A stretch of DNA of 63,963 bases, filler included, from Stramenopiles sp. TOSAG23-3 (lineage: Eukaryota): the NCBI GenBank assembly GCA_900128585.1. It is 4 parts of 4 records of this genome, joined end to end, with 100 filler letters (N's around TTAATTAATTAA, not from the genome) between each part and the next. Parts side by side here need not be neighbours in the genome. Positions count along the whole stretch, not along the records: positions 1 to 20,614 come from LT642372.1; 3 more parts are not named here. One strand, 5' to 3'. Every line of letters starts with the position of its first letter. Within the stretch, counting starts at the first letter, position 1. Shown one piece after another: positions 1-63,963 of this stretch. Made by a program: the position numbers and the translations under genes. Below the pieces are notes generated by a model. It saw only the letters and a program-made list of their open reading frames with translations. It ran no database searches and had not been told where the DNA came from.

Positions 1-277
1 AAAAGTCTAATAATAATAAAATAATCACACAATCATCATCGATCTCATGTGCATATCTATCATCATCATGTACCCCAACATAATTAAATATTCACACCAC
101 TTTGATACTTTGTCTTTGATTCACAAGTAGTAATAATAGACTTCAATTTTAAGTATGATTCCATTCGAAACAACGAAATATATTGTTTTGGTTGTAACGA
201 CTTCCTATGGTTGATGCATTAGAGAGAGAGAAAGAAAAAAATAATAGGAAGCAACGGGAACGTTGAAGGTTTGTAGA

Positions 278-748
278 ATGGCAACTTTAGCTGCTGTCGA
301 GCAAGAGAACCTTGACTTGGTGGACGTTGCGGAGCAATACTTGTATGCTTTGCAAAGCGACATAGACGTAGATGGAGAGATGGCAGAGATGGACAAAAAG
401 TTTGCGTCTCATGAAGACATGATTTCGAACATTTTTCAGTCTCACAGGAAACTGCACGAGCACCTGATCCAGAACGCAAAAGAAGTGCACCAGCAAGTAT
501 GTAAGAACATGGGCTCAACGAGCGCCGTCCCTTTTGTCAAGACAAGGCTGATGACCAGAAAGTCGAGCGAGAACATAGCAGCTAGGACAGAAGATGTTAT
601 ATTCATGAAGAAGGATGCGCTTGACATTATTGTTAAAAAGAAGAAACCAGCAGTCGTCGAAACCGGGAGAAAGAGGGCAGGGTCGAGGAGTGCCAGCAAA
701 GTTACACGAAAAACTTCGATCTCGCATAAGAAAAGTGGGAGCAACTAA
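278..748 (+). CDS. Hypothetical protein, 156 aa; helical acidic N-terminal half and basic (NLS-like) C-terminus
   Basis: ORF from the first ATG (278) in a coding-like GC island flanked by AT-rich DNA; KKKKP and RKRAGSR basic clusters; no family recognised. Confidence 0.6.
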   Translation: MATLAAVEQENLDLVDVAEQYLYALQSDIDVDGEMAEMDKKFASHEDMISNIFQSHRKLHEHLIQNAKEVHQQVCKNMGSTSAVPFVKTRLMTRKSSENIAARTEDVIFMKKDALDIIVKKKKPAVVETGRKRAGSRSASKVTRKTSISHKKSGSN

Positions 749-1590
749 AAGTCGATCCCCACAAGCGTCGAGTCAAAGACAATCTTTTCCTTTCAGTCAG
801 AAAAATCCTGACATTTTTGTGTGGTTGTGGGCGGCTGGGGGGGGGGGGGGGTTTTGGAATTTCATCGTTCGTTCCTGTTCCTTTTTATATATTGTTGTTA
901 AATTTGTGTACCTTGGGTAATCCTAAAACGTCTATTTAGAACAGGTATATTATCTCTTTTAGATGCTTTTCTTTTTTCAACACAAGAAGAGATCGATAGA
1001 CAGACTGACGATGTATGGTGTAACAGCAGTGATGAAAAAATTAGAAATTATTGATTATATTTTTTATAATAATAAAAAAATATTTTTTTTATTTTCATTT
1101 TAAAATATATATTATTAAAAGAATACAATATTCTTATACTTGTTATAATTAATATTTACTATACGTATTCATTTGTATACATATAATATACTTATAAGTA
1201 TAACTATAATGTTTATTAATACCTATATAAATACATTTTACCTCTGCTCTCGTTTTAGATGTTGTGTTTATAATAATAATAATATCCACAAAAAATCGAG
1301 AATGGGATCATCAGTTCTCATTCTTCCGTCGTCGACACCATCCACCACCACCAAAAATATTATTATTATTAAACATTGAGTACTTTTGCATTTACAATAT
1401 ATAAGTTATGCATACATAGTATTTTTTGCAAATCGAAGTTGATACACATGAATTGGTATATGTAAGAAGACATTGCAGGACACTTTTCTCTCTCTCCCTG
1501 TACCCGTATTAAATTTGCTTTCTCCGTTGTATTTAGAAGGAAAGTTGTTTCCGCTTTACAGTATATACAGTTCACCCCGTCCGTTCGCCA

Positions 1591-2031
1591 ATGGCACGCG
1601 CTTGTTTCTTCTCGTTCGTTTGTAGGGTTGTTGTTGCTGCGCACTTTTTGAGCGAGTTGTATGATAAAATAAATAGGTTCTCTTATTGGAGTAAGCAGGT
1701 AGAAAAAAGCAGTCTGGGCTTGGGGGATTGGAGTATGATGCTTGTTGTGGGACTCTTGGGGGTTGGCTGCACCCTTCTCGTGCTGGGAAAAGGTCTTCCA
1801 CTTGCCTGTTTTTGCCTGGTCCTGTTTCAAGTGCCAACGTCGCTTTATTTTGAAAATTTTTATGACCAAATGGACTCTCTGAGTGCTGTTGGGGGGGTCT
1901 TGGCCGTGATGTTCCTCTCTCGTGAAGTTGGCATCGTTAGGCGTCAAAAGAAGGAGCTCGAGTATCTGTCTGACATCAATATCAATGGGGATAGTTTCTC
2001 CTCTGCGAGTGGAAGCTACAACACGCTTTAG
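1591..2031 (+). CDS. Small polytopic membrane protein, DoxX/SURF4-like
   Basis: 146 aa with about 4 hydrophobic segments; N-terminal R-x5-HF-x5-K pattern and C-terminal 'SAVGGVL' resemble DoxX/SURF4 proteins. Confidence 0.55.
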   Translation: MARACFFSFVCRVVVAAHFLSELYDKINRFSYWSKQVEKSSLGLGDWSMMLVVGLLGVGCTLLVLGKGLPLACFCLVLFQVPTSLYFENFYDQMDSLSAVGGVLAVMFLSREVGIVRRQKKELEYLSDININGDSFSSASGSYNTL

Positions 2032-2418
2032 TAAGCTGCAAACAAAAACTTTGCCGTTCAAATTTATCAGACCCGTGCGTCCGATTCGTATTTTGTGGAA
2101 AAAGGAAGCGCGTGGGAATTTTCGTGTACGGGCATCTAACTTCGTCTTACGGAGTATTTCATGTACTCTTAATTTATAATATGTCTTTTTTTTAAACTGA
2201 GGGTATGATCTTTGTGATACTCGTTTAATACGGTCCTAGAGAAATTTTAAAAATTATTTTTGATATATTGTCTTCAATGCAATAATTTAGTTCATGGGAT
2301 AAAATTCTCGCATTTCAAAAACGAGATGGTAAAGCTAGGGGTGGACTTCAGCGCCCTTGGCAACCTTTGTCATAAACAATTTACAAGTACTTCGTACGCC
2401 GAGCCACAAAGGCTGGCA

Positions 2419-4503
2419 TTACCACCCAGTGTACATCTTGCAGTACGGGTTGAGGTTCAACTCCGGCTCGGAGCACATCCCTGACGACTCATCGATATCA
2501 TCCCGCAACTGCTTGTCTCTGTCAACCAAAAGCTTCGCATACCGCTTTTCGGCAATATCTCTTGCCTTTTCCATGGCTTCAAATTCACGTTTATCAAAGT
2601 CCGCCGGATTCTTTCGCCGAAAGTCACGCTGCGCTTGCTTCTTTTCGCCGATTACCTTCTCCCGGACGAACGCAGCCTTCGCTTTGTTCAAGGCGGTTTT
2701 CGCCACCTTCGCGCCTTTCACCTTCTCCCCTCGCTCCTTGATTTCATCGCGCATCTTGCGCTCAATGTCGCGCGATTTGATCTTCACTTCCGCTTTTCCT
2801 TCGCGGGAATCCATGTACTTGATTGCCGCCTCTTCGCCTTTCTCCCCTGCGGTGTTGACGTACTCGTCCTCCTCTTTCGACCTAACCTGCTCCGCGGCCG
2901 ACCGTTGTCTCAACCACTCCAATTCCGCCGCGTCGTGAGAGATTCGTGCCTCCTCCATGATTCGTGCAATATCCTCTGTCACTTGCGCCTTCTTGTCCTT
3001 CTGCTCCCGCTCTGCCCTCATCTTTAGCCGCTGTATCTTCATCCTAACGTTTGAACCCTTCATCATGTTCATTAGCTGGTTGTAGGCTTCTTTGCTGCTG
3101 CTGTCTTGGCGCTTCTCCATCGTTGCAAAGGCAACGTCAATCGGCCGCTTGTGCACGTAATTGTCCTCCATTGCTGTAAAAACCGCACCCTCGGTGTTGT
3201 GCAACAAAAATTTTATTACGGGCATGGAGCCATTCCGAGCTGCCCAGTGCAGGCACGTGTCCCCATGGGCGTCCTTGTAGTGGGTCTTCGCCCCCGCATC
3301 GATCAGGCATTTCAGTACGTTTATGCGATCCTTCAAATTTCCGATATGGGTCCGGGCGGCCTCCATCAACGGGGTCACGCCGTTCATGATGGTATCCCTG
3401 CAGTTTACATACGTCTCCATCGCTTCATAACCGTAAGCCCGCCGCACGTGCTCAGTCAACCACTTGACCAGTTCAACATGGCTGCGCCAGCACGCCATGT
3501 GAAGCACTGTGCTCCCCGTGCCCCCGCGATCGTGGTGCCTCCGAACGTCCCATTTCCGGTGCTGGACGTACTGCTTCACAAACCTCACGTCGCCCTCTGC
3601 AGCGGCTTCGTATATTGTCCGCTTGTCGTTTTTTTCCGCGGTCGCCCGCTCAGACTTTGCAGACCTAGTGTTTCGCTTTGAGTCCTTGCTTTGTTTGGAC
3701 TCTTCCTTCTCTTCGCCCTCGTGCCTTATTCGCTCCTTCTTCCAAAATTCTTTGGAAAACTTTAAACGTTCTAACATTTTTAACTGGGACTGAGGGCGTT
3801 CTTCCTTCTCGACTTCTTTCACTTCGCTGTAATCGTCTGCTGTGCTAGACTTGACTTTTTTCTCTCTTTTCGTCGTCTCTGCCGCGGCCTCCTGCGCTAG
3901 CAAATCATTGTACCTCTTTTGTCTATCGGAGTCTCGCTTCGCCCGCTTGGAAATTTCTTTGGGCGTCGCGTCTTTTATAGCCTGCAAGCGAGCGGCTTCC
4001 TCCGCCTCCGCCGTGGCCTTGGCCTCCAAGCGAGCGGCTTCCTCCGCCTTGGCCTTGGCCTCGGCCTCCTTCGCAGCAATGGCCGCTTTATCTTCAGCGG
4101 AAAGTGCAGGCTCTTCTAACCGTGGAGGAGGGGCGTCCTCACGGGCGGGGGGGGCTTCGTCCTCACGGGGTGGGGGACCTTCGTCCTCGCGTGGGGGGGG
4201 CACGTCGTCCCGGGCTGGAGGGCCTTCGTCCTCACGGGGGGGGGGCGCGTCGTCTCGGGCTGGAGGACCTTCGTCCTCGCGAGGGGGCGGGGCGTCGTCC
4301 CGAGCTGGTGGTACTTCATCCTCACGAGGGGGTGGCGCGTCGTCCCGAGCTGGAGGACCTTCATCCTCGCGGGGAGGTGGTGCGTCGTCCCGAGCTGGAG
4401 GGCCTTCATCCTCGCGGGGAGGTGGCGCGTCGTCCCGAGCTGGAGGGCCTTCATCCTCGCGGGGAGGTGGCGCGTCGTCCCGGGAAGGTGGTGCGTCGGT
4501 CAT
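2419..4503 (-). CDS. Ankyrin-repeat, coiled-coil protein with N-terminal Pro/acidic tandem repeats
   Basis: 694-aa ORF; ankyrin motifs (IYEAAAEGDV, GSTVLHMACW, GVTPLMEAA, GDTCLHWAARNG, KRPIDVA); charged coiled-coil tail. Confidence 0.85.
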   Translation of the reverse strand: MTDAPPSRDDAPPPREDEGPPARDDAPPPREDEGPPARDDAPPPREDEGPPARDDAPPPREDEVPPARDDAPPPREDEGPPARDDAPPPREDEGPPARDDVPPPREDEGPPPREDEAPPAREDAPPPRLEEPALSAEDKAAIAAKEAEAKAKAEEAARLEAKATAEAEEAARLQAIKDATPKEISKRAKRDSDRQKRYNDLLAQEAAAETTKREKKVKSSTADDYSEVKEVEKEERPQSQLKMLERLKFSKEFWKKERIRHEGEEKEESKQSKDSKRNTRSAKSERATAEKNDKRTIYEAAAEGDVRFVKQYVQHRKWDVRRHHDRGGTGSTVLHMACWRSHVELVKWLTEHVRRAYGYEAMETYVNCRDTIMNGVTPLMEAARTHIGNLKDRINVLKCLIDAGAKTHYKDAHGDTCLHWAARNGSMPVIKFLLHNTEGAVFTAMEDNYVHKRPIDVAFATMEKRQDSSSKEAYNQLMNMMKGSNVRMKIQRLKMRAEREQKDKKAQVTEDIARIMEEARISHDAAELEWLRQRSAAEQVRSKEEDEYVNTAGEKGEEAAIKYMDSREGKAEVKIKSRDIERKMRDEIKERGEKVKGAKVAKTALNKAKAAFVREKVIGEKKQAQRDFRRKNPADFDKREFEAMEKARDIAEKRYAKLLVDRDKQLRDDIDESSGMCSEPELNLNPYCKMYTGW
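4122..4497 (-). repeat. Coding minisatellite, 45-bp unit encoding PPARDDAPPPREDEG (about 8 copies)
   Basis: Repeated 'ggaggnccttcntcctcncg...gcgcgtcgtcccgngct' visible in the DNA and in the translation. Confidence 0.9.
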
Positions 4504-5584
4504 TACAGGTTTGTACAGTCTATCAAATGCAAGTGTTTGAATTCACACCTAAAACTAAAAAATACAATAATTATAATCTTAGAAATTCTAAATCTTGTCT
4601 CTTTCTATCCATCACAATATCAACCTGTTCCTTCTATCCCTCTTTCTTTTCATAAAACAAGCACTGTACCACAAGTATGAAGGGAGACAAACAAAACAGA
4701 AGCATCATCAGGAGGAGGATTATTTTTTTTTATTTTTTTATTATTATATAGTAGAGCTTCTTTTCTTCTTCTTCTTTGCTTCTCTTCTTCTTCTTCTTCT
4801 TCTTCTTGATGTTTTATTTTATTATTATTATTATTAGTTGGTATTATTATACTGTAATATAACGGTGGGTGGAATAAAAACAATATTTAATAAATAAATC
4901 TACAAAATAATAATAATTTTTCAACGGCAAAAAAAGAAAAAGAAATAAAAAGAATCATCAAAAACAAAATCAAATAGGTAATTTTATATAGTATATCTAT
5001 TTTAATAAATAAGTACGGTCAAAAATAATAGAAGACGTTAGCTTAGTTAACATTTTGCTTTATTTTATCCATTCTATTCCTATTCTATTTCAATATTATT
5101 CTCCATTAGTCGTTCTAGTCCTCTAATATCGTAATACGTATATAGAAGTGACCGACAAAGTCACTTCGCTAATATACAGGAAACCCAAAATTAGTAGGGA
5201 GATAGTATAGGACAAAATGAACAATGATTACCCATCAAATAAACGAGCATGAACAGGTAATAACAAGGGGAAAAAATTATAAAGAAGTTTTTAATTTGTT
5301 GTTGTTGTTGAATGAAAATTCATTCTTCTTATTATTAGAAGAGAGAGAGAGAGAGAGAGGGTTTATTTTCGAAAACTTATTTTGAGAACGACTAAATAAA
5401 TATATGCCAGCTACATCTTTGTATGTCTTCATATGTTCATTTGATTAGATTAACTTGTTGCCTTTTTTTTTTAACTCGGCTGTCTTCTTTAAATCATCTT
5501 TACAGAAAATTACACTTTCTTTTGTTCAAATACACATAACACTTCATTGAAGCAAGAACTCCTGAAACGGAACGACAATACAAC

Positions 5585-7930
5585 ATGGCAACGTTTGTAG
5601 GTGAAAACTCGACAGAGCTTCTGAACAAACAGACCGTTGCCTTGGAGGCGACTGGTGCTGTATCAAAGGCTAGTGTCACAGTCAAAGCGGTCGTCTCGCT
5701 GCGTTACAAAGAGGGGTACAAAATTCTCGCCCAAGTAGGGGATTGGAAAAATTCATACAAAGGCACCATTACGCGTGCCAACGCAGACGGCACCTATGCT
5801 GTCCTTTTCGACGACGGTGAAAAGGTTGAGAAAGTTCAACCGTCAGAAATAAAGAGCGTGGTGAACAGTGAAAAGGACATTGTTGTTGCAGAAGGGATCT
5901 CTGCCTCGCGGGCTAAACAAGTAGGAAAATGCACGTCGGAGTACACGGTTTCGTTCGACGACGACAACGCCAAAAAGTCCAAAGGGGGGTCGAGCCAAAT
6001 GACGCTGCAAGAGCGCTTCAACGCTATGAGGCGCAAAAAATTGGCGGAAAGCAAGCATGCAAACTACGTCCGTCGCCGCGGGCAACGGTCTAAGGAAAGG
6101 AAGGATAAGCTTCGGAAAGATTTTATTGCGCAAGTCAAAAAGTACATTGGTGTCCCATATGCTCAAAAGTACCACGAGAAGGGCACCGAAGCGTTCGAAT
6201 CCCCCATATTCTTGGATTGCTGCGCGTTGATCAGGCGGGCGCAAAACGATCTGGCCGAAGACTTCGGGTTTCTTCTTGGCCGGTGGAACCAGAACTACCA
6301 GATGTCCACCCTCCCTGAAGTGGCAAAATTTGAAGACTTGAAAGAGGGGGACCTCATATTTTACGAGGCTGCTTACTACAACCCAGAAAAGGCCAAGAAG
6401 CAACGCTTGGATCTCGTCCACGTGGAGATGTTTTACCCCGGGAAAACGGGAAGGGGCACCATCGGTTCCCGATGGCAGAAAGGCCGAGTGCAAGAATTCG
6501 ACTCTTACGAGTTTACGTCAAAGAACTACCACTCCGTAAAACACCATTTTCGCAGCATAGACAGGTGGTTGAATGGGGAATGCACGCCTTCTCACGACTT
6601 TTGGCCTGTAAATAATATTTCAAACATGGCAACCAACAAATACTCAATGTTCAATGCGGAGAACCTTGCCACTAGCGAATCGGCAGACGGCACAGAGGAT
6701 TCCGTGTCCCTTCAGAACGTCAGAAAGCGCTTCTACGTTGGGCAAGGAAATGGCTGGAAAATGATTGCTGATTCTCTGTTTGCACGAGGGGATTGGATTC
6801 AAGTGCCGTTTGACCAAGGCTTCAGCCAGAACTACCACTTGAAATGGGTAGAACGACGCTCAGAAATCGATTTTGCAACATTGAAGGAAAACAATCAAAT
6901 TGCAAACCACATTTCCAACAACGACGTCATTACGACGAAGAAGGGCCTGATGGAAGTGTTGAAATTTTTACACAATGAAGAATTTATAGACATTTCTTTT
7001 TTTCCAACCTCATACGACTTCACCCTTGCAAGCGATAGATTGGAGTTCTTGTCGCATATCAAGGGAAAAGGAGACTATGTGGCGGGCGTCCTAGACCCAT
7101 GGATCGTGAAACCGATCGCCATGAACCGTGGAAGGGGCATAAAGATTTACAAGAATGCAAAGCCAATCTGCAACGAGCTGCTGGGCGGCAGGGACCTCGA
7201 GAATTGTGGGGGAATTGACAAGTGGAACGGTTCGAACGCATTGAACGGTTTCATCTGCCAAAAGTACTTGACAAATCCTTTGTTGATTGACGGTAAAAAG
7301 TTCGACATTCGAGTGTACTGCTTGGTTTCAGAATGCCATTCCGAACAGTTCATGGCGTTCTACGCCCCAGGTTACTTGCGAATGTCTCTTGAGAAGTATA
7401 CAAACACCGATTTTACCAATCAATTTGTCCATTTGAACAACATTGCGATTCAGAAAAATCACAAAGACTACAAGCAGAGGCGCGAAGAGTCCATCTGGAA
7501 CTTTGATCAACTGAATTCTTACTTAAATGAAAAAGGTATCGGGGAAAAGGACTGGGCTCTAAACGGCTTTCAGCACGAGATGAAACGAATCATGTCCATC
7601 TTGCTCGTTGGGGCCTCTAAATCTTTGGAGCGGAAAAAGGGTACCTTTGATCTGCTCGGGTTTGATTTCATGGTCGATGCCGACCTAAATGTAAAGCTAA
7701 TTGAGGTCAACACGAATCCAGCGCTTCACAAGAATGACGGCAAGTGGTTGCAAACCTTGTTTCCTAAACTGGTCACAGAGACGCTAGATATTGTGCTGAA
7801 ATCAAATGAACTCGACGGAAGTGAAATGTTTGAAGACGCAGAAGAAAGCAGCGGCAAACCCGAGAAGATAGATGGACTCTTCGAGCTGATTTATAATGAG
7901 AAAGGGCGGTTTATGTATCACCAACAATGA
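5585..7930 (+). CDS. Tudor/Agenet-like + NlpC/P60 peptidase + tubulin-tyrosine-ligase-like (TTLL10-like) ATP-grasp fusion protein
   Basis: 781 aa. Tudor-like 'YKGTITRANADGTYAVLFDDGE'. NlpC/P60 'KYIGVPY...LDCCAL...LKEGDLIFY...VHVEM'. TTL motifs 'WIVKP..NRGRGI', 'QKYL.NPLLIDGKKFDIRVY', 'HLNN.AIQK', 'DLLGFDFMVD', 'LIEVNTNPALH'. Confidence 0.88.
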   Translation: MATFVGENSTELLNKQTVALEATGAVSKASVTVKAVVSLRYKEGYKILAQVGDWKNSYKGTITRANADGTYAVLFDDGEKVEKVQPSEIKSVVNSEKDIVVAEGISASRAKQVGKCTSEYTVSFDDDNAKKSKGGSSQMTLQERFNAMRRKKLAESKHANYVRRRGQRSKERKDKLRKDFIAQVKKYIGVPYAQKYHEKGTEAFESPIFLDCCALIRRAQNDLAEDFGFLLGRWNQNYQMSTLPEVAKFEDLKEGDLIFYEAAYYNPEKAKKQRLDLVHVEMFYPGKTGRGTIGSRWQKGRVQEFDSYEFTSKNYHSVKHHFRSIDRWLNGECTPSHDFWPVNNISNMATNKYSMFNAENLATSESADGTEDSVSLQNVRKRFYVGQGNGWKMIADSLFARGDWIQVPFDQGFSQNYHLKWVERRSEIDFATLKENNQIANHISNNDVITTKKGLMEVLKFLHNEEFIDISFFPTSYDFTLASDRLEFLSHIKGKGDYVAGVLDPWIVKPIAMNRGRGIKIYKNAKPICNELLGGRDLENCGGIDKWNGSNALNGFICQKYLTNPLLIDGKKFDIRVYCLVSECHSEQFMAFYAPGYLRMSLEKYTNTDFTNQFVHLNNIAIQKNHKDYKQRREESIWNFDQLNSYLNEKGIGEKDWALNGFQHEMKRIMSILLVGASKSLERKKGTFDLLGFDFMVDADLNVKLIEVNTNPALHKNDGKWLQTLFPKLVTETLDIVLKSNELDGSEMFEDAEESSGKPEKIDGLFELIYNEKGRFMYHQQ

Positions 7931-7960
7931 TGATGCGATGATGCACATCCTTTTAATGAT

Positions 7961-8038
7961 AAAAAAAACAAATTATATAGTATAATATGCTTTAAGACTC
8001 TCATTTTAATATCAATTATGATTTCAGTTCCAACCTTA
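7961..8038 (+). repeat. Dispersed ~70-bp element, copy 1 (copy 2 at 56098-56170)
   Basis: Shared blocks aaaaaacaaattatatagta / tatgctttaagactctcattttaa / atcaatt / atttcagttccaacc. Confidence 0.85.
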
Positions 8039-8177
8039 ATCCTAAGCATTTCTGATAAAAACAAAATAAAAGCTGTTTGAAATTTAACAGTATCATATGC
8101 TTTTGTTTTTTTAAATACATATACACGAGTAAATAACAGCTGCTATTATTTTGTTTTTTTAGTTAGTGGGTGAAACG

Positions 8178-9446
8178 TCAAGACTCCTGCTGGGAGGCAA
8201 GTTTGCCGTCTGCGTTGGCACTCTCTCCCTTTGCAATCTCTACCTCGTACGAGATTGAATTACTGTACCACCAGGAATGCTCATTGCTCCACCGCAACAG
8301 TAAAAGGCCGCTTTCGCTTCCTTTGTACTCTCCCGATTGAGGCCCTCCTATTTTCTCTACTTTTTGTTCAGCCAGAATCGGTATTGTGACTGTTCCGGAA
8401 CTTTCGCTTTCACCGCTGCGGCTGTTGCGGAAAAATTTGACACTGAACATAATATCTTTGCTATGCACTTCAAACTTCCAGCTCGCCGACGTAGACCCCG
8501 CTTGTGGGTCTATCTCAACAAGGACTTCGCGGTATTTTCCAGCGTTGATGGTCACATTATCGCCCTTCATCTCGTTCCCTCCGCCCGTGTCCTTGGCTTT
8601 TCGGAAGCTTATCAGGGCACTAAGGGTTCGTGTGCTTATTTGATCCATTATATGCTTTCGGTAATCGTGCCCATGGATAAAGATACGGCTCCTTGTACGT
8701 TTCGGTATGGCGTGCTTCGCCATAGCGTACAAAGTACGAACTATCATTGGAGCGTTAATCAAAAAGATCCGTCCCACAAACTCGACGTGAGTGCACGTTA
8801 GCGCTCGGTCGCTAAAATCTTTGTCTACAGCTGACCATTCTTTATTATTCAAATTGGCCATCGATGCACCAGCGCAGTCGACAATGACCACTTGCTTCAT
8901 CAACCGATTGTACTTGCGTGACAGCCTGTCCATCTGAATCTGGCGCAAAATCAAGTCTTCGAGTTTTGTCTCCCATATTTGCTCGACAGTTAGTGCCTCC
9001 ATCAAGTTTTTTGTGTTGTGGTCTCCCTCCGGGAGGTAAATTATGACGTGGCCTGAGGGGTTTTCGCCCGCGCTCAGCTGATTTGGGAAGTGCTCTGCCC
9101 ACGCACTTCCGTGGGTCAAATCCTCTTGGCCGAACAATGGTTTTTCGTCCAAAATTTTTACCATTCTCTGCCTCACCTCGTCCAAGTTAAACTCCGCGCG
9201 CAGGGCTATGTGCTTCTTAAACAGCTTCACGGCCTCTGGTATCTCGCGGTTACACCCACGCAAAAATCGCAATAAATTAAAGTGCCCAACAACTTCAGGG
9301 AACTCGCTGTGCTTTCCCGTGGTCAACAGATCCCCAAGATCTGCCTTTAGCTTTAACAGCAACTCTTCTTCCTCAGGACTCGCCATTTGCGTGTCCCACG
9401 AAGGGTCGTCCACGATAGCAGCAGTATCCGTCGCCAAGCTTGCCAT
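8178..9446 (-). CDS. SEC14-like lipid-binding protein (CRAL-TRIO + C-terminal GOLD domain)
   Basis: 'LLRFLRG' CRAL-TRIO N domain; 'VVIVDCAG', 'RIFLINAP', 'IPKRTRSRI'; GOLD 'WKFEVHSKDIMFSV...GLLLLRWSNEHSWWYSNSISY'. Confidence 0.92.
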   Translation of the reverse strand: MASLATDTAAIVDDPSWDTQMASPEEEELLLKLKADLGDLLTTGKHSEFPEVVGHFNLLRFLRGCNREIPEAVKLFKKHIALRAEFNLDEVRQRMVKILDEKPLFGQEDLTHGSAWAEHFPNQLSAGENPSGHVIIYLPEGDHNTKNLMEALTVEQIWETKLEDLILRQIQMDRLSRKYNRLMKQVVIVDCAGASMANLNNKEWSAVDKDFSDRALTCTHVEFVGRIFLINAPMIVRTLYAMAKHAIPKRTRSRIFIHGHDYRKHIMDQISTRTLSALISFRKAKDTGGGNEMKGDNVTINAGKYREVLVEIDPQAGSTSASWKFEVHSKDIMFSVKFFRNSRSGESESSGTVTIPILAEQKVEKIGGPQSGEYKGSESGLLLLRWSNEHSWWYSNSISYEVEIAKGESANADGKLASQQES

Positions 9447-10196
9447 AATCTTCCGGTCGTCTATTAAGTTTGTTTATCTTATGTATCAATCAACCCCTGT
9501 GCTTTTACGAATGCGTAATTTCTTAGAGTAAATTTTATGCGAAAAAACCTGCACTATTCATTTGAGTTTAGATAATAGAATGCTGCTATTTGGTCGATTG
9601 ACACATGATGATTGTCTGTCCGGAGAAGATGCGCATCAACAAATATATATATTAGACGACTATTATGATTGATAAATCTTTTATTATTCTATTTATTTAT
9701 TTTTATTTTTTTCTTCTTATTACTGTATTATTATTTATTATTATAATTTTTTAGTTCGTAAGCTTATTACCAGTAGTATAATACCTCGTCGTATTTATAC
9801 ATAATAATATAGTTTTTTTTTTTTTTTTGATTGATTTTATTCGAAGTACTATTATTAATACTTGTTGTTAATATTAGACACGTAGTCACTATTTAATAAT
9901 AATTTTATTATCTCATTTTTTCTTTTGTTTTAGTCAAAACCATTAAAATATAATTAATACCATCCAACAAGAAACAGCAACAGAGCAACAGAAGAATGGT
10001 GGACGGAAAAATTAAACACCGTCGTACACCGCCGCGTGACACCTCCGTTTTAACATGAAATTTATGTCTTGGTTTTTCAATAATTTGATGAACAAGTAAT
10101 TATTTTCTGCATATGCTAACTTATAAACCAGAACGAGCCGGTGATTCAGGTATTTTCGTCTGCTCGTGAAGATGTGAACTTCGCCCAAGAATTAAA

Positions 10197-11834
10197 TCAC
10201 GCAAGGTTTTCACCACTGTTAAAGGCCTGGTAATCAACGTTGCTGCTGCTGTCCAAGCAATTCAAAACCGAGTCGCGCTCTTTTCCAAAATTGACAGGCA
10301 ATTTCAAAACGTATTTTTCAAGCGGGATTCCGATTGAAAATATTGCAAAGAAGACATATGCATCGTGTCTATGCTTCCCATCTAGCAAAAAAACACTGAT
10401 CAGCGCGCTGATACAAATATACGATAGTCTTACGCCGAAGAACTGCAGTAACTTCCTGTCTGTCCACTCCACTCCATAGCCATGAGCTACAGTGTGATTT
10501 AGATGAAGTATAGACACGGAAATTATTATAAGTGTGGTCCCCGAAATCGAAAGGTTCAAGGTTAGCGATGCAAGCGAGTTATTCTCAGCCATTTGGACTG
10601 CTGCAGAATTCAATCCCAAGCCTATAGACAGGATAAATATGCAAATTACAGACACATCGTGACTGAGTTGATACCTTGTCCTCGATCGCTGCATGGCAAT
10701 CAGAGAAGGCCGGTACGTATTGAAGTACAGCATTTTTACCACAATTGCATACAGAATAGCATCTAATTGCGGAGAGATGTTGTCGGCCGTTTTGTGCGCT
10801 TCTGCGAGATGTTCGTGGTAATCAGAAGCGTTTGCAGCGCAGTAATGCATGATACCAAACTCGCCTGATATGTCTGAAATCGCCGATTCTACCATTACAG
10901 CTATGTTTACAATAATAAACAAACCACACCGCTCGTTGAAGTACTCGATGTGCAAGGGTTCGCACTGGTTCCTGATAGAAGTAGCGAAAGGGATCACCAG
11001 GGGCGGCAATACTAATGGGATTATTGACGTGATCAATGAAATATACTCGCTTAACGGCCGGTCGAGAAAAATACTGGCCAAGTAAGGTGAGGCGCACAAA
11101 AGTAATGAAGACCCCTCCAAAATATTTATCGCCCTGTTCATTTCAGAGGCACTGGCGATGCAAAGTGACACGGCACCTAGCAATGACAACGAACAAGCCG
11201 TGCCAATGAAACAAATTCTACAAGGATCCCCCTCGACACTTGTTGCTCCACACGCAGTTTGTTTGACGCACTCTGGTAACCTAGCAATTCCAATCGTCTG
11301 CGCCAAAATTATACATACAATCAAAATCGTGTCATGAAACCTACCCGTGTGATAACGGTTCCGAAAAAAAGTTAAATGCCGCCAAATAACAGACACTGTG
11401 GCAAATCCTGTAAACAAAGACACCAATCCAGCTTCGATCCTTTCGTTTGCGATGGCAACGCTAGAAGCCTCCCAGTATCTCAAAATTTGTCCCACTAGAA
11501 TTAGGTCGAAAAATATGTCGAACCATTTCACTTTTCTGTGGGAATTTTGTCCACTATTTGCATAAGATTTGTCCTTCAACTGTATCCATGTTTGCTGACT
11601 AGCGGGAAAATTAAAAATACTTTTCTTCAGAGTGCGATGGGTGACTCCTGTATGCGCAGACGATACGGTACTGTTGAATGATTCAAACGATGCACCTGCG
11701 GTTCTCGAATAATAAGTCCCAGAACCATTGGAAGACGCCAAATTGACTTTGTCCTCGGGGTTAATAAGCCCTTGGCGCAACCAACTTTGCCGTTCAGCCT
11801 TGCTGGCCGTGGCGGTATCCACACGCAGTTCCAT
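10197..11834 (-). CDS. LtrA (low-temperature requirement A)-like polytopic membrane protein
   Basis: 'KVKWFDIFFDLILV' and 'HIEYFNERCGLFIIVNIA' match LtrA signature motifs (ELFFDL; H..ER.GLF.II); multiple TM segments. Confidence 0.8.
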   Translation of the reverse strand: MELRVDTATASKAERQSWLRQGLINPEDKVNLASSNGSGTYYSRTAGASFESFNSTVSSAHTGVTHRTLKKSIFNFPASQQTWIQLKDKSYANSGQNSHRKVKWFDIFFDLILVGQILRYWEASSVAIANERIEAGLVSLFTGFATVSVIWRHLTFFRNRYHTGRFHDTILIVCIILAQTIGIARLPECVKQTACGATSVEGDPCRICFIGTACSLSLLGAVSLCIASASEMNRAINILEGSSLLLCASPYLASIFLDRPLSEYISLITSIIPLVLPPLVIPFATSIRNQCEPLHIEYFNERCGLFIIVNIAVMVESAISDISGEFGIMHYCAANASDYHEHLAEAHKTADNISPQLDAILYAIVVKMLYFNTYRPSLIAMQRSRTRYQLSHDVSVICIFILSIGLGLNSAAVQMAENNSLASLTLNLSISGTTLIIISVSILHLNHTVAHGYGVEWTDRKLLQFFGVRLSYICISALISVFLLDGKHRHDAYVFFAIFSIGIPLEKYVLKLPVNFGKERDSVLNCLDSSSNVDYQAFNSGENLA

Positions 11835-12788
11835 TCTGAACTTTCGCAGTTGTCCTCTTTTGTTACTAGAACGCCCTGTTTGCGCGTCCTGTTCTTGTTC
11901 CTGTCACCGTGATCCTTTAGATTCCAAATTGTGGAACAATAAATTACTGGAAACAATAAAACTAATAACCACGCTTGTTTTTTAAGATTGCACCATGTGA
12001 TGTTTGGCCCTCTTGTTTATTCGCTTCATAGAACAAGAACCTTTGTTGTGGCAGCAACGTATTTTATATTGTAGTACAATAATATATTGTTTATTATAAC
12101 TATTATTATTACTTTTTTTTTATTCAACAACAACAACACCACCAATAATAAAAAAATTTCATTGTTTGTTGATACCGTGGTATAATAGTTTGAGATACCG
12201 TACAGGTAAAATATTAATAGCGGTACAGGTACAGTATGGAATTATATCGTAGTGAGTCAGTGTGATTGTATCTTTTCTTCCACGTTGCTCTCTCTTTAAT
12301 TAAAAGTAGAATCAATTATTAGAATGATTGGCAGTGATTTTTTTTAGTGAAATATTCCGAATTATTTCTATTTTTTCTATGCTATGTGATGTATCTCTTG
12401 GTGCACCAATTTCGCCAACGGTATACGGGTGTACAAAAAATAGGATTCTTGGTGCAGCAATTTCAGAATTACATATAGACAGTATTGCAAATCCAAATAT
12501 CAACTATGATAGTCTTCTACAAAGCAATTGAAAAAAAAAGAAAGAAAGAAAGAAAGAAATTATTTCATATTTTAATAACATTAACACAGCATACTGTTTC
12601 AGAATATTTAACAATACTTATGATCTTCCAGGGGTCAGTGGGGATGATAAGACGACAATAAATTTCACAATTATTTATATAAACACAGTATAGGCAATCT
12701 TCAAAGTTTTTTTATTTATATATAAAAAAAAAATGTTTTTTCTGAGGTGTAAAATCATAATACAATACAAAAATAAGATGACTTTATG

Positions 12789-15700
12789 TTAAATGATGTC
12801 TTTCCGCTTCTTCTTCTTCTGAAAACCTGAGGAAACCTTTGTACTAAGCTGTGCATAATTCAACGCATCAACGCCATCTTCAGCAAAGTTCGAGCGATCG
12901 GTGATTGTAAGGCTTTCTCGTGCCGACGACTTTTTGGGCGGAGTACATTTTGGCGGCGCTGGTTGTTTGTTGTCACCACGCGGGGAAGGCAGAGAGAGGC
13001 GTCGGTCTTGCTTAATCAAATCTTCATTTTTCTGCTTAAAGTGTGACTTAAACTTTGCTTGCTTCAGTTTTTTCTTTACCCAGGACGGCGTGTCACTGAT
13101 AAAGACTGCCAGGCAAATTTTAATTCCAATCATCGCGTGCTCCAGCAGTACCAGGTTGAATGGGTCGAGGTGTATTGCATTTGGGGAGGTAGACACGGTG
13201 TTTGAATCGCTCAAAGTAAAGTATATGAGCGCAAAATTGCAAACAACGGCAAGGAGAGCCAGAAACTCCAAGACCCTAACCCATGACTTTCCTATACTGT
13301 CCACTACTTTCGGCGTAGGCCTTTCGATGTAATTGAGGTACAGGTTCATTTCCCCGTAGCTTTGGACAATATTAACGATCAAACTTATGACTGGAGCCAG
13401 GGGGAAAGCAGCAGAAAAATTAATCAAGTAGCTAAACTGTTGAATCAATTCAGCATAATCGTCCAAAATCCCGTCGTACCGGCCACGAATGTTATTCTCG
13501 CGCAGGTAGGAAATGTTCCTCTTGTGCTCCTTCTCCTTCGTAGTAGGCAACACGGAATCCTCCACGCGATCCTTACTGCTGCCGCACCAGTCCTTCGACT
13601 TGTACTTCATCGCTGGGAGGACAATTTGCTTGACAGTATTGACCACTTGTTTCGAAACCATAATCGTGAACAAAAGCGTGTACAGCTTTATTCTGTTGCG
13701 TTGCACGAACGCGGTGTGAAACAAAGCAACGTTCCCGTTGATCAATTGGAACAGGAAAACTTTTACGGTGAGGGACTGCTGGAACGATGCGTCCGTTCGG
13801 TGGTTCTCAAAATCACAAACCTGTCGCGCCAAAATAGAATACGCCCTGTTCAATATAATAATAGAAAGACCGTTCAGTATGCCCCCAATCATGCTTATGT
13901 ACACCGGCATACCTTTGGACATTTCGTTCCAGCTTTGCAGCACAAGAAAGCCGGCTATGATGCCAGCTCCCAAGACCAACAAAATAGGGATTTGGAGGGA
14001 TGTTCTCATCCAACGCTTGGACGATGGAAAATATTTTACTGTATCGCCACTTATGGGATCTACCCTTTCGTTCCCAAAAAAACCTTTTCGTACGCGGTTC
14101 CCTTCAAGATCTGCTCCTGGCGAAACAATTCCATCATTCAGCCCCCACACGGTCTTTATTTCGCTAGATTTCCTTTTCCAATATTCGACGAAAAGTGTGG
14201 CCCAAATACTCAAGTACACGGAAAAGTAAATAGCATTCGTAGCGTCAAAAATACCAGCGTTCAAATCTCCTGCATCCACAATTGAATACAACTGTATGGC
14301 CCCGACAACCATCCCGGGCAACGCGATGAAAATCAAGAAGAGATTGTAGCAGTACAAGAAGGAGAAGTAGAACCCCAACTCTTCCCCAAAGTAGTACGTG
14401 ATTGTAGTGAACAGAGAGAACTGATTGTGCTGATTTTCGAAGAAGCATTCGTGGAGGGTGGCCCACTTCGGCGTCCATTTGAACCACATTTTCTTGAGAG
14501 TTTTAATCTCTTTGCTGTTGTGCAGCACTGTGACGCGAGTGAGGATGGTAAAATAGGACTCAATGTTTACGCCTTTGTCGCAAATATGGTTCAACAAAAT
14601 CTTTATTTTGTCCCGCGAATTCCACGGCTGGAACATTCTGAGAAGATCCTTGCGAAACGGGACACGGTCGTCCGAAAATATATACTCACAGTGGTACTCC
14701 ATCTTTTCTGCCCATTCGTCAAACTTTTCTGATCCACGCAGGACGCCAACTTTCATGATAACCTTTGTTCCATCATCATTTGCATATATCTGCCTGCACG
14801 ATATGCCATGCGCCAGCAAAATGTTTTCTAACTTTACCTTTGTGTTTTCTTTCCAGACGCTCTTAACAGCGCTCTTTTTACTGCTGCAGCAGCTGAAGAA
14901 CGGTTTGTCCTCCGCACTCAGATCGTACTCAAACGTCAAAAAATTATCATAATTGCCTTTCTTAATACTGCCTCGATTCTGATAATCTTGAATAGTAACA
15001 CCGTACTTGTTGGCGCGGATAGACTTTTCGTATTCCATCTTTGCGAGTCCTATCGACTCTAAGCATTTTTCTATTGCTTTTATTGTTTTCTTCGTACCTC
15101 CAAATCTTTCGTCGAAGTTCTCCATCACATAAGCAATATGAAGCGGCGTGTTGCCCTCAAAGTCTCGCTTCATCATGTTACTCCAAATTTTCTTCTTACT
15201 TTTATCGTCGTCTTTTTTGAAAAACTCGTCAAAAAACTCTTCTTTGAACGCCTCGTTTCTTCCCATCGTTGCTGCGGCATGAAACGCATTCTGCTGTCGC
15301 ATTACCGCATGCTTCCACTTGTACAGGGAAGAAATATCAATTTTCCTCGACTGGGCATACGTCAGCGCCAGCTGCACCACGTCAAACTTACCAAAGAATG
15401 TTGCCCAGAACACCAACTTTTTCAAATGTTCTAATTTGAAGATCTTGCCTGCTTTCTTGCCTGAACTTTCGTGGCTTTCCATCAGGGATTTAGTGCATTC
15501 AAGGGTCTGAATAGCAATATTCTCGTAGTCCTCGACGGAGGCGAAGTAGTACGACTTGGGCAGCACCTCCCGGGAGTACAGCAAGGTGTCTGCGTCGATG
15601 AACTTATCAGTTGTATTTTTGCGAAATTCTAGTTCCAGCATCTTTCGAAAGTACAGCGAACCGACGACATCAAGAACTACGTGTCCCAGAGAGTTATCTT

Positions 15701-16277
15701 TCCATAATAATCGCGCAAATCCGTCACTATATTTTTCTTTTCTTATTCTATCCAAAGCGGTATCTTTGTTTTTATCTTCCCGCCCCACTTTAACCATCTG
15801 CTCAAACGCCGTCCAAGTGCCGTGCGTCGCAAGCCAGTGAAGGCACGACGTTTTGGAGCTCTTGTTATAACCAAACTGGTCTATCGAGCCCCTGCAGTCC
15901 TTCAGTAGCTTTTCAATGCACTTTTTCTGGTTCTCTTCTCCTGATTTGTTTTTTGCCCGGTCTATGCAAGCTAGAATAATTGGTGTGTTGCCGTAGTAGT
16001 CACGCCCACGGGCCAGTTTCTTGCGCCCATCCTCGGAATGTTTTTGGGCTATTTTGTCCAATAGGACAGTATTGAATTGCCTGGCCGCTACGTGATACAA
16101 GTTTCGCTGTTCATTTGTGTGAAACGAACTCAGTAACTCCGATGCGTTGACATTGTCGACAAAAGAAGTCATCTGCGTTGGAGTGAAACTGGATGAAAAC
16201 ATTTTCGCGCTTGTCCTTTTTCGTTTGGGGAGATCGCTTTGCTCATCCTTCTTAGGAGCTACTTTTCCACCACCCAT
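12789..16277 (-). CDS. Anoctamin/TMEM16 channel-scramblase with N-terminal ankyrin repeats
   Basis: 1162 aa. Ankyrins 'GNTPIILAC', 'SCLHWLA', 'NAFHAAA', 'GNTPLHIA'. Anoctamin motifs 'YYFGEELGFYFSFL', 'FVEYWKRK', 'ENHRT', 'KVFLFQLIN', 'DDYAELIQQF', 'FSAAFPLAP', 'EH', 'DTPSWV'. Confidence 0.93.
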   Translation of the reverse strand: MGGGKVAPKKDEQSDLPKRKRTSAKMFSSSFTPTQMTSFVDNVNASELLSSFHTNEQRNLYHVAARQFNTVLLDKIAQKHSEDGRKKLARGRDYYGNTPIILACIDRAKNKSGEENQKKCIEKLLKDCRGSIDQFGYNKSSKTSCLHWLATHGTWTAFEQMVKVGREDKNKDTALDRIRKEKYSDGFARLLWKDNSLGHVVLDVVGSLYFRKMLELEFRKNTTDKFIDADTLLYSREVLPKSYYFASVEDYENIAIQTLECTKSLMESHESSGKKAGKIFKLEHLKKLVFWATFFGKFDVVQLALTYAQSRKIDISSLYKWKHAVMRQQNAFHAAATMGRNEAFKEEFFDEFFKKDDDKSKKKIWSNMMKRDFEGNTPLHIAYVMENFDERFGGTKKTIKAIEKCLESIGLAKMEYEKSIRANKYGVTIQDYQNRGSIKKGNYDNFLTFEYDLSAEDKPFFSCCSSKKSAVKSVWKENTKVKLENILLAHGISCRQIYANDDGTKVIMKVGVLRGSEKFDEWAEKMEYHCEYIFSDDRVPFRKDLLRMFQPWNSRDKIKILLNHICDKGVNIESYFTILTRVTVLHNSKEIKTLKKMWFKWTPKWATLHECFFENQHNQFSLFTTITYYFGEELGFYFSFLYCYNLFLIFIALPGMVVGAIQLYSIVDAGDLNAGIFDATNAIYFSVYLSIWATLFVEYWKRKSSEIKTVWGLNDGIVSPGADLEGNRVRKGFFGNERVDPISGDTVKYFPSSKRWMRTSLQIPILLVLGAGIIAGFLVLQSWNEMSKGMPVYISMIGGILNGLSIIILNRAYSILARQVCDFENHRTDASFQQSLTVKVFLFQLINGNVALFHTAFVQRNRIKLYTLLFTIMVSKQVVNTVKQIVLPAMKYKSKDWCGSSKDRVEDSVLPTTKEKEHKRNISYLRENNIRGRYDGILDDYAELIQQFSYLINFSAAFPLAPVISLIVNIVQSYGEMNLYLNYIERPTPKVVDSIGKSWVRVLEFLALLAVVCNFALIYFTLSDSNTVSTSPNAIHLDPFNLVLLEHAMIGIKICLAVFISDTPSWVKKKLKQAKFKSHFKQKNEDLIKQDRRLSLPSPRGDNKQPAPPKCTPPKKSSARESLTITDRSNFAEDGVDALNYAQLSTKVSSGFQKKKKRKDII

Positions 16278-17279
16278 ACTGACGGACGGGGTGAGGCCGG
16301 TTTGTTGTTCACCAAGCAGAGAGAAAGGGGCTGAGATGCTTGCCTCCGGGGAAACTGGAGTGTACGTGTTTATTTTACCTTGGCCACCTCTGGTTTTCTT
16401 GTCACGTCAATCTGCATCTGTTCTTTGCGTCGATCGTCGATTGAAATTTTACTTTAACACATAAGAGTTGTACTTCAACCCTAGCAACGCGCACGTTTCC
16501 TTCGTCACTTGCAATAATAAATAGTAAATAATTATTATATTATATTTATTAAAACAATTTTTTTCATCCCCACTCTACTGGGACTCGTACGGTGGTGGGA
16601 CTAGCTACGGTATTAATATTATATTGTACGAAGTACTACCGAACTAGATAGAAATACACTGTCAACTAATTTCGACCGTTATACTTTAGTACTTAAATAT
16701 ACTTTAATCATATACTAATAATACAAATACCTATTAAACCATTTCCCAACATTCCTCGTAATAATATAGACTAGTTATTATATTGAACCAGAGTGAGCGC
16801 TACGCGCTACGTCTTACTCTCTCAATTCAACTTTTATATTATAGCGCTATATGAGGAGACTTGACCTTTTCTAAAATTATAAATAAATATTAATTCCACC
16901 ACACCACGCATCCAGTCGGTACGTTCTTCGTATAATAAATAGGAAGAAGAATATTACACTGTAAAAAATATGAAGGAGGAGGAGTGTAAGTTTATTAAAC
17001 GAATTGCTCATCATCTTTTTTATTTATTTTTATTGAGACATCACATGTACCTTCTCGTAATATATATAAAATGTTGTTGACTCTTTATATTATTTACACA
17101 ATATATCGAAAGAAAAGAGAGAACTTTTTTCAATTTTATATGAATGAAAATTATTTATGGCGTATTTTTACGCCGTGGGTCTTCGTTTTTTATCAATGCT
17201 CGTACGCGTGTTCTTTTTTCGGTTTTGGTTCTGTATAGCTAGGTAATAAAGTTATTACATTATTGCGACTTTGTAGGGT

Positions 17280-17738
17280 ATGAATCATGCAAATGCGCCG
17301 TTGAGTAAAGCCTGTGCGTCCGGCTACTTGGACATGGTGTACACGCTCCACCGAAAAAAGTTTGCAAACGTTAACAACACTGATCATTGTGGGATTACGC
17401 CACTGGCATGGGCTGCAAAATTTAACCGAATAGAAGTTATGAAATACTTGATAGATCAGGGGGCGATCATAGACCGCAGATCTTCGATTGCTTCGAGAAC
17501 ACCGTTGCAGGTAGCTTGTGCCCAGGGAAACAAGTGCATCCAGGCTGTCGCTTTGCTGTTACAGCACGGTGCGTCTCTCGAGTTGAAATGCACGAGCGAC
17601 GTGCAGGAGATGAATGGCACGGCATTTGACCAAGCGTCAAAATGTATAAATGAATCGAAACGTTTGTTAAAGATGTTGAAAGCTCGCATTGAGTACCTTG
17701 AAAAGCAGGCGGGAAGAAATAAAATGCTGTCCCCGTGA
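17280..17738 (+). CDS. Small ankyrin-repeat protein (5' end possibly in an upstream exon)
   Basis: 'PLSKACASG', 'GITPLAWAA', 'RTPLQVACAQG', 'GTAFDQA'; an AG acceptor-like site lies at 17275-17276, just before the ATG. Confidence 0.8.
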   Translation: MNHANAPLSKACASGYLDMVYTLHRKKFANVNNTDHCGITPLAWAAKFNRIEVMKYLIDQGAIIDRRSSIASRTPLQVACAQGNKCIQAVALLLQHGASLELKCTSDVQEMNGTAFDQASKCINESKRLLKMLKARIEYLEKQAGRNKMLSP

Positions 17739-18232
17739 GAAAGGCAAAACCACACTTTTGTGAACGGTGTCTTCTGAAACACAAAGGGGTAAATTTGTAA
17801 TACGTAACACACATTTAATAAAAACTAATTTGAAAACCAAAAATATATGCTACAAAATTTGCCCCGCCCTGCCATGGGTTACCCACTCCCAGCCCAATCT
17901 ACCTGTTCACATGTCGACAAAATAAAAGCAATAATAAGAGAATTGAGCCGGGCGATTGTGGGTTCGAATGACTAAGCTACTACTATAATCAACGATCAAA
18001 AAGTTATCCTTGATTTGATGTTTTTAAAAAGGTTTACATGAAAACTTATCTCTACTGTTGTGATCTTGTGAGTTTTTTTTTTAAATATTTTTTACCCTTT
18101 CTCCATTAAATTTTATTTTACAGTTCAATTACATTTACTTTATACATATTGGAAAGATAACTGAATTTGTTTCTTTTTTTCTCTTTTTTACATAAATTGA
18201 AACATCGGTGTGTTTGGGAAACATTCTCACTG

Positions 18233-20188
18233 CTACTGTGCACTGCTCTCCCTCAGCGTCACACACTCCTTGTACCATTGCGCTGTCCTTTTCATCCCTT
18301 CTTCGAACGATACTCTTGGCTTGTAGCCTATCAATTTCTTTGCCTTATCTATGTTGGCGCACGTGCGCGGCACATCCCCCGGCTGCATTGGCATAACATT
18401 TATCTTGGCCTTTTTCCCCGCGCAATCTGCGGCGATGCTAATGAAGCGCTTCAGACTAATGGGTCTTCCGTTTCCTAAATTATATACCTGGCAACCAAGC
18501 GGGTTATCGAGGGCCCCGATGACTCCGCTGACAATGTCATCGATGTACGTGTAGTCGCGCTCGCTGCTTCCGTCCCCATACTGGTCTATTGTGATCCCGC
18601 TGAATATGCGGTGAATAAACTTGTACGGGGCCATGTCAGGCCTTCCACGAGGTCCGTACACTGTGAAGAACCGCAGACCTGCGGTGGGCATTTTGTACAA
18701 ATGGTTGTAAGTCGCCGCCAGCAACTCGCAGGCCTTCTTTGTCGCAGCATACGGCGACACCGGGGCGTCCACAATGTCCGTTTCCCGGAACACGGCATTG
18801 TTCGATCCGCCGTAAACGGACGAAGAGCTTGCGTACACGAAATGTTTGCAGTTGTGCTTTCTTGCGATGTCCAACAAAGTCGTGGTCCCACGCACATTGC
18901 TGTGGACGTAAATGAGGGGATCATTTATGGACGGGCGAACCCCAGCCCGGGCTGCCAAGTGCACGACATGGGTAATGCCATGCAACTCGAACAGACTGGA
19001 CATAGCGTCGGCGTTGCAAATGTCGTCGCAGACAACGGTGAGCGTTCCCGTAGATTGCCTGGCGACTTTTTTCACCCACTGCAAGTTTTCGTTCTTTTGT
19101 TTAATGTCGTAATACTGGTTCATTTCGTCCACAATGACGACGTTGTCTCCGCGCTTTAACAAGTTCACAGAGGTGTGGCTACCAACAAAGCCCGCTCCGC
19201 CTGTCACCAACACTGTTTTCTTCTCCACGATCGCTTTCTGGACAGGGGTCTCGAACTGCGCCCCTTGCTTCTGCTCGTCCTGTGCGGAATCCTCAGCGAT
19301 TCTAAGGTTTAGGCGAACATCTTCTTCTGTCAAAATGTCGCTGGACAATTTTCGTTTTTGTCCCACTTTCTCAACAACGACGTGCTCGGCAACCCCGTCG
19401 ATCGATTTTGGAAAAAGGCTCATCTGGCTCTGGGGGCGGGATACTTTGCTTTGCATTTTCAGCTCGTGCTTCGCTTTCCTCACCTCGTCTTCAAAATTGG
19501 TATCCCAGTTGATGGAATCGAGCTGCACAATCTTTGCTCTGTTGGTCTCGGCAGAGCATACGCTCTGGATTAATGAGACAGCGGCCACTTCTTCCACCCC
19601 AGCACTTGTGCCTGCGATGAGCCCATCAGCCACCATTGGAAATCCAATTCTCCCCAACTTGTGTGTATTCCACAACGCCAAGGTGTTCCACGGGACCGTA
19701 CGGCCATTGATTGGAACCTTGGTGTTCCCCTGTTGAAAGTCGTGGCCTGGCAGTTGTGCTCCAACAACGAGCGTGCATTCATCGTGCAGCCCAAGTAGCT
19801 TCGCGGCGTCTTTTTGCCCTGCAATCATCTCCAGGGACTGAAATAGAATGTATTTCGCCTGCACCGCCATTGACCGTCGTAGTAGGGCATTCAACGCCGG
19901 GGTGAACGTGGACCATTCCGAGACACCAACAACTGTTGTTCTTGATGCTGCGGTAGCGCTGACAGAAGCGTCGACGATACGCTTAACTGCAGAGTAAAGT
20001 GAAATTTCGCCGGATATCTCTCCGGTCAATTCCACTTTCACCGCAATGAGAACATGGCCTGCGTACGAAGCAGCGGTCTCTACGAAAGCCACTACCCGGT
20101 CGCAGAATGCCGGCGTCACCCGGTCCACTGACCCGTGGATCCTCGTGGCCACGCACAATTGAGTTAAATCTGTTAGTTTGTTTGGCAT
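18233..20188 (-). CDS. Fusion: uncharacterised N-terminal (putative GT-A-like) domain + UDP-glucuronate 4-epimerase (extended SDR)
   Basis: C-terminal half has 'VLVTGGAGFVGSH', 'HLAARAGVRPS', 'YASSSSVYG', 'SPYAATKK', 'LRFFTVYGPRGRPDMA', 'RDYTYIDDIV', 'MQPGDV', typical of GAE/WcaG; a ~270-aa globular N-terminal domain is in the same ORF. Confidence 0.88.
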   Translation of the reverse strand: MPNKLTDLTQLCVATRIHGSVDRVTPAFCDRVVAFVETAASYAGHVLIAVKVELTGEISGEISLYSAVKRIVDASVSATAASRTTVVGVSEWSTFTPALNALLRRSMAVQAKYILFQSLEMIAGQKDAAKLLGLHDECTLVVGAQLPGHDFQQGNTKVPINGRTVPWNTLALWNTHKLGRIGFPMVADGLIAGTSAGVEEVAAVSLIQSVCSAETNRAKIVQLDSINWDTNFEDEVRKAKHELKMQSKVSRPQSQMSLFPKSIDGVAEHVVVEKVGQKRKLSSDILTEEDVRLNLRIAEDSAQDEQKQGAQFETPVQKAIVEKKTVLVTGGAGFVGSHTSVNLLKRGDNVVIVDEMNQYYDIKQKNENLQWVKKVARQSTGTLTVVCDDICNADAMSSLFELHGITHVVHLAARAGVRPSINDPLIYVHSNVRGTTTLLDIARKHNCKHFVYASSSSVYGGSNNAVFRETDIVDAPVSPYAATKKACELLAATYNHLYKMPTAGLRFFTVYGPRGRPDMAPYKFIHRIFSGITIDQYGDGSSERDYTYIDDIVSGVIGALDNPLGCQVYNLGNGRPISLKRFISIAADCAGKKAKINVMPMQPGDVPRTCANIDKAKKLIGYKPRVSFEEGMKRTAQWYKECVTLRESSAQ

Positions 20189-20614
20189 AGTTCAATTGTT
20201 TGTTGTATGAAATTAGATTATTGTTACATCCATGACTTGCTCTACTGGGAACTTTTCTCTCGCACAATTTTGCTACTCGTAAGGCGCCGATATACACTGT
20301 TCGATCGTGGTAATAAGTACCACGAATAGAATAGAACGAACACGAAAAGTGTTCTTTTACAAAATGAAAGACGACAACAACAAATGAGAGATGACAAATA
20401 ACAGCATCAGAGCGTCTGAATATGTTTTCACCTCCTGATCTTCATCATTCACGACTTTTTTGCTTTTTTTTTGGTTCTTTTGGGCACTTTGTATTTTAAT
20501 GCTATGATTATGTTAATTGGAACAGTTAAAATTATGACTTTTTTTTTTGGATGTTCTTTTTGCGTTCTTCGATCAGGCTTGTTGAACTGACTACGGTAAT
20601 AATATAGAAATATA

Positions 20615-20714
20615 NNNNNNNNNNNNNNNNNNNNNNNNNNNNNNNNNNNNNNNNNNNNTTAATTAATTAANNNNNNNNNNNNNNNNNNNNNNNNNNNNNN
20701 NNNNNNNNNNNNNN
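20615..20714. other. Artificial scaffold-concatenation linker
   Basis: 44 N + TTAATTAATTAA (stops in all six frames) + 44 N = 100 nt. Confidence 0.97.
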
Positions 20715-20731
20715 AGGTACGGAGTGAAAAC

Positions 20732-22426
20732 ATGGACGCCTTGGAAACGGCAAAGGAGGTGCAGAGGGAAACGGGGGGGGGTAATCTGCCGGATGTGAAG
20801 ACTCCGGCGAAGAATGCATACATTTCATCGCTGCCAAAGAGTTTCACGCGGATCCAGCTTGTTGTGGTTGGCGGTTCTTTTATTCTCGCCGCCATGGCCG
20901 AAATTTACGAAAAGGTCATCATGAAGAAGTCCATCCAAACGACGCTATCACCGACCGACCGTGCCGCTCAAATGGCAATGGACGCCGTGTTGACCCCCAT
21001 CCAAGAAGTGTTTGCGTTTCTAGAAGATACCATGACTGTGAAGGTAGGGTATGCACTGGCAGCTGGACGCCATGGCGAGCTCAACGCACTGCTGAACATA
21101 TCTGTGTTTGGCGGGCTCCTCTGCAGCATCACTGCCTTTGCCGTCGTGTTCCTTGTGACGTTGAAAGAGTCGGTGGCGGGGGCGGTGCTGAACCCGTCGG
21201 AGAGCAGCAACGAGGAGTTGATCGCACGCGGCTGCACGTTGATCCCGACTACCCAGGCCATCCTCGTGAATGCAAAGGCTTATTGGCTTATATCCGCGGT
21301 CGCGTGGGTGCCGTCGTTCATTTCCAGCGGAGTCAATGGTTTTTTTGTAGGGACGGTGGACTTGCCGCCCATGTTAATCGGCCAATTGGTGAATCTGACT
21401 GTCCCCATTGGACTATGGTTTGGTCTGCTGAACGGCACCCAAATGTACCCGCTGACAATTTTGGCGCTGGCCTACACAGTTCCCCAATTTGTGACGACCA
21501 CGGCCCAATTCGGGTACCTCAGTTGCAAGAAAGCGACGCGGGAAAAGTACGCTCTCCGTATGATGTGCCCCTTGTGGGGCAGCAGCCCAGCGTCCTCCAA
21601 CTTTGCCCAGCTGCTCAAGGAGTGTGCGCTGCAAGGCTTCCAGCTGATGCTAGTGGACGTTGCTGTTCAACTGAGCACGTCGATCACCAATTACATGGCG
21701 GCGTCCGACCATTTTGAGACGGCATTCAAATTGGGAGCCGCTGAGTCCGCATATTGGTCGTTCGGCCCTCAGTATCTTGCGCCGACCATGATGTTGGTGA
21801 AAATCTTTGGGTCGAAAATGATCGCCAACGGCCAATACGAACTGTTTCTCCGAGTGTTTTTCTTCGCCACTTTAGTTGCGTCCAGCTTGGCCATTTCCGC
21901 TATCCTTGCCGCCGCTGTGAAGGCTGACTTTGTTGCCTACGACTATGGGAGTAGCGCTTGCGTTTATGCTTCGCAGACGGAATGCGCCAGCGCGTACGCT
22001 TCGATTTTTTCTCAAGAGGGGAATGGTTTGGACAGCATGTTCGAGGTGTTCGGGCCCACCGTTGGGTTGAACTTGTTTTTTGGGATCTTTCGTACGGGTT
22101 TGATGGCATGCCACGACTTCTCCTTCATTGCAAAAGGCGCTGTGGGATCGCTGGTGTTGGTGTATGTGCCGGCCATATTGATGGCCAAGTTTGTCTTCAA
22201 GACACCATTGAGTTACTACATTGCAATGTATGTGCCACATGTGGCCCTTCTGTTTGTGTTCGGGTGGCGCATGTGGACCCATATCCAGTGTATGCGAAAG
22301 GGGCGCGACGGCCCATGGACTGTGCACGTGCGAAAGATGAGTCGCGTCAGTAGTGTCGAGGACAGCCTGCTGCTTGGCGCGGAAGAGCTAAATGTACCAA
22401 AGTCGTACGGGACTCCACTCAACTGA
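20732..22426 (+). CDS. MATE/MOP-superfamily-like multi-pass transporter (5' end near scaffold edge)
   Basis: 564 aa with about 12 hydrophobic segments in two repeats; 'VGYALAAG' and 'IFGSKMIANG' echo the MATE loop motif; 'GFFVG' and 'RTGLMA' helices. Confidence 0.65.
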   Translation: MDALETAKEVQRETGGGNLPDVKTPAKNAYISSLPKSFTRIQLVVVGGSFILAAMAEIYEKVIMKKSIQTTLSPTDRAAQMAMDAVLTPIQEVFAFLEDTMTVKVGYALAAGRHGELNALLNISVFGGLLCSITAFAVVFLVTLKESVAGAVLNPSESSNEELIARGCTLIPTTQAILVNAKAYWLISAVAWVPSFISSGVNGFFVGTVDLPPMLIGQLVNLTVPIGLWFGLLNGTQMYPLTILALAYTVPQFVTTTAQFGYLSCKKATREKYALRMMCPLWGSSPASSNFAQLLKECALQGFQLMLVDVAVQLSTSITNYMAASDHFETAFKLGAAESAYWSFGPQYLAPTMMLVKIFGSKMIANGQYELFLRVFFFATLVASSLAISAILAAAVKADFVAYDYGSSACVYASQTECASAYASIFSQEGNGLDSMFEVFGPTVGLNLFFGIFRTGLMACHDFSFIAKGAVGSLVLVYVPAILMAKFVFKTPLSYYIAMYVPHVALLFVFGWRMWTHIQCMRKGRDGPWTVHVRKMSRVSSVEDSLLLGAEELNVPKSYGTPLN

Positions 22427-22979
22427 GTGCCTGTGCAATGATTGAATTGATGTTATTGATCTGATTTTATTTTTTACATTGCTCTGGCTATAGTGTAGTA
22501 TATTATTATTCGCTTCTTTTCAGCTTGTTGCCGCCGGCCAGGACAGAGTAAAAAAATATTTTTTTGGTGGCTGTGCTGTGTGTGTGTGTGTGTGTGTTCT
22601 GTATAAAATTATAGATTTGTTGTCGTGTGATGAATGAAAGCCGCTTCTTCTTCTCTCTCTATTATTATGTTATATATATATTAATATACATTATATTATT
22701 ATTATTCAAGACAATCATCGATCTCTTAGACTACGGTAATAATACTATTAAAATAAAATAAAAATAATTTTACCATAAAAAAACATAAATTTTTTATTAT
22801 TTTTTTTTTATTATTATTATTTTCTTCCATCCTCCTCCTGTTTTTTTTTGCATGAGAAGAAAAGATACTTACCAAAAAAGACAATTGCACGAAATGAATA
22901 AGGGAAATTTACTCTTTAGCAAATGTAAAGGCATTTGTGTTGGAATGTTTGCGTGTTTTTATAGTGAATATCGCTAAGC

Positions 22980-24280
22980 ATGGAGGTATGGCGTTTCTTG
23001 TTTCTGTCTGTTTGGGCTTGTAGTTGTTACGCTCATAATACGGCCCACGATGAGCCCCCTCTTAGTCCGTCCACCACGGTAGGTAGTTATGTGAGCAAAC
23101 TAAATATTACTTTAGAAAACCACTACGTAGTGACTGAGGACGGGTACATTTTGCACTTGCATAGGTTGTTAAACCCTGGAAAGCCTGTTGTCTTTCTGCA
23201 GCATGGTATTTTGGCGTCCAGCTGGTGCTGGTTGATAAATGAGCCGAGCGTTGCCCCCGCGATCGTTCTGTACAATGCCGGGTACGACGTCTGGCTCGGC
23301 AACTCACGGGGCAATCGTTTTAGCACCAACCATACCAGCTTGAGCCCCCACTCAAAGGCATTTTGGAACTTTACGTTTGACGAGATGGCTTTGTACGACA
23401 TCCCGGCCGTGGTAAATTATGTGAGCAAAAACCCTACGACGAGGGATGGAAAATTCCCTTACGTTGGGTGGAGCCAGTAAGTATATGTACCCGCCTTTTC
23501 TTTCTTCCGTCCAGCAGCTTCATTATTTTCTTCTGGCATAATACTCGTTCCGTGACTAACTTCCAATTCCTTCTTCCACTTTGTTACAGGGCAACGACAG
23601 CATTTATGGCCGCCGGAATGAACACGGCGCTTGGAGATATGCTTAGTGAAAAGATAAAAATATTCGTCGCGCTGTCGCCCGTGTCGTACTTGGTTGACTC
23701 CGGCAGTGTTTTGCTGAATGTGTTGTCGAAGTTTGACCTTTCGGAGGCTTTGCTGAAGTATTTCCCGTACGGGATTTTGGACGGATCAGTCGCGGAAGAT
23801 GCCTTTGAAGAACTCGTCTGCAAGCTCACGTTTGGGGAACTTTGCAAAATTGGCGTCGACACGGTTTGTGGGTGTGTCCCAACCGACAGCAAAAAGCAAA
23901 TTGAACGCCTGGTTACCCATTTCCCGGGAGGAACGAGTGTCAAGGATTTCAATCAGTACAACCAATTTCTTACCTCGTCTCCGCCATTTTATGGGTATTA
24001 CAATTATACCGAGGAGCAGAACCTTGAAAAGTATGGGCAACCGAGTTCCCCTGCGTACAACATTTCCAATTTCAACCAGGGCATACCCGTTGCTTTTTTC
24101 AGAGGAGACCACGACCTACTGGTTGCAGAGAAAGATTTTCAACGGTTGAGGTCGATCTTCCCAAATTCTACGATAGTGCATGAACGAGTTTACCCTCAAA
24201 TGTCGCACGTGTCATGGTACGTTGCCACCGAAGAAATCGCAAAGGTTTATCTGAATGATTTGTTACATGTCATTCAATAA
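22980..24280 (+). CDS. Secreted/lysosomal acid lipase family (AB hydrolase); join(22980..23476,23590..24280), 395 aa
   Basis: Signal peptide; 'VVTEDGYILHLHR', 'PVVFLQHGIL', 'GYDVWLGNSRGN', 'FWNFTFDEMALYDIPA'; spliced nucleophile elbow GWSQA; catalytic Asp (GDHDLL) and His (MSHV). Confidence 0.93.
23477..23589 (+). other. Spliceosomal GT-AG intron (113 nt) in the lipase gene
   Basis: Donor GTAAGT at 23477, branch point TGACTAAC at ~23553, pyrimidine tract and TACAG acceptor ending 23589; removal joins the two ORFs in frame (CA|G = Gln). Confidence 0.92.
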
Positions 24281-24882
24281 AAAAATTAAAATAAATAAAA
24301 AAACAATTTAAGTTTGTTTAAGAAATATAAACAGCACACAGCATCAGCGAATTTCCTATATAAATTAATAATACAACAAGTGTTTATATTTAATAATATG
24401 ATTTACGTATTTTTATTTTTTATTACACTTACTATTTATTATTATTAGATATAAAGAAGAAGTCTGTTTTCTTTTTTAAGGCTTCTTTCTCCTCCTCCTC
24501 CGTCGTCCTCCTCGTCGTATTATTTTTTGAAGAAGAGAAAAAAAGAAAGAAGAGAACGAATAACACGACGAAAGAACAACACGACGACGACGAAAAGAAG
24601 AACAACAACACGACGAAGAAAGAGAGAAGAAGAAGAAGAAGAAGAAGAAGAAGAAAAAGAAAAAAAAAAAGATGAAAGAAAAAAAGAAGAAAATAAAGAA
24701 GCTGTGGAAGATGCAGGACATATTAATATACATACAACATTTGGTTCATACATAACAAATATAACGAGTCAAAAAGAAAATACGATGGGCTCATGGACAG
24801 CAAAGTTAAAACTGAAAGGCCGAATTAAATATACTGCGTATAATTGAATCGAGTTAAGAAAAATCGATATTTATAGCTTACT

Positions 24883-25683
24883 ATGAACGTTTCATCGGTA
24901 GTTGCATTGGTAACAGGAGCGGCCTCGGGCCTTGGGCGTGCGACAGCGGCGCGTCTGGCAAAGCAAGGTGCTAAAGTAGTTGTCGTCGATTTGCCTGGTG
25001 CGTTGACGGACGACCGTAAAAAAGAGCTGATGGACGCTCACCCAGAGTACAATGATTCCAACGTGCTGTTCTGTCCCGCGGATGTAACGAGCGAAGACGA
25101 CGTCACTGCTGCGCTCGATCAAGCAGAAAGCAGTTTTGGTAGCAACGTGAACGTGGCAGTAAACTGCGCCGGCATTGCTATTGCCCAGAAAGTCTTGAGC
25201 AAGAAAGGAGCACACCCACTTTCTAATTTCTCCCAAGTGCTCAATGTCAATGTAGCAGGATCGTTCAACATAATCAGATTGTGCGCGGAACGAATGGCAG
25301 CCTCGGAAAGCGGCCACGGGAGCGACGACAACCGTGGGGTAATCGTCAATACGGCCAGTGTTGCCGCGTACGACGGACAGATTGGCCAGGCCGCGTACGC
25401 CGCTTCGAAGGGGGCTATTGTCGGGATGACGCTTCCTATAGCAAGGGATCTGGCATCGAGTGGCATCCGCGTTTGCTCCATCGCACCTGGGCTGTTCCTG
25501 ACGCCAATGCTCGAAGGCCTTCCGGAAAAGGTCCAGCACCACCTTGGCCAGCAAGTGCCGTACCCAAGCCGCTTGGGAAACCCGGACGAGTATGCACAGC
25601 TTGTTCAGCATATCGTGGAGAACCCAATGTTGAACGGAGAAGTCATTCGATTGGACGGCGCGATAAGGATGCCACCAAAGTAA
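24883..25683 (+). CDS. HSD17B10: 3-hydroxyacyl-CoA dehydrogenase type 2 (17-beta-HSD10-like SDR)
   Basis: '[11 protein letters not shown]', 'VNCAGIA', '[41 protein letters not shown]', '[13 protein letters not shown]'. Confidence 0.95.
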
Positions 25684-25896
25684 AGGTAAACGGCAGACCG
25701 GGCCTAAAATGGCTTAGATAATGTATCCCCAAGAAGGAAGAGTGAACGTTAAGAATTTAAAAATTACACAGTAAAATATTCGAACACTACTTTATAATTT
25801 TACCCCCCCCCCCCCCCCGAGCCGTTCTATAAATTTCACACATGCAAAATGTTTCCGATACCTGCCTCGCAACTGTCACGAATAATCTTTCTCGAA

Positions 25897-26775
25897 TCAC
25901 TCGAAAAGTGTGGACATTCCGAAATAGAACAGTCCTATCCCGAGAATGTACGACGCCCCTAAAATGGTCTTTTTACTGTTCAGGGGGTGCGCACCGTTCA
26001 TCCACCCGGGCTGTGGAAACCCCATATAGTTGCATATAGAATGCTGCAGTGCAATTGCATAAAAATTATGGGTTCGGCAAAATACAAAAGTCGCATACGC
26101 CCCGAACAAGGACGTGTATGCGAACTGCACGAATACTATAAGGATCGCCCGGCGAAGCGGCACCCCGTCCTGATGCACCATTCTGTACCCATGGTGCAAA
26201 TGAGCAACACCAAAATAGAGCGGGGCGAGGAGCACAGTCCTCGAAGTACTGAAGCCGAAGCGCAGCAGAATGCTGACCATGCAAGAGCGAAAAACCCATT
26301 CCTCCACGATTGGTGCAAACAGATATGCGCGGACGGCCGTCGGCTTGTCCAACGCATTCTGTGCTGGCTTCACCAGGGCCTCAGTCAGCCCCCCACGCCC
26401 ATACGCTACACGCCATGCAGACCCCTCACGGTAATTCCAAAAAACCTTTTCCATCAGTGGCCCGAGAAACAAACTCAATGTCACAAGGGTAGGGATTACT
26501 AAACTCCGCACGAAGTCGTCTGGAAGCAAGCCCAACGAGCAGTAAAGGGTTTTCACGGAAATAGGCTCCGATTTTGGGGACAGCACAAACCCAAACGCTA
26601 CAAAAAACGGACAAATTGCCGCGACGACCGTCAGCACCTGAAACCGCCAATAAATTTGTTTCGGGTCATCTCTATCCAACTTGGAGATGCTCGTCGGTGC
26701 CAAGTACAGTACACCAACAAACAAGACGGCCAACGTCAGGCAAAGAATGCAAGGAACGACCGTGTCCAGAAACAT
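25897..26775 (-). CDS. RCE1: CAAX prenyl protease 2 (CPBP family)
   Basis: 'RDDPKQI..RF', 'LFLGPL', 'APIVEEWVFR', 'FGVAHLHH', 'QFAYTSLFG', 'HSICNYMGFP'; first ATG taken as start. Confidence 0.93.
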   Translation of the reverse strand: MFLDTVVPCILCLTLAVLFVGVLYLAPTSISKLDRDDPKQIYWRFQVLTVVAAICPFFVAFGFVLSPKSEPISVKTLYCSLGLLPDDFVRSLVIPTLVTLSLFLGPLMEKVFWNYREGSAWRVAYGRGGLTEALVKPAQNALDKPTAVRAYLFAPIVEEWVFRSCMVSILLRFGFSTSRTVLLAPLYFGVAHLHHGYRMVHQDGVPLRRAILIVFVQFAYTSLFGAYATFVFCRTHNFYAIALQHSICNYMGFPQPGWMNGAHPLNSKKTILGASYILGIGLFYFGMSTLFE

Positions 26776-27199
26776 GTTGAGGGAAATGAACGGGTTATTT
26801 GTACTTTCTACACGCAACTATCTTGAAATGACCCCAGTACATCGCACAAAAAAATCGTAAATGAAAGGTTCCATTCTTGAGTTCATTCATCATAATTTTA
26901 AAGAAGAAAAAAAAAAGGATAATAATAATAATAATAAATAAAATAAATATTATATTATTATTATTATTATTCAATTATTAATTAACACAACACAACAACA
27001 AGACAATAAAAAATAATAGACTAAAAAAATAAAATATTATATAATATATTATTATTATTATTTTTTATTATATACTAGTCTACTACTATTTACTATTATT
27101 ATTATTATATCACTATAAGTACTACTAATAATAAAATAAAAAATAAAATATTATTCATCATCAAGCAATATAGTAGTAGCAGCAATCATCCAACAATTT

Positions 27200-27349
27200 T
27201 TCTTCTTCTTCTTTCATTCTTCTTCTTTCATTCTTCTTCTTTCATTCTTCTTCTTCTTCTTTCATTCTTCTTCTTTCATTCTTCTTCTTTCATTCTTCTT
27301 CTTTCATTCTTCTTCTTTCATTCTTCTTCTTTCATTCTTTCTTCTTCTT
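27200..27349 (+). repeat. 14-bp tandem repeat (TTCATTCTTCTTCT)n, about 9 copies
   Basis: Directly visible in the divergent intergenic spacer. Confidence 0.9.
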
Positions 27350-28050
27350 CATCAATCATCTTCTATCTGGCCTAGTAATAGCTTTTCGTATACTCTACCC
27401 CATCCCTAAAATCATTTAAAATTCCTCTATTGTTAATAGATGACTATTCATTATAAACACAATGTCCTTAAATTCTTCCTTCCCCTATATTATAGGTATA
27501 ATACATTTCGTTATAATAGTTTATAATAATCGTACAGGTAGTAATTTTGCATTTAAAATCACAATTTGAAAATGTATCATCCTCCTTTCTTCTTCCTTCC
27601 CTTTCTTTTCCTCTTTCTTCTTATTAGCTTAATATATTAATACCACCTTCACCTGAACCCCCGCCTTCCTTCCTCTTCTTTCTTCTTTCTTCTGTTTTTT
27701 GTTATTATATTTGTTGTGACCACCACACCTCCTCTTTCTTCTCCCTAGCTTCCTCCTATACTACTAATATAATACCACCTATAATTTACCACACCCCGCC
27801 GACGAAGAAAAGAAGAAGAATGAAGTAATTATCATTGAAGAATATATATATATTACCAGAAGAATAGTATAGTTCGTCGATGAATATTATTATTATTATT
27901 TTATCATATGAAAATAAATATACTACCTCCTTTTGGTGGGTTCGTAGAAGTAGAAGAATACATGTGTGTGAGAGGGACTGTTTTTTTGTATGGTTGTGAA
28001 TTTTCTTTCTTTTCTTCCACAACAATATATATAACTTATAGAAAGAAATA

Positions 28051-28108
28051 GAGAGACATAAATTTACAGGGAGAGAGAGAGAGAGACATAAATTTACAGG
28101 GAGAGAGA
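28051..28108 (+). repeat. 30-bp tandem duplication upstream of the ankyrin-TM gene
   Basis: gagagacataaatttacagggagagaga occurs at 28051 and 28081. Confidence 0.9.
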
Positions 28109-28185
28109 TACAGAGAAAGAATAGGGTTTCACTGTGAAACAATTTGTCAAGCGGACAGGTAGATATAGTAGTAGAAGGATTGCTC

Positions 28186-28860
28186 ATGTCGTGCCCGTAC
28201 CGCCTTCCGACTAATGTCTGCCCTGCGGTTCACGATCCACCCGAGGATGACTTTTCCCTTGAAGAGGCGGTAACGAACGCCTGGGTTATCCGGCATTGTG
28301 GTATGGGCGCAATAGTAGACCAGTTGGGGGCAGAGTTGCTTGGTTTGTGTAGTGTAGGCGATGTGGAGCAAATACGGGCGTTGTTTACCCCACGGTTCTC
28401 TACTCGTACGAAGTTTTTGTTGCAAAGTTGCGTTTCCGTGTTGATCGCCACTCTTGGATTTCTGTTATACAAAATCGTCCAATCTGGGGAAAAAACAAGC
28501 ACGCCAAGCGATAGTGGCCAGGAGGCTATAGATTTTTTGTTTCAGGTATTTTTCTCTCTTTTGTTCTGCTTATGGATATCGTGCGTGTTCTATGGGGTTG
28601 CTCACTTCGAGCCGCGGATTTTACCAACTTACAAGAACGAACAGAATGTCACTGCCCTCCACGTAGCAGTTACCGTCAACCGTGTGGAGGTATGCTCGCT
28701 TTTGCTGGAACATGGGGCCAGGCTGGACGTTAAAGACGCGCTCGGAAAAACACCAGTTGACCACGCTTCCCAGATGGGCCACAAAGAGATCATTAAACTG
28801 TTTAAAGATCGCGATAATGGCCGCCTGGATGAAAAGAAAGAAAGTAAAAAGTCTCGATGA
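28186..28860 (+). CDS. Ankyrin-repeat protein with two transmembrane helices
   Basis: 'VTALHVAV', 'LLLEHGA', 'GKTPVDHA'; hydrophobic segments 'FLLQSCVSVLIATLGFLLY' and 'FLFQVFFSLLFCLWISCVFYGV'. Confidence 0.8.
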   Translation: MSCPYRLPTNVCPAVHDPPEDDFSLEEAVTNAWVIRHCGMGAIVDQLGAELLGLCSVGDVEQIRALFTPRFSTRTKFLLQSCVSVLIATLGFLLYKIVQSGEKTSTPSDSGQEAIDFLFQVFFSLLFCLWISCVFYGVAHFEPRILPTYKNEQNVTALHVAVTVNRVEVCSLLLEHGARLDVKDALGKTPVDHASQMGHKEIIKLFKDRDNGRLDEKKESKKSR

Positions 28861-29164
28861 CTGAGCGTTCGTAAATAGATTTCTGGGTCGTCGTGTATTT
28901 TAAGAAACCACCAGAACAAAAATCCTAAATATTAAGTCCAGTAGAGTTTGTTACTTTAAACCCAAATATGTTGCTGTTAATGTAGAAAAAAATATTTTTT
29001 AGCAGATTCATTTCGTGGATAACAGCGAATTTTCTTGTTTTTTTTTAACAAACAATTTTCTTGTTTTCTTTTAAGACCTTTGGGCCTTTAGCCCGAATTA
29101 CCTAAAGCGCGTCGAGAAATGCTCAACCTTCTTCTTTTTCTCAGCACTGGGTTTGGCCACCAAT

Positions 29165-31231
29165 TCAAAACACCTGGTACCCCGCGGTGTCCCGACCATC
29201 TTTCCACGAAACGAGCCCCAAAGAATACGGGCTTTGCCGCCATGTTTTATTGAGCTTGGGCAAGCCTCTTATACCAGGGTACGTACTTCGTGGAACCAGT
29301 TTCTGCTTTCGAAGGGCTTCTTCCTCCATTTCGTTCTGGAGCATACTCTTTTCGTTTTTATCAACATCGTCTTTATCCTTGAGCATCATTGCGCCGAGGG
29401 CAGCAGCCGACGGTGGCGGGGGCAGCATCTCGTCAGGAATCATGGCCGATTTTGGTTTCTGGTTTTCAAGGGATGTTGTGTATTCCATGTCCTTCCGTCG
29501 CTGTTCTTCGGCATCCAAATCAGCATGAGTTGGCAAGCCCATCGCTTCCTCCAGTCGTTTGCGGCGCGTTCGACGTTTGATACCGACAGGTAAGGTCGAC
29601 GCCCGGGCTGCCCTTGCTTGGGCGTACAGATCCGTTCGCTTTGGCCGGAAAAGGGCCGATGCGTTGGCGGAACGCAGCGGCTTTTCCAAAAGTACCAGGT
29701 CTTTCTTTTTTTTCGGGGGCGAAGGGCACCAATTTGTGAGCAACCGCCCGACCATGCTTTTCCGCCTCACCTGCACGGCGGTCAAAGGCTTTTTGAGGGT
29801 CTCTTCGTCGTCCGTGTGTCGCCTTCGTCTGGACTTCCCACGGCGCTTTCTCGTTTGCCGCATTCGCTGGTAATCCTCGCGTTTTTTTATTTCCCGCAGC
29901 TTTATGTCCAGCTCCCTCGCACCGGTACTTTTTTCTGTAAGCATCATTGCCCGTTTCATGTCCTTAATCGACTGCATGCCTTGTTCGCCGAGGTGTGCCC
30001 CCGCTTTGGTCGCATCTTCCGCATTGTCATCTTCGGCATAAAACCGAATTGTCGTGCCGAGCTCGTTCAGCCGTTCCACCCGTTTGTTCTCTCTGACCCT
30101 GTCGGCAAGTGCCAAATCCCCAAGAATCTCTTCGAACGCAGGGGTTAAATTTATGTGCCGCAATGGGTCGTTTAGAAACGGCTTCCATTCGTTAATAAAA
30201 AATCCTAGACCAACTTCTCGTCTAATTTTAGGCCATTCGTGGAGGATGATAGCACACTCCGGCTTCTCGTGCTCGAGGGCTACGTCTAGCGCTGTTCGAC
30301 CAAGACCATCGGCGATTGTGGGATCGAACTGGTACCGGCAAAGGGTAAACAAAGATTTGGCGTCCCCAAACGAGGCGGCGAGGTGAACAGGGGTTTCTCC
30401 AAAAATGCCTCTAGCATTTACATTCCCGCCGTTATCCAGCAGGATGTTGAGTACACCATTAGCGCGTTCAAGCATGTCTTTCAACGATTCTTTCCCCGGT
30501 ACTTTGTGCTGTTTCTGGTGCTTCCACTCCTCGTACACAAAGAACAGGCTGCTGTAGCCGTGAGCGTTTGGAAAGTTCGGGTTCGCTTTTCCATCGACCA
30601 CCAAGGTCTTTATCATTTCCACGTTGGCGGTGCGCACTGCGTACGTCAACGGGGTGTCGAATTGGTTTATCAGGATATCGACGTCTTTGTACCCTCCTAT
30701 TATTGCCCGGTGTACCTCTAGGCGATTGCCTTTCAGCACATCCTGGGCAAACTGTTTTTGTGCACCTTCTAAGTTCGGTGTCTCGTGCAATTTGGACGAC
30801 AATTTTGGGTCTAAATAATTCGGAATTTTCTCGCTGATGTATTTATTTGCAGCGACGTCTATGCTGGTTAAGAGTTCATCTATTTCTTTTATTTGCCTAT
30901 GAAAACCGTACTGTTCCTTTATTTTATCCAGAGCAGCTTTTGACTGGCGTTCTCTTTTCTGTCGTAGAAATGCTTTTCTATTGCAGTCTTTCATGATCCG
31001 TTTGATCGAACGTTCTCGTGCAATCTCTCGATCCTTACGCTCATTTTCTACATGGAGCGAAATGCCTGGGATCCCATACCGCAGATCACTGTCGTTTGCA
31101 CTCGTTTTGTTTGCATGGTACTTTCCCAGAAAATCATGAATAGACCAATCCTCTTTTCCCGTGTACCCTTCGGCGAGGCCTACCCGCCGAAGCCTCAAAA
31201 CCTTTATGTTCGCTTCTTCCGTATCACCCAT
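29165..31231 (-). CDS. Ankyrin-repeat protein with long charged, low-complexity C-terminus
   Basis: 688 aa; 'DTPLTYAV', 'GYSSLF', 'GETPVHLAA', 'GRTALDVA'. Confidence 0.85.
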   Translation of the reverse strand: MGDTEEANIKVLRLRRVGLAEGYTGKEDWSIHDFLGKYHANKTSANDSDLRYGIPGISLHVENERKDREIARERSIKRIMKDCNRKAFLRQKRERQSKAALDKIKEQYGFHRQIKEIDELLTSIDVAANKYISEKIPNYLDPKLSSKLHETPNLEGAQKQFAQDVLKGNRLEVHRAIIGGYKDVDILINQFDTPLTYAVRTANVEMIKTLVVDGKANPNFPNAHGYSSLFFVYEEWKHQKQHKVPGKESLKDMLERANGVLNILLDNGGNVNARGIFGETPVHLAASFGDAKSLFTLCRYQFDPTIADGLGRTALDVALEHEKPECAIILHEWPKIRREVGLGFFINEWKPFLNDPLRHINLTPAFEEILGDLALADRVRENKRVERLNELGTTIRFYAEDDNAEDATKAGAHLGEQGMQSIKDMKRAMMLTEKSTGARELDIKLREIKKREDYQRMRQTRKRRGKSRRRRHTDDEETLKKPLTAVQVRRKSMVGRLLTNWCPSPPKKKKDLVLLEKPLRSANASALFRPKRTDLYAQARAARASTLPVGIKRRTRRKRLEEAMGLPTHADLDAEEQRRKDMEYTTSLENQKPKSAMIPDEMLPPPPSAAALGAMMLKDKDDVDKNEKSMLQNEMEEEALRKQKLVPRSTYPGIRGLPKLNKTWRQSPYSLGLVSWKDGRDTAGYQVF

Positions 31232-31729
31232 CCTTTCTCTTTGTTTGTACTCCCTTGCAATCTATACAAATTACATAATGCTTTGTTTGCTTTCCAGTAT
31301 TTTATTTAAATTGTGTTCCATTGTGTTGTTTACCTGGCATCCTGACACACACATACATGTGAAATCATTGTTTCCAAATGATCATCATGAAAGATTGTGC
31401 GCTGTGGTATGAAAAAATATATATCGGCGGTCCGGTAGTATCTATAACCGTTAAATTATTATTTAAACTATGCAGATAAATAGGCATTTATGTACTATTA
31501 GTATACTTTTTCATTTCATCCACTGTTGGTACGGTTATACTTGGTACTACCATATATGCATATAATTATTCATTCGTAATTTAATAAGAATTTTAATTAT
31601 TCTAAGTTTAGGTGTGGTGGTGGTACAAATATACGAAGTAGTATAGATACGTTCTTCGGCAGAGACATCCGAGAGCATCCAGGCTTTGCAGCTTTTGTGC
31701 ACCGCGCTATAATTATATATTTATATAAT

Positions 31730-33112
31730 TCAATTCGCTAGTGCTCCCATTGGATCCCATGCCGGCAAGACAATTGGTTCTGTGGTGCTGGCGTTCGCAA
31801 CAAGGTCTTTGATCGGGGAGTTGTCGTCAATCAAACTTTTATCAACGACAACTTGGTACATGAATTGGTCAAACCAGGCGTCGGTCATCATCAGGTACCC
31901 TTTGTCTGTGCCCTTTTCTCCCCAACTATTTTCAATCCTCCATTTGGCTGGGTTGGGCTGGTTCGGCTCTTCGTCGTAGCCCGTCAATGTCATCGCGTGC
32001 GTCATTAAACTTGCGCCGTACCTTAACCGGTCTTCTTTGTTGAACTCAAACTTGTGGTCAAACGCATTTTCGTAGTCAAAGGCGTTTACGTCCAGGACAG
32101 CAATGTCGCGCGCAAAATATTTTCCTACGTCGCACCCAAACCAGCAGGGGTCGTCGTTGTCAATCGTTTTCTTTGCATACTCCTTCATGTCTTCGATGGG
32201 AACATTAAAATAGCAAATCCCTTTCCCGCCTACAACATTGCCAAGCCGATCCACCGTATACATTTTGTAATACTCGTTTCTCGGATCATTGATCAACGAG
32301 ATTTTCGAATCCACGTCAAACATGCCGCGAATATGGTCTTGGTAAAACGATACGGGCGTCAGGTCACGAAACGCATGGAACTTTTTGTCCTTCTTGTCAT
32401 AAAACGTCCAATCGAACTGCGTTGGCGGCTGCCCAAAAAAGAGGCAGAGAAATTTGTGAAATTCCTTGATCATTGCCTTTTTTGCATCTTGCAAATTGCT
32501 CGCAGTCAAGTCCCCGCTCGACGCATTGTGCATTTTTCGCAGCTCTTTCCCAAAATTGCGTAGCGTATACGTCAGCCACCAGTTCATGCTCCGTGATTCG
32601 GTCGCATTGAAGTTTTCTGGGAACGCTTGCTTCGGACACACCCCGTATTTGTTTACCAAATTGACGAGCATATCCCACTGGCCTCCGTCGCACAGTGGGT
32701 CTTTGAACAAATGCTCAATCATTCTCGAGTCTGTGTCCATGTCCAAAGTTTCGATGACGTTCTGAAGAAAGAAATTCGCCTTTTCCAGTTTGTCGTAAAA
32801 GAATAGATGGGCTTGCGAAATTTCAAAGGAGTCGTCCAAGTTGTACTTCTTCATTAGGTTGATTCGCATGCAGTTGCAGAGGGCGAACATCCAGCACCTT
32901 CCGCTCGAGCGTTGGTTGCAGCACTTGCCTTCCGTCGAAATCTTCTTTGAATACACAAAATTGTACTTGGTCGTAACCGCACGGTTTTTCAACACTTCTG
33001 TCATTTTGTGCGTGGTCAACGCATTCGTCACCAGGCGGTTTTTCGGGCTTGCGTTGAATTCATCACAGTAGGTTACCAGGTCGGCCAGAGATACTTCGCT
33101 GTTGTCGGTCAT
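31730..33112 (-). CDS. BLMH: Bleomycin hydrolase / aminopeptidase C (peptidase C1B)
   Basis: 'NQRSSGRCWMFA' (catalytic Cys), 'DGGQWDM', 'SLMTHAM' (His), 'WRIENSWG' (Asn), C-terminal 'LPAWDPMGALA'. Confidence 0.97.
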   Translation of the reverse strand: MTDNSEVSLADLVTYCDEFNASPKNRLVTNALTTHKMTEVLKNRAVTTKYNFVYSKKISTEGKCCNQRSSGRCWMFALCNCMRINLMKKYNLDDSFEISQAHLFFYDKLEKANFFLQNVIETLDMDTDSRMIEHLFKDPLCDGGQWDMLVNLVNKYGVCPKQAFPENFNATESRSMNWWLTYTLRNFGKELRKMHNASSGDLTASNLQDAKKAMIKEFHKFLCLFFGQPPTQFDWTFYDKKDKKFHAFRDLTPVSFYQDHIRGMFDVDSKISLINDPRNEYYKMYTVDRLGNVVGGKGICYFNVPIEDMKEYAKKTIDNDDPCWFGCDVGKYFARDIAVLDVNAFDYENAFDHKFEFNKEDRLRYGASLMTHAMTLTGYDEEPNQPNPAKWRIENSWGEKGTDKGYLMMTDAWFDQFMYQVVVDKSLIDDNSPIKDLVANASTTEPIVLPAWDPMGALAN

Positions 33113-33753
33113 TGCGTTGCAGGCAATTGTATTATAGGCAGGTAAAAATCTGTCCGGCAGGTGTAGCTTCTTTTGTACGGTCTTCAGTCAATTGATTGTT
33201 AAAATGTTGTTGTTGCAGTGAGAAGCTTATACTACTATTGAATGATAAGCTTTTTTTTCTTTTCTCTTTTTTATAGTATGGGAGGTGAGATCTCTATTAT
33301 ATTTATATTCAAAAAATGCTTCCTCTTCCTTCGTCGCTTCTTTTTTTTTTTTTTTTTTTTTAGTATTGGTATAAGAAGAAGAAGATCGATGATTGAGATT
33401 TGAAATGAAGAAGATAGTGTCTGCTGTGGTATAGGCGTGCTTATATAGGAGGGAGGAAGAAGAAGAAAGAAGAACAAAGAGAAATCACAAAAAAACGAAG
33501 AAGATAAATATAAATAAATAATTCTAAATAAAAACAACAATTAAGGTATAAATTCATACAGTATATTATTATGTATTATTATTGTTATATTTATTTGATG
33601 ATGATTTAATTATTATATAAGTATAGCAAGGTAATAGAAAGGTAAGGAAGAAGAAGGAGAAATAATATTATTATAATATTTCCAGTTGTGTTGTTGTGTT
33701 ACTTCCTTTCTCTGCTTCTTTGTTCTTCTTTCTTCTTCAGTTTGTGCTCGAAT

Positions 33754-34884
33754 TTACATGGCTGGAATTTGCTCAATCGTATCCTTTGGTTCACCATGGA
33801 GCCAATTGTCAAACATATCCATCCCACCGGTGACTACCATAAGGAGCAATGGAACCAACACCAGCATGTGTCTGATTGGCAGTTTCGCTGCTGGGGGCTT
33901 CGCTGGCGCGTCACCGGATTCTGTGTCGCCCGCAACAGCTTTTGGCACAGGAAATGCCCGATACATATGGGCCGAACAGAGCGTGATACACCCGCCAATG
34001 ACGAACTGGCCAGTGAGTTCATTGCCCAGCAACACGACACTTGCCACAGTCGACACAACGCTGCCTACCGCTACGGCGATCCCGCGGACCACATTGTTCA
34101 AATACTTCATTATAAACCCCATCATTAAGCCTTGGGTCCCCATGAGCACGATGATGATTACGTGCAAGTAGTTGAACCCGCCCATGCTGTTCAACCCGTA
34201 CAGCATAATGGACAGCAAGTTGAATGCGACGCCAAAGACGTACATTTTAACGTTCTGGATGTGCACGTTGTCCTGCGCTGGGTTACCCGTGTTCGCTTTG
34301 TACAGCTTTTCGCAGAACGTACCCGCGATGGCGCTCAAGATTGCAGTCCCTATGCCAAAGCTGAGAGTGAAAAGCATCGAGGCACCTTTATCGTCGCCCT
34401 TCTTGTGCCCTGGGTTTTTCACCGTGGTCGCCATGCCAATAGCGATCAAGGCCAACGCGCACCATTGGGTCCTGGAAATTTTCTGCTTCAGGTACATCAT
34501 GGCTAGCGCAGCGGTGATCAACAGTTTTATGTTGGCAAGCATGTTTACCAGGTGCGAGGCGATATATTTCAACGCAAACATCGCAGCGTTGTTGATAATA
34601 AAGTAGAGCCCAGCTGGGACACCAAAGTACCTGGCTTTGTGCCAAAAGTCCAAGGTAAAGGCAGCGCTCAGCTCGGACGCCACCCCTTTCTCTTTCATCT
34701 CTTTTTGGTAAGAGTAAACGGAGTACGTAAGTTTCAACGTTTCCGCGCAAAGAATGATGAACGACGGGTCACACGACGAGACGCGCCAGGCGTACTCTCC
34801 AAGCAAACTACTCGCACACATAAAAAAAACTGCCGCCACGACGAGCAGCGCTTTCGCGTAGGCCGTTTCAAATAACTTGTCCAT
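33754..34884 (-). CDS. Nucleotide-sugar transporter, SLC35A (UDP-Gal/CMP-Sia) family
   Basis: 'AETLKL', 'VPAGLYFIINN', 'NIKLLITA', 'QWCAL', 'AGTFCEKLYK', 'IQNVKMYVFG', 'IMKYLNNVVRG'. Confidence 0.9.
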   Translation of the reverse strand: MDKLFETAYAKALLVVAAVFFMCASSLLGEYAWRVSSCDPSFIILCAETLKLTYSVYSYQKEMKEKGVASELSAAFTLDFWHKARYFGVPAGLYFIINNAAMFALKYIASHLVNMLANIKLLITAALAMMYLKQKISRTQWCALALIAIGMATTVKNPGHKKGDDKGASMLFTLSFGIGTAILSAIAGTFCEKLYKANTGNPAQDNVHIQNVKMYVFGVAFNLLSIMLYGLNSMGGFNYLHVIIIVLMGTQGLMMGFIMKYLNNVVRGIAVAVGSVVSTVASVVLLGNELTGQFVIGGCITLCSAHMYRAFPVPKAVAGDTESGDAPAKPPAAKLPIRHMLVLVPLLLMVVTGGMDMFDNWLHGEPKDTIEQIPAM

Positions 34885-35631
34885 GGTTTCGGTTGTCTTC
34901 TTCGTCGTTCTTTGTAAATTCCACTATAAGCCAAATCTATTCTATCACTATAATCATAACTGAGCTAGATCATGAATTGTCACGAAATGTTAGGACAGAG
35001 CGATACATTTGTTTCACTTTCATATCCGATTACATAATGGACTCTGTATAGATACAGAATATATTTATAGAGCTTTTAATTAATAAATATTTGTTGTTAG
35101 TTGTGTGTGTTTTTTGGTGTTGGGTCGGTGTGTGGTGGGTGGTGGGTGGTGCTGTTATTTATTAATAATTATTCAAAAAATACGAAGAAGAAGAAAGAAG
35201 AAAAGAACAAGAAGGAGGATGATGAAGAACGAAAACAAACAACGAACGAACGAACGAACGGCTCCGCAATATTAATATTTATAGGTAAATACACTGTATA
35301 CATAGCATATATTAAGTACATTTTTAAATTATATAGTTATAGTACGAGTGTGAACTTTTTAAATTATTATTAAAAGAATAGCAGGGAGTTAGTGTTACGA
35401 AACATATAATAACATTGAATAATATTAAAACGAACTAACAGAAGAAGAGGCAGGAGGTGGTATTATTTTTATTATTACATATTAAAATAAAACAAGAAAA
35501 TATGGAATTTGGGTGAGATGGTTTGTAAAATATAATTTAATATTATTACGTTTTGTTTAAATATTAAGTGCCATAAACCAACAAGAGGAAAATATTCGTT
35601 GATACATGTTGAATCGATCAAAAAATGATGC

Positions 35632-36651
35632 TCAGTACCCTAGTTTTTTATTTACAGCCCTTTCCGATGGGACCTTACAGTCACTGTCGACAAATTCCTG
35701 AAGTATTTCCCTGAACTTTCCTAGGGCAAGTTGGTCCATGTTTGGAACATTGTCAGCGTTGTGCGAACTCATCAGCAAGACGTCGTTGGGAAGGTTCCAG
35801 AGGCTGCTGCTCTTCGGCAAGGGCTCTGTTTTAAAAACGTCTAACGCAGCTCCAAAAATACGCCGTTCCTCCAAATGCTTGAACAAGTGGTCCTCGTTCA
35901 AAGTGGCCCCGCGCCCAATATTGATCAGCACGCTGGTGCTCTTCATTTTCTCTAAAATGTTCCTATCGACAAAGCCAGCCGTTGCCTCCGTGGATGGCAA
36001 ACAGACTACCAGAAAATCCGCATTGCTGACCAGCTCGTGTACTTCTTGATCGCTCGGGCCGAACAGCTTATCCAGCAACGGGTCATCCTTTGATTTCTCC
36101 GGCCGGGATCTAAGTCCCCAAACCTTCATCTGGAACGCTTTTGCAAGGGTAGCCACTTTCGACCCTATATCCCCGTACCCCAATATACACAGTGTTTGCG
36201 ATTTCAATTGCGGCATCACGAAACAATCCCACACTTTACCCTCGTGGTTGGACTGGAGGCGCGTCGTCAGTTTCGAAAAATACAAGCACGCATACATGCA
36301 GTACTCTGCGAGCGACTGGGAATAGCAGCCCCTCGCGTTTGTTAGCCCAACGGTTTCGTTGTTCGCAAACTCTTCTCCAGCTGCACTGTGAAACAAAAAA
36401 TCAATCCCAGCAGAGCAGCAGTGCACCCACTTCAACTTCCCCGCAACAAGCTTAGGGTACAAATGCTCGAAAGCAGCAACCATGAGATCGTGCCCACCCC
36501 GAAGCAATAGTACCTCCGCCTCTTGCACATGTTCGTCCTTAAACGCCGTGAACTCCACGCCAATGTCTAGCACCACAGCGTTCGGTGGCAGATCGCCCAA
36601 ATATTCCGAAAGCTCTGGCTTCCCTACCACCAAGATTTTTACTTTTTCCAT
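35632..36651 (-). CDS. D-isomer-specific 2-hydroxyacid dehydrogenase (NAD(P)-binding)
   Basis: 'LKWVHCCSAGID', 'TNARGCYSQSLAEY', 'ILGYGDIG', 'INIGRG', 'AALDVFKTEPLP', 'SSHNAD'. Confidence 0.93.
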   Translation of the reverse strand: MEKVKILVVGKPELSEYLGDLPPNAVVLDIGVEFTAFKDEHVQEAEVLLLRGGHDLMVAAFEHLYPKLVAGKLKWVHCCSAGIDFLFHSAAGEEFANNETVGLTNARGCYSQSLAEYCMYACLYFSKLTTRLQSNHEGKVWDCFVMPQLKSQTLCILGYGDIGSKVATLAKAFQMKVWGLRSRPEKSKDDPLLDKLFGPSDQEVHELVSNADFLVVCLPSTEATAGFVDRNILEKMKSTSVLINIGRGATLNEDHLFKHLEERRIFGAALDVFKTEPLPKSSSLWNLPNDVLLMSSHNADNVPNMDQLALGKFREILQEFVDSDCKVPSERAVNKKLGY

Positions 36652-37098
36652 TTTATATATAGACTGTACACAATAGATAGAGAATCTGGCAACCAAACCT
36701 GGAAGAAACCTCAGCGATGTTTTCCACGGGCAGTGTATACTATTGTTCGATGTATTTCTTTTGTGTTATATATCTGTATAATAATAATAATAATAATAAT
36801 AGTAGAGAAAGAAAAGGTATAAAATAAAATAATGTCCATCCATCCTCCCTCTTCTTCTCTCTTCTCTCCTCTCTTGTCATAATTATAACATAAACAAGAA
36901 TATAATATATTGTACTTGTATTGATATATATAAATAGGGATTTTATTTTTGAATTTGAAATTCAACATCTCATCACCACACACCACACACCACCCACAAC
37001 ATGATAGAAGAAGAAAAGAAGAGGAGAAGAGTAGTATAATAGGAGAGAAAGAAAGATTGTAGAAGAAGTGATTGTTGTTGATTATTATTAATTACTAC

Positions 37099-37134
<36 letters not shown>

Positions 37135-37385
37135 GAAGAAACGAAGTAATAATAAGTGATCAAACAACTTCATTCAGTATATATATTTTACCTACTCCTC
37201 TCTCTATATTTTTATACCATTCATGGATAAATAGCAAATGATACCTAGCAATGAGATGCCACGAGTACGTTGTGTTCAACAAGACAAGGGGTGCAAGATG
37301 TTAGGATTGTAAACACCTCTCCCTCTCTCTTTATTGTATAATATACATCGATAATAAGTAGGGTGGAAGAAGGGCGTGTTGAAGA

Positions 37386-39377
37386 ATGGCGGACGTTCGC
37401 CCACTTCTGTTGTCCGTCTTACGTGCGTTGGAGAGGCTGCACGCGGACGGGAAAACTTTGTATACTTTGGAACTCAAGGTGGAAAACATGTCGTTTGACC
37501 GAAATGGGGAAGTCGCGTGGAAAAAATCGTACCAATCCTCTTACCAGCGAGGTGGCCTCGTTTCCGTATTTGACTCTCCAGAAGTGTTGCTCGACCCAAA
37601 CCTAGCCAGTGGGGGGTCAAAAGATGTGTGGGCGTTTGGATGTTTCTTTTCCTTTTTGCTACGAGGATCCTACATGTTCCATGGGACCACCAAAAACTCC
37701 GTGCTGGCAGATATTTTTTCCACCAACTTGGAACAGGCCGGAATAAAAGGGTTGCTCCCTGCGCACGCAAGCAAAGAGGCAGTCGACATGATTAGCAAAT
37801 GCCTCCATAGAGTTCCTCGCGATAGGCCGTCGTTGCGGTACTTGTTGCAACATCCGTATTTTAGGACCCCCGAAGGCGATACCATGGCCCCGAAGATTGT
37901 CCAACTGGTGACTGCAAAGGTCAAGGCCGCCCTTTGGAGAGGTACATCGGGCGCCGCCCCGCCGCCCGCACGAACGGGCGGTGCAGGGGATAGCAATGAC
38001 CAGGAGAAGGTGATGCGGGACTGGACGGATCAAGGTGAAGAATCGGCGCCTGCGTCGGAGCGGGAGGTTCCGAGGAGCGCTTCTGCAGCCCCAACGTCCA
38101 GGAGCAGCAGCAGCGAAAACACCCACATTGACAATGGCTGTACGTACACAGACGCAAACCCACTTGTGCGCGACAACGTGTTGCACGTAAGCGTGGAGAC
38201 GCTACGGTTGTCGTCCGCTGCCGTGGGCTGGGCAGCGCTCAGGAGCCAGGCTGCCTGCAAAAATGTGTACATAATGTTGAGCGTAAACGTGTGGAAAACG
38301 TCTGAAGATGCAAACAACAATGGGAAGAAGTTTTATGCGAACAAATGGTGCAATGCCGCACATTTGAATAGTCATGGTGACGGCCAGTTCTCAGCAACCA
38401 TTGCAGAACACTTTAGGTACGACATATCTTCTGACCAGCTTTTTGGATCGTCGATAAGCTCTCGATCGTTGACATTGATCGTCTTGGTGCGGGTTGAAAA
38501 TGAGATTGTCGGGTCAGCGATTATTTCCATGGCGAACGTCGGGAAAATGGGTCAAATAGATGGTTGGTATCACATAACTAGCGGCGGAAAATGCATGGGA
38601 CAAGTAAAGGTGATAGCAAGCCCAACGTTGCCAAGTGCAGTGGACATTATGCACCTGCCAACCAGCAGCTTTTTGTTCGGTAGACCCGGTCTAGACACAC
38701 AGCAGATCAGCATGGTTCCGGAAGAATTCACTTTGAGCCATGTCAAAAATGTTTCCAGCGGGGTGGTGCTCTGTGGCCCTCCGCGGGAGCCTCCCAATTT
38801 TGAGAACAGCGTAGCCTTCCCACTAGAACCCGGTCCCGGCAAGAGCCGTTACAAACCCGAAGAATCCAAGCCGAAAAGTAGCATTTTGTCGGCAGTAGAC
38901 AGTTTGGGCGCATTCCTGACGGCTGGGAACCGTGAAAATGTGACCTTGGAAACGTTGGTACAACAGTCTCCGCCAATATCCTCGAAAACCCCGCGCTTTA
39001 AGAGAAGGACCGCGTCTGCCAAGAAACATCGCGATCGAAGTGGGAGAAATTTCGTGCCGAAGGAGGAATGGAGCCCGAAATCTGCGAGTGCGCTGTTGGG
39101 CCAGGAGAATATCGGCAAAGGGGACAATAGTGACCACGCAGAGAAACACAACTCTTTGGATAGTTCTCCTTTATTAGGCCAACGTTTCCAACGTGTCCAT
39201 GAAGGACTTGGCAAATTCAATTCCTGGTGGGAAGGCCAACACGCGTATACTGGTAGCCCGAAGAAGTCGAAAGACAGGGAACTTGGAAGCAGCTCGAACG
39301 CATCAAACAGTGGGAAGAAGCGTGTTGGCAAAAATCGTGGCTCCTCGGGATTAACAAAAAATGCATGGTGGGAGTAG
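37386..39377 (+). CDS. Degenerate kinase C-lobe + C2 domain + disordered tail
   Basis: 'LHADG..LELKVENM', 'SPEVLL', 'DVWAFGC', 'RPSLRYLLQHPYF'; C2 strands 'LHVSVETL', 'VGSAIISM', 'IDGWYHI...GQVKVIASP'. Confidence 0.75.
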   Translation: MADVRPLLLSVLRALERLHADGKTLYTLELKVENMSFDRNGEVAWKKSYQSSYQRGGLVSVFDSPEVLLDPNLASGGSKDVWAFGCFFSFLLRGSYMFHGTTKNSVLADIFSTNLEQAGIKGLLPAHASKEAVDMISKCLHRVPRDRPSLRYLLQHPYFRTPEGDTMAPKIVQLVTAKVKAALWRGTSGAAPPPARTGGAGDSNDQEKVMRDWTDQGEESAPASEREVPRSASAAPTSRSSSSENTHIDNGCTYTDANPLVRDNVLHVSVETLRLSSAAVGWAALRSQAACKNVYIMLSVNVWKTSEDANNNGKKFYANKWCNAAHLNSHGDGQFSATIAEHFRYDISSDQLFGSSISSRSLTLIVLVRVENEIVGSAIISMANVGKMGQIDGWYHITSGGKCMGQVKVIASPTLPSAVDIMHLPTSSFLFGRPGLDTQQISMVPEEFTLSHVKNVSSGVVLCGPPREPPNFENSVAFPLEPGPGKSRYKPEESKPKSSILSAVDSLGAFLTAGNRENVTLETLVQQSPPISSKTPRFKRRTASAKKHRDRSGRNFVPKEEWSPKSASALLGQENIGKGDNSDHAEKHNSLDSSPLLGQRFQRVHEGLGKFNSWWEGQHAYTGSPKKSKDRELGSSSNASNSGKKRVGKNRGSSGLTKNAWWE

Positions 39378-39950
39378 TTAAAATTGGCTTTTAGTTTTGT
39401 ACTACAAAAAAAAATAATACATTCATTTCTTCACGACTAAGAATTTTGAATTCAATTCTTCCTCTTCCCCCTCCTCCTCCTTCTCTCGCCATGCTGCTGC
39501 TTGTTTATTAAAATAATATTTATTTTTATATATTTCATATTTCATAATAGAATGACGACTAGACGACTAGTTATTTTAAACTCTCTCCTCCGTCCTCCCC
39601 CCGTCGTCCTCTTCTTAATATTAATATTACTATTACGTCCGTCCCCACCCTCCATCCACACAAAAAACAAACAACAACAATCAACAACAACAAACAACAT
39701 AATAATAATAAATAATTTGTTGTTTTTTTTATTAATAGTTTTTCATCTGCATGTTTCATTCTGTTTTATACGATTAGCATCAAATTTGTATTGGGATAAA
39801 CATCCATGTGTAAATAGACGGATTCATTGTTTAGTTGAAACTATAACTACCAGGTTTTTGGAAAAGACCAAACGGAGGTTCCTTTGTATATTCAAGGCCT
39901 CTGTTGTATTCCATTGCTCTCTCAGTTATTTTGGGAAAGAAACGAGGGGG

Positions 39951-41105
39951 ATGAGTTTTCTACAGCTGGCAACGGCCTTTGGTGCTCTTGATATATTTTT
40001 TATCGTGGTCAAATCACGGCTCAAGGCAAGGAAGGAACGTGGCAGTAGTGGCAGCGCGTCTTTGGAGGAAGGCAAGCGTGGAATCGTTGAAGGTTTCCCA
40101 GGGTTGGTCGGAAACACGCCGCTTGTTCGGCTGAACCGGGTTGCCGAAGGGACAGGGTGTATAATTTTAGGCAAGTGCGAATTTCTGAACCCTGGGGGAA
40201 GCTCGAAAGATCGTATCGCTCGTCGGATGGTCGAAGAGGCGGAGAAAGACGGATTCCTCAAAGCTGGCGGCACGATAGTCGAAGGAACCGCCGGGAGCAC
40301 CGGCATTAGCCTGTCGTTGATGGCTGCTTCGCGGGGGTACAAGTGTAAAATTGTTATGCCGGACGATGCGGCGGAAGAGAAGACGGAGTTGTTGGAAAAG
40401 TTTGGTGCAGACGTCACTCAAGTACCACCCGCTTCCATCGTGAACGACGGGCATTACAACAATGTTGCCCGAAAGTACTCCGAAGAGAATGCAGGCGCGT
40501 TTTACACCGATCAGTTTGAAAATCTGGCAAACTTTCGATCCCACTACTACGGCACTGGGACAGAAATATGGAACCAGACATGTGGAACCGTTGATGCGTT
40601 TGTAATGGCGGCAGGAACAGGGGGTACCATTTCTGGCGTGGCAACATTTTTGAAGGAGAAAAAGCCGAAAGTCAAAATCTACTTGGCAGACCCCAAGGGC
40701 TCGGTGCTCTACCACCGCGTGAAAGACAAGGTGGCGTATGCACCGCAGCAGGCAGAGAGAAAACTTGAACGCCACCGTTTCGACACGGTGACGGAAGGGA
40801 TTGGCATCGACCGACTCGTTGGTAATTTTATGGTCGGAGAGAAGTACATTGACGATGCCCTTAGAATAACAGACCAAGAAGCATTGGGAATGGCACAATT
40901 TCTTGTTGAGAAGGAGGGCTTGTTCGTGGGCAGCTCATCGGCGGTGAACTGTGCTGCTGCCCGACGGGTTGCCAAACGATTGGGCCCTGGACATGTAATT
41001 GTAACTGTCCTTTGCGACGGGGGGCAAAGGCACATGACTAAATTCTTCAACCCGCAGTACCTTGAAAGGCATGGGTTATCGTATGGGAATTCCTCAAGAC
41101 ATTAA
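39951..41105 (+). CDS. Cysteine synthase-like PLP enzyme with N-terminal membrane anchor (fungal cysteine synthase 2/Mcy1-like)
   Basis: 'VGNTPLV', 'KCEFLNPGGSSKDR' (PLP Lys), 'EGTAGSTG', 'DQFEN', 'AAGTGGT', 'DTVTEGIG', 'EGLFVGSSS'; the part of the tracked ORF upstream of 39951 is low-complexity intergenic DNA. Confidence 0.93.
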   Translation: MSFLQLATAFGALDIFFIVVKSRLKARKERGSSGSASLEEGKRGIVEGFPGLVGNTPLVRLNRVAEGTGCIILGKCEFLNPGGSSKDRIARRMVEEAEKDGFLKAGGTIVEGTAGSTGISLSLMAASRGYKCKIVMPDDAAEEKTELLEKFGADVTQVPPASIVNDGHYNNVARKYSEENAGAFYTDQFENLANFRSHYYGTGTEIWNQTCGTVDAFVMAAGTGGTISGVATFLKEKKPKVKIYLADPKGSVLYHRVKDKVAYAPQQAERKLERHRFDTVTEGIGIDRLVGNFMVGEKYIDDALRITDQEALGMAQFLVEKEGLFVGSSSAVNCAAARRVAKRLGPGHVIVTVLCDGGQRHMTKFFNPQYLERHGLSYGNSSRH

Positions 41106-41291
41106 TCAGGGGGGGGGAGGAGGGTAGGAGGAGGGACTCTTTTTATAGATACGTCACATATCTTATTGTCTGCTGGAAGTAAAATACGTAAAAAGGTAAG
41201 GAAGATGTAATAACAAATTATGATGAAGTATTGAAAATAAAATAAATATGATATAAAGTAAGCGTCTTAAAACATACTATTATAATTTATT

Positions 41292-41391
41292 NNNNNNNNN
41301 NNNNNNNNNNNNNNNNNNNNNNNNNNNNNNNNNNNTTAATTAATTAANNNNNNNNNNNNNNNNNNNNNNNNNNNNNNNNNNNNNNNNNNNN
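41292..41391. other. Artificial scaffold-concatenation linker
   Basis: 44 N + TTAATTAATTAA + 44 N. Confidence 0.97.
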
Positions 41392-41470
41392 CACAACACA
41401 AACCAACGAACGCGCGGGGGTTGAGTGAAGATGTAAAATGATACAATTCTCATTGTTCCTCTTTTCTGTT
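41392..41470 (+). repeat. 79-bp inverted repeat, copy A (scaffold start)
   Basis: Exact reverse complement of 54220-54298. Confidence 0.93.
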
Positions 41471-41792
41471 ATAAAACAATATTATAATTATAACCTTAAT
41501 ATTAACACTAATACAATGAGAAAATGAAATCTTTCCGCAGAAAGGATGGCAGGAAGAGAACGAAAAAACGACGCCGCGCAGAATTCATTACATACTATAC
41601 AAATACAAGGAACGCAAACTTTGTTTTCATTTAAAAAATATATAAAAAACAGTAAAAAATACAAAAAAAAGAAGGAAACAAGAAACCATCGTATTTATTC
41701 TAAAATCAATAGTTAACATTAATTATAAACCATATTTATAACACTATATGTCCAAGAAGCAATTTTATTCAGAGAATGAATGCTACTCCCGA

Positions 41793-42048
41793 CTCCCGAG
41801 CACGAAAAAAAACCAAGCCTATTGCATGTTGCTAGCGTGCAACAGGGAGGGCAACAAAAAAACATTTCGTCGGCTGAGAGCTGAGAGCTCCNNNNNNNNN
41901 NNNNNNNNNNNNNNNNNNNNNNNNNNNNNNNNNNNNNNNNNNNNAGCTGAGAGCTCCCGAGCACGAAATGTTTTTTTTAATCCAAGCCTATTGCATGTTG
42001 CTAGCGTGCAACAGGGAGGGCAAGAAAAAAACATTTCGTCGGCCGAGA
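41793..42048 (+). repeat. Tandem ~100-bp palindromic unit (at least 2 copies) spanning an assembly gap (N 41892-41944)
   Basis: Both flanks read ctcccgagcacgaaa...ccaagcctattgcatgttgctagcgtgcaacagggagggcaa.aaaaaaacatttcgtcggc.gaga. Confidence 0.9.
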
Positions 42049-42930
42049 CGCCTATACCTATAGAATCACGCTGGACAAACCAAACCACGATTAAGGAAAT
42101 ATTTCTTTAAGGAATATATATATATATTGTGGATATGTAAACGAGGTATACTTTATCACTTTTTTAATCTTATTTAATTGTTATAAATAGATGAGTGACA
42201 CTTGCTTGTTCTAGCTGATATAGGCAAGATAATAATAATTCTATTTGATGAGAGTATACTTTTCTCGTAGTCTTTTACTACTTTAATAGTTGGTCTACCT
42301 TCTTCTTTATTACCAAAGGTAGAAGAAGAAGAAGAAGAAGAAAGAGGAAGGAAAGAATGTCGATCGACGATTGCCGCCGTTTCCAATTACAACGCTATTT
42401 CTATATTAATTTTGAAAATATAAAATCTTTTTTTATTATTTATTTATTAGGCGCGTTTTTTTTTCATTTTTTTTTTAATTAATTTTTTCAATTCTTTCTT
42501 CTTGTTATTTACATATATTAAAATAAAAAATGATGAAGAGAACCGACCTTCTTCGTTCTTCTAAAAAAAAAAAAACTACTACTCTTCTTCTCTTTTTTTC
42601 CCCTTCTTTCTTCTTGTGTTACCAAGAAGCATATTATACGGTACGGTTCCTGTTCCGAACGGGTCACTGTATTTGGTACGTAATTATAGCTGTTTAAGAT
42701 TGGATTGAACAATGATGTCTTTCCTTCTTCTTCTTTCATTTGTCTCTTTGCTGTTGCCTTAAGTGTCAAGTGTAGTACCAGCAACAAACCATTCGTATCA
42801 CCCACGGTTTGCTTGCGACGAGCTTTCTCCTGTTTTAACAAACTTCAAGGCGTGCGTGGAGCGAGTGCGAGGTTGGGGTAAGGTCCTACCTACAAGCCAA
42901 CCAGCGTGATACATAAACGCAAACCCTTCC

Positions 42931-44815
42931 ATGTCGTCGGGGTCGTACGGGTTCCCTGCGTTTGGTGGTAACTCCTCCGCCCCCTCTACGGACGCCTGCG
43001 GCAGGCCCCGAAAGAACAGCCTTACGGAGTTGGGAGCAGACAGCGGTTTTGGTCGGCCCCGGGGCGGGTCGTTGGATATGTCGGCCTTGATTTACGACGC
43101 TCCAACGTCCCCCGGGGGGGGGGCAGGCATGGCCATGTTCTCTGGCGGGAACCAACAAACCGTTAGCAAATCAAAGCATGACAGCTTCGTCCTTTCCCCC
43201 AGCAAGATGCCGATGTTGCCATTAGACGGGGAGAACTCGCTCCTGCCGTTCGACCTCAACGGGGAAAACAGCATGCAGTACATACACCCGGGCCCGCCGG
43301 CGGGGGACGCAGGGGGGGCCTTAGATTTTTCCCTGAGCGGGATATTTTCTCCCGGGAAGGTGGACCCCCGACCAAAGTCGGCCCCGAGGGTGAAGGCTGG
43401 GTCCCTGTCTCTGTCCCCTGCGGTCCGCCCGCAGCTCCACTCCCCATTTTTTTCCGCCAGCCACAAGACCCCGTCCACGAACCGGCAGGCCGGGCGCCCC
43501 CCCCCGTTTTCATTAGACCAGGACCTGGCGGCGCTGGGGGGGGGGGAAGTACAGTAGCAACAGCCTCATGGTCCTCGACGGAAGCTTCACGGTGTCCGCC
43601 AAAGGCATGTTCCCCCACGACCAGTTCGAGGCCATGGGGGAAAGCCTTTTCCTCGCCGCACCGCGCCGGCCGGGGCGGAAGCCCGGCCTGAATGGCAAGA
43701 AGCAGTACCCGGGCAAGCCCGTGGCCCCTGCCGTGCCCGAGAAGACCTTGGAAAGGTGGACGGAGGACGATTTTAGGCTGTTTGACCAGGTCCTGGCGAA
43801 GGAGAGGGACACGTCGTCGTGCAATGACGTGGTTTCCTTCATCGCATTCATGTACCTGGACCTGAAGAAGTCGCACTTGGGCATGCGGTCGGTTGTCAAC
43901 TACTACAACCAGGAGAAGGGGAAAATGGAGAAAATACTTATGGGGGCAGCGGCCGTCGGGGGGAAGCGCCGGGGAAGGGGGGAGGAGGACAAGAATTGTT
44001 ACATAGCCGTCAACAAGCTGCACTGGTACGACCAGGTCAAGGCCCTGCGCCAGTTTCGGGCCATGTGGGCGCAGACGAAGTGGGCCAGCATTCGAATCCT
44101 TGGCTGGAGCAATGCTAACAAGGAGACAAAGACAAGGTTCCGCAGCGAACTGCACCGGCAGGTGCGCGCGATAACGGGCGGGGCGCCAGGGATGGACGCT
44201 GGCATCACCGGCCCAGAGAGCGGCGCCGGCAGCAAGCGGCGGCGCGTCTTAGCGGGCGCGAGCAAGCCCTTGTCCAACATCATGAACATGGCGCCCCGCC
44301 AAGCGCAGTCAGGGGCGTGCTCCTCACCGCATCGTCATGCCGAACCTCCGGATGCTCCCGGGGCCACCTCTTCCGCCCAGGGGGATGTGGCGCCAGCGCC
44401 CCGGCATCCGGGAGGAAAGACCGTGCCCGAGGAGCTGTGCCTCCAGCTTGTGCCGAGAAGCGTGGCGGCGGAACGAATAGCCCAAAGAAGTCAGCTAAAC
44501 CCCAACATACAGTACTACCTCCCCTCCTCGAAACGGGTGGTAAGCGTCCTGAAGGCGATGTCGAAGCGTTGGAAAGTGTCTTCTTTCTTTTCGCCGTTCG
44601 TTCAGTCGGGGAAGTGCAGGGAAACTAGCCACCTCCCGCGGCTGTTTCCGATAGCAGACAAACGCCATCCTGGTTGGGATTGCGACGACACGAGCATTAC
44701 CGTGCGCGATATTTTCTGCGCAATGGGCTGCCCCACACCGTTTATGATGGAGTACGAATGGTCCGACAGCAGTGTTCTGAGTGATGACGCGACACCGGGG
44801 AAGAATGGTTTATAA
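42931..44815 (+). CDS. CRAMP1 (Cramped)/TKI1-like SANT-domain nuclear protein; two ORFs (42931-43557, 43568-44815) joined by a frameshift at a G11 run
   Basis: SANT-like 'ERWTEDDFRLFDQVL'; C-terminal 'LQLVPRS...LNPNIQYYLPSSKRVVSVLKAMSKRW...TVRDIFCAMGCP..FMMEYEW' resembles the conserved TKI1/CRAMP1 domain; removing one G at 43536-43546 fuses the ORFs. Confidence 0.72.
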
Positions 44816-45284
44816 CTGATTTGTTTTACACTGTAAAGACATGGCGCCCACGAGTTTAGTTAACGAACTTTTATGTTAAAGAAAAGAAGCAACATTTTTT
44901 TATAGCTCTACTGAGCTGAATTAGGTTTTTTTCGTATTAGCTACTTGAAGAAATTATGACTAAATTTTAGGGTTTGTAAAACTTAAAACGCTTTACGAGA
45001 ATTTTACGTTTAATAATTTACGTTATATCATTAACCTAGGGTTAGGGACAGGGTTACATACTATATCATTAATTTGTTTTTTTTTCAATAACCCTATTAG
45101 AATGTATAAATCTAGATTTCAGTTCGCGGTACAATAATTTTAATTACTTAAAATAACAGCATCATTAATAAGTTGATAATAAATTTACTTGGTACGTACC
45201 AAAATACAAGGAAATTTCGGGAATAAGTAACAAAATGATAACGTTAGGAAGGACACGAAAACGCACAAAGTCAGCGATCGGGCA

Positions 45285-46067
45285 TTACCTATCTTTTTGC
45301 ACTATGGCAGACTTGCACCGTTGTCTGCAGAGTCCAATTATTCGACAGAAGCACGTTAAACACAGGTACAGGACAACGATGGCAAAGGCGTGGCCGGGGA
45401 GGCTTGTCGGCATGTTCTGTTCCAATCTATTTTCATACACGAGGATTTCCCCAAAGGTGGTCTCGAAGATTCTTTTTCCACCCGGTACAAGGATCTTACA
45501 TTCCTTCAAGTAATCTAGCTTTGGAAAATTTTTCTTCAGGTAATTGTACCCCAACGTTTTGAGCTTTCCCTGGTCGACGCCTTGTCCATTCTTTTGAAAC
45601 CCCGCTAAGTCACCGTACTCTGCGTTGAAACTATGCAACACGCGGAGGCTGCTCTTCTTGATGAACCCAAACGGTGTTTCCCAGGGCGACTTTCCCAGCG
45701 ATTTTACCGTTCCAAGGGTGAAGAAAACGTGATGAGTTCTTGAATTTGCCCCCGACCCCGCAAAGCTAAGGTACCCGTCCTCGAACGTAATGTCGATATC
45801 GATATCGTCGGGAATGGCCTTCCACTTTTCCATCTTGGAGGCGTCGGGCGGGTGGCCAAACTGTAGCAAGAAGTTGGGGACAACCCGGTACAACGCTTGG
45901 TTGTCAAAAAACTTGTTTTCAACAAGGTCTAAAAATCGGGCTGCCCCGTTCGGTGCCCAGCTCTGGTGTATTTCTATCTCAAAGGTACCCTTCGTCGACC
46001 CACAAGCGACCGTAACAACGTCGGGACCGCCACCCTTCGGTTTTCTCAGAGCACCAGGGCCTTTCAT
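45285..46067 (-). CDS. Cyclophilin-type peptidyl-prolyl isomerase with C-terminal TM helix (5' end uncertain)
   Basis: 'STKGTFEIEIHQSWAPNGAARFLDLV', 'YRVVPNFLLQFG', 'SFAGSGANSRTHHVF', 'SPWETPFG', 'FPKLDY'; possible acceptor TTATAG just upstream (~46094-46099). Confidence 0.88.
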   Translation of the reverse strand: MKGPGALRKPKGGGPDVVTVACGSTKGTFEIEIHQSWAPNGAARFLDLVENKFFDNQALYRVVPNFLLQFGHPPDASKMEKWKAIPDDIDIDITFEDGYLSFAGSGANSRTHHVFFTLGTVKSLGKSPWETPFGFIKKSSLRVLHSFNAEYGDLAGFQKNGQGVDQGKLKTLGYNYLKKNFPKLDYLKECKILVPGGKRIFETTFGEILVYENRLEQNMPTSLPGHAFAIVVLYLCLTCFCRIIGLCRQRCKSAIVQKDR

Positions 46068-47087
46068 TCCCGCACACGGTAAACCCACACTTCTATAACA
46101 ACGAACAAAACTAAAACGAATACAAAAAAACTAAAACCTTCCTTCTCTCTCTGTGTGTGTCTATCTACCTCTCATTTTATCTTTACATCTAATTCAATTT
46201 TCTTTCCTTATTCTTTTCTCATTCTTTCTTTTTACATTCCTGGTAGAAGTAGTAAATATTTAGATATTGTTTTGATATTGACAACAAATGAGAACGAAGA
46301 ACTGCGATCATTCTTCTTCATTCACATTTTTATTATGTTTTTTATGTTACTGTATTATATTTATTATAATCTCGTCGGCTTTCCTACCCTCGCCACATCA
46401 CATCTAACTCCGCCCTAAATACCTAAATAACTCTTTATGCTGTACCTGTCTATTACATCCTAACTATTAATATATCAAGTATACTAAACGTGTAATACAA
46501 ATACGGATATCAAATACATCAGAATACCATACAAGTATGTAGGAGGCTCGTGAATTGGCACACGAAATCCCGCGCAGGACTTTATTGGGTATACATATAC
46601 TGCTTTTAAGAATATCCTCCTTGCGGGAGAAAACTGAAATTCCACATATGTCTCTTCATCAGTTCTGCAAGATAAGAATGCAGAAGGCGACTCATCAAAA
46701 ATTTGCTTTTTTTCAAAAAGAAATGACATCTTCAAAAATTCGACAATTGCCCAAACCATCTTTCTCTGTCGAAGAATACCCGAATGAACCCCTTACCGCT
46801 CCTGTCGGCTTTCCATATCCCGTCTATACTCGGTCTTTACACAAAATCGCTGCAGGAATTAAACCCACAATCTCCAGCAAGAAGCCGGTGCTCTATCTTT
46901 GAGCTAGCGATTAAAAACTCACGACTAGAATCAACTAGATGGCGAGAAAATCATATATATTGATTTTTTTCAATTTTCAATTTCCTTAATTGATATTCAG
47001 AATCATATTTGAGACCTTGCGGTCCCGAAGTTAAGTTCTTTTTTAAATTGAAAAGAATAGATATAATTGATTCACCAGGGAGACTGG

Positions 47088-48203
47088 TTATCTTGTGCAG
47101 TTCAAGTATACATCGCGTAGGTATACACCGCGTAGATGATCGGTGAAGTTCCACCTGTGGGTGATATGGTCGAGTAATGTCTTTTTGATTTCGGCCTCTG
47201 TGTCGTGGTCTGGCAATTTGCTTCTTCTGCCAAATTTTCTGCGAAGGAATGCTTTCAATTCTTCTAGCCTGTTGTAGTGACTGTACCCGATTTCTTCCAA
47301 CAAAGCTCGCAGTTCTTTAAAATGTTTTTTGCCTACGTTGAGATAAACACAATTCCGGTAAAAGTGCCCTTTATTGCAGTTGTGATATTTATCGTTGTGA
47401 AGGGCGAAAAGAGCAAGCGCGCCATGTTTGATCCCATCGATGCGCAGATCACAATTTTCGTTTCTTACACTGCCCTTGGTGTAACCAAAAAGTTTCTCGC
47501 AAACTTCACGCGGCTTATTGAAGAATTTAACCGTCCTGGTGCCATGGTTGATATTTTGGATGATCGTATCTTCTTCTTTGGAATTCCCTTTTAATCGTTC
47601 CCAAATGTAATCATCGACAAGTTCTTTGCTTATCACGTCCATAGCGCTTTTTAAATGGCCCAAATTGGAGTTAGGGAAACAGCGTTCATGCATTGAAACG
47701 ATAAATTCAGGGGGAAATTCAAGTATTGCCTTCTTCCAGTTACGATTCTTGCCCCTGGTCGTGTTCCCCTGCTGCCTGGCGAACGATTGCTGCCTGGCTT
47801 GGCCTGCTTCTGACTTCTTAGTTTGCTTAACGGCGGGCTTAGCAGCTGGCACAGAAGCTTTAGCAGAAGTTTGTTGCCATTTTGCAGCTAATTTGGACTT
47901 AATCGTCCAACTTCTGACGTAATTGTCGCCTCTTTTCATTGGAATTATGTACTTAGCCGCCGCTGCTTTCTTTTCTGCTGGCTTAGCTGCTGCATCTTTG
48001 GCCAATTCCTGAAATGCTCGCCAATGCTCGGCCGGGCCGGACGGGGATGTTGGGCATCGCCGGTCATGAGGTGCGAGCCCGTTAATCTTCGGCCCCGGGT
48101 CTTTGGCGGAAGGGGCGGCCTTCTCCTGGGCCAGCTTTGCCTGGACCGCTTCAAACAGAACCCCCTTCGGCGCGGGGGTGAACGTGGGCGCGGTAGGATT
48201 CAT
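47088..48203 (-). CDS. Hypothetical protein, 371 aa, with N-terminal PAM2-like motif
   Basis: Long ORF; begins MNPTAPTFTP; Ala/Lys/Pro-rich N-terminal half and AT-richer globular C-terminal half; no family recognised. Confidence 0.6.
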   Translation of the reverse strand: MNPTAPTFTPAPKGVLFEAVQAKLAQEKAAPSAKDPGPKINGLAPHDRRCPTSPSGPAEHWRAFQELAKDAAAKPAEKKAAAAKYIIPMKRGDNYVRSWTIKSKLAAKWQQTSAKASVPAAKPAVKQTKKSEAGQARQQSFARQQGNTTRGKNRNWKKAILEFPPEFIVSMHERCFPNSNLGHLKSAMDVISKELVDDYIWERLKGNSKEEDTIIQNINHGTRTVKFFNKPREVCEKLFGYTKGSVRNENCDLRIDGIKHGALALFALHNDKYHNCNKGHFYRNCVYLNVGKKHFKELRALLEEIGYSHYNRLEELKAFLRRKFGRRSKLPDHDTEAEIKKTLLDHITHRWNFTDHLRGVYLRDVYLNCTR

Positions 48204-49121
48204 TTTTGAACGTGGGCGCGTCGGATAGTGGTTTTGTGTTTGAGCGAGTAAAATGTTTTTTTCTTTTCTTGCGTTTTTTTGTTTATATGCTAAAAATTAA
48301 CCTGAATGGATAACATCAAATTTTTTTTGAGTGGTTTAACATCAAATTGAAACATGTGCGTGAAAGACATTTACGCCTATAGAGGAACAAATCGATGAAT
48401 GAAATGATCAATTGCATTTTTTAGTTCACTACATATACATAGCATTGAAACGATTTTTGGAAAATAGGGATAAGGTTAAGGATTACTAATTAAATATATT
48501 ACAAATATCTCTTAACAAGGTTGTAAAGAGATATATCTATCTATCAATGAAACTAATTTTGTTTTTCCATAATTGTAAGCCAATGTAAATGATGCTAAAA
48601 AATTGTGAGTCGGAATGGAATAATTCCTTATTTTAAATAAAGAAGGAAAAAGAATTTTCTTTCCACTTCTTTCCATCTTCTTCTTTTTAAAACATACTAT
48701 ATAATTAGTTTTTTTTACATAAAATAGATGTCGTCTTCTACAAATTTTATTAATAAAATATTTGGCAAGTTCGTTATTATTATTCTATATTTAATATATA
48801 TTAATACTGGTACCAGGTACAGGTATTATACCTACGGTATAGTAGCAAGACGTGTTGTATATAATTAAAAAAAATTAAATCTTTTATTATTTGTGATAAT
48901 ATGTTTTTATTAAAAATGAATAGGTGATGTATGTCGTTTTCTTCTTCTTCTTCTTATATTTTATATAAGCTTCGAGATTGAAAATATAATGAATATTTGC
49001 ATGATGCACGTTTTCATTTTCTAGCTATTCTATTTGCTTAGATGAATTTCCAATTCACTCTTTCAATCCACTCGGTGCCTACCTTCGATAAATTCTACCA
49101 ACTCCCTCCCTCCCTTCACCA

Positions 49122-50225
49122 ATGCGACCCTACCTTTCTCGCGGTGTTCGCTGCTTGGTTGTCCTTGTCGCGGCGTTCGGGGCCCACGTTTCTCACTGCC
49201 TCAATGTGGCGGTCTCGGGAGGGGAGACCGTCGTGACGGGCGTCGTTGGCGCTTGGGATTCCCTTGCGGGCGCGCTCCACACTCGGCTGCGCCCTGGGAC
49301 CGGCATCCTGCGGATCGAGCTGGACGCGAACGTGGGGTCCGGGGTGTGGACGGTCCCCCACCAGTTTTACGACGGCATTTACATCGGCGAATCGTGCAAC
49401 ATACACAGGCACTGGTTTTGCACGAGAACCGACGCCCAGCAGCTCACAATAACCGGCTTGCGACACGCGGCGACCGCAGCGCCCCCGGTGATCAGCGGGG
49501 GGGACGCCGCCCGCCTGTTCTGGGTGGCCGGGGCCAATTTTACGGCGCACAACGTTGAGTTCACGAAGGGCCGGGCCGTTCGGGGGGGGGGCGCCGTGTA
49601 CATCTTGAGCGGAAGCCGGGTGAACTTTCTGGGGATGCGGTTCACCCGAAACACGGCCAAGTATGCGGGGGCGATCTACATGGAGTCCTCTGCCCGGACA
49701 AACATCGTCAACATGACGAACTGCACGTTCCGGGAGAATTTCGTAACGAGCACGAACGCCGAGCAGGGGTCGGCGATAGGGATCTACGGGGCCGGGACTA
49801 ACTTGGTCACCATCCTGGACTCCCGGTTTACGAGGAACAAGTTTTCGTCCCCCGGGGGGCTGGGCCAAGACGTGTACAAACAGAGCGACTCGTCGACCCT
49901 GTACGACGTAGAGAACGTCTACGACAAGCTTGGCACGGTGTGGGGGCTTCGCATAGTGTGCCCGAACCGTCTGGACCTTGCAATTTGCATCGGGACCAAG
50001 TTTTCCCAGGTGTCGAAGGACTCCGGGCAGTGCAAGTGCTTGCCGACGGTCGGCGAGGACGTCTCGTTCAAACCGTTGGGGAACGCTCAGAGCTACGTGC
50101 CCGCGATGATCATCGACCGGAACACGAACGATTGGAGGGAGGACGGGGTCGTGTTGCCCAGCCACCCCAACGTTTGCGTCGACCAACTGTACGAAGGCCA
50201 GGACACGACGTGCAATTTTATTTGA
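49122..50225 (+). CDS. Secreted right-handed beta-helix (pectin-lyase-like / Pmp-repeat) protein
   Basis: Signal peptide; GG/GA(I/V)Y plus FxxN repeats ('GGGAVY', 'FTRNTAKYAGAIY', 'FRENF', 'GSAIGIY', 'FTRNK'); Cys-rich tail. Confidence 0.8.
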   Translation: MRPYLSRGVRCLVVLVAAFGAHVSHCLNVAVSGGETVVTGVVGAWDSLAGALHTRLRPGTGILRIELDANVGSGVWTVPHQFYDGIYIGESCNIHRHWFCTRTDAQQLTITGLRHAATAAPPVISGGDAARLFWVAGANFTAHNVEFTKGRAVRGGGAVYILSGSRVNFLGMRFTRNTAKYAGAIYMESSARTNIVNMTNCTFRENFVTSTNAEQGSAIGIYGAGTNLVTILDSRFTRNKFSSPGGLGQDVYKQSDSSTLYDVENVYDKLGTVWGLRIVCPNRLDLAICIGTKFSQVSKDSGQCKCLPTVGEDVSFKPLGNAQSYVPAMIIDRNTNDWREDGVVLPSHPNVCVDQLYEGQDTTCNFI

Positions 50226-50564
50226 ATTGTAGAAGGGTGTTTGAAATTGTTCGGAAGACATTTACGAGGAGCAAAATAACTTTATATTGCGTCCCACGGT
50301 GTTGTTAGTTAGTCTCAACCAGGGAAACAAAAGACGAGGTTCGTATTGATACAAGGTTTTACAACGGAACACAGAACAAACAAAATGATGGCTGATATTT
50401 AGATATTGTTTTTCAAAAAATTACTCCTTCAATATTTTGTAAAACGGGGTTTTAATTCTCTTCTTCTCCGTTTCACCGCGAAAACGTTCGCAGAGCCATG
50501 ACGGAGGCATTACACATTTTTTATATTACACCCGCACCCGCTCACGACCCTGCCTTTCTCCTTT

Positions 50565-51980
50565 TTATATTTCCACAGGGCGGGGGTACGGCTCCATCGC
50601 GGGCATGAACCCGAGCTCTTCCTTCGGGACTCCGTACTCTGCGAGCTTCGCTTCGTACGCCATGATGGCGTCGTTGTGTAGGGTGACGACGCGCTCGAGC
50701 TCCGCGTGCAGCTCGCGGACCATCTCGTTCTTTGCCTCGACGACGTTCTCCAGCTTTTTCGACATCTGGCCGAGCACCGCCGGGGACAAGTTGGCGGAGA
50801 CGAGGACTTCGTTGAGCTGGGCCTCCTTCTTCTCGAGCGACTCGCCGACGGCGGCCAGGCGCTTCTCCAGGAGGAGGTGCTTGAAGCCCGACTTTTGCTG
50901 GACGTTGAAGACGGAGTTCTGAAACTGCTCGTAGAGTCGGTCCCGCTCCGACTGGGCCCGTTCGTACCGCTGCAGGAGGACCTCGTGCTCCCACCCCAAC
51001 CCTTTCATCTTCTGCTCGAACACTAAAATTTCCGCCTTGACCTCCCTGAGGTGGGTCTTGTCCCGCTGGTAATCGTTCAGCTCTGCCCGGAGCTTCTCCA
51101 CGTCGCTGAGGGCCTTCTTCAGCGGCTCGCTCATGTGCTTGTTCTCGTTCGAGATCTCGAGCATCATCTTCTCGTCGGCCAGCTCCTCCTTCTTCATCTG
51201 GGCGACCTCCTCCTTCAGGGACTTGATCAGGTCCAAGTTGTTGTGGGTGATGTCCGTGTAGTAGTTCTTGATCTCGGCGAACGCCTGCTCGTGCTTCTTC
51301 ATCAGCCGCTTGATGTGGGCGTCCTTCTGCTGCTCGATAGAGGTTATCTGCTGCTTCCGGGCCTTCTCCCGCCGGTCCCGTACCTCCTTCATCTTTTTAT
51401 CGTACTTTAGCTGGAGCTCCTTGGCCTTTCGCTCGAACTCCTGGCGCAGGTTGGTGATGTTCCTGTCCTGGTCCTGCTTCAGGCTCTTCAAGTAGTCCTC
51501 GTGCGCGAGCTCGAGCTCTTTCAAATCGATCATCAAGCTCCGCCGGTCCTTCTTCAGCTCGGAGATTCCTACACGGTTTTCGTCTTCTAATAGTTTCAGC
51601 GTCGTCTCCGACTCGGTCTTCAGCTGCGTGGCCTCGTTCTGGTGCTCGAAGAGCAGGTGCTTGACCCGCTGCTTGTACACTTTGATCTCCACATTGTGCT
51701 TCTCCTCCAAGTCCTGGGCCTCCCGGACCTTGTTCCGCAGGTCGCTCTTCTTGTCTTCCAAGTTCTTCTTCTCCACAATCCAAAAGTAGTTCAGCTTCTC
51801 ACGCTGCTGCTGGAACTCATTGAAGTCGTCCTGCTCCCGCTTGATCAGCGCGTTCAGGTTCAAAAGCTCTGTGTCCACCGCCAACCGCTTCGCCTCCTTG
51901 ATCGCCGCCTCCTTCTCCTCCGGGGTCAACTCCTTGGGGGCCTTGTTCTTCTTCTTGCCGCCCTTCTTCTTCTTCCCCAT
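50565..51980 (-). CDS. GAS8: Dynein regulatory complex subunit 4 (growth arrest-specific 8)
   Basis: 'FQQQREKLNYFW', 'EIKVYKQRVKHLLFEHQ', 'IKNYYTDITHNNLDLIKSLKEE', 'WEHEVLLQR', 'VQQKSGFKHLLLEKRL', 'YGVPKEELGF'. Confidence 0.96.
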   Translation of the reverse strand: MGKKKKGGKKKNKAPKELTPEEKEAAIKEAKRLAVDTELLNLNALIKREQDDFNEFQQQREKLNYFWIVEKKNLEDKKSDLRNKVREAQDLEEKHNVEIKVYKQRVKHLLFEHQNEATQLKTESETTLKLLEDENRVGISELKKDRRSLMIDLKELELAHEDYLKSLKQDQDRNITNLRQEFERKAKELQLKYDKKMKEVRDRREKARKQQITSIEQQKDAHIKRLMKKHEQAFAEIKNYYTDITHNNLDLIKSLKEEVAQMKKEELADEKMMLEISNENKHMSEPLKKALSDVEKLRAELNDYQRDKTHLREVKAEILVFEQKMKGLGWEHEVLLQRYERAQSERDRLYEQFQNSVFNVQQKSGFKHLLLEKRLAAVGESLEKKEAQLNEVLVSANLSPAVLGQMSKKLENVVEAKNEMVRELHAELERVVTLHNDAIMAYEAKLAEYGVPKEELGFMPAMEPYPRPVEI

Positions 51981-52762
51981 GGTGCTGGTAGTAGTGTATG
52001 GTCGGTCAAACTAACGTACGCACGAATGGCAATATGTGTGTGTGTGTGTGTGTGTATGTTAGTACCTCGTCCTTGTTTTCAGTTTTAAAAAGGAGAAACA
52101 TAGTGTTGAATCGTTTGATTAATCATATGAAAATGTACTGAGAGAAGAAATCGTAAAATAAAACAAAAAGTTATACTAACTCCTCTATAATATTATTATA
52201 TTATAAATAATAATTAATAATAAAAAAAATAAAAAAACAACATAATAATAATAATTATTTATTATTCTGTTGGAGGATGATATGGTTATAGTAAAGAAAA
52301 AGAAGAAAGACGTTTTTTTTGTCTTTCTTCTTCTTCTTTTTATTAATATTTTTTTATTATTAATTATTATTATTAATTATTCGTTAAAAAATAAATAAAT
52401 AAAATAATATACTCTATACTAAATCAGATCCTCCTTAATTAATTTAATTCAGGGTATTTAAAATTATATAGTAATAAATAAGTAGGGAGTGTAGAGTGGA
52501 GAGGGAGGGGAGGGACTGGAAAGTCAAGAGAAACAATTAAGGATATATGTTTATAGAGATAACGAAAGGAGACCCTTTGTAATGATAAGGCTATATCGAT
52601 ATGTCAATAGGGATTTAGATGACTGACAGACATCATTTCTTGAAATTAATAAAAAGTAAATAGAATTAAAAAAGTGATAAAGTATACCTACCTCTCTTTA
52701 CATACATACACATAGCATATATATCCTTAATTATGACTATTCTACCAATATACATTCACGCA

Positions 52763-52797
52763 CGGGTCGGGTCGGGTCGGGTCGGGTCGGGTCGGGT
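52763..52797 (+). repeat. (CGGGT)7 microsatellite
   Basis: Seven perfect units in AT-rich intergenic DNA. Confidence 0.95.
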
Positions 52798-52923
52798 TAA
52801 GTGTGGCATAATTAAATATATATTAAATGTAATACGGGTGACTTTTTATACCGCACAACATGTAATAAAAACGAAGGAGAGTAACGAACGTTATACCAAA
52901 AGTGACTAGACTATAAGAAGAAG

Positions 52924-52972
52924 GTGGCGTGGCATGGCGTGGCGTGGCGTGGCGAGGCGAGGCGGCTTGGCT
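52924..52972 (+). repeat. Degenerate (GTGGC/GAGGC)n pentamer repeat
   Basis: gtggcgtggcatggcgtggcgtggcgtggcgaggcgaggc. Confidence 0.85.
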
Positions 52973-53800
52973 TGTTTGGTTAGCAAAGACATGTTGTTGT
53001 CCTTCTACTTAATGTTAATATTAGGGTTATATAAAATATTACCGTTTTTATCGATGACGATACTACTACGTTCTGTATGTATGTATGGTATGGCCTTGAA
53101 TTAATTATTATTTTTTTTAACGTAGGAGGGGAATAGTAGAGATGAAGCGTTTTATATAAGTATATTTAAAGCAATTTAGGAGTCCTATTTGTTCTATATC
53201 GCTATACTATTAACTACGGTACCGTATTATTGTACAATATAATACATATTAATACCATACCAGACGACATGTGAAACAAAAAACAAAAAAAAGAATATAT
53301 CGATATATATAGAGATAGAGAGAGAGAGAGAGTCCGAACGAAGAGTTTGTTTCTTTAAATTGAGTTGAAAATATTTTATTTTTTCTTTATTTATTTAGTA
53401 CGTAGTACTGTAGTAGTACAGCTATTTAAATAGCTAGTAGAGTAGTAGTTACTAAATAGGAATAAAAAATAGAAGAATTACGTACTAGTGGTGAGAGGTT
53501 TCTATCTAAATAGGACTAGTAATGAAGGAAGTACGTACTTTAAATTATACAGTACGGTTATAGAATAGTCATGGAATTATTAGTCCTATAATAGCTATGC
53601 TAAAGAATAGAAACTTCTTCTTCCTATTTTAAATACTTAGACTCCTCGTAGGAACAAAGTGTAACGTATTTTTAAAACCTCAGTTGGAGTACCTGGTATT
53701 AAATTATAATTATATAGTTGGAATATATATATACCCGTAGTAGTATAGGAATGAGTTCGTATATTCTTTTTTTTATTAAATATTCTTTTTATTTGACCCC

Positions 53801-53965
53801 TTGAGCCCCTGAGGACTGAGGACCTACCTGACTGAGCCCTGACTGAGCCCTGACTGAGCCCTGAGCCCTGAGCCCTGAGCCCTGAGCCCTGCCTGACCTG
53901 AGCCTTATTAGTGGGCCTTGAGTCTTGAGTCCTTGAGTCCTTGAGTCCTTTGAGTCCTGAGTCCT
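53801..53965 (+). repeat. Compound 7-8-bp repeats (CTGAGCC)n and (TTGAGTCC)n
   Basis: Directly visible. Confidence 0.88.
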
Positions 53966-54219
53966 GGGGTAGGTAGGAGGGTTATTATAATAATTAATAC
54001 GTACAGCTAAGTAGGAGGAGGAGGAATAAAAATGGACAATAATATAGGTGAATATACCAAAGAAGAAGAAGAAGAAGAAGAAAGAGAAAAAAAAAGAAGA
54101 AGAAGAAGAAAGAGAAAAAAAGAAGAAAGTTGTTGTTGTTACCTTGGTAGTTGTAGTAGTTGTCGTTTCAATATAAATCATATTATTTATAGTAGATAAA
54201 CCCCACGCGCGAAAAACAA

Positions 54220-54298
54220 AACAGAAAAGAGGAACAATGAGAATTGTATCATTTTACATCTTCACTCAACCCCCGCGCGTTCGTTGGTTTGTGTTGTG
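54220..54298 (-). repeat. 79-bp inverted repeat, copy B (about 120 bp upstream of the RhoGAP-like gene)
   Basis: Exact reverse complement of 41392-41470. Confidence 0.93.
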
Positions 54299-54419
54299 TA
54301 TTCAACTTTCACGCTCTAGTTTGTAGAGTTATATAGTAGTAGTTGTTGTTGGACCAGCAGCCAGTGTTATAGTCGCGCAGTAGTAGCAGTTGTAGTATAG
54401 TAACACCCCTCCCCTCCCC

Positions 54420-56042
54420 ATGTCCCTTCTCCCGTCGGCTGTGCGGTCGGACCCGACCCTCGGTCGGTCCATTGTTAGGAAATCTAGTTCAAAGTCCGTG
54501 TCTGGGATCGCTCACAACGACTCGGTAGCCGCAAACTTTACGATGAAGCGGGGGCACTCGGACCCCACCCCTCGGCGAATGCAGGAGCGGCCGAGGGGGC
54601 TCCGGCACTTCCCGCCGCGGCACTCGGGCGTCCTCGAGTGGAAGCCGTTGGTCAAGAAGATCGAGTACAAGAAGCCCCCGCGGCGGGTCAGCTCGGTAAA
54701 GACGATAACCCCACCCGGCTCGTCGAAGAACTGGGACGAGATCCCACAGGGGAGGAAGAGCGTAAAGCAAAAGCCGGCGCGGAAACAACACTACGACATG
54801 CTCGACGAGGTCGGGCGGCGGCGCCGCATTCGGGACCCGGATGGGCGGCTCCAAGGGCGGCGGCAAGCGGCGGAGCAGGACCTTCAGGACCTCATGGGGA
54901 ACAAACGGAAGAACTACACCCTTGAGATGGCCCGGAACGGGATCCCTTGCAAGTCATTCGGCGACAAGCTGTTCAAGAGCCCGCTGATGATCCCGGGATT
55001 TTACACCAAGGACAACTCCTGGGGGATCCGGTACGGGCACATCCTGCGGCGGCTCCCGGGGGAGCGCCCGGGCGTCCTCCCGGGGAGCAACTGGGGGTTC
55101 TCCAAGGCGACGCAGAGCACGTGGGAGGACGAGAAGATCTTCGGGCGGGACCTGAAGTCGCTGTGGCGACGGAACCCAACCATACCGAAGATCATCCTCC
55201 TCTGCTGCTCGGAGATTTTGGAGAGCCACGCGGGCCAGAAAGGGCTCTTCGCGGAGGAGCACTTCCCCACCGACCTGGACAAGTTCACCGTCGAGATGAA
55301 GGGGCGGATGAAGACGATCAAGGGCATCGTCAAGAAGTGCGACCGGGGGATGGACCACACCATCGCCTGGGAGGACGTCAAGGACCCACTCGTCTACGTC
55401 GGCCTCCTCCGGGTCTTCTTCGGGATGCTCAACCCCCCCCTCATGGGGGCCCACAACTACGACCGGTTTTTCGACGCGGCGAGGCAGGAGACCCCCCTCG
55501 CGCGGATCTCCGCCACGCGCACGGTCGTCATGAGCCTGTCCACCGCCAACCAGACGGTCCTGGCCTACATGGTGAAGTTCTTCACCCGCCTCCTCAACCC
55601 GGAGCACGTCTCCAAGAGCAAGCTGACGGAAAAGGACATCGCCGCCGCGTTCGCCCCCATGTTCATCCGACCCTTTGGGTGGAGCTCGGCCGACGAGCGG
55701 ACCGCCAACTCGGCCCGGGACTCCCAGAGCATCATGCAGGTCGTGGTCAAGAAGAACGAGCCGATCTCCGGGATGAGCCTGAAGATACTCTTGAACCTCA
55801 TCGGGACGGGATCGAACGAGATATTCCAGTCCATCTCCCTGCGGGCCTACGACAAGCGCCAGACCAAGCGGGTAACGTACGAGGAAAAAGTTAGAATGAA
55901 AATAGAGCAGGAAGAGAAGGACAGCGTCGACGAGCTCCGGGAATGGGAGGCCTCGACCGGGTGCTTCACGCTGGACGAGGACAACGTGAACGCTGCTGGC
56001 GCGCAAAGCCCCGAGGCGGGGGGCGACCCTGCAGGGGAGTAA
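54420..56042 (+). CDS. RhoGAP-like domain protein with SPATS1/SASRP1-like flanking motifs
   Basis: RhoGAP 'IFGRDL...IPKIILLC...KGLF', 'GLLRVFFGMLNPPLM', 'LSTANQTVLAYMVKF', 'IAAAFAPMFIRP'; flanks 'RNGIPCKSFGDK...PGFY' and 'YEEK...SVDELREW'. Confidence 0.85.
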   Translation: MSLLPSAVRSDPTLGRSIVRKSSSKSVSGIAHNDSVAANFTMKRGHSDPTPRRMQERPRGLRHFPPRHSGVLEWKPLVKKIEYKKPPRRVSSVKTITPPGSSKNWDEIPQGRKSVKQKPARKQHYDMLDEVGRRRRIRDPDGRLQGRRQAAEQDLQDLMGNKRKNYTLEMARNGIPCKSFGDKLFKSPLMIPGFYTKDNSWGIRYGHILRRLPGERPGVLPGSNWGFSKATQSTWEDEKIFGRDLKSLWRRNPTIPKIILLCCSEILESHAGQKGLFAEEHFPTDLDKFTVEMKGRMKTIKGIVKKCDRGMDHTIAWEDVKDPLVYVGLLRVFFGMLNPPLMGAHNYDRFFDAARQETPLARISATRTVVMSLSTANQTVLAYMVKFFTRLLNPEHVSKSKLTEKDIAAAFAPMFIRPFGWSSADERTANSARDSQSIMQVVVKKNEPISGMSLKILLNLIGTGSNEIFQSISLRAYDKRQTKRVTYEEKVRMKIEQEEKDSVDELREWEASTGCFTLDEDNVNAAGAQSPEAGGDPAGE

Positions 56043-56097
56043 GTCATAAAATACTTAGTTACGATTTCGTAAGAAGAAGAAAAAACCCAGTTCAGTT

Positions 56098-56170
56098 AAA
56101 AAAAAACAAATTATATAGTATGCTTTAAGACTCTCATTTTAAATCAATTGCTATTTCAGTTCCAACCCTA
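56098..56170 (+). repeat. Dispersed ~70-bp element, copy 2 (copy 1 at 7961-8038)
   Basis: Same blocks as 7961-8038 with small indels. Confidence 0.85.
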
Positions 56171-56224
56171 CAGTTTATCTACGTAAATAAATGTACAGTA
56201 GTCGTTGTTGCGAGGGCCCACTGC

Positions 56225-56581
56225 TCACTCCTTTGGGGGCGTGTAGTCCGTGTGGTTCACCACAATGACGTTCTCTAAGAGTTCCACCCCGTTAAAATTG
56301 TCCACCGCCAGAATTGCACTCCTTTCGTCTAAATATTTCAAGAAACCAAACCCTTTAGACTTTCCGTTCTGCTTGTCACGAACCAAATTCAAATGTTCTA
56401 TTTCTCCGCACTCCGAGAACACACAAATTACGTCCCCCTCGGAAAGTTTCGGGGACAATCCACCAACATACACCCACGCGTTCCCCTTGTGGTCCCCGTG
56501 CCACGATGCGCTCGTCCCAGCAATCCCGTTCGCAAGCTCCTGCTCATTGATACGGTTGATCTTCTCCGCCCGCGCACTCAT
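56225..56581 (-). CDS. RBMX2: RES-complex RRM protein (RBMX2/Ist3/Snu17), 118 aa
   Basis: 'INEQEL..GI...ASWH..KGNAWVYVGGL...LSEGDVICVFSECGE...LVRDK..GKSKGFGFLKY.DERS.ILAVDNFNG'. Confidence 0.95.
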   Translation of the reverse strand: MSARAEKINRINEQELANGIAGTSASWHGDHKGNAWVYVGGLSPKLSEGDVICVFSECGEIEHLNLVRDKQNGKSKGFGFLKYLDERSAILAVDNFNGVELLENVIVVNHTDYTPPKE

Positions 56582-57128
56582 CGCTGCTTTACAAAAAAGA
56601 AGAAGAAACCGTTCTGACAAGGTCCCCAGTAGCAACGAATGGCCGACTCTCTGTTTCAATCCTTTTCTTTTCCGTTTACATTGTATAAAAACAGAAATGC
56701 ATTCATTTAATATAAGTAATATACCAAGTAATTAAAAAAGAAGAAGAAGTGTCAAACAAAAAAAAAGAAGAAGAAGAAGAAAGAAGAAGAACGACGAAGA
56801 AAGAAGAAGAAAGAAGAAGAAAGAAGAAGAAGAAGAAAGAAGAAGAAAGAAAGAAAGAAAGAAAGAGAAGATTGAGTGGGGCGGCATATATGTTACGTAC
56901 CACCGTACCCAATACCCAATAATAATTTTATAAATTAATTAATAATAAATATTCCTCGGCGGCGGATTATTGGCCATTTGCTTGCAGCTTGCAGTACCGT
57001 ACGGTTTCCTCCAATCTGACATTAGATGAATATTCCTTCTACTTTTTCTTCACCTTATCATGTTACTTACCTTTCCTTTTACCCATACCCAAACCAACCA
57101 TTTTGAGTTAATTCCGCCAACCCCAATA

Positions 57129-59573
57129 ATGGCGGCGGTTTCCAATCCTTGGCTTGTTTTCCTGGCAACTGTGCTGACTTGTCCTATCCTCTTGGTCTCC
57201 TCCTCGACGTTTCCGCAGTGGGCGTCGGCAAGATATGGGCTCCGATTCGAAACGATGGGGGGATGGCCGACAGTTGCAAGGGAACTTTTGGACACGCGGG
57301 TGTCCCAGAGCGTGTTAGGTGCCAATGGGGTGGCCTGGTTTCTCACTTCCAAGGCAGATCTCGTGTGCTGCAGCAGTGTGCACGACTTGAGTGGGCAGTG
57401 CACGACGGTAGAGAGCGGGTTTTCCTCTGGGTCCTTCCTTGCAAGCATGAGCCCCGACGGGCCGGGACACGTCGCGGTCTTTGCAGAATCGGGGGAAATA
57501 TCACTCTTCGGGGAAGACAGGGTAGAACCATGCTCGACAGGTAGAGCGGTCACTAGCACCGACGCGTTCGGCACACTGTTCGATGTCTACAGCGGCCGGG
57601 AATTTACCCTCGTCGCGTCGGAAACGGGGCTGCACGTCCTCGCGGCCGAGGGCAACAGCAAGGACTCCCTTGGGCTTCAACCGCTGTGGTCTTGGTCTAA
57701 CCTCTGCGACGGGGCGAACCAGACGGTTGCCCCGGTCTACAGCGTCACATGTGCAGATGACGGATCCAACTGCGGGGCGGGGACTGAGCAGTGCTTTCTT
57801 TGGTTTGATGTTGCGGAAAAGAGACGAATTAGGCACGAGTGGACGGGCGGGCTCCTCGATGGTCGGCCGATCGCCGCCGTGTTTGCCGAGGGCTCGTACT
57901 GGGTCGCCACATCCAGGTCTTTGAACGAGTACAGGCTGCTCCCGATAGCGGGAGCTGCCGCAGGAGTCTGGCAACGCTACGCGGGCGGGCCCGGGGGGCT
58001 CCCGGCCGCGAACATCACGGACCTCGTGGCTGGCCCGGGATCAACTCTCGTGCTCGCCACTGCATCCGGAGTGGTCATCTTCGTGGACGGCAGGTTCGAC
58101 TTTTTGGCTGGCCCGCGGTGGCTGGCCACGGACAACGCCACAGACTCCGTTGCCTTCCTGAGCACAATCGAGAACGGAACGGTCGTCGTAGGGTCGTCGA
58201 AATTTCCCGGAATCTCGGTGCTGTCACTGAAGGAGTGGACCCTGCGTGCCAAGGCTATACACTTCCAACAGACGGTCGCCCCGCGACATTTTCGACTGCA
58301 CACGGGGCTGATATCGAGCCTTCCGTTGGCCGAGTTTGGCAATCTGGAGTCCGCCGACACGAATGCACCGGACGACAACGACGGGCTTTGGGCAGAGGAC
58401 TACCTGGCCGCGCAAAGCTTTCGGTACGCAGTAGGAGACGATCCCGCTGCCAAGAAAGACGCTGCCGCGCAAGCGCTCCAGATGCTGACCACCCTAGAGA
58501 ACCTGGTGAACGTGACCGGCGTCGCCGGCCTTCCTGCGAGGACCATGGTAGCGCACGCAGCCCATAAGAACGAGCCTGACCACTGGGGGTGGAACCCTTC
58601 GCTGACAAAAGAGGGGTGGTGGTTCATCGGGAACACATCGAGCGACGAGATGACGGGCCACATGTTCGGTCTCTCAGTTTTCATGGACGTGGGGCCGGTC
58701 CACTTGGAGTCCGCGGGAGCCCGGGCTCAAAAGCTGATGAACGACATGGTCACCAGGATCGTGAAGGGTGGGTTGGTTTTGAGGGACATTGAGTGGACCC
58801 ATGAAACGAAGTGGGGCCACTGGGATCCTTTGGACCTGAACGGGAACTTTTCGTGGTCCGACGAGCGGGGGCTTAACTCGCTCCAAATACTTGCATACTT
58901 AGCCACGGCGTTGGCGCACCAGCCGTCCCCGGAAAAGATCGCAGAGGAGCCGTACAAGTCCTACCTTGCTGTGCTTGGTCGTCTGGTCGATGCCGAAGGG
59001 TACCTTTTGAACATTCTGAACCAAAAAATTACAAGCCCGGGAGAGATCAATTTCTCAGACAACGACTTGGCGTTCAAGCCCTACTATACCCTAGGTGCTG
59101 CCTGCCAGTTTGGGTCGTTTGCAAACGGCAAGCGGTCGTTCTCATCCCCCGAGTTTGCGGCGTTGTGTAGAAAGATTGCCCCCGCGTTTCAGGCCAGCAT
59201 CCAGCGGGCATGGCGGGTCATTGCTCCTGGGAAGCAAAGCATGTTCGGCTTCATCTATGCTGCGGTAGTCGAGCTGAGTCCTGAGGCCAAAGCAGACGAC
59301 GCTGTCCAAGCATCAATAGAAACACTACAGGAGTACCCTGTGGACATAATAGAGTGGCCCACGGACAACCGCAAACGGGTCGACCTCGATGCAGATCAGG
59401 CCATGCTGCCATCAATCCTAAGGAGCAGGACAGCAATCCCGCGCCACCAGTCTGCTGCGTTGCGGTGGTGCGACGACCCATTTGCGTTTGTCGGTGGGAC
59501 TGGCATGAGGGAGGAGGACCCGACATTCTTCCTTGGCGCGTTCTGGTTGGCGGCGTTTCATCAGTTTGTGTGA
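57129..59573 (+). CDS. Secreted protein: beta-propeller-like N-terminal region + putative (alpha/alpha)6 glycoside-hydrolase-like domain
   Basis: Signal peptide; propeller-type 'GLPAANITDL', 'GPRWL'; motifs 'DNDGLW', 'GLPAR', 'GNTSSDEMTGH', 'TKWGHW', 'GLNSLQILAYL', 'NFSDNDLAF', 'FLGAFW'. Confidence 0.75.
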   Translation: MAAVSNPWLVFLATVLTCPILLVSSSTFPQWASARYGLRFETMGGWPTVARELLDTRVSQSVLGANGVAWFLTSKADLVCCSSVHDLSGQCTTVESGFSSGSFLASMSPDGPGHVAVFAESGEISLFGEDRVEPCSTGRAVTSTDAFGTLFDVYSGREFTLVASETGLHVLAAEGNSKDSLGLQPLWSWSNLCDGANQTVAPVYSVTCADDGSNCGAGTEQCFLWFDVAEKRRIRHEWTGGLLDGRPIAAVFAEGSYWVATSRSLNEYRLLPIAGAAAGVWQRYAGGPGGLPAANITDLVAGPGSTLVLATASGVVIFVDGRFDFLAGPRWLATDNATDSVAFLSTIENGTVVVGSSKFPGISVLSLKEWTLRAKAIHFQQTVAPRHFRLHTGLISSLPLAEFGNLESADTNAPDDNDGLWAEDYLAAQSFRYAVGDDPAAKKDAAAQALQMLTTLENLVNVTGVAGLPARTMVAHAAHKNEPDHWGWNPSLTKEGWWFIGNTSSDEMTGHMFGLSVFMDVGPVHLESAGARAQKLMNDMVTRIVKGGLVLRDIEWTHETKWGHWDPLDLNGNFSWSDERGLNSLQILAYLATALAHQPSPEKIAEEPYKSYLAVLGRLVDAEGYLLNILNQKITSPGEINFSDNDLAFKPYYTLGAACQFGSFANGKRSFSSPEFAALCRKIAPAFQASIQRAWRVIAPGKQSMFGFIYAAVVELSPEAKADDAVQASIETLQEYPVDIIEWPTDNRKRVDLDADQAMLPSILRSRTAIPRHQSAALRWCDDPFAFVGGTGMREEDPTFFLGAFWLAAFHQFV

Positions 59574-60427
59574 GGGAGGGGGAGCAAGTAACGTGATAGG
59601 GTGGGTTATCCTGGCACAAAGTAAATGTAAGTGATGTATGTGACATCAATAGCGAAATATTCAAAATTTTTTCGTATTCTTTTATACCCACGCACCGATA
59701 ATGTCAAATTAAATTCCAAAATATAAATCAAAAACAAGAAAATTGGCTGTTATTTAAGTAATTAAATTTAGCTTCAAATATAAATCTACTTTTATAATAT
59801 TTATTATGGTTTCCTCGTAGACTAATCCTAATAAATAAAACAAGAAAATTGGCTCATACCCTAATCCTAACTTGATCATGAAATTTTGTTTGTGTTCGTG
59901 TTATTACCTGTTAAAATGTATTCAGCGCAAAATGGATCGGTAATTTTATTTAGAAGAGTAGTTATACATTATACAGCATTAAAATTGGATCGAAAATTCT
60001 ACAACAATTATTTACAAACAACTCTTTTACTACAATTACCTGTTATTACCTGTTAATTTATCGCCAGTCAAATCTTTTTTTTTAAATAAATAAAAGCTTA
60101 ATAAACAAACAACAACAGGAACACACCGTACAGTTAGGGAAGTAGAGAAAAATTATTGTTGATGAATAAAATCTACAAGGAACAAAATAACGCACAGGCA
60201 AACACCATCACAGGCACAAACATAAGCACCACCAAAAGCACCACCAAAACGTTTACTTCATTATTCGAACACATATTTACAGGGACGTCACCTCAATAAG
60301 TAGCACGATGGATGGAACGAAAGTAAAAACGAATCGGTCCTCAGAAATAAAATCGAAATATACATTATTAGTTAACAAACAGGCAGTGTGTTATATTATT
60401 CAAGATTAAAAAGTATTGAGGACTAGA

Positions 60428-61877
60428 ATGTTTTCAAAGGCGTTCTTTGTCCTTTCCGTCTTCTTGGCGGCAAGCTGTTGTGTGCAGGGACAGTTTCTCC
60501 GTGGGAGGGAGGGAAGGGGCCTTGAGGACAATGCGGGGTTTGTCGCTGAAATGGAAGGTCGACGCCTGGGCAACAGCAACAATGATCTCTTTGCTGACAG
60601 TGTCTTTCTCGAAGGTGCCCTAGGGATGCAACAACGACGGCTTTCTTCGATGCTCCGTCCGGAGCTGAAAACTGCCCTCGTGGTTTATGATGACGAGAGC
60701 AGTGGCGAAGCGCACGGGCGAAGGTTGCGCAAGAAGAAGGGGAAAAAAAGGTCCCGTAAGCCTGCGCCGAGGAGGAGGGCTCCAAAGCGCGCACCGAGGA
60801 AGAGGGCTCCGAAGCGCGCACCGAGGAAGAGGGCCCCGAAGCGCGCGCCGAAGAGGAGGGCCCCGAAGCGCGCACCGAAGAGGAGGGCCCCGAAGCGCGC
60901 GCCGAAGAGGAGGGCCCCGAAGCGCGCACCGAAGAGGAGGGCCCCGAAGCGCGCACCGAAGAGGAGGGCCCCGAAGCGTGCACCGAGGAAGAGGAAACCA
61001 AAGCCTGCGCCAAGGAAGAGGGCTCCTAAGCGTTACAAGAAGAATAAACCTTTGGAGAAGAGAAAGCGGAAGCATGTTAAGAAAGAAGGCAAGAAGAAGA
61101 AACCTTTGAAGAAGAAGCATGTTAAGAAAGACGGCAAGAAGAAGAAACCATTGAAGAAGAGAAAGGACAACAAGAAGAAACCTTTGAAGAAGAGAAAGAA
61201 GAAGCCTGTTAAGAANNNNNNNNNNNNNNNNNNNNNNNNNNNNNNNNNNNNNNNNNNNNNNNNNNNNNNNNNNNNNNNNCCTTTGAAGAAGAGAAAGAAG
61301 AAGCCTGTTAAGAAAGAAGGCAAGAAGAAGAAACCTTTGAAGAAGAAGCATGTCAAGAAAGACGGCGAGAAGAAGAAACCATTGAAGAAGAAAAAGGACA
61401 AAAAGAAGAAACCTTTGAAGAAGAGAGAGAAGAAGCCTGTTAAAAGAAAGCGGAATGAAAAGGGAAAGAATGTCGACAAGAAAAAGCGCAAGAAAGGCGA
61501 CAAGAAAAAGCGCGAGAAACGCCGGCGAGAACGCATAGCTGGGAAGGAAAAGGAAATGCGAAAGAAATTTAAACGCCGGCAAGCAGACAAGGAGAAACGT
61601 GAGAAGGAGATGAAAAAGGACATCCGAGATAAAATAAAACGCCGGTTCGAACGCAAAGCGGAGGAAGAGGAAATGCGAGACAACGACGACGAACACTTTG
61701 ATGACGAAGAACACTATGATGACGACGAACACTATGATGACGACGAACACTATGATGACGACGAACACTATGATGACGACGAACACTATGATGATGACGA
61801 GGAAGAGTGGTATGAAGAGGAAGAGTGTGACCCGGAGATGTACGATTGCTATGGCCAGGATGGTGGTGAAGAGTCGT
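60428..61877 (+). CDS. Secreted low-complexity Lys/Arg-rich repeat protein with RXL motifs and acidic DDDEHY repeats (3' truncated at scaffold end; internal gap 61216-61279)
   Basis: Signal peptide MFSKAFFVLSVFLAASCCVQG; RGL and three RRL motifs; 27-bp (KRAPKRRAP) repeats, KKPLKK repeats, 18-bp (DDDEHY) repeats. Confidence 0.82.
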
Positions 61878-61977
61878 NNNNNNNNNNNNNNNNNNNNNNN
61901 NNNNNNNNNNNNNNNNNNNNNTTAATTAATTAANNNNNNNNNNNNNNNNNNNNNNNNNNNNNNNNNNNNNNNNNNNN
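61878..61977. other. Artificial scaffold-concatenation linker
   Basis: 44 N + TTAATTAATTAA + 44 N. Confidence 0.97.
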
Positions 61978-63331
61978 TGTCTTCTCCCTCTTTCTTCTTT
62001 CTTTGCTGTTTTTCACTCTTTGCCGTCAGTGTAGAATTCACCGTCTTATCTCCCGTCACCAATGTCTTTGTTGCATTTTCCTCTTTCTTTTCTTGTTCTC
62101 TCAATTTCTCTCTTTTATTTTCCTCTCGTTTCTTCTTTCTTTGCTGTTCTATCAATTTCTTTTTTTCATTTTCCTCTTTCTTCTTTCTTTGTTGTTTTCT
62201 TGTTGTTTTCTTACAGGTTTGTCCAGCATGGCAACCATTATACGGCTTACTCCAATCTTTACCATATATATTAGCCAATAACTGTTTGGAATTATTCATA
62301 ACAGGAAATGCCATTCCATTTAAAGATACCCAGTGCTTGTGCGTCCAGTCAGATTTTTGAATCAGCCATCCATCATGGTTCATGTTGGTATTAATAATGA
62401 TGTATGAAGAATTCTTTTCTCCTACTTCAGATCCGTTGATAAGAAAATTTATTGCAATTGAGATTCTGTAAATAGCACCTTTCCAAATAACGTCCATCTG
62501 AGATGGTCTGGTTTTCCCCATAAATTTTTGGCTTCCCCAGGTTTCAACATGAGTAAATGTGGTTCTAAGTGATGCTTCAAGCGCTTTGTGCTTTTCACTG
62601 GTGATATTGTTGGGGCTTACCATAAAAAATTCCCCGTCATATTCCCAACACATTATATAGCCATCTCGAACAGCACCTAAGAGTGTCCCTAAACCCAAAG
62701 TAAAAGAAACAGAATGTTCCGTTAACGTTTTGGCAAGCTTTTCAAAAGCAGCATATGCCAGTCTATGTGAAAATGGTCCCTTTCTTGTACACTCACTTGT
62801 ATTATAGTCATATTCTGGCGTTGAAAAGTTTTCACAGCACCAGACATTACGTGGCATACCCTTCCTTGGCAGGGTTGCAAGTGGGGTTCTGTACTGTTTA
62901 CAGTCTTTGTCTCTGCATTGAAATAGCGACCAAAGTGTATTAGTTTTACTCGTCTCGTTTACTGTATTGTTTACTCTTCTACTCTTTTTTGAAACCTCCT
63001 CTTGAGAGTAAATTTTCTCATTTCGCAGAAAACCAACTTCTCCTATGCCCAATGGGTAGTTCTCCCGACGAAATTTACCTCCACGCAAAATATTTATACC
63101 AACATCCTCTTCACTGCATATATTTTTGCAGACTTCTGCTTCCGTCTTGTTTGATTCTACAAGAACAAGAGTAATTTCCTGTTTGTTTCTTTTATGTGTT
63201 CCCTCGATACTCTGGACGGGGACAGTACCACTAAAATACAATGCACTGTGTATATTCCATTCGAACGGAAGATAAAAGGAAACAAAACATACAGTGATTA
63301 TGAACACAATGATACGTTTGTTTTGCTCCAT
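61978..63331 (-). CDS. LicD/fukutin-family phosphotransferase, type II membrane protein (3' truncated at scaffold edge)
   Basis: N-terminal TM 'IIVFIITVCFVSFYL'; 'LGLGTLLGAVRDGYIMCWEYDGEF'; 'FPVMNNSKQLLANIYGKDWSKP'; Lys/Glu-rich tail. Confidence 0.85.
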
Positions 63332-63963
63332 TTGTAAAAGAGGATGCGTAAGTTGATGGTGTTAATGCACAATCTGATATCTAAAACAATTTCTAGGTGT
63401 AAATAATACGAAATTTCACGCACATGGGCTGGTTAAACGACAAAGGATGGAGTGGTACTACAAACGATTTCGTGAAGGCCAGGAAATTTCACCGGCAGGC
63501 GAGGCTGGATGGCAAGAGGCAGTACGACAGCTACGGGAAGAGCTAAGTAGAAAAGCCGAGGCGTATTTCCGAATGTTTTAAAGTTGTATAGTAAACTGCT
63601 TTTTTAAAAGCAATGGTATTAGAAGTAGTACTTACAATTTTACCTATCAATAATTTGAAGATGCGTTTCGAGATTTCGAAGGATGAGAAATAGAAATGTA
63701 TTCCTATCAATAGTATATCACAATTTCAATTACAGTATACACAGAAATATTCCTGAATTGTTACGTAAATTTTGTCAACACATTATAAAATAAAACATAA
63801 AAATATCCACGTTGCTAATACTACTATACACTGTATTTTTTTTTGTATTATTACGGAAAGTTGTATCCAAAGAAGTCCTATGATGGTATGCCCTGCACAA
63901 TGGCTAAAACCTTTCACAAGAAAAGGAGTTGTAGTACCGTACCAGTAAGTAAGAAGGCAAAGA

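Follow-up and report, generated by a model that had tools for sequence, protein, structure and literature searches.

TTLLs form amide bonds at the gamma-carboxyl of tubulin glutamates, whilst NlpC/P60 enzymes (MEROPS C40), D,L-endopeptidases represented by MepS/Spr, RipA/RipB, LytE and YkfC / dipeptidyl-peptidase VI, cut gamma-D-glutamyl-diamino acid bonds. The bonds made by the former and cut by the latter thus both involve the glutamate gamma-carboxyl, a chemical logic used in the original prediction for the gene described here and one that holds. Amino acids are removed from tubulin tails, the role proposed below, by the vasohibin-SVBP detyrosinases and the CCP (M14) deglutamylases, which differ from the domain studied here in belonging to a transglutaminase-like cluster and in being metallo-carboxypeptidases, respectively, and neither of which, to our knowledge, is fused to its writer. 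Vasohibins are cysteine enzymes of the papain-like superfamily (PMC10318531). Glycylation is the sole major tubulin-tail modification without a known eraser, and passages in three papers still describe tubulin deglycylases as unidentified (PMC11244163, 2024; PMC12340829, 2025; PMC13308552, 2026), in agreement with the original prediction's statement that no broadly conserved one is established. No report of such an enzyme since 2021 was found by title among the matches listed in a literature search; a ‘deglycyl’ paper on SIRT3 and lysine glycylation concerns a different modification and was set aside.

According to the accessible text of PMC12340829, a Xenopus TTLL10 construct comprising residues 105-570 is a polyglycylase without an NlpC/P60 domain, and the length of the polyglycine made by TTLL10 can be limited by product inhibition. 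An eraser is thus not needed for TTLL10 function. In bacterial peptide-tagging systems an ATP-grasp ligase is paired with a papain-like (transglutaminase-like) thiol peptidase that is predicted to undo the tag, but there the partners are separate operon genes and the peptidases are of the TGL type, whereas the present protein has an NlpC/P60-type domain covalently joined to a eukaryotic TTLL. Zhang and Aravind (2012) suggested that TGL peptidases of cilia might take modifications off tubulin; the accessible part of that paper (PMC3495828) discusses TGL peptidases, with NlpC/P60 appearing only in the reference list. Our literature searches found no paper on an NlpC/P60-TTLL architecture or on NlpC together with tubulin glycylation, earlier mention in superfamily surveys or in supplements to TTLL phylogenies being possible; a search for TTLL10 with peptidase gave none on the fusion by title among the matches listed, and one for TTLL14/TTLL15 found no papers.

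The gene lies in a 63,963-nt stretch of DNA (hereafter the window) from Stramenopiles sp. TOSAG23-3, a marine protist and intron-poor eukaryote, and we are highly confident that its product is a TTLL10-clade ligase joined to an NlpC/P60-fold domain (Table 1). Read with translation table 11, it is a single-exon ORF with an ATG start, encoding 781 aa (the stop codon lies within the coordinates) with no interruption, just as had been claimed, and protein P0002 of the public collection has the identical 781-aa sequence. Metatranscriptome contigs from oligo-dT, polyA and other libraries are colinear within 5664-7951 and have no joints. One contig from an oligo-dT RNA library (6595-6840) crosses the peptidase-ligase linker continuously. 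A 7776-nt contig from set X1 covering this entire stretch was left out as transcript evidence because it may be the source of the window or DNA carry-over, and the parts uncovered in RNA sets X6, X7 and X15 carry no meaning.

Table 1. Features of the gene and its 781-aa product (nucleotide positions along the window).
Feature	Residues	Position	Strand	Description or basis
Whole gene		5585..7930	+	Ligase of the TTLL10 clade with N-terminal Tudor-like module and NlpC/P60-like domain
Tudor-like beta-barrel	45-95	5717..5869	+	Sub-threshold Pfam matches, AF2 strands, similarity to P0086
Basic helical hairpin	141-186	6005..6142	+	Conserved and strongly basic, net charge +13; directly before the peptidase core
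NlpC/P60-like papain-fold core	187-335	6143..6589	+	Profile, AF2 fold, motif invariance
Cys212 codon	212	6218..6220	+	Predicted nucleophile; lines up with the catalytic-motif Cys in 3npf, 4fdy and 3pvq
His279-Val280-Glu281 codons	279-281	6419..6427	+	Predicted catalytic His; invariant Glu as candidate third residue
Acidic disordered linker	340-378	6602..6718	+	Between peptidase and ligase
TTL / ATP-grasp ligase domain	379-745	6719..7819	+	Pfam envelope 434-738

The C-terminal half contains the complete TTL ATP-grasp domain that had been predicted, matching PF03133 over residues 434-738 with an E value of 6.3e-49 (167.2 bits, cut-off 20.1). Its closest solved relatives by sequence were 5vlq (E 1.4e-20) and TTL, and a Foldseek search with the full-length model returned TTLL6 and TTL with E values of about 1e-19 to 1e-20 and TM scores (target) of 0.68-0.83. 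Residues K509, Q559, Y561, D574, R576, D694, E707 and N709, which we take to be the nucleotide- and Mg-binding residues of the ATP-grasp motifs, are invariant in alignment A1, and in these intact motifs the protein resembles vertebrate TTLL10. Named matches to the ligase domain were headed by TTLL10-like proteins (214 and 195 bits), ahead of TTLL3/8 (141 bits) and TTLL5 (at most 86 bits). A tree of the TTL domain was built from 43 rows, with alignment columns of at least 50% occupancy and with TTLL5/6 as the outgroup; all 30 rows from peptidase-bearing proteins formed one clade (SH-aLRT 99), which takes in the Hydractinia and Asterias ‘TTLL10-like’ rows and leaves out TTLL3/8, itself a separate clade (SH-aLRT 98). 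The ‘TTLL10-like’ labels are automatic NCBI names and the tree was made without an experimentally characterised vertebrate TTLL10. Both the phylogeny and the order of bit scores uphold the original TTLL10-like reading, and assignment of the ligase to the TTLL10 (polyglycine-elongating) clade, shared with animal TTLL10-like proteins and apart from TTLL3/8, is supported, with elongase activity predicted.

Pfam alone misses the peptidase domain, since the isolated domain submitted as a single sequence matched PF00877 with an E value of 0.059 (13.8 bits, below the cut-off of 23), although a precomputed PF00877 match is present in some homologues. The AF2 fold and a family profile nonetheless identify it as NlpC/P60. 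A profile of 47 family sequences retrieved the solved NlpC/P60 enzymes 3npf (E 1.1e-4), 4fdy (1.6e-4) and 3pvq (5.2e-4), placing D-C-C over D-C-S and H-V-E-I-F over H-V-G-I-Y of these structures; the nearest solved relatives by sequence were deposited as ‘dipeptidyl-peptidase VI’ and NlpC/P60. The AF2 model of the domain (pLDDT 91.3, pTM 0.82) gave 36 Foldseek matches in the PDB at E <= 0.001, the best being 3pbi (7.7e-6), with TM scores (target) of up to 0.70; among the matches listed, all but 4h4j, described as an N-acetylmuramoyl-L-alanine amidase, were named NlpC/P60-type or cell-wall endopeptidases. In the full-length AF2 model C212 opens helix 212-221 and strand 277-283 carries H279, giving the non-permuted order of Cys then His, and the core carries the motifs GVPY, LDCC (with D211-C212-C213 encoded by nt 6215-6223), RWNQ, GDLIFY, VHVEMF and IGSR.

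Fold, Cys-then-His order and the motifs GxPY, DC(S/C), (R)xxQ, GDL and HV(G/E)I are shared with the MEROPS C40 enzymes. Unlike these, the domain here is eukaryotic, predicted to be cytosolic and fused to a TTLL, has a basic hairpin in front of it and scores below the Pfam threshold. Its Cys is doubled (Cys-Cys), the second residue past the His is an invariant Glu, and the usual third-residue position is Gly/Ala. Conservation was counted over the 340 family members in hand, the denominators being the homologues that cover each position. C212 was kept in 327/327, D211 in 326/326, H279 and E281 each in 329/329, Q236 and G255-D256 each in 330/330 and R296 in 323/323, with C213 almost invariant, despite an overall identity of about 45% across some 330 sequences. 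The claim of an NlpC/P60 domain with intact D211-C212 and His279 is therefore sustained by profile, fold and residue invariance alike. The domain seems to have exchanged the polar third catalytic residue (His/Asn/Gln/Glu on the next strand) that canonical NlpC/P60 enzymes carry: the position of G294, which on motif spacing we take to be the usual third catalytic position, is occupied by G in 300, A in 22 and S in 1 of 323 homologues, and the invariant E281 is a possible substitute. When 105 of the 115 fused homologues were compared, the peptidase core was more conserved than the ligase in all 105, with a median identity of 53% vs 34%.

The fusion had been read as something particular to this gene, a view that did not survive the search for relatives, in which both the same architecture and stand-alone forms were found. 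A TTLL10-type ligase is attached in 145/340 family members, always with the peptidase N-terminal to it (145/145), and such fusions are found in records from jakobids, dinoflagellates, ciliates, ochrophytes and animals, including Triparma, Ectocarpus, Tetrahymena, Stygiella, Yihiella and chrysophytes, with several of them seen as complete ORFs on transcripts; the N-terminal domain is 47-52% identical to that of Hydractinia, Asterias and Dreissena proteins. Orthologues from cnidarians, echinoderms, molluscs and protists thus have a conserved peptidase module ahead of the ligase, as this protein does, unlike vertebrate TTLL10, where the Xenopus construct of PMC12340829 works without the module. 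Most non-vertebrate members of the TTLL10 clade carry the hairpin and NlpC/P60 module, and the peptidase-ligase fusion is the widespread and probably the ancestral architecture of the clade. Peptidase-only forms are found in, for example, tortoise, amphioxus and Chlamydomonas. In a tree of the peptidase domain, solo and fused forms are intermixed according to taxon, the proteins of Dreissena (fused) and Mya (solo) being nearly identical, and many solo proteins come from 1-3 kb contigs or possibly truncated gene models; the Rosetta-stone argument is consequently weaker than the raw counts suggest, and the peptidase-only forms were taken as weak support for an independent gene, not as proof of one. 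A scan of 185,579 prokaryote genomes with two short patterns yielded 21 pattern matches, one of them encoding a relative. This locus has 4 ORFs of at least 80 aa in 12.5 kb with table 11 and reads open only with the ciliate code, and it was rejected as a bacterial member, being ciliate-coded DNA inside a record filed as bacterial.

On this basis we propose that the peptidase module would be catalytically active through Cys212 and His279, probably with Glu281 replacing the usual third residue, and would hydrolyse amide bonds at the glutamate gamma-carboxyl on acidic substrates shared with the ligase, namely the C-terminal tails of tubulin and possibly other acidic proteins. Its effect would be to take off or shorten glycine (or glutamate) side chains, so that one polypeptide could both extend these chains and cut them back and thereby set their length or occupancy, whilst the basic hairpin would tether the module to the acidic tail or lattice. 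An eraser or proofreading activity is plausible given the fusion and the residue invariance. As a mechanism, an active isopeptidase working on TTLL-made side chains is a real possibility that we put forward tentatively, whilst the narrower claim of glycine removal specifically is doubtful. A two-chain complex prediction of the ligase domain with the peptidase module scored 0.03 (mark 0.34), a value that says nothing about docking either way.

The module may instead be an active cysteine enzyme with another chemistry or target, i.e. an acyl- or peptidyl-transferase, a vasohibin-like enzyme trimming the tubulin C-terminus, or an isopeptidase acting on a different acidic substrate, for instance a chromatin protein or a histone chaperone, which we regard as unlikely. 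The NlpC/P60 superfamily does include transferases, as in its LRAT-like branch, but the Cys-then-His order and the motifs are those of the hydrolytic P60 type and not of the permuted LRAT/YaeF type. A Tudor-like module and a basic hairpin would suit chromatin or other acidic partners, and TTLL10 has been reported to glycylate NAP1; against this, the linkage to a TTLL10 ligase across the family points to the ligase's own substrates as the likely target of the peptidase. Quite improbable, in our estimate, is a non-hydrolytic pseudo-peptidase, in which the domain would serve recognition or scaffolding by binding branched or acidic tails, or some other partner, and positioning the ligase, its conserved residues being kept for binding instead of catalysis. 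The seeming Gly/Ala at the usual third catalytic position (placed by motif spacing) would fit such a role, as would the presence among the Foldseek matches of RipD (4jxb, 4lj1), described as non-catalytic and lacking the catalytic residues, but invariance of Cys212, His279 and the flanking motifs at this level of divergence is unusual in inactivated enzymes. According to PMC12340829, TTLL10 must also recognise monoglycylated tails, a task for which a binding domain might be kept, yet the same paper has Xenopus TTLL10 recognising monoglycylated microtubules without the domain. That the domain is a normal peptidoglycan hydrolase, taken over from bacteria to digest the walls of prey or symbionts and joined to the TTLL through chance or an error in the gene model, is very improbable, and peptidoglycan implausible as the substrate of a TTLL-fused domain: although the listed structural relatives, with one exception, bear cell-wall endopeptidase or NlpC/P60 names and the JGI pipeline gives the label ‘cell wall-associated NlpC family hydrolase’ to some members, no signal peptide is evident by eye in the 781-aa protein and no wall-binding domain was found in its Pfam search, distant eukaryotes show the fusion again in complete transcripts, as do animal proteins, RNA-library contigs run colinear through the linker, the family is far from the bacterial enzymes (profile E only 1e-4), and the one relative in the prokaryote scan is ciliate-coded.

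Returning to the isopeptidase reading, fusion to the ligase is common to many ciliated eukaryotes including invertebrates, which makes the peptidase a testable candidate deglycylase. A polyglycylase clade reaching from protists to invertebrates holds a cysteine peptidase domain of fitting bond chemistry with an invariant active site. In its broadest form the proposal is that the missing deglycylase is the N-terminal module of an ancestral TTLL10, together with the peptidase-only derivatives of animals, green algae, alveolates and excavates: a cysteine isopeptidase that takes glycine branches off tubulin-tail glutamates or shortens their polyglycine. The last eukaryotic common ancestor would already have had it, fused to its writer, and mammalian TTLL10 would have lost it; such a loss would explain why mammal-centred work missed the enzyme, but we consider the proposal as a whole unlikely. 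Even if the module is not a deglycylase, an ancestral TTLL10 that is a two-enzyme protein, and vertebrates that shed or split off one half of it, would be new to the tubulin-code literature searched, and if true would alter how results with vertebrate TTLL10 are extended to ciliates, to algae and to the sperm and cilia of invertebrates.

The N-terminal region fared less well than the two enzymatic domains. Of the Tudor-like module that had been predicted, a weak five-strand barrel of moderate confidence stands in the full-length AF2 model (strands 47-53, 56-65, 71-75, 80-84 and 89-94; pLDDT about 57-78), but no Tudor profile rises above its Pfam cut-off, the top match being Tudor_3 (E 3.1e-4, 21.0 bits, cut-off 25.8), with four other Tudor-type families, among them SGF29_Tudor (E 1.8e-3), also sub-threshold. 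The module resembles the tandem modules of P0086 (pairwise E 6e-11), a protein with precomputed Tudor-type Pfam matches. It is present in 2/22 aligned homologues, the protein from the window and its closest relative P0003, and this putative barrel is a lineage-specific N-terminal addition; the ‘reader’ role once assigned to it has nothing behind it but this weak similarity. The linker between peptidase and ligase has a pLDDT below 50 in the AF2 model and is gappy and variable in alignment A1. The basic hairpin consists of helices 141-163 and 170-186 in the AF2 models and is also carried by peptidase-only homologues; its net charge has a median of +8 among 256 homologues and is at least +5 in 93% of them. 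Such a hairpin is equally compatible with nucleic acid or other acidic partners.

The gene under study encodes a TTLL10-clade ATP-grasp ligase covalently preceded by an NlpC/P60-fold domain that has a basic hairpin and whose Cys-His(-Glu) site is invariant. The single unbroken reading frame of the original prediction was borne out, and a protein identical over all 781 residues (P0002) is already present in the public collection. The window is eukaryotic nuclear DNA, intron-poor and densely packed with genes, the neighbours encoding an anoctamin, ankyrin-repeat proteins, a CRAL-TRIO protein, a bleomycin-hydrolase-type C1 peptidase and a kinase. Contigs from RNA libraries were colinear with the gene and free of joints, and one oligo-dT contig (6595-6840) crosses the linker between the domains. 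A 7.8-kb contig (RNA-library run X1) spans everything and was left out of the transcript evidence since it may be the window's own source. Both domains also occur together in complete transcript ORFs of relatives.

Features of the window and of the 781-aa protein (conservation counts are family members covering each column; ORF, open reading frame)
Feature	Window position (strand)	Residues	Observation
Fusion gene	5585-7930 (+)	781 aa	single ORF
Module (hairpin and core)		~136-362	core at 187-335
D211		211	kept 326/326
C212	6218-6223 (with C213)	212	kept 327/327
C213		213	kept 325/327
N235		235	kept 328/330
Q236		236	kept 330/330
G255-D256		255-256	kept 330/330
H279		279	kept 329/329
E281		281	kept 329/329
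R296		296	kept 323/323
W328		328	kept 319/319
TTL domain		434-738	Pfam E 6.3e-49
Oligo-dT library	5664-7918		pieces over this span
Oligo-dT piece	6595-6840		crosses linker
PolyA library	6886-7571		covered
Further RNA library	6397-6565; 7187-7951		covered
Ankyrin-repeat ORF	2419-4503 (-)	694 aa	starts with 45-nt tandem array
45-nt tandem array	4171-4482		6.9 copies, 89% matches; codes for DDAPPPREDEGPPAR-type repeats
LtrA-like ORF	10197-11834 (-)	545 aa	bacterial LtrA (low-temperature-requirement A) family match, E 6.8e-16; eukaryotic surroundings
Anoctamin ORF	12789-16277 (-)	1162 aa	ankyrin repeats N-terminal to an anoctamin (calcium-activated channel/scramblase) domain

Taken alone, the sequence of the middle domain lies under the Pfam NlpC/P60 threshold (E 0.059), whilst a 47-sequence family profile (alignment A2) matches the solved NlpC/P60 enzymes 3npf (1.1e-4), 4fdy (1.6e-4) and 3pvq (5.2e-4), placing D-C-C on D-C-S and H-V-E-I-F on H-V-G-I-Y. 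An AF2 model of residues 136-362 built on the family alignment (pLDDT 91.3, pTM 0.82) gave 36 PDB matches at E <= 0.001, including RipB, MepS/Spr, Acd24020, LytE, SagA and Trichomonas NlpC proteins; all but one of the matches listed are named as NlpC/P60-type or cell-wall endopeptidases, the odd one, 4h4j, being described as an N-acetylmuramoyl-L-alanine amidase. Profile and fold thus uphold the predicted NlpC/P60 domain, with Cys212 and His279 where they had been placed. Directly before the core lies a conserved helical hairpin (net charge +13 here, median +8 over 256 homologues) and after it an acidic, disordered linker.

Family-wide identity to the window protein is 34-49%, and the core was better conserved than the ligase in 105/105 fused homologues with adequate alignments (115 fused), with median identities of 53% and 34% respectively. 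Since the site residues are invariant and the core is more conserved than the ligase, this is the pattern expected of a working active site and not of a relic. By motif spacing, the third catalytic residue of NlpC/P60 enzymes presumably falls at G294, a column with 300 Gly, 22 Ala and 1 Ser among 323 members, so that the family differs from canonical enzymes in having Gly or Ala there; the invariant Glu two residues past the His is the obvious candidate for a substitute. The family also has a second Cys, C213, where canonical enzymes have a Ser after the nucleophile. C333 is kept as well (273 of 318 members), and a redox switch or a metal site are possibilities for these additional cysteines.

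The complete TTL ATP-grasp domain that had been predicted was recovered, with its ATP-grasp motifs intact. Its best solved relatives by sequence are TTL and 5vlq (E 1.4e-20), which we take to be the TTLL3 glycylase, and the full-length AF2 model (pLDDT 75, pTM 0.55) matched structures of TTLL6 and TTL (E about 1e-19 to 1e-20). In a ligase-only search the best named matches were 'TTLL10-like' proteins of animals, at 214 bits for Hydractinia and 195 bits for Asterias, ahead of TTLL3/8 (141 bits) and TTLL5 (<=86 bits). A quick IQ-TREE analysis of 43 ligase domains (355 columns, TTLL5/6 as outgroup) placed 30/30 rows from peptidase-bearing proteins in one clade (SH-aLRT 99) with the animal TTLL10-like rows inside it and TTLL3/8 in a separate clade (98); the TTLL10 labels here are NCBI automatic names, and the tree was built without an experimentally characterised vertebrate TTLL10. 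The Hydractinia, Asterias and Dreissena proteins share the N-terminal domain at 47-52% identity to that of the window protein, their ligases being only about 35% identical. From the hit ranking, the shared animal domain and the tree, we place the gene in the TTLL10 clade, in agreement with the predicted affinity, and regard the peptidase module as an N-terminal domain that is widespread in that clade and probably ancestral to it. The module is evidently absent from vertebrate TTLL10, as the active Xenopus construct comprises residues 105-570 (PMC12340829, available text).

A whole-protein search returned many proteins of 600-850 aa (77-86% query coverage, 35-45% identity), with fused relatives in Ectocarpus, Tetrahymena and several complete transcriptome ORFs; some of these proteins come from Stygiella (a jakobid), Yihiella (a dinoflagellate) and three chrysophytes, and a fused form of Triparma is named 'NlpC/P60 domain-containing protein' by UniRef. 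The architecture therefore recurs in distant eukaryotes including animals, and is not peculiar to the window gene. In the Hydractinia TTLL10-like protein (P0025), a short C-terminal stretch of its own NlpC/P60-like module recurs downstream at residues 341-377, perhaps through an error of annotation or assembly.

Exhaustive HMMER searching with the module gave 653 cluster representatives at E <= 1e-3. The stricter cut-off of E <= 1e-30 left 154, and the 150 matches listed ranged in length from 118 to 2183 aa. When 340 family members were classified with a clean ligase model, 117 carried 60% or more of a TTL domain, 28 part of one and 195 none, and the peptidase was N-terminal in 145/145 members with any ligase. 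Peptidase-only forms occur in animals and their relatives (Gopherus tortoise, 281 aa; amphioxus, 465-478 aa; Saccoglossus, Salpingoeca, a sponge, a flatworm and a rotifer) and in protists and algae (Stentor, Cafeteria, Carpediemonas, Andalucia, Amoebophrya, Chlamydomonas sp. UWO241 and, in a complete transcript ORF, Fabomonas). The nearest Atlas cluster contains eukaryotes only, Chordata being the most frequent phylum. To our knowledge, all named taxa among the matches listed are ciliated at some stage. A module tree groups the sequences by taxon and not by solo or fused state, with animals together, Tetrahymena with Stentor, Stygiella with Andalucia, and fused Dreissena almost identical to solo Mya; we accordingly take the solo forms for orthologues, arisen by fission or in some cases as truncated models, and not for an old separate paralogue.

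When 185,579 prokaryote genomes were scanned with two short patterns, the sole relative to emerge was at L001:4943-7003, on a 1.72-Mb contig whose record is that of an uncultured Desulfobacterium MAG, and the scan gave no genuine prokaryotic member. We do not accept this relative as bacterial, since it can be read through only with the ciliate code (TAA/TAG = Gln); under table 11 no more than 4 ORFs of at least 80 aa are present in the 12.5-kb locus, which looks like ciliate DNA in a bacteria-filed record.

TTLL enzymes modify tail glutamates at the gamma-carboxyl, adding Gly or Glu and then lengthening the chains, and P60-type enzymes hydrolyse gamma-glutamyl amide bonds. We regard it as a serious possibility, if short of probable, that the module is a cysteine isopeptidase acting on TTLL-made side chains. 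It would work on what the ligase itself uses or makes, removing branch-point residues or trimming chains whilst the basic hairpin kept it on acidic tails, so that a single protein would set side-chain length or occupancy; that it removes glycine specifically is rather doubtful. Papain-like vasohibins act on tubulin tails (PMC10318531, available text). Speaking against the isopeptidase reading, vertebrate TTLL10 does its work in the absence of the module, and its chain length can be held in check by product inhibition (PMC12340829, in the text available), so an eraser is not necessary. Another chemistry or target (transferase activity, C-terminal trimming or some other acidic substrate) is unlikely; the hairpin would suit other acidic partners too, and the Cys-then-His order and motifs are those of the hydrolytic P60-type enzymes. 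A non-catalytic recognition domain is quite unlikely, the Gly or Ala at the third position being in its favour and the invariance of the site against it. An ordinary peptidoglycan hydrolase, as the cell-wall names of fold relatives might suggest, is very improbable, given that the fusion is found in distant eukaryotes, animals included.

Transglutaminase-like ciliary peptidases were proposed by Zhang and Aravind (2012) as possible removers of tubulin modifications; by term search of the available text, NlpC/P60 appears there in the reference list only (PMC3495828), and a TTL link was not found in the accessible text of the 2023 papain-like classification (PMC10318531). The searchable open literature yielded no paper on an NlpC/P60-TTLL fusion; an earlier mention may exist outside it. 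UniProt-style automatic names flag the NlpC/P60 domain in some fused or family proteins, so the architecture is already in databases. Deglycylases are called unidentified in papers of 2024, 2025 and 2026 (PMC11244163, PMC12340829, PMC13308552; available portions). The module is plausibly a candidate tubulin side-chain eraser, in the literature searched so far unpublished, and the idea is open to direct experiment.

The predicted Tudor-like module stood in part: it was modelled by AF2 as a five-strand barrel with moderate confidence and is similar to modules that stand in tandem in P0086, a public-collection protein with precomputed Tudor-type Pfam matches, whilst its own Pfam Tudor matches were all sub-threshold. 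The original reading of a reader/eraser/writer fusion held for architecture and TTLL10 affinity and is sharpened here: judged from sequence, the window protein is probably the ancestral two-enzyme form of TTLL10, to which the Tudor-like module, present in only 2/22 aligned homologues (this protein and the one closest to it), appears as a lineage-specific addition.

Follow-up and report, generated by a model that had tools for sequence, protein, structure and literature searches.

The locus comprises a single reading frame on the plus strand, open at its 3' end (60428-61877), within the window, defined here as the whole stretch of DNA analysed (63,963 nucleotides). The open reading frame (ORF) starts at the ATG at 60428, with an in-frame TAA (60407-60409) located 21 nt upstream and no further ATG in the interval 60380-60427. 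The assembled sequence is interrupted by a run of N (61216-61279), flanked on both sides by an identical 35-nt stretch, with 61280-61314 repeating 61181-61215. Contigs from one DNA run (X1) and two RNA runs (X11 and X17) join 61180 straight to 61280, skipping 99 nt, with the 35 nt fitting both sides of the joint, and a loose contig end from X18 agrees with this arrangement. The unmerged overlap, together with the direct contig joints, indicates that the N run is empty, so that 61216-61314 (64 N plus the duplicated 35 nt) is an assembly artefact, and that the known protein comprises 450 residues after gap closure. Of the two gaps that the earlier note had proposed to close, the first therefore closes in frame, whereas the second (61878-61977) is not a gap but a contig-joining linker, 44 N + TTAATTAATTAA + 44 N, lying outside the gene, which is cut at the contig end. 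Three such linkers occur in the window, the others at 20615-20714 and 41292-41391; since they join separate contigs, the ORF and the gene that comes after it in the window are not neighbours.

An open frame of this kind could arise as a by-product of purine-rich repeats in a transcribed low-complexity minisatellite encoding no functional protein, and two observations are in line with this reading: (i) the opposite strand and the other frames are also open over the repeats, with antisense ORFs of 388, 196, and 216 aa, and (ii) the 18 differences detected in variant contigs comprise 7 synonymous and 11 non-synonymous changes when read in the ORF frame, while the other frames give 3-8 synonymous changes, a split that fails to single out the ORF frame and is not decisive. 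On the other hand, one frame remains unbroken across five compositionally distinct repeat families and a non-repetitive leader, and all eight Tandem Repeats Finder rows scoring at least 89 inside the ORF have a period that is a multiple of 3 and contain 0% indels. The repeat-unit variants are synonymous or K/R swaps according to the codon table, and the change in repeat number between assemblies, with eight nonapeptides in the metagenome copy P0009 compared to ten here, preserves the frame. In addition, the codon-position GC of the ORF (0.54/0.37/0.63) is gene-like, resembling that of the Pfam-supported genes of the window, and the leader is conserved at the protein level in a second lineage. 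We regard the minisatellite as the least probable of the readings considered in this work.

The ORF is transcribed, a point whose absence the earlier note had listed against its own proposal. The ORF stretch is contained in 20 of the 24 listed sequencing runs, six of which are RNA runs from four studies, including polyA libraries, and the gene is widespread in marine metagenomes and metatranscriptomes. The RNA contigs, which carry no readout of RNA strand or level, are collinear with the ORF and reach a lowest coordinate of 60380, delimiting a 5' untranslated leader (60380-60427, plus strand) that is spanned by an X11 contig covering 60380-60877. No contig from three RNA runs falls on 60000-60377, a region into which the DNA run X1 extends (60100-60877). 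An X17 joint skipping 219 nt within the array of KRAP-type repeats was distrusted, with just 21 letters on one side. The exact 27-nt 3' pattern returned no match in metagenome contigs, and the sole match of the protein search in these contigs, locus L001, was rejected as a bacterial contig read antisense to a Big_2-type gene.

By rule of thumb, the N-terminus (residues 1-22; 60428-60493, plus strand) resembles a signal peptide, comprising one Lys, an 11-residue hydrophobic core AFFVLSVFLAA (residues 5-15), with a Kyte-Doolittle mean of 2.64 that is the maximum of the protein, and then small residues, which occupy positions -3/-1 of two candidate cleavage sites (A-A-S16 and V-Q-G21). A putative RXL domain follows (residues 23-100; 60494-60727, plus strand), with FLRG at residues 23-26 and four RXL motifs on the same strand: RGL (residues 30-32; 60515-60523) and three RRL (residues 45-47, 60560-60568; residues 70-72, 60635-60643; and residues 98-100, 60719-60727), the last of which reads RRLR, to 60730. 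In their contexts RGLED, RRLGN, RRLSS, and RRLRK, the motifs are found 8-78 residues downstream of the predicted signal peptide. Of 100,000 shuffles that preserved composition, 33 attained three RRL within residues 23-101 and 3,881 attained four or more RXL within the same residues. As a background, among the 39 ORFs of at least 150 aa in the window, the 36 located away from the locus contain 5 RRL in about 14,700 aa. The variant P0011 (79% identical; 81/103 identities and a six-residue deletion) keeps the signal-like N-terminal region with its hydrophobic core and the four sites as RGL/RRL/RQL/RRL, losing the RGLED context through the deletion; by our estimate, about one in five such sets survive by chance at 79% identity, so that the conservation of the four sites is not significant alone.

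The leader abuts an Arg/Lys/Pro/Ala polycation (residues 101-200; 60728-61027, plus strand), comprising a basic lead-in and ten KRAP-type nonapeptides, K[RP]AP[KR][KR]R[AK]P, detected as a 27-nt unit repeated 8.4 times with 94% matches. Two super-units of Lys-rich KKKKPLKK/KKHVKK repeats with 45- and 33-nt periods follow on the same strand, the first (61028-61215) aligning with the copy to the right of the gap and the second (61315-61444) placed by this alignment and the repeat periods. For the C-terminal 199 residues, AlphaFold2 run on the single sequence predicts one long charged K/R/E helix at P0004 residues 63-134 (61466-61681, plus strand), a segment containing no Pro, and no other secondary structure, with mean pLDDT values per ten-residue block of 84-98 over P0004 residues 71-130 and 51-67 elsewhere. 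The predicted helix stands between the two charge blocks of the protein. The acidic His/Tyr repeat (DDDEHY) x 6.4 (61685-61800, plus strand; 18-nt unit, 95% matches, score 211) then leads into the first acidic Trp/Tyr/Cys module, EEEWYEEEE-C-x6-C-YGQDGGEES (61799-61877, plus strand), which is cut by the contig end. RNA contigs continue beyond 61877 with a further copy of the sequence that starts at 61799, with module joints from 61877 back to 61799 (X11), from 61823 to 61799 (X17 and X18), and from 61849 to 61796 (X11), and loose contig ends display further C-D-P-E-x-Y-x-C variants, the acidic C-x6-C modules continuing. Contig depth over 61764-61877 is 5-10x that of the remainder in X17 and X18; since depth cannot rank the parts of the gene, this excess was not counted as evidence of copy number.

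This anatomy agrees with that read in the earlier note, which had described a signal peptide, FLRG and four RXL motifs (RGL and three RRL, the last RRLR) just before the basic repeats, about ten KRAP repeats, Lys-rich KKPLKK/KKHVKK repeats (recovered here as KKKPLKK), and a (DDDEHY)x~6/EEEWYEEEE acidic block, all of which are found in frame. The polycation and polyanion of the same description correspond to an extreme segregation of both charges (z = 7.6 versus 2,000 shuffles; kappa about 0.37). The net charge per 25-residue block ranges from +10 to +16 over residues 101-350 and from -12 to -17 from residue 376, the last 62 residues carrying a net charge of -37. The known part of the protein is net +97, and the charge balance depends on the C-terminal modules beyond the contig end. 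The charge-hydropathy line classes every segment of residues 101-450 as disordered.

As judged by sequence searches, the protein is an orphan, restricted to its lineage and without relatives of known function. Among 1.84 billion representative proteins, the accepted matches comprise its own cluster and the 79%-identical variant. The leader alone returned three matches in this set: two correspond to this gene or to its variant, and P0008, a repeat protein of 1,934 aa whose score was spread over 26 stretches, was discarded as spurious; against 5.8 billion clustered proteins, it returned one match among 120 candidates, again the same gene. C-terminal queries found no match among 831 and 840 candidates, respectively, no Pfam family was found at E ≤ 1 in either half of the protein, and PDB sequences, the ESM Atlas, and viral_contigs gave no match. 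A hit to an NCBIfam sigma-factor model was rejected as a 19-bit low-complexity match, compared to a cut-off of 711 bits.

We tentatively favour a reading in which the gene encodes a secretory-pathway pro-protein, mostly disordered and probably cut at RRL, whose charge blocks would neutralise each other for packaging. The N-terminus would act as a cleaved ER signal peptide, and the 78-residue leader as an 'RXL domain', removed in the ER/Golgi by a cut after RRL, with the last candidate site, RRL|R, placed exactly at the start of the polycation. Such a cut is modelled on diatom biosilica precursors, on Toxoplasma ASP5 (RRLxx), and on Phytophthora RXLR (after Leu). The removal of a leader of this layout, located behind the signal peptide, is described for diatom biosilica proteins in the excerpts of PMC5525289 and PMC4557024, whereas in Toxoplasma ASP5 requires R-R-L at P3-P1 and cuts RRLxx (PMC4764566, in excerpt), and cleavage at RXLR, behind the Leu, precedes secretion and takes place in disordered regions near the signal peptide (PMC11754927, abstract). 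The mature chain would be a block polyampholyte comprising (i) a Pro-punctuated Arg/Lys block of about 280-285 residues and about +130, (ii) a charged helix of about 72 residues, serving as a spacer or pairing element, and (iii) a tail in which Asp/Glu-His-Tyr-Trp modules bearing C-x6-C pairs form a growing series. The acidic tail may neutralise the polycation, within or between molecules, enabling dense coacervate-like packing in secretory vesicles without harm to the cell, with one His per six residues making the pairing potentially pH-sensitive. Once set free in a vacuole or in the extracellular space, the polycation would bind polyanionic targets, and the Tyr/Cys modules could cross-link. 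Counted against a secretory protein, K/R-rich repeats would act as nuclear localisation signals were the protein cytosolic. Among possible end uses, we rank an extracellular or vesicular matrix or adhesive above an antibacterial or prey-binding function, and the latter above mineral templating.

A material counterpart of such packing is the cement of sabellariid (sandcastle) worms, in which oppositely charged repetitive secreted proteins are condensed in granules by complex coacervation (PMC12621633, in excerpt); nevertheless, the worm cement relies on separate polybasic and polyphosphoserine animal proteins, whereas here both charges lie on one chain and the acidity derives from Asp/Glu. A fuller scenario, which we consider improbable in all its parts together, is that a free-living, uncultured marine flagellate uses RRL/RXL maturation for a single-chain, self-neutralised polyelectrolyte, in which a Pro-protected polycation of ~280 residues would be held inert by its own His-gated Tyr/Trp/Cys polyanion tail across a rigid helix and stored as an intramolecular complex coacervate, until proteolysis or acidification switches it on, sticking to or killing bacterial prey or building a cell covering. 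To our knowledge, the proteins in which RRL/RXL-directed maturation has been examined to date are the shell proteins of diatoms and the effectors of apicomplexans and oomycetes.

The earlier note had proposed a silaffin/cingulin-like precursor, a reading in which silica scales, plates, or another mineral would form on a template of RXL-processed polycationic peptides and their acidic aromatic partner. Any polycation precipitates silica in vitro, so that polycation chemistry is not diagnostic of a biosilica role. A silaffin-type cut-off of at least 18 Ser and at least 10 Lys per 100 residues was tried, and Ser accounts for 11 of the 450 residues, with a maximum of 9 per 100-residue window, in keeping with the caveat of the same note that the protein lacks Ser-richness. 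The architecture does recall diatom biosilica proteins: silaffins (Sil1p, tpSil3), silacidins, and Sin1 share a signal peptide and a short leader ending in RRL, followed by a low-complexity, charged, repetitive mature part, with a polycation accompanied by a polyanion (PMC5525289 and PMC4557024, in excerpt), and the silicanin homologues of parmaleans also comprise a signal peptide and an RXL domain (PMC10328945). Cingulins CinY and CinW from Thalassiosira pseudonana pair KXXK Lys-cluster regions with Tyr/Trp-rich regions in one secreted repetitive protein, as described in the excerpt of PMC4557024, and the protein here displays 37 KxxK spacings. However, their inner residues are K, P, L, H, or V, and K[SG][SG]K, the core of the published silaffin-like screen (repeated KXXK with X = S or G, 1-6 residues apart; PMC5501833, in excerpt), occurs 0 times in the known 450 residues. 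Furthermore, the basic block is Arg/Lys-Pro-Ala compared to Lys-Ser in silaffins, from which sequence similarity is absent; RXL is confined to the leader rather than recurring between repeats as in diatom RXL precursors; and the regions that alternate in cingulins appear here, in the part seen, as blocks (basic 101-350, helix, acidic-aromatic 376-450), with aromatic modules that are extremely acidic, carry His and paired Cys, and have no silica context. The searches made returned no homology to named proteins, and the organism is not known to silicify and gives no sign of doing so. The proposal is thus partly supported, standing as an architectural analogy (signal-like N-terminus, RXL leader, and polycation) and lacking support as a membership claim, and a biomineral matrix precursor is very unlikely. 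Labelling a protein 'silaffin-like' from its composition takes little, whereas supporting the label is difficult, and the published motif criteria fail here.

A self-neutralised antibacterial or prey-binding precursor of a bacterivore, whose acidic His tail would free the Pro-protected polycation on acidification of the food vacuole, is unlikely, although it is the most credible of the rivals. Pro beside a basic residue hinders protease cutting, and Pro accounts for 21% of the KRAP block (22/104); the leader diverges fast, the repeat number varies, the gene has a wide marine occurrence, and flagellar genes lie nearby in the window. The charge balance also follows the logic of cationic host-defence peptide precursors, α-defensins and cathelicidins, in which an anionic segment offsets the cationic product of the same precursor (PMC4571063, in excerpt). 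Nevertheless, such precursors carry their propiece at the N-terminus and yield small peptides, folded or helical; in the present protein the repetitive acidic region lies C-terminally, and the cationic region, at about 280 residues, far exceeds known antimicrobial peptides in size, with no internal sites to release small peptides (RXL 0 in residues 102-450). The organism gives no sign here of bacterivory, and a term search of a paper on flagellate bacterivory finds 'antimicrobial' in the reference list only (PMC10268365). We place somewhat lower, as decidedly unlikely, a nuclear or nucleolar basic protein of histone-H1-like or HMG-like type with an acidic tail, whose hydrophobic N-terminus would lack signal-peptide function. 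The K/R-Pro-Ala repeats and KKRKKKP stretches resemble H1 tails and nuclear localisation signals, and a basic block with an acidic tail is a common chromatin-protein layout, but the first ATG of the transcript leads straight into the hydrophobic core, which P0011 keeps, no linker-histone, HMG, or other Pfam domain is found at E ≤ 1, and neither the paired Cys modules nor the RRL enrichment plays a part in a nuclear role. An exported parasite effector, in which the signal peptide and an RRL (TEXEL/RXLR-like) element would direct NLS-like repeats to a host nucleus, is less probable still than a mineral matrix. Toxoplasma ASP5 substrates such as GRA16, Plasmodium PMV substrates, and Phytophthora RXLR effectors likewise have a signal peptide and, behind it, a disordered leader that contains R-R-L or R-x-L-R; these known proteins are cleaved behind the Leu in the ER/Golgi prior to release (PMC4764566 and PMC11754927). 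According to the motif definitions of the same two papers, RRL as the ASP5 motif (RRLxx) of exported dense-granule proteins, RGLED fitting the PEXEL consensus RxLxE/Q/D quoted in the ASP5 paper, and RRLR as the last site all occur here a short way downstream of the predicted signal peptide, in a probably disordered part of the chain. However, nothing points to parasitism or to a host, the flagellar genes of the window are of free-living type, the protein carries four motifs versus one in these effectors, with no EER after the motif, and the RGLED context is the one lost in P0011.

Returning to the favoured secretory pro-protein, no aspartic protease was found among the 21 window proteins scanned with Pfam. 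If the leader is truly cut at RRL, the gene would serve as a simple reporter of an RXL-type maturation protease beyond diatoms and parasites, an enzyme described as still unidentified in diatoms in the excerpt of PMC5525289, and the cut would support RXL processing as an old feature common to the secretory pathways of these protist groups. As a natural block polyampholyte, the mature protein would be unusually clean, with polycation, helix, and polyanion on one chain, and relevant to research on coacervates, wet adhesives, antibacterial polycations, and peptides that precipitate silica.

The ORF at 60428-61877 (+) is open in its frame from the ATG at 60428 through 61877, with an in-frame TAA 21 nt upstream of that ATG and no second ATG found between 60380 and 60428. 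The encoded protein comprises (i) a signal-peptide-like N-terminus, as read from the sequence (residues 1-22); (ii) a mixed leader of 78 residues with one RGL and three RRL motifs, the last of which, RRLR, abuts the basic region; (iii) an Arg/Lys/Pro/Ala region of ~105 residues, including ten K[RP]AP[KR][KR]R[AK]P nonapeptides; (iv) ~100 residues of Lys-rich KKKKPLKK/KKHVKK repeats; (v) a mixed K/R/E segment of ~80 residues; (vi) a (DDDEHY) x 6 acidic repeat; and (vii) an EEEWYEEEE-C-x6-C-YGQDGGEES module, the last in the visible protein. Every feature that an earlier note had listed for this ORF was found where it had been placed; its observation is thus confirmed, with the gene boundaries corrected.

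Three identical 44N+TTAATTAATTAA+44N six-frame-stop linkers (20615-20714, 41292-41391 and 61878-61977) interrupt the window, which strings together at least four separate contigs and is no single chromosome piece; a plain N run also occurs at 41892-41944. Because the linkers join separate contigs, gene order across them is meaningless, the gene under study is cut at its contig end, 61877, and the LicD-like gene next in the window (61979-63331, minus strand) is no true neighbour. This LicD-like gene matches Pfam LicD at E 0.0026, below the cut-off, and the NCBIfam cholinephosphotransferase Mf1 at E 3.3e-07, far below the cut-off; its K/E/R-rich C-terminal tail enters the linker, so that it is truncated too.

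The inner N run (61216-61279) carries the same 35-nt stretch on both flanks, and 61180 is joined directly to 61280 in contigs of one DNA and two RNA runs, a fourth run contributing a loose end consistent with this joint. The run hides no sequence, and 450 aa of the protein are known. The joint and the flanking identity resolve the Lys-rich part into two super-units around an empty gap, and in alignment these lie head to tail. Of the two gaps that the earlier note wished to see closed, the inner one is therefore closed as empty, whereas the second is a contig linker. Beyond 61877, RNA contigs enter further copies of the acidic module, with joints returning to 61796/61799 and loose ends encoding more C-D-P-E-x-Y-x-C variants; the acidic tail is thus longer than the window shows.

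Tandem Repeats Finder discloses in the ORF a 27-nt unit (x 8.4, 94% matches) with an 81-nt super-unit, units of 45, 33 and 24 nt in the Lys-rich part, and an 18-nt unit (x 6.4, 95% matches); all eight rows scoring >=89 inside the ORF show periods divisible by three and zero indels. The nonapeptide repeats vary by third-position synonymous changes or K/R swaps, and GC by codon position (0.54/0.37/0.63) is consistent with ten window reference genes, namely nine with Pfam hits and the neighbour P0002. Three Leu/Phe- or Ser-rich antisense ORFs, of 388 aa (60620-61786), 216 aa (61033-61683) and 196 aa (60423-61013), all on the minus strand, were rejected as genes, since they mirror the purine-rich repeats of the coding strand. 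Within the leader, three RRL motifs were reached in 33 of 100,000 shuffles and four or more RXL in 3,881 of 100,000; residues 102-450 contain zero RXL, and across ~14,700 aa of the window's other 36 ORFs of >=150 aa there are 5 RRL.

The target stretch occurs, whole or in part, in 20 of the 24 listed public runs, from 14 studies, and 19 of these runs contain half or more of its sampled words. Organism-labelled holder runs are marine or seawater metagenomes, the exceptions being two small runs that carry the code 'organism A'. Expression, whose absence would have refuted the earlier note, is borne out by six RNA libraries (4 studies; three libraries polyA-selected) and by RNA contigs of three studies that cover 60380-61877 collinearly and without intron, contigs that show neither strand nor level. 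RNA contigs are absent from 60000-60377, and a DNA run covers 60100-60877; the contig-level comparison comprised 4 of the holder runs.

A leader search of 5.8 billion clusters and 1.84 billion representatives returned database proteins only from the same gene (P0005, P0006, P0009 and P0010) and from one variant lineage (P0007 and P0011); a further match, the 1,934-aa repeat protein P0008, was rejected as spurious. P0009 displays 8 nonapeptides versus 10 here. The second lineage or allele is present in marine RNA as well as DNA data, and its contigs show 14-17 differences over ~200 nt in the region of 60595-60767. P0011 shows 81/103 identities (79%) and a deletion of 6 residues, its four sites all being retained as RGL, RRL, RQL and RRL. 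The leader evolves fast, and at such divergence the retained sites speak only weakly for the motifs. C-terminal queries (residues 56-199 and the last 70 residues of P0004, the 199 aa right of the inner N run) gave no protein match, and nothing usable emerged from Pfam (up to E <= 1), NCBIfam, PDB sequences, the ESM Atlas, JGI metagenome contigs or viral contigs. As judged by these searches, the protein is an orphan.

Charged residues make up 66% of residues 101-450, the net charge per 25-residue block being +10 to +16 up to residue 350 and -12 to -17 from 376, a segregation above that of 2,000/2,000 shuffles (z = 7.6, kappa ~0.37). All mature segments fall on the disordered side of the charge-hydropathy boundary, and the leader is borderline. 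AlphaFold2, run on the last 199 residues as a single sequence, predicts a single 72-residue helix (61466-61681; ten-residue block means of pLDDT 84-98 over P0004 residues 71-130) and no other structure. Nine of the 10 Tyr lie amid acidic residues, and apart from the signal peptide Cys occurs only in the C-x6-C pair.

Beyond an expressed ORF with this anatomy, what follows is what we infer: we read the product as a pro-protein of the secretory pathway. Its hydrophobic start (KD 2.64) would direct it into the ER, and the leader resembles in form the 'RXL domain' described behind the signal peptide of many diatom biosilica proteins, where an unknown protease removes it (PMC5525289, PMC4557024). 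A cut at RRL|R, the final site, would release the polycation. The Toxoplasma Golgi protease ASP5 is described as strictly requiring R-R-L at P3-P1 (PMC4764566). In Phytophthora, RXLR motifs that fall in disordered sequence close to the signal peptide are reported to undergo cleavage behind the Leu before the protein is secreted (PMC11754927). The oppositely charged blocks should pair with each other, as in the charge-balance idea put forward for defensin and cathelicidin precursors (PMC4571063) or the coacervate packaging reported for oppositely charged worm-cement proteins (PMC12621633), and the His present once in each acidic hexapeptide could render this pairing pH-dependent.

The silaffin/cingulin-like identity originally proposed holds in its layout, with signal peptide, RXL leader, lysine clusters and an aromatic acidic partner, but not in its defining composition. 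The protein is Ser-poor, as the earlier note had cautioned in contrasting it with true silaffins; KXXK with X = S or G, the silaffin-like screening motif as given in PMC5501833, is absent from it; and its visible part lacks the alternation of K-rich and aromatic parts that characterizes cingulins. The label is an analogy rather than membership, and there is little evidence in favour of any one function. What the data support best is its description as an expressed orphan, a secreted pro-protein of block-polyampholyte type that bears RRL sites. It may exemplify RXL-type processing beyond diatoms and parasites, and it is a natural polycation-helix-polyanion in one chain.

Immediately upstream on the contig of the target gene, and likewise on the plus strand, an 837-aa ORF (57060-59573) displays a hydrophobic signal-like stretch behind an internal Met at residue 24 and zero matches in Pfam, NCBIfam and PDB sequences; it is a second orphan, possibly secreted. 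The spacer between the two (59574-60427) is AT-rich (31% GC) and contains three pairs of 16-18 nt direct repeats, e.g., AAAACAAGAAAATTGGCT x2 and TGTTATTACCTGTTAA x2. Elsewhere, the window encodes flagellar proteins of the tubulin-tyrosine ligase family (E 6.3e-49) and GAS8 (E 1.7e-70) according to Pfam, and its sole Rfam match at gathering score is a tRNA-Arg(TCT) at 46844-46912 (-).
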